From Colwellia polaris (lineage in GTDB: Archaea > Nanohalarchaeota > Nanosalinia > Nanosalinales > Nanosalinaceae): 14,667 nucleotides of DNA. The number at the start of each line of letters is the position of its first letter. Position 1 is the stretch's first letter. The stretch is taken from positions 1 through 14,667 of the forward strand of contig JBLGBK010000015.1 of NCBI GenBank assembly GCA_047617785.1, read 5' to 3'. The notes beneath the pieces were generated by a model. The model was given only the letters and a program-made list of their open reading frames with translations, was not told the origin of the DNA and ran no database searches. Positions 1 through 14,667 of the stretch are shown here, piece by piece. Position numbers and translations under genes: made by a program.

Positions 1-2391
1 GGTTATTTGTAGGATTTCGTTTCTGAGGAGGTTGCTTATTTGGGAGGTGGTTGTTGAGTAGCTTGTTGTTACTATTTCGATTCTATTTGAGGAAATTGTT
101 CTGAAGGAGTTAGTGGTAGGTACTAATGATTCGCTTATAGATCTACCCAAATCTGAGGTGATGGTTTCTTGGTCTTCTGGTATTATTTGTTGCTGTAGTA
201 GTCTTGCGATGTCTGTAGCTCTTGTTATTTCACTTTCTGAATTCAAAGTTTCTAATTGGGTTCTCAAGTTTGTGAGTGCTCTTGAACTAGTTGTGCCTAT
301 ATTGGCTGTTAAACTATACTCTCTCTGTACACTTTCTGTTCTACTTCTCTCTATACCTGTTGAAATAATATCTGAGATTATTCTGTTTCCTGCGACTGCT
401 CTTGTAAAGCTCCCTGTGAAATAGGATGTTGTTTCGTCTGTTCTAATTAAGTTGCTAGCTGAGTTTTGAACATTATTTGTTTGGAAGTTTTCTGATAGGA
501 GTCTTGACTCTGTTAGGCTTCTTAATTCGGATGTTAGGGTTTCAAAGTTGGTATTCTCTATTCTGTTGATTGACGATGTTCTTTGTCTGTTTTCGTAGTA
601 GTCCATTGCCAAATTTTCAAGTCTTTCCAAAAATATTTGGCTTTCAACGTTTCCCTCGCCTACAATTGTTTCCATAATAGATCTGCTGTTTGCTAAGTTT
701 CTGTTAGAATTGATTTCTAAACCTGTCGACTGAGAAAGTATTCTAGCTATATCTTCTGCTCTCGAAAAGCTGCTAGTTGTCGCTATATTTGCACTGTTCT
801 CTCTAAAATTGGTTATAGTTCTCGATACTGTCCGTTCACTCGATATTATTTCGTTAGTAATTCTTTCTTGTAGGGTCTGTCGTTGTATAGATGTTCTGCT
901 TAAAATAGTTGACCTAATATCTCTTTCTCCATCTAATATACGGTTTATGTCTTCTTGGTATTCAAGTTCTTGAGTTAATAATCTGGCGTTTATAAGGGAT
1001 CTCACTGCCGATGATTCGGCTGATAAACTCTCTCTAACTGATCTTATACTATTTAATGTTCTAAATTGATTTATTTGAGATGTAACTGTGTCTGCGACCA
1101 ATCTCTGAACGTTTGAATTACGTGTAGCGGTATTTTCTAACGTCAAAGTTCGCTCGAATAATCTTGAAGTTACTAGAGATCTTTCAGTGTTGCTTGATTG
1201 TAGTATTTCTTCTGTGGTTATTCTTTGAATTATTGTTTGTAGGGATTGTGTGTCTGTAATATCTATTGCTGTATTCTCTAATCTTAGCTGCGTTAGTTCT
1301 CTGAGGCTTTCGATGTTAGAGGAATATGTCTGGCTTATGGTTCTTGATCCTGCAACAATTCTTGCTTCTTCAATACTTTGGACGTATGTATCTTCTAGTA
1401 AACGCTGAAGAGTGCCAGACTGGGTAAGATCGCTGTTGGCTCCTAAGCTTTCTGTCAATTTCCTATATGAAATTATTTCTCGAGCTATATTGCTGCTTGA
1501 TTCAAAGCTCTCTGAAATTGATCGGGAGTTGAGAGCTGTTCTTAGAGAAGTGTCTTCAAATCCGGTGAATTGATTGAATTCTCTATTAATAGCTGAGCTT
1601 ATATCTTGGTCGCTAGTGTAATAGAAATTGTCTATGAATTCTCTGAGGTTGGTCAACTGTCTTATGTTTGAGTCAGTATTGTAAATCTGATCTGTAACTG
1701 TTCTAAATCCTCTGAATTCTCTGTATGAGGCGGGTGAGGTGGTATTGAGATTCTGGCTTATTGTTCTTAGATTTGAGAGAAATCTGTTTTCTGCGCTATT
1801 GAGATTAAAGGAGGAAGTTAGTAGTCTTTCTGCTATTATTCTTCGCGAAGGCGAATCAGATATGTTATAGTTTTCCTCAAACATTCTTTGTAAAGAGGTT
1901 GATCTAGAGTTTAGATCGGCTACACTTAGAGAGATTGGATTGTTTCGGAATATGTTCTGTGAGCTGGTAAGTGTTTCTTGATATTCAAATGATTCGATTT
2001 GGTCTCGGAAACCTTGGTAAAATGAAAATTCATCTAGATTAATTTCTACTGCTTGACTGAAGACTCTTGTAAGATCATTTATTCTTACCCCGGGAGCTTT
2101 GAAACTGGCGCCGGTTATAATAGGTCTCTGATTATCTGCTCCTCTTGGATTTTTTTCATCAGCAGATATACTTTCATCTTGCTCCGGTTTGATAACTTGT
2201 CTTCTCTTTGAAGTTTCTGCAGACGTGATTGTTTCTTTACTTAGCCTGCTGAAAGCTGTTTTCCTAGAGTTATTTGTATCTGCATTAATTTTCTGCGCAT
2301 AACTTCTGCCTCCTTTAAAATCACTTCTTAATTTCTTGAATCTAAAGGAGAATTTTTCTGTTTTAGTTCTATTGTATTTGTAATTTTCTCT
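1..2391 (-). repeat. Degenerate protein-level tandem repeat, 20 aa (60 nt) period, about 40 units visible
   Basis: Consecutive units: R-EFNQFTGFEDTSL-R-TALNS / R-SISESFESSSNIA-R-EIISY / R-KLTESLGANSDLT-Q-SGTLQ / R-LLEDTYVQSIEEA-R-IVAGS / R-TISQTYSSNIESL-R-ELTQL. Arg codons (tct on +) recur in the same columns of the 60-nt lines. An occasional unit is 21 aa. Confidence 0.88.
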
Positions 2392-3780
2392 CGCTCTGAA
2401 GGATTTGGTCTGTGTTGATTGTGTGTTGCCTGAGCTATCGTTGTACCATATTCTCCAGTGAATAGATTTATTTCCTTTTATGCTCTCATTTTTCCAATTG
2501 AAAGAAGTGGTTTTCCATGAATCTACTGAGGAGAGCTGTATGGGAGAACCATAATTTTCTGTCTTATTCTGCCAGGCACCTGTCTCGTTAGTAGCAAGTT
2601 TTGCAGACTCTAATTCATAATTATCTCTACCTTCTGCTTCCAATCTTATACTATCTTTAAAGGTCATTAGAGAGCGATTTTGCTGAGGATTTCTTGTTTC
2701 AGGAGGGGTGAGATCCACAACTTCAAAGCTTCCTGTACTGTTGCTCCAAAGGTTGTGGTTGTCTTTAGCCCAGATTGTATAGGACCATTCTCCTAGCGAG
2801 GTTCTCTCACTAAAGCTATAATTGGCTTCAAAAGTCCCTGAGTCGTTTCTAAGATTTGTAGAGGAAATATTGGACATTGAAGAGTTTTTCAACCTTATAT
2901 CGCCATTAGAATCTCTTATCGTTACTTGGACCTCTACTAAGGTATCTATATCTGTCACGTTACTCCTCAAAGTCAGTTTATCGCTGTCTACAAATAGGTT
3001 TGTGTTATTTAGATCTGGGTAGTTAGTTCCGTTAAATGTCTTTTTAGTATCTATTAGAGGTTTCTCGTTAGGAGTATAAGTTATTAATATGCTTCCATCA
3101 CTCCCGTCTGATCCGCTTGTGTCTCCTCCGGGGGCGCCTCCTCCCTCAATTTGATTGATTAACTCTACTTCGCTACTTGTCAGACCTGAACCCGGATTTC
3201 CTGATGTCCCGGCCTCATCTCCTCCGGGGGCTGCTCCTCCCACAGTACCGTTTGCTCCTGCACCGGCATTAGCTGTACAGCCATCAAGAAACCCTGCTTC
3301 TCCTTCTCCTCCAGAACCTCCTCCTGCAACTATCAAATCATTGCCTGTGCCAGGATCTACGACGGCGGACATACCTCCTCCGCCACCACTGGTCCCACAA
3401 TCTCCGGGGGCGGTTTGACCTGTTGCTCGGCCCCAACCGCCGCTTCCGCTATTGCTGCTTCCGCCTCCTGCTTCGGCAGGATAGATTTCGATTTGCGTTC
3501 TTGATGCTGTGGATATATTTCCTTCTATAAATCCTCCTGATCCACCTTGGTATCCGTCTCCTGAACCTCCTCCTCCAGGACCATTAACTTCTACGTTAAT
3601 TTCTTTATTTACCACGCCTTTCTCAGGTTTAGTCCAAGTCTGCGCTTGATTGTTACCTTCGTAGATAAATGATTCGGTCTGCTGGGTTGGATAAGCTGTT
3701 GCAGAAGTTATAGCTGAGGCTGTAAATATGATTAAAAGTGCTATTAGTAGTGCTGTTCGGAAAGATTCTGAGGTCAGCAT
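1..3780 (-). CDS. Giant secreted surface/fibre protein, partial (at least 1260 aa; 3' end lies beyond the window). Signal peptide, Gly-rich head, two Ig-like domains, 20-aa repeat stalk
   Basis: Manual translation from ATG at 3780 (in-frame TAG upstream at 3811-3813) shows no stop down to base 1. It begins MLTSESFRTALLIALLIIFTASAITSATA (signal peptide). Gly-rich domain ~3660-3076: QTWTKP..VEVNGPGGGGSG..GGSGGFIEG..GGGGGMSAV..LIVAGGGSGG..GSDGSILITY. Beta-rich domains follow with VVDLTPP and WRIWYNDSSGN. It is absent from the ORF track because it has no stop codon in the window. Confidence 0.93.
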   Translation of the reverse strand, partial: MLTSESFRTALLIALLIIFTASAITSATAYPTQQTESFIYEGNNQAQTWTKPEKGVVNKEINVEVNGPGGGGSGDGYQGGSGGFIEGNISTASRTQIEIYPAEAGGGSSNSGSGGWGRATGQTAPGDCGTSGGGGGMSAVVDPGTGNDLIVAGGGSGGEGEAGFLDGCTANAGAGANGTVGGAAPGGDEAGTSGNPGSGLTSSEVELINQIEGGGAPGGDTSGSDGSDGSILITYTPNEKPLIDTKKTFNGTNYPDLNNTNLFVDSDKLTLRSNVTDIDTLVEVQVTIRDSNGDIRLKNSSMSNISSTNLRNDSGTFEANYSFSERTSLGEWSYTIWAKDNHNLWSNSTGSFEVVDLTPPETRNPQQNRSLMTFKDSIRLEAEGRDNYELESAKLATNETGAWQNKTENYGSPIQLSSVDSWKTTSFNWKNESIKGNKSIHWRIWYNDSSGNTQSTQTKSFRARENYKYNRTKTEKFSFRFKKLRSDFKGGRSYAQKINADTNNSRKTAFSRLSKETITSAETSKRRQVIKPEQDESISADEKNPRGADNQRPIITGASFKAPGVRINDLTRVFSQAVEINLDEFSFYQGFRDQIESFEYQETLTSSQNIFRNNPISLSVADLNSRSTSLQRMFEENYNISDSPSRRIIAERLLTSSFNLNSAENRFLSNLRTISQNLNTTSPASYREFRGFRTVTDQIYNTDSNIRQLTNLREFIDNFYYTSDQDISSAINREFNQFTGFEDTSLRTALNSRSISESFESSSNIAREIISYRKLTESLGANSDLTQSGTLQRLLEDTYVQSIEEARIVAGSRTISQTYSSNIESLRELTQLRLENTAIDITDTQSLQTIIQRITTEEILQSSNTERSLVTSRLFERTLTLENTATRNSNVQRLVADTVTSQINQFRTLNSIRSVRESLSAESSAVRSLINARLLTQELEYQEDINRILDGERDIRSTILSRTSIQRQTLQERITNEIISSERTVSRTITNFRENSANIATTSSFSRAEDIARILSQSTGLEINSNRNLANSRSIMETIVGEGNVESQIFLERLENLAMDYYENRQRTSSINRIENTNFETLTSELRSLTESRLLSENFQTNNVQNSASNLIRTDETTSYFTGSFTRAVAGNRIISDIISTGIERSRTESVQREYSLTANIGTTSSRALTNLRTQLETLNSESEITRATDIARLLQQQIIPEDQETITSDLGRSISESLVPTTNSFRTISSNRIEIVTTSYSTTTSQISNLLRNEILQIT

Positions 3781-3795
3781 TTTTCCAGCTTCTTG

Positions 3796-3822
3796 ATATT
3801 TTCCTATGATCTAGGAAAATAT
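3796..3822. promoter_or_regulatory. Perfect 11-bp inverted repeat just upstream of the giant gene; candidate operator or 5' hairpin
   Basis: atattttccta-tgatc-taggaaaatat, ending 15 nt before the ATG at 3780. A TATA-like ttttatt lies on the minus strand near 3836-3844. Confidence 0.45.
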
Positions 3823-3904
3823 GAGTTTTACTAGAATAAAAAATTGTTACAATTAACCGTTTAGATAGATTTAAACGAGTAAGAATACTTTAGCTCAAGA
3901 ATAG

Positions 3905-3928
3905 GATAAAAAAGGAAGAAAAATAGGC
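3905..3928 (-). terminator. Archaeal U-rich terminator candidate after the 207-aa gene
   Basis: The minus strand reads cctatttttcttccttttttatc shortly after the stop at 3943. Confidence 0.45.
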
Positions 3929-3942
3929 TAGAGTTTTAATCT

Positions 3943-4566
3943 CTAGTTGCCTCCGTCGCTAATTGTGACGTTATGGGTAACTGTTAACTGATCTCCATCA
4001 AGCAGGTTAGCGTCCGGGAATGCGCCTCCTGAGATTAATTGGTTGCCGGCGTTATCAGATGCGTAGTTTAGTCCGGTTGTGTTGACTACCAATTGTTGAT
4101 CCTCGCCAAGGTTAGCGGTGAAAGTGTTCTGAACCTGGAATTCTCCGTCTCCGAAGACTGTTGTAGTTCCTTGAGTTCTCTCAAGATTGTACTGTGTGAT
4201 TTCTCCAGGTAGAACTGTATCGCCAGCTTGAGGAGCGGTTGTGTTACCAACTGATATGTACTGTGCCTCGTTGCTGTCACTTCCTTCTCCATTGTTGGCT
4301 GAGATCTGGCTTCTGATCCAGTTCTGTCCTTGATTGGTCAGGATGTTATGTTCCTTTTCTCTATATACTACTTCACCGTCTCTCTCTACTTCAACGGTAT
4401 AAACTCCTTCCCATTGACTGGAGTCTTCTGCAGAACTTGCTTTCTGCATAACGTCTCCGTTATCAAAAGCTGCTCCTGCTCCGAAGGAGACTACTAGTCC
4501 TAATGAAAGCAGAGCTACAAGTTGTCCTTGCGCACCCTGCCCTAAAATTTCCATTGGGTTTTCCAT
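3943..4566 (-). CDS. Secreted or membrane-anchored protein resembling phage tail-collar/tail-fibre attachment domains
   Basis: 207 aa with N-terminal hydrophobic segment LVALLSLGLVVSFGAGAA. Motif series HNILTNQG..WI, YISVGNTTAP..GDTVL.GEI...L.R, FTA, V..TGL, GDQLTVTHNVTI resembles phage tail-collar-like proteins (recognised by eye). TATA box at 4590-4595. Confidence 0.8.
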   Translation of the reverse strand: MENPMEILGQGAQGQLVALLSLGLVVSFGAGAAFDNGDVMQKASSAEDSSQWEGVYTVEVERDGEVVYREKEHNILTNQGQNWIRSQISANNGEGSDSNEAQYISVGNTTAPQAGDTVLPGEITQYNLERTQGTTTVFGDGEFQVQNTFTANLGEDQQLVVNTTGLNYASDNAGNQLISGGAFPDANLLDGDQLTVTHNVTISDGGN

Positions 4567-4589
4567 AACAAGTCTAATGCTGACGCTGG

Positions 4590-4595
4590 TTTAAA
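4590..4595 (-). promoter_or_regulatory. TATA box for a leaderless transcript of the 207-aa gene
   Basis: tttaaa 23 nt upstream of ATG 4566. Similar spacing occurs at 5245-5250, 12751-12756 and 14157-14162. Confidence 0.65.
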
Positions 4596-4598
4596 TAT

Positions 4599-4907
4599 TT
4601 AAATATATTCGCGCCAGAGAATCAATGAACCTGCCAGCAAAACTGGTATGAAAGATTTGTTGATGATATCCATGTTTATGCTAAGTGTATGGACAGGAAG
4701 CCGTAAGGTACCGAAATAATACTCACGCATTACTGTGGCACTGACTTCTGTACATACTCCGACCTGATCGGTCACCCCTCTCTCAGGATCCACCTGAGGG
4801 TCACACTGTGTTGATATATTTCCAGGCAGTGCAAAAACAGTAAGAATATACATAGGAATCATCAGAACTAAAGCTATAGAACCTATTTTCCTTTTCGATA
4901 AATCCAT
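4599..4907 (-). CDS. Small two-TM membrane protein (102 aa) with a two-Cys loop; hypothetical
   Basis: ATG at 4907 (MDLSKRKIGSIALVLMIPMYILTVFALP...) is preferred over the track's start at 4934, because a TATA-like tttgaa sits at 4930-4935. Hydrophobic segments at both ends and two Cys in the loop. Confidence 0.72.
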   Translation of the reverse strand: MDLSKRKIGSIALVLMIPMYILTVFALPGNISTQCDPQVDPERGVTDQVGVCTEVSATVMREYYFGTLRLPVHTLSINMDIINKSFIPVLLAGSLILWREYI

Positions 4908-5274
4908 ATCTTTAGATGCTACTAGGGTATTCAAATTACTTTTCCCTCATATTCTAGACAGCGAGCTATATCGTCCTACCCTGTATAGGCCAGAAAAAGG
5001 ACCGGGAAAATAACTTGCCAGAGATACACAAGCACAATCTGATCGAGGAGTCAGAAGAGGGTTTTAAATCTGTCTTTTCAGGATGCCTCCTAGAATTTAT
5101 AGACTCTATGTGAGGAAAACTCAATTCCTACCACTAAGTTCTGAGTTGCTGGATACAGAGGAATTTAGAACGAACATGTCTAAGTATGCGAAATATAACT
5201 TAGGTCTACTTCTAGTTTCTGTTTTTGAGCTCTGTTGAGTTTGATTTAAGTTTTTGAAGGGGTAAGTCTCATCC

Positions 5275-6597
5275 ATGAACGTTGTATTTATTGTACTGGA
5301 TACCTTGAGAAGTGATCGTCTTTCAATATATAATGAGGAAATTGATTTCACCGATAATATAGAGGAGTTTGCGGAGAAATCGCTCGTCTATGATAATGCT
5401 ATGGCGCAGGCACCGTGGACTCTGCCTTCTCATGCATCAATGTTTACGGGAGAGTATCCATGGGAACATAATGCAACTCAGAAAAACCTGTTTTTGACAA
5501 CTGATAAGACGACCCTAGCAGAGAAGTTTACAGAGGCAGGATACAGCACAGCAAGCTACACCGCCAATACCTGGGTTTCGCCCTACACTGGTATCACGAA
5601 AGGATTTGAGGATACTGATAACATGTTCGGCTGGATAGACAACAACTTCATCTCCGATAAGGCAAGTAAGCTATGGATATGGGCGAACCAGGGACGTACA
5701 AAAAAGATAACAGAAACAATAGTAGATCTAGGAGAGTACCTGCAATGGGGTACAGATAGAGGAAAAATCTCAAAAACCCCTGAAACACTTGACAAAGCTG
5801 AAGAATTTATTGAAAGCAATGAAGAAGATGACTTCTTCCTTTTCATGAACTTGCTTGATGCACATCTACCCTATTATCCTCCGGAAGACTACAGAGAGAA
5901 ACATGCATCGAATGTCGAGCCATCAGAAGTCTGTCAAAGAGCTCATGAACATAACGCAGATCTGGTGAATGCTGACTTCGAATCTATAAGGAAGCTGTAT
6001 GATGCAGAGGCAGACTATCTTGATGACCAGCTTGGGCGTTTCTTCGACTATATGGAGGAACAAGGATTGATAGAAGATACCGTTTTTGTCATAGCATCAG
6101 ATCATGGGGAGAACTTGGGAGAAGATGACATGTATGGACACCAGTTCTCAGTATCTGAAGAAGTAGTAAACATCCCTCTACTGATTAGAGCGCCAGGTGT
6201 TGAGAGCGGAAGAGTAGAAACCCCTTTCGAACTCAGAGAACTCTACAACGTTATACCACGACTGACAGAAATTGAGGATGCTGAAGCTGATCTATCAGGC
6301 GTTAAATATGCCTTAGGAGGCTATGAATATCCTGTTATGGAACTCAAGAATGTTCCTGAAGATAAGCAAGACCTCGGAAAGCAATTACGCTTTGTACGCT
6401 CCGAAAAAAAGAAACTGATCAAAGAAGGTCAGGAAGATGCGTACTATCGAATGATTGATCTAGAGGAAAACGAAGAAATAGATGTCAAAGAACAGTTCCG
6501 GCAGAAAATCGATAGAATAGGAGAGGCCTCACAGGGAGATACCGATATTGACGATGAGCAAGTAAAAGACAGGCTTGAAGATCTAGGTTACATGTGA
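5275..6597 (+). CDS. Sulfatase-like / alkaline phosphatase superfamily protein
   Basis: IVLDTLRSD metal site, APWTLPSHASMFTG active-site motif, DAHLPY, ASDHGE, GHQ and the C-terminal RLEDLGY typical of haloarchaeal members. Acidic. TATA at 5245-5250. Confidence 0.92.
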   Translation: MNVVFIVLDTLRSDRLSIYNEEIDFTDNIEEFAEKSLVYDNAMAQAPWTLPSHASMFTGEYPWEHNATQKNLFLTTDKTTLAEKFTEAGYSTASYTANTWVSPYTGITKGFEDTDNMFGWIDNNFISDKASKLWIWANQGRTKKITETIVDLGEYLQWGTDRGKISKTPETLDKAEEFIESNEEDDFFLFMNLLDAHLPYYPPEDYREKHASNVEPSEVCQRAHEHNADLVNADFESIRKLYDAEADYLDDQLGRFFDYMEEQGLIEDTVFVIASDHGENLGEDDMYGHQFSVSEEVVNIPLLIRAPGVESGRVETPFELRELYNVIPRLTEIEDAEADLSGVKYALGGYEYPVMELKNVPEDKQDLGKQLRFVRSEKKKLIKEGQEDAYYRMIDLEENEEIDVKEQFRQKIDRIGEASQGDTDIDDEQVKDRLEDLGYM

Positions 6598-6601
6598 TAT
6601 C

Positions 6602-7321
6602 ATGACTCAATTATCTGTAATTATACCGGCATATAACGATGCGGAACATCTAGAAGAGCTTCTTGAAACGGTCAGAGACCAGCAGTTCGAGGATTATGAA
6701 GTAATTGTTAAAGACGCTGAAAGTACCGACGATACGGAAGAAGTAGCTAAAAGCTTCGATGTTCAGTTTGTAAGTTCTGAAGATCATGGCCCTGGAGATG
6801 CCCGAAATCAGGGGGTTGAAAAGGCAGAAGGAGATATAGTACTTTTCCTAGACGCTGATACCCGTCTAATGCATGAGAAAGTCTTCGATAATGTAATTGA
6901 AACCATGCAAGATGACTCTGTAGTAGGAGGCTCATCAACATGGAAGACCTATGACACAAACATTCGAGGGAAACTAATGCTTGGCGCAGGTTCTTTCATG
7001 ATGAAAATTGCCAATATGACAGGAGTAATGACTGCAGGAGTTGGAACCTTCATGTTTGTTGACAGAAAGGTCTTCCAGCATATAGGAGGCTATGATGCAG
7101 AACTTCCATATCATGAAGATCATGCCTTGCTTGAGGAGCTGGAAGAATATGGAGAGATAAAGATACTTGATAAACAAGTTTGGGTCTCGGGAAGAAGAGT
7201 ATCACAGCGAGGTATGATAGGAACGTTCATGGATTATATTCCACCATCTCTTAACTACATGGTTGGGCGAGAAGAGTATGTTAAAGAAAAGTATACTTTT
7301 CGCTCATCAAGCGGCAATTAA
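6602..7321 (+). CDS. Glycosyltransferase family 2
   Basis: LSVIIPAYN, EVIVKDAESTDDT, GPGDARNQG, LFLDAD (DxD), GGYD...EDH, SGRR. Starts 4 nt after the sulfatase stop, so probably an operon. Confidence 0.93.
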   Translation: MTQLSVIIPAYNDAEHLEELLETVRDQQFEDYEVIVKDAESTDDTEEVAKSFDVQFVSSEDHGPGDARNQGVEKAEGDIVLFLDADTRLMHEKVFDNVIETMQDDSVVGGSSTWKTYDTNIRGKLMLGAGSFMMKIANMTGVMTAGVGTFMFVDRKVFQHIGGYDAELPYHEDHALLEELEEYGEIKILDKQVWVSGRRVSQRGMIGTFMDYIPPSLNYMVGREEYVKEKYTFRSSSGN

Positions 7322-7472
7322 CCGTTGAAACCAATTTCCAATATCTGTTCTTCAATACTTTCTCTTATTTCTATAGGGCGTGACAAAAAGGCAAAGAATT
7401 CGTCAAGCTATCTATTCAAGAAAAATTACAGTTCTTCAGAAAAGTGATGAGAAAAGTAAGTAGGAGAGACAG

Positions 7473-7516
7473 AAAATCGTGGTTTCCCAGATTTGTTTCC
7501 GGGAAACCTGATTTTT
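7473..7516 (-). other. Hairpin in the 16S 3' trailer
   Basis: aaaatc-gt-ggtttccc ... gggaaacc-t-gatttt inverted repeat immediately beyond the 16S 3' end. Confidence 0.55.
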
Positions 7517-7517
7517 A

Positions 7518-8994
<1,477 letters not shown>

Positions 8995-9134
8995 TGCTCC
9001 AAACTCAATTGGAGGGTTCTTGACGGGTATTTAATATGAATGGAAAGTTCCAAACTTTCCAAGTCAAGATAGTGCATACAGCAAAACTGTATGCGGCTAC
9101 ATAGTTGAAACACGAGATATGTGTTTCGTGGTCC

Positions 9135-9177
9135 GTCTCTCCTACATCACGTAATATTATTTTACTACGCTCATCAT
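9135..9177 (-). other. 5' arm of the pre-16S processing stem, pairing with 7445-7470
   Basis: gtctctcctac (9135-9145) is the exact reverse complement of gtaggagagac (7460-7470). ctcatca (9171-9177) complements tgatgag (7445-7451). Confidence 0.75.
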
Positions 9178-9242
9178 CGTCCTCTCGGACTATACCCCGG
9201 ACTCACTCTCGTGATCGGGTAACAATACAGTCAAGGTTAAAC

Positions 9243-9337
9243 CTTATAAATGGTCAAGCCTCGGACTGTTGGTCGCAGACAGGGTCTCTACCTTGTCGCC
9301 TGTCCGCATCCATGAACATGATTCAAAACTTTATATA
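9243..9337 (-). promoter_or_regulatory. Tandem TATA boxes; candidate rRNA promoters
   Basis: Minus-strand tatataaa (9330-9337) and tttataag (9243-9250) lie upstream of the structured rRNA leader. Confidence 0.55.
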
Positions 9338-9347
9338 GGGTTCGATT

Positions 9348-10007
9348 CTAGAAATTTGAATTCCACTTTTCCAGTGCGTCTTCCTGTCTTTTAGGCATTA
9401 CTTCCAAAGTAATTTTTCCGTCGAACTTTTCTTTGATTGTCTTAATTGTCTGCTCCATGTTCATCTTCCCTTCTCCAAACGGCAATCCGTCATTTTTCAT
9501 CGTGGAGTCGCATACATGGATCAAAGATATCTGTTTTCGGTGATTGTTCAAGAAGTGATCTAGATGCTCTTGGAACTTCTGGTCTGACGACATGTAAAGA
9601 TGTGCCGTATCCAAAACCATTTGATGTCCGGCATTAGGGATCATCTTCTCTAGGTGAGGTATGCTCATACCAGGATTGTTCTCGTACGCATAATCTGACT
9701 GAAAGTTGTAGTTCTCAAGAACTTTCTCAATATGGAAGTGATGCAAGTACTGCGAGTGGACGACCAATGTAGCATCAAGCTTATCTGCTAGTTCATCACT
9801 CTTAACAAAATATTCTTCGTCTTCGGGAAGAACGTGAGGCGTGTGTACAGAGCTGATATTAATTTCTGCCTCTCTGCACCTAGCTAGTGTCTGTTCGAAG
9901 TTGTCAACATGATGCTTCTTCAGATAGAGCTCAACGTTCTCAAATCCCTTCTCTCGAAGCTCTCTAAACCTGTCAGGTTCCGGTTTGCATTTTCCTGCTA
10001 CTATCAT
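9348..10007 (-). CDS. Sugar phosphate isomerase/epimerase family TIM-barrel protein (AP endonuclease 2 / xylose isomerase-like)
   Basis: GFENVELY, SVHTPH, VVH, YEN, VLDTAHL, IHVCD and TLEV metal-ligand pattern. ATG at 10007 (MIVAGK) is preferred over the track's TTG at 10019. Confidence 0.85.
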   Translation of the reverse strand: MIVAGKCKPEPDRFRELREKGFENVELYLKKHHVDNFEQTLARCREAEINISSVHTPHVLPEDEEYFVKSDELADKLDATLVVHSQYLHHFHIEKVLENYNFQSDYAYENNPGMSIPHLEKMIPNAGHQMVLDTAHLYMSSDQKFQEHLDHFLNNHRKQISLIHVCDSTMKNDGLPFGEGKMNMEQTIKTIKEKFDGKITLEVMPKRQEDALEKWNSNF

Positions 10008-10051
10008 AGAAAAATACAAGATAGAAGGAAGATTATGTTATTAATTGTCTT

Positions 10052-11272
10052 TTACTCTCTTGCCTCAATTGACTCTACAATTTTCCTAACACCGATTAGA
10101 TAGGCTGCCTCTCTCCCGTACAATGATTCATTATTACGGGCGTTCTGGAATTGGCTATATGCGTTCTGAATGTTCTCTTTCAGCTTCTCAAGCACTTTTT
10201 CCCTGCTCCAGTACTCGCCGGACCGGTTTTGCACCCATTCATAGTAGGATACTGTTACTCCACCAGAATTAGCCAGTATGTCTGGAATCATTTCCACTCC
10301 ATTCGCTTCCAGGATTCTGTCGGCTTCATTTGTAGTCGGTCCATTGGCGATTTCGATAACATAATCGGCTCTCACGCTATCAGCATTCTCTTCTGTTATA
10401 ACTTTCTCTAGAGCAGCGGGGACAAGAAAGTCAACATTCATAGCTAACAGTTCTTCATTGCTAATTTTGTCCCCCTTCTTACAGACTGTTCCGTGATCTC
10501 TCTTGCATGTTTTAAGTTCGCTATAACGAAATCCTTCTTCTTTCTTCGTTGCACCAGCAGAATCAGATACTGCAACCACATTTACGCCTAATTCGTCAAG
10601 AAGTTCTACTGCGGGAGCTGCAGCGTTACCAAATCCTTGTACGGCAGCAGTTAAGTTATCTGACTGAAGGTCATTCTCTTCAATTATTTTTTCAATAATG
10701 TAAACTGCTCCATAGCCAGTTGCTTCTGCTCGGCCCTTACTTCCAAACACCTCTACAGGCTTACCGGTTATTACGCCAGATACAAGCTCTTTATCTCCCT
10801 TGTTATACTCATCCATCATCCAGGACATCTGCTTGCCGCCAGTATTCATATCGGGAGCCGGAACATCTTTGTTCTCACCTATTATCTCGCTTATCGAATT
10901 GATGTATTTTCTGGAAAGTCTTTCTTCTTCAGAACAAGATAAATCTTCCGGGTTAACCTTGACTCCGCCTTTCGCTCCGCCAAAGGGAATGTCTGCTACA
11001 GCAGTCTTCAAACTCATCCAGAGGCTTAACGCCTTTACCTCCTTCTGATTTAAGTTTCCAGAAAAACGGATTCCTCCCTTGTAGACCCCTCTTGTATTCG
11101 AATGCTGGCTTCTAAAGCCTTTGAAGATCTTTTTCTCGCCGTCATCCATTTTAACAGTGAAACTGGTTTCTACAAACCTATCTGGGTTAGATAACTGTTC
11201 GTAGTATTCCTCTTTTCCTAAGTGTTCAAGAGTATTTTTCAGATTCTGCTTTGCATCATCAAGTTCGGACAT
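10052..11272 (-). CDS. gdhA: Glutamate dehydrogenase (Glu/Leu/Phe/Val dehydrogenase family)
   Basis: YKGGIRF, MSLKTA, PFGGAKGG, DVPAPDMNT, TGKP, ATGYG, QGFGN, EIANGPTT, PDILANSGGVTVSYYEWVQN. Confidence 0.96.
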   Translation of the reverse strand: MSELDDAKQNLKNTLEHLGKEEYYEQLSNPDRFVETSFTVKMDDGEKKIFKGFRSQHSNTRGVYKGGIRFSGNLNQKEVKALSLWMSLKTAVADIPFGGAKGGVKVNPEDLSCSEEERLSRKYINSISEIIGENKDVPAPDMNTGGKQMSWMMDEYNKGDKELVSGVITGKPVEVFGSKGRAEATGYGAVYIIEKIIEENDLQSDNLTAAVQGFGNAAAPAVELLDELGVNVVAVSDSAGATKKEEGFRYSELKTCKRDHGTVCKKGDKISNEELLAMNVDFLVPAALEKVITEENADSVRADYVIEIANGPTTNEADRILEANGVEMIPDILANSGGVTVSYYEWVQNRSGEYWSREKVLEKLKENIQNAYSQFQNARNNESLYGREAAYLIGVRKIVESIEARE

Positions 11273-11325
11273 AACAATTCAGGAATTAGTTAGGCTTGTT
11301 TTAGTAAGAACCAGTTACCTTGGGC

Positions 11326-12726
11326 TTAGCTGCAGTCGCTGTAACCTGTTGCCTCGTTTCCATCTGCTTGATCTGTGACCTCTCTACACAGATAGAATCC
11401 ATTTGAATAACTAGACTGGAATCTGAATGTGAATGTTTCTTGGTAATCTCCGCTGCCAAATTCCGTAGTTCCACTGAGACCTGTTGCTTGTTCTACATTG
11501 TTGACTGTAATATTGGCTTCTTCAAGATTATTGGCGGGGTCGGTTGCTTCCCATTCTATATCATATCTTGCTCCTCTACCCCTATTACTATTGTCTGAAA
11601 CTGTGAAATCTACTATTTCCGGCTGCTGGTAGATGTCGATAGTTTTGCTACTTGTTCTTCCTTCATATTCTATTCCAATCTCCTGTCCTGTTCCAGCATC
11701 TACTTCTGCACTGTCTAGGACGGTGTTGAAGGTAACAGTCTTCGTTTCATCTTCTACTTCTACTTGTTGGAATTCGATTACTTCGTAATCCGCGCCTTCA
11801 GCACCTGTTATATCCGAACCCAATCTTAGCTGTGCGTTATCGCTGCTAGAAGGCCCGTTACTTGTAATCTCGGCTGAAGCTTCTATTTCTGTGTCCTGAT
11901 ATCCTGTATCAGGGGCGTCTATATTTGATACTACGAAATCCTGACTTGGTTCCTGAACAGTTACTGTATCTGAAGATGTCTCATTATTGCTTCGTACCTC
12001 TACAGTATAGTCTCCAGTCGAACCTGTTGTATAAGTGAAAGTCCCGGAAGAGGAGTCTCCAGGCTCAAGTTCTACATTCAAGCTTTCTTCTACTGTTCCA
12101 TCGTATCTGAATTCTATAGTCTGTGTTGAAGATTTAGTTCCTGTGTTTTCTATATTATAGTCTACTTCAAGAATTTCTCCTTCCTCCACAGGAGAGTTAG
12201 TATCTTCTATTGTCGTTGCCAAATAGGAGGTGTCTTCAGAAGGTTCAAATGGATCGTAGCTTTCAGAGAATATCTCTGCATTTGTAGTAATAGTTCCTGT
12301 TGCTTTTTGGCTAGGAAGAATATCACCGCGATCATAAGTCAGTTCAACATTATAGGTGTTACAGCTGTTGCTCTTCTCAAATCCATTAATATTGAAAACC
12401 TCTGTTTCTCCGGAAGTGATTATCTGAGCATCAGGGCTTGCAACAATTGTCTCACCAGTATCTCGATTCTTAACCTGTATTTCTTTCAACTGGTTGTAGA
12501 ACCCCTGTGAATCCTGGTTTTCCACAGAAAGCATCATATCAGCACTGTCTGCAGACATTCCAAAGTCTTCAACTCGCAAGCTTTGACCAGTGAACCCTGA
12601 GACAGAATCTTGGCAAAAAGCTGCACCTGTAGAACTGTATACTATGCCAGAGACCATGGCGACGGCCGCAAGCATCCAACCATAGGTTGCCAGATACTCT
12701 ATAGCTGCCTGCCCTTTGAAAGCCAT
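11326..12726 (-). CDS. Class III signal peptide (type IV pilin-like) protein with C-terminal CARDB/Ig-like domains
   Basis: MAFKG|QAAIEYLATYGWMLAAVAMVSGIVY prepilin cleavage motif plus TM helix. A Cys-containing pilin-like domain follows, then a CARDB-like VDYNIENTG..LEPGDS..GDYTVEV segment and two more acidic beta domains. TATA at 12751-12756. Confidence 0.88.
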   Translation of the reverse strand: MAFKGQAAIEYLATYGWMLAAVAMVSGIVYSSTGAAFCQDSVSGFTGQSLRVEDFGMSADSADMMLSVENQDSQGFYNQLKEIQVKNRDTGETIVASPDAQIITSGETEVFNINGFEKSNSCNTYNVELTYDRGDILPSQKATGTITTNAEIFSESYDPFEPSEDTSYLATTIEDTNSPVEEGEILEVDYNIENTGTKSSTQTIEFRYDGTVEESLNVELEPGDSSSGTFTYTTGSTGDYTVEVRSNNETSSDTVTVQEPSQDFVVSNIDAPDTGYQDTEIEASAEITSNGPSSSDNAQLRLGSDITGAEGADYEVIEFQQVEVEDETKTVTFNTVLDSAEVDAGTGQEIGIEYEGRTSSKTIDIYQQPEIVDFTVSDNSNRGRGARYDIEWEATDPANNLEEANITVNNVEQATGLSGTTEFGSGDYQETFTFRFQSSYSNGFYLCREVTDQADGNEATGYSDCS

Positions 12727-12780
12727 AACTAATTATAGGGTTGGATCGGGTTTAAATCTATCTTGGAGTTTATAATCGGT

Positions 12781-13536
12781 CTATACGAAGACCAGATATA
12801 GCCCGGAAAGCGCTAGGAACAGACTTACTATGATTTTCAGTTTCCTTGTATCTGTGTTCTGCGCATAGTACCATCCAAATATCTGCGATAATACATAAGG
12901 AGCGCCCATTATCAGCAGTAAGCTGGTCGAGATTTTCCCTGAGTTAATGTAGTTGACGGCTGTTGAAGTCGTTACGAAGAAGCCCTGTACAAGCCCTGCT
13001 CCGATTGCCTCAAGTACAGGGATTCCAACTATTACAAGTATAGGTATTGAAAGCGCAGGACCTCCTATACCGGTTAAACCGCCTATAAAACCTACCAAAA
13101 TCCCAATTACCACCGTGGTTATTTTCCCTGATTTTTCATTAAGATCAATATCATGTATAGAATTCAGTTCGTTGAACTCTCTATAGGTTACTATAACGCC
13201 TGTAAGTACGGCAAGCACACCTATTATCAGGTTGAAGGTTTCTTCAGGCATAAACTGGTTGAAATAAACTCCTATAGGCGTTCCAATCAATGTAGGCGCT
13301 GCAAGTAGTACTGCAAGATCTTTTCTAATATCTCCTGAATAAGCATACATGCTAGCCGCGAACAAAGTCGCAAAGGAAAATATCGTGCTTGTTGTGCCTG
13401 CCTGAACGGCAGGTGAAACTGCGGTCAAAGCGGTTATACCGATGATTACCGGCATGCCGCCAGGACCGCCTAAACCTGCGATAACGCCTCCAGTTATACT
13501 TAATACTAGCAATGCTGCTACGGTTTCAGGAAACAT
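12781..13536 (-). CDS. Sulfite exporter TauE/SafE family membrane protein
   Basis: 251 aa, about 8 TM segments, internal duplication GGVIAGLGGPGG / GFIGGLTGIGGP, plus AGTTS and GTPIG motifs. Confidence 0.88.
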   Translation of the reverse strand: MFPETVAALLVLSITGGVIAGLGGPGGMPVIIGITALTAVSPAVQAGTTSTIFSFATLFAASMYAYSGDIRKDLAVLLAAPTLIGTPIGVYFNQFMPEETFNLIIGVLAVLTGVIVTYREFNELNSIHDIDLNEKSGKITTVVIGILVGFIGGLTGIGGPALSIPILVIVGIPVLEAIGAGLVQGFFVTTSTAVNYINSGKISTSLLLIMGAPYVLSQIFGWYYAQNTDTRKLKIIVSLFLALSGLYLVFV

Positions 13537-13584
13537 GATATACTGTTTTCCGAAGACTAGAATAAAAGTGATTAGAAGATTTTG

Positions 13585-13608
13585 AAAAAGGAGGTGTGTT
13601 GTACCTCC
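13585..13608 (-). terminator. Hairpin plus U-tract; candidate terminator
   Basis: The minus strand reads ggaggt-acaacac-acctcc-ttttt, downstream of the 111-aa gene and upstream of the TauE promoter region. Confidence 0.4.
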
Positions 13609-13796
13609 AAAGAACTGTTAGGATTAATCTATGCGATTTTTGGTCTGAAAGGTTGCATTAAACATTCTAAGCCTGAGAAAGGTTTTTTAGTTGAATAAGA
13701 AACAAGAATTGGGCTGTATGAGAGGTAGTTCTATTAGATAGGTCAAGGAATAGAATATTAACCAAGACGGGTTTTCTCTTGCCTATTCCTTAGGAT

Positions 13797-14132
13797 TTAA
13801 AGGTCGAAAGCTTCTATCATGCCTTTCATTCTTGTACCAAGATCTTTCAATAGCTCATGCTCTTTCTCTACGTCCTCGTGAATTTCTCTAACTCTTTCAA
13901 GCATCTCCTCGAGATCTTGCTTTTCTTCAGCTTGAATTCGGCTCACCTTCTCGCCTTCTGCCACTTCTTCTCGTTCGTGTAATTTCTCCAATTCTTCTAC
14001 GAGCTCTAATAATTCGTTCGTGTCTTTTTCATCTTGATCTTCTCCTTGCTTTAGTTTCTTGATTTCTTCGAAAATTTGCTTTAGCTCTCTAGTTCGTTCT
14101 TTTCTACCAAAAGGAGTGTCATAAGACGGCAT
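13797..14132 (-). CDS. Hypothetical acidic coiled-coil protein (111 aa)
   Basis: E/K/L-rich helical heptad-like sequence, with TATA tttaaa at 14157-14162, 24 nt upstream of the ATG. Confidence 0.82.
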   Translation of the reverse strand: MPSYDTPFGRKERTRELKQIFEEIKKLKQGEDQDEKDTNELLELVEELEKLHEREEVAEGEKVSRIQAEEKQDLEEMLERVREIHEDVEKEHELLKDLGTRMKGMIEAFDL

Positions 14133-14230
14133 AATTAAAGGGCATTGGTCCAGAAATTTAAATAATTTTTAGTGATGGCACGAACTCTTGCTTATCTGTA
14201 AACTGCGTTGATAATGGGTTCTAAAAGCCT

Positions 14231-14536
14231 TTTAGAGGGGAAAAACTGCCTCCAAACATGCTGTTCGGACTATTGTTTGATCGCTGTCTGTATTTATTAA
14301 GTTTTATTGGATTCTCCAATTAGTAACAAACTTTTTCATTTTGTTTTTGTGCTCTGATCGCGTATTCCGTACCTTTTGGATCGCGGTGTATATCTAGGTT
14401 ATATAGATCTGCTATACTGGCGATAATCTCGGAGATAAAAAGCAAATTCGCGTTTAATTCGTTCATTATCTACGTCTAGTACGACGTTCCCATTATAACC
14501 AGTCCCGTCGAAAGTTACCTCTGTATCAAACTTTGT
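14231..14536 (-). pseudogene. Possible degraded gene remnant
   Basis: Protein-like stretch TKFDTEVTFDGTGYNGNVVLDVDNE continues in a shifted frame as LNANLLFISEIIASIADLYNLDIHRDPKGTEYAIRAQKQNEKVCY*LENP. No start codon, with internal stops. Confidence 0.25.
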
Positions 14537-14667
14537 TCAAAGAAATTTCAGATTAGGCAGGTTTCAGCGGCTACAACAAAGAACTAACAAATTATCAGGG
14601 ACTATATGCGGCCTATAAAGCTGAAGATATTATCCGCGCTGAACACAGGATTGAAGGGCGGAGGGCG

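Follow-up and report, generated by a model that had tools for sequence, protein, structure and literature searches.

An undescribed 20-residue arginine-anchored repeat in the predicted stalk of a giant nanohaloarchaeal surface protein

The tandem repeat at the start of the window (the whole 14,667-nt stretch of DNA analyzed here) is probably the extracellular shaft of one giant nanohaloarchaeal type-I membrane protein of ~2,781 aa, built from an undescribed family of 20-residue units that would each be helical. The evidence comes from the layout of the protein and its orthologues, the periodicity and conservation of the unit, its distribution in other proteins, and a near-complete loss of N-glycosylation sites from the stalk.

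Gene and protein layout

The 5′ part of the stalk gene is a minus-strand open reading frame of 1260 aa with an open 3′ end. Since this frame is listed only when open ends are allowed, it was absent from the ORF track, and a preliminary description of the DNA was right to place about 40 repeat units in a gene which that track had missed. Window positions 1-127 are the reverse complement of C2:1-127, an exact 127-nt overlap with a second contig, and the joined frame is open throughout: the gene leaves the window contig (C15) at base 1, resumes at base 128 of G000:C2, and its stop ends at C2:4693. From the N-terminus, the ~2,781-aa product of this C15-C2 join, itself derived from a metagenome bin, starts with a signal peptide and a head that is first Gly-rich and then Ig-like; ~93 units of 20 aa follow, and after a conserved junction and a Gly/Ser/Asp linker come two Ig-like domains, one membrane helix, and a short tail with a C2H2 pattern at its end. 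The features located in the window are as follows.

1..3780, minus strand: 5′ part of the giant surface-protein gene (1260 codons, ATG at 3780), from the ORF list and translation
3694..3780, minus strand: signal peptide, residues 1-29 (Arg8, hydrophobic core ALLIALLIIF, A-T-A before Tyr30), read off the translation by eye
3076..3618, minus strand: Gly-rich N-terminal head region, about residues 55-235, from composition (residues 1-240 are 24% Gly)
2371..3060, minus strand: residues 241-470, an Ig-like region with many N-glycosylation sites and a weak MG2 match (E 0.013-0.045)
1..2340, minus strand: 39 units of the Arg-anchored stalk (20 residues each; residues 481-1260 of the protein), from Arg periodicity and unit rows; 54 further units lie on C2
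1..540, minus strand: first copy of a diverged 600-nt (10-unit) duplication, with a 103-nt exact core that spans the contig break
3943..4566, minus strand: orf207, a conserved upstream partner gene (by synteny) with an N-terminal hydrophobic segment and no known family
4599..4934, minus strand: orf111, a small membrane protein, first gene of a conserved three-gene cassette kept in the same five loci as orf207

Searches with the Gly-rich head returned no Pfam match, and the head of the window protein as a whole had no significant match in Pfam or the PDB. In relatives, the head position is occupied by LamG, CBM96 or MAM domains, and in one of them (P0010) a Pfam ALK_LTK_GRD domain adjoins the same 20-residue repeats. 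The two C-terminal Ig-like domains gave weak matches (HYDIN/VesB-like, E 0.0015; DUF11, E 0.098). The membrane helix is followed by RRKRR and a cytoplasmic tail of ~108 aa ending in C-x2-C...H-x4-H, as read off the translation, and the tail of an orthologue (P0007) matches Pfam C2H2 zinc fingers (E 7.7e-9). The layout is of the fibrillar adhesin type: an export signal and a cell anchor are both present, as read from the translations, and a long tandem-repeat stalk of ~93 units in register lies between head and anchor. Sequence evidence thus supports the repeat region as the stalk of a predicted extracellular fibre-like protein. In the proposed arrangement, a Sec-type signal peptide would export the protein and the C-terminal membrane helix with RRKRR would anchor it, leaving the short tail in the cytoplasm; from the order head, shaft and anchor it follows that the shaft would hold a lineage-variable head away from the cell.

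Full-length orthologues encoded on single contigs (G065, 3574 aa; G068, 2690 aa) are laid out in the same way. The head can be aligned to orthologues only at residues 231-469 (G068) or 347-469 (G065, G066), the Ig-like region sharing 52% identity with G068, and the last 441 aa are 43-48% identical among orthologues. On these alignments, the head is variable between lineages, and the shaft and anchor are conserved. Upstream of the stalk gene, orf207 is also conserved, lying directly upstream in five other loci with identities of 69-80% and 34-37%. Members of its family are unnamed or called hypothetical, and the three that carry an organism name are nanohaloarchaeal; orf207 had no Pfam and no significant PDB match, and orf111 no Pfam match. 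The 103-nt core of the internal duplication assembles as a contig of its own. In two runs its depth is 1.5-1.9 times that of the contigs on either side, and in this metagenome bin assembly the number of copies of the 600-nt block is uncertain.

The repeat unit and its relatives

Arginine spacing defines the repeat. Across residues 471-1260, 55 Arg pairs are separated by 20 residues against 7.7 expected (z 18.7), with further autocorrelation peaks at lags 40 and 60 (z 17.9 and 18.6) and side peaks at lags 6 and 14 (z about 8). The significant 20-residue periodicity anticipated in the preliminary description is therefore present. Units begin near residue 481 (window about 2340) and extend to window base 1, the anchor Arg being found in 38 of these 39 units and in 91 of 93 when C2 is included, with a single +1 register shift, near residue 685, within ~1,860 stalk residues; the register is near perfect, as had been stated. 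The originally proposed extent, 1..2391, captured a genuine repeat region but only the first 40% of the array. In a profile built from 83 units (residues 681-2340, window and C2), Arg occupies position 13 in 82 units, Ile or Leu position 19 in 57, and Glu, Gln or Asp position 17 in 49. This agrees with the earlier consensus, R-x-[ILF]-x-[EQD]-x-[FILY]-x7-R-x5, although the second Arg (R7) occurs in only 41 of the 83.

Composition and charge likewise matched the first account of a Ser/Thr/Asn-rich, Gly/Pro-poor stalk less acidic than its neighbours. Residues 471-1260 contain 14.3% Ser, 11.4% Thr, 8.2% Asn, 2.5% Gly and 1.1% Pro; the stalk has 9.0% Arg and 0.5% Lys, and its net charge per residue is −0.03 versus −0.145 for the C-terminal ectodomain, with seven of the nine other window ORFs between −0.04 and −0.14. 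At the DNA level, Tandem Repeats Finder reported no rows over window 1..3780, and mean pairwise identity among 29 units was 0.37 versus 0.29 for shuffled units, in line with the claim that DNA identity between units has been lost. The retention of Arg periodicity after DNA repetition has gone supports the suggestion of an old repeat under selection at the protein level.

A search with the unit profile retrieved 804 cluster representatives (clustered at 50% identity) at E ≤ 1e-3, including 204 at ≤ 1e-10 and 10 at ≤ 1e-30, and the strongest Arg lag was 20 or 40 in 145 of the 149 matches listed. The closest named relatives are hypothetical proteins of Nanohaloarchaea, and among the matches are nanohaloarchaeal giants as well as proteins with lectin heads, some with matches to phage families. 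Their consensus reads h1-[ST]-D3-s-h5-s-R7-x-h9-x-h11-x-R13-s-h15-s-[DE]17-s-h19-[GTS]. Units are spaced by 20 residues at 2269 junctions, compared with 21 at 69, 22 at 23 and 18 at 22, so that length variants are mostly of +1, +2 or −2 residues, not 3 or 4. Of 55 matches scanned, 16 have Laminin_G_3 on the N-terminal side of the repeats, as do 5 of 31 larger matches, a set that also carries CBM96, MAM, DUF2341, PhoD, Beta_helix and ALK_LTK_GRD domains.

The repeat itself had no match in Pfam, NCBIfam or solved structures, and thus none to an already characterized repeat family, a match that the preliminary description had named as grounds for refutation. PDB sequence searches with three alignments and with relative P0030 likewise returned nothing on the repeat; one of the alignments matched a heptad segment in a viral fusion protein (E 0.005-0.6) and a designed helical filament (E 0.13), and both matches were regarded as compositional. 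No paper describing the 20-residue Arg-anchored repeat was found in our literature search. Judged from these searches, the unit constitutes an undescribed repeat family that, in many other proteins, also builds the stretch separating a lectin-type head from the C-terminal end.

Some distant relatives look viral, as judged from PHROG and Pfam matches and from ESM Atlas scores below 0.9. A PHROGs family without assigned function, phrog_12240, spans the repeats of P0029, P0030 and P0031 (E 3e-18 to 6e-10), and the C-terminal end of P0030 corresponds to the podophage GP4 gp77 domain (Pfam E 4.4e-14; PDB 8jou_D, E 9e-5). The best ESM Atlas scores (0.87-0.89) all fell on unannotated clusters labelled viral, and we treat these as leads only. 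A 580-aa piece of the window stalk matched no PHROGs family at E ≤ 1e-3, and a tblastn search of a phage collection with P0031 gave one match, to its LamG part only. Three viral-contig loci with a 34-residue match to P0030 were dropped since they contained no ORF with 20-residue Arg spacing, and searches of viral contigs with P0030 and P0031 recovered none encoding such a repeat protein. These LamG-headed relatives (P0029-P0031) share with the window protein the same Arg-anchored unit (profile E 1e-20 to 1e-23, Arg lag 20) and a head N-terminal to the repeat. They differ in having 10-20 units, Gly at position 20 and Asp at position 3, in lacking a signal peptide and membrane anchor, in the tail collar/adaptor-like domain that ends one of them, and in showing no loss of N-x-S/T sites.

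Fold of the stalk unit

In the proposed fold, each unit would form a short amphipathic α-helix that spans roughly positions 2-19 and is interrupted at the unit boundary; within it, D/E3 would pair with R7 and R13 with D/E17, each at i/i+4 spacing. Hydrophobic moments are consistent with this model: over 1426 units from relatives, the moment at 100° is 1.09 versus 0.62 for shuffled units, and 1264 units have their maximum at 70-110°, compared with 69 at 150-180°. The moment of 306 nanohaloarchaeal units likewise peaks at 80-100°. At 150-180°, both sets lie under their shuffled values, and the one confident AlphaFold model is helical; the "extended beta-type" fibre of the preliminary description is therefore not upheld. 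The twin peaks of the 1426-unit set, at 80 and 100° with a dip at 90°, are also compatible with a period of 4 whose phase flips in the middle of the unit.

Residue preferences within the nanohaloarchaeal units favour the helical reading. Pro occurs at positions 1-6, 9 and 12 and never at 13-15, and enrichment is seen for Ser, Thr, Asp, Glu and Asn at 2-4 and for Gly at 20, 1 and 2. Gly also occupies position 11 in 17% of these units, which, with Pro at 9 and 12, suggests a second break inside some of them. Among the 1426 relative units, R13 co-occurs with D/E17 in 80% and D/E3 with R/K7 in 62%, and at this i/i+4 spacing a helix fits better than a strand ladder. From sequence, Arg-acid pairing in the stalk is plausible; of the fibre with an Arg-Glu/Asp ladder that was first suggested, the extracellular stalk has gained support and the strand ladder has not.

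Structure prediction gave mixed results. A five-unit AlphaFold run produced a helix over residues 2-99 at pLDDT 85.5, its five models spreading from 85.5 to 47.1, but in a second run, on ten units with an alignment of 38 rows, pLDDT was 30.1 and secondary structure was absent, so the helical model is not robust. A trimer prediction from three copies of a 200-aa stalk block scored 0.00 with the fold of its partners uncertain, and carries no weight either way. Mean Chou-Fasman propensities are neutral (alpha 1.006, beta 1.03).

A β-structure, as first envisaged, would make the units strands of a β-solenoid or of an intertwined trimeric fibre (triple β-helix or β-spiral) with stacked Arg and Asp/Glu ladders. 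The strict unit length, a composition rich in Ser, Thr, Asn, Ile and Val, turn-prone sites at positions 10-12 and 20, and the resemblance of relatives to phage fibres all suit such a fibre, and the mostly small residues at even positions across the family can be read as strand alternation. The failure of the AlphaFold monomer with a deeper alignment would also be expected, since in our experience such runs often fail on obligate trimeric β-fibres. We nevertheless regard this structure as rather unlikely. The moments show no strand-type amphipathicity, a geometric argument indicates that the palindromic D3-R7 / R13-D17 arrangement would oppose like charges in a hairpin or two-sided coil, coupling between positions j and j+20 is absent (mean z −1.9), and no Pfam pentapeptide, β-helix or fibre-repeat family matches the repeat. 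Covariation analysis gave no contact signal between neighbouring units, and a raw mutual-information signal at j/j+20 disappeared after within-protein permutation; the strongest couplings left, 7-9 and 7-11, probably arise because the second Arg can sit at different positions, and the analysis carried no information on the fold. A strong hydrophobicity period of 5 (z 85.6) had prompted a specific variant, the pentapeptide-repeat β-helix with 20 residues per coil. In that fold, A(D/N)LXX pentads turn small and Leu/Phe residues inward; in the stalk, the inward positions would carry Arg and Glu, and this variant was rejected.

Returning to helical structures, we also rejected a canonical continuous coiled coil: spectral power at periods 3.5, 3.6, 3.636, 3.67 and 3.75 is absent along the rod (z −0.3 to −0.8), and hydrophobic peaks lie instead at periods 5, 4.0 and 3.33. 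A 20-residue period implies that no single continuous coiled-coil seam can form. A comparable archaeal surface protein is tetrabrachion of Staphylothermus marinus, whose long helical stalk is fixed in the membrane by its C-terminal end. There, however, four strands wind into an uninterrupted coiled coil with 11-residue periodicity, a seam that the present unit cannot form.

An interrupted seam is offered by a parallel trimeric α/β coiled coil, in which 20 residues would divide as 7+7+6, two heptads followed by a three-residue β-layer, with chains shifted by 120°. According to Hartmann et al. 2016, where 2 or 6 residues are inserted into heptads the helix gives way to β-layers, as in a prophage tail-fibre structure (PMC4786415). 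The stalk shares with these proteins a period of two heptads plus six, a fibre context and N-cap-like residues after the break; its unit is one residue short of three heptads, and its length agrees with the 7n+2 or 7n+6 spacing set out in that study (PMC4786415). The only non-helical hydrophobic spacing, two residues from 19 to 1′, falls at the unit boundary, where the Ser, Thr and Asp that follow resemble an N-cap, and a helix-only five-unit monomer model would be expected of such a fibre. However, the β-layer motifs given in the same study, [aliphatic]-A-T-K-[polar]-[DE] and K-A-D-K-A-D (PMC4786415), did not fit the unit profiles under any cyclic shift when compared by hand. The hydrophobic face is moreover wide, covering 8 of 19 positions, rather than a narrow a/d seam, and a second two-residue spacing (9 to 11) lies in mid-unit, so that we consider this fold improbable.

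That the stalk is a flexible, largely unfolded Ser/Thr/Asn-rich tether rather than a rod seems very improbable. The pLDDT of 30 in the second AlphaFold run, the polar composition and a low language-model recognition score (927) would suit a tether. An unfolded spacer is opposed by conservation of length and phase: the anchor Arg is nearly invariant, hydrophobic residues sit at fixed positions (as Ile/Leu at 19), the register shifts once in the entire stalk, and the pattern is kept in the 145 listed relatives with a strongest Arg lag of 20 or 40. Four metagenome runs likewise revealed no indel in 3 kb, where 24 sites carried SNPs. In the helical shaft that we prefer, the helices might pack as a segmented bundle or as a hairpin stack, and the estimated length of the stalk is dependent on the fold.

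N-glycosylation sites and comparison with known giants

The stalk has been almost entirely purged of N-glycosylation motifs. It contains one N-x-S/T site versus 32.6 ± 4.4 expected from column-preserving shuffles, the lowest of 2000 shuffles having 18, and the orthologue stalks show the same deficit (1 vs 37.6, 0 vs 26.2, 0 vs 11.9, 2 vs 9.2 and 0 vs 3.0). Control motifs (Q/D/E-x-S/T) occur in the stalks at expectation. Head regions are enriched in N-x-S/T, with 14 sites versus 6.4 expected in the Ig-like region of the window protein (residues 241-470). Among relatives, 131 proteins without an N-terminal hydrophobic segment had 475 sites versus 472.8 expected, and 13 with such a segment had 48 versus 111.9. 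Among the genes of this genome is one for an STT3/AglB-type transferase (78 bits, above the cut-off). The site counts suggest that N-glycan sites are kept out of the secreted archaeal shafts, most likely because the rod must self-associate or stay slim. Site loss in the stalk beside site-enriched heads is a clear and testable example of selection acting against the glycosylation of an archaeal surface protein.

Little is known of how nanohaloarchaea attach to the haloarchaeal hosts on which they live. The nearest described systems are the SPEARE-type nanohaloarchaeal giants, which are reported to have a stalk of ~75 Ig-like domains and an intracellular VirB4/TraG-like ATPase (PMC10266531). The window protein resembles them, as described there, in its signal peptide, long stalk of tandem units, single membrane helix near the C-terminus, cytoplasmic end and nanohaloarchaeal occurrence, and in the role in host contact proposed for them (PMC10266531). 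It differs in its 20-residue units of an unnamed family and in its ~108-aa cytoplasmic end with a C2H2 pattern, and Pfam searches found neither an ATPase nor a tandem Ig-domain family in it, which places it outside the SPEARE type.

As a speculative extension, which we hold to be possible but not probable, the stalk might represent a new fibre fold: an obligately self-associating, glycan-free rod, a quarter of a micrometre long in nanohaloarchaea, the width of a cell. The unit would then be a module that tailed viruses use in their fibres and DPANN archaea in their host-contact apparatus, and the two small proteins encoded upstream would be assembly or anchoring partners.

With its variable head and conserved stalk, the protein would be a second kind of giant nanohaloarchaeal surface protein, distinct from the described Ig-stalk giants. 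Since its 804-representative family has neither a Pfam or NCBIfam entry nor a solved structure, and the corresponding PHROGs family has no function, a single structure would annotate many proteins, including those that resemble viral fibres.

The stalk gene and its neighbourhood

The genome bin comprises 787 kb in 22 contigs at 96.5% completeness, of which the window is one whole contig, C15. The main features are as follows.

Features of the stalk gene and its surroundings
Window 3780 to 1, minus strand: 5' part of the stalk-gene ORF, 1260 aa, open at the contig edge
Window 3076-3618, minus strand: Gly-rich region of the head (the part N-terminal to the stalk), residues about 55-235, without a Pfam match
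Window 3943-4566, minus strand: orf207, with a hydrophobic N-terminal segment and without a known family
Window 4599-4934, minus strand: orf111, with a hydrophobic N-terminal segment and without a known family
Window 7518-8994, minus strand: complete archaeal 16S rRNA gene, 1511 bits
Window 1-540 and L004 (a stretch of contig C2 of the same genome, G000:C2) 128-760: 600-nt duplication in the stalk gene, with a 103-nt exact core

The stalk gene is predicted to continue on contig C2, and this join is accepted because three lines of evidence agree: window 1-127 and C2 bases 1-127 are exact reverse complements, with 56 of these bases lying outside the local repeat; the joined frame stays open from C15 into C2, to a stop ending at C2:4693; and orthologues on single contigs show the parts in matching order, both in G068 (2690 aa, on a 133-kb contig) and in G065 (3574 aa, in a closed 957-kb genome). 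The joined product would be ~2,781 aa long. No 23S rRNA, 5S rRNA or tRNA gene was found in the 14.7-kb contig.

Directly upstream of the stalk gene and on the same strand, orf111 and orf207 recur in five other nanohaloarchaeal loci, at 57-80% identity in G065, G066 and G068 and 34-38% in G048 and G049. The orf207 family has 19 members, all unnamed or called hypothetical, and its three members with a named organism are nanohaloarchaeal, with locus tags adjoining a stalk gene. Adjoining this cassette and divergent from it are a sulfatase-family gene and a family-2 glycosyltransferase gene (window 5275-7321, plus strand), whose products might act on surface glycans. Further along, window 11326-12726 (minus strand) encodes a very acidic protein of 466 aa (net charge -0.14 per residue), which starts like a pilin (MAFKGQAAIEYL) and includes a CARDB domain (E 3.4e-8).

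The repeat unit and its relatives

The 20-residue periodicity reported in the preliminary description is borne out across residues 471-1260, where 55 Arg-Arg pairs lie at lag 20 vs 7.7 expected (z 18.7) and autocorrelation is as strong at lags 40 and 60. The roughly 40 units claimed correspond to 39 counted in the window and 93 in the full stalk, with the anchor Arg, at unit position 13, present in 91. The first unit starts near residue 481, and the register shifts once, by +1 near residue 685, before running to residue 2340 with zero indels. The proposed consensus agrees with the profile of 83 aligned units: R13 occurs in 82, I/L at 19 in 57, E/Q/D at 17 in 49 and the second Arg (R7) in only 41. 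Hydrophobic residues favour positions 1, 9, 11, 14, 15 and 19 of these units, and the stalk contains 9.0% Arg and 0.5% Lys. DNA-level repetition has been lost, as also described (0 TRF repeats; unit DNA identity 0.37 vs 0.29 shuffled), with the exception of the one diverged 600-nt (10-unit) duplication, which is why the contig breaks at its exact core. One low-depth metagenome contig links the end of the 600-nt block to its start (position 656 to 57), which points either to some strains having a third copy or to an artefact of the assembly graph. At least 78% of sampled words from window 1-3900 were present in each of 14 of the 18 DNA runs listed. Reads from four runs revealed 24 variable sites (10 synonymous, 14 nonsynonymous, with mostly conservative changes) and zero indels over the initial 3 kb of the gene on C2.

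A gap-free profile of sixteen 100-aa stalk blocks (A2), searched against 1.84 billion cluster representatives, matched 804 proteins at E<=1e-3, 204 at <=1e-10 and 10 at <=1e-30. The strongest Arg lag was 20 or 40 in 145 of the 149 matches listed, the window's own protein being left out. The best matches bearing names are hypothetical proteins of Nanohaloarchaea, and the repeat itself matched no Pfam model, NCBIfam model or PDB sequence. Within the phylum, profile matches occur in 8 of 70 genomes including the present one, where the stalk gene is the only match; three other genera contribute 3/5, 2/2 and 2/4 genomes, and the other genomes of the present genome's own genus 0/2. Such absences are weak evidence, because repeats often drop out of bins.

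Distant matches, mostly 500-1,500 aa long, are probably viral. The C-terminal domain of one (P0030) is a podophage GP4 gp77 domain (Pfam; PDB 8jou_D), and gp77 is compared with tail collar proteins in PMC13730344; phrog_12240, of unknown function, spans the repeats of three distant relatives; and neighbours in the ESM Atlas, at scores <0.9, are clusters that carry a viral label but no annotation. A search for a viral contig encoding a stalk-repeat protein recovered none. Laminin_G_3 lies N-terminal to the repeats in 16 of 55 matches scanned, and 31 larger matches yielded LamG (5), CBM96, MAM, DUF2341, PhoD, right-handed beta-helix and ALK/LTK-type Gly-rich domains.

Fold of the unit

The fold is the weak point of our analysis. 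The beta-type fibre initially suggested finds no backing in 1426 units from relatives, where the hydrophobic moment at 150-180 degrees falls below shuffled values. At 100 degrees the moment reaches 1.09 vs 0.62 shuffled, and the maximum lies at 70-110 degrees in 1264 units and at 150-180 degrees in 69; the 306 nanohaloarchaeal units behave similarly. On a helical wheel, the family-wide unit (1597 units, 148 proteins), h1-[ST]2-D3-s-h5-s-R7-x-h9-x-h11-x-R13-s-h15-s-[DE]17-s-h19-[GTS]20, places all six hydrophobic positions within a 160-degree arc and four charged positions on the opposite face, as two i/i+4 acid-Arg pairs. Pro occurs only at positions 1-6, 9 and 12, while positions 2-4 are filled by residues typical of helix starts. 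AlphaFold modelled five units as one helix (pLDDT 85.5); for ten units with a 38-row alignment, pLDDT was 30. Other readings are allowed by the split of the moment into two peaks around a dip at 90 degrees, by the preference of even positions for small residues, and by the Gly found at position 11 in 17% of nanohaloarchaeal units.

One continuous coiled-coil seam is excluded, since power is absent at periods of 3.5-3.75 and 20 residues rotate the helix face by about 200 degrees. With this seam excluded, length variants (mostly +1, +2 or -2 residues) of the kind tolerated by loops, where helical stutters would add or remove 3 or 4, and indels concentrated at positions 1-12 and scarce at 13-18, we favour a stalk that would consist of discrete amphipathic helices, each interrupted at the unit boundary. 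Such helices might form a segmented bundle or a hairpin stack. The unit's spacing (7+7+6) fits the alpha/beta coiled coil, but the sequence motif set out by Hartmann et al. (PMC4786415) is absent from it.

Predicted surface location and loss of N-glycosylation sites

The translated N-terminus shows a Sec signal peptide pattern; residues 1-240 contain 24% Gly, and residues 241-470 weakly match an MG2/Ig-like domain. A relative with stalk repeats (P0010) carries an ALK/LTK-type glycine-rich domain, which by analogy makes the head a candidate polyglycine-type binding domain. A conserved junction connects the stalk to a Gly/Ser/Asp linker, which is followed by two domains with weak Ig-like matches (HYDIN/VesB-like, E 0.0015; DUF11, E 0.098), then by a membrane helix, the residues RRKRR and a tail of 108 aa. 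Because of the signal peptide and this C-terminal arrangement, the stalk is predicted to be extracellular and the head to sit at its distal end. The tail ends in C-x2-C-x12-H-x4-H (L004 about 4620-4690), where orthologue tails have Pfam C2H2 fingers (P0007, E 7.7e-9). Orthologues carry two such fingers and a coiled-coil-like end, and a 23-residue stretch at G000:C7:40129-40197 is 83% identical to the tail's Cys/His pattern. The head is not conserved, alignable only over residues 231-469 (G068) or 347-469 (G065, G066), and identity to orthologues over the last 441 aa is 43-48%, as one would expect if a conserved mount carried an exchangeable binding tip.

The loss of N-glycosylation sites from the stalks is a new result. 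Despite 124 Asn and 431 Ser+Thr, the stalk contains one N-x-S/T, whereas column-preserving shuffles gave 32.6 +/- 4.4 (minimum 18 in 2000). Five orthologous stalks contain 1 vs 37.6, 0 vs 26.2, 0 vs 11.9, 2 vs 9.2 and 0 vs 3.0 expected. N-terminal parts are enriched, both here (14 vs 6.4 expected) and in orthologues (16 vs 8.4, 12 vs 6.5, 22 vs 9.8, 17 vs 7.7), and the control patterns Q/D/E-x-S/T, S/T-x-N, N-S/T and N-x-x-S/T are all at expectation. The unit itself tolerates the sequon, since the 131 family members that lack an N-terminal hydrophobic segment contain 475 sites vs 472.8 expected; the 13 with such a segment contain 48 vs 111.9. The genome encodes an STT3/AglB-type transferase. 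The simplest reading is that the exported stalk would be under selection against N-glycans, which in turn argues for its extracellular location.

Known nanohaloarchaeal giant surface proteins, as described in PMC10266531, combine Ig-domain stalks with a cytoplasmic VirB4/TraG-like ATPase. The stalk protein shares their overall plan but lacks both of these features. On its predicted architecture, it is best placed among fibrillar surface proteins, its stalk being built from a unit of a new kind.
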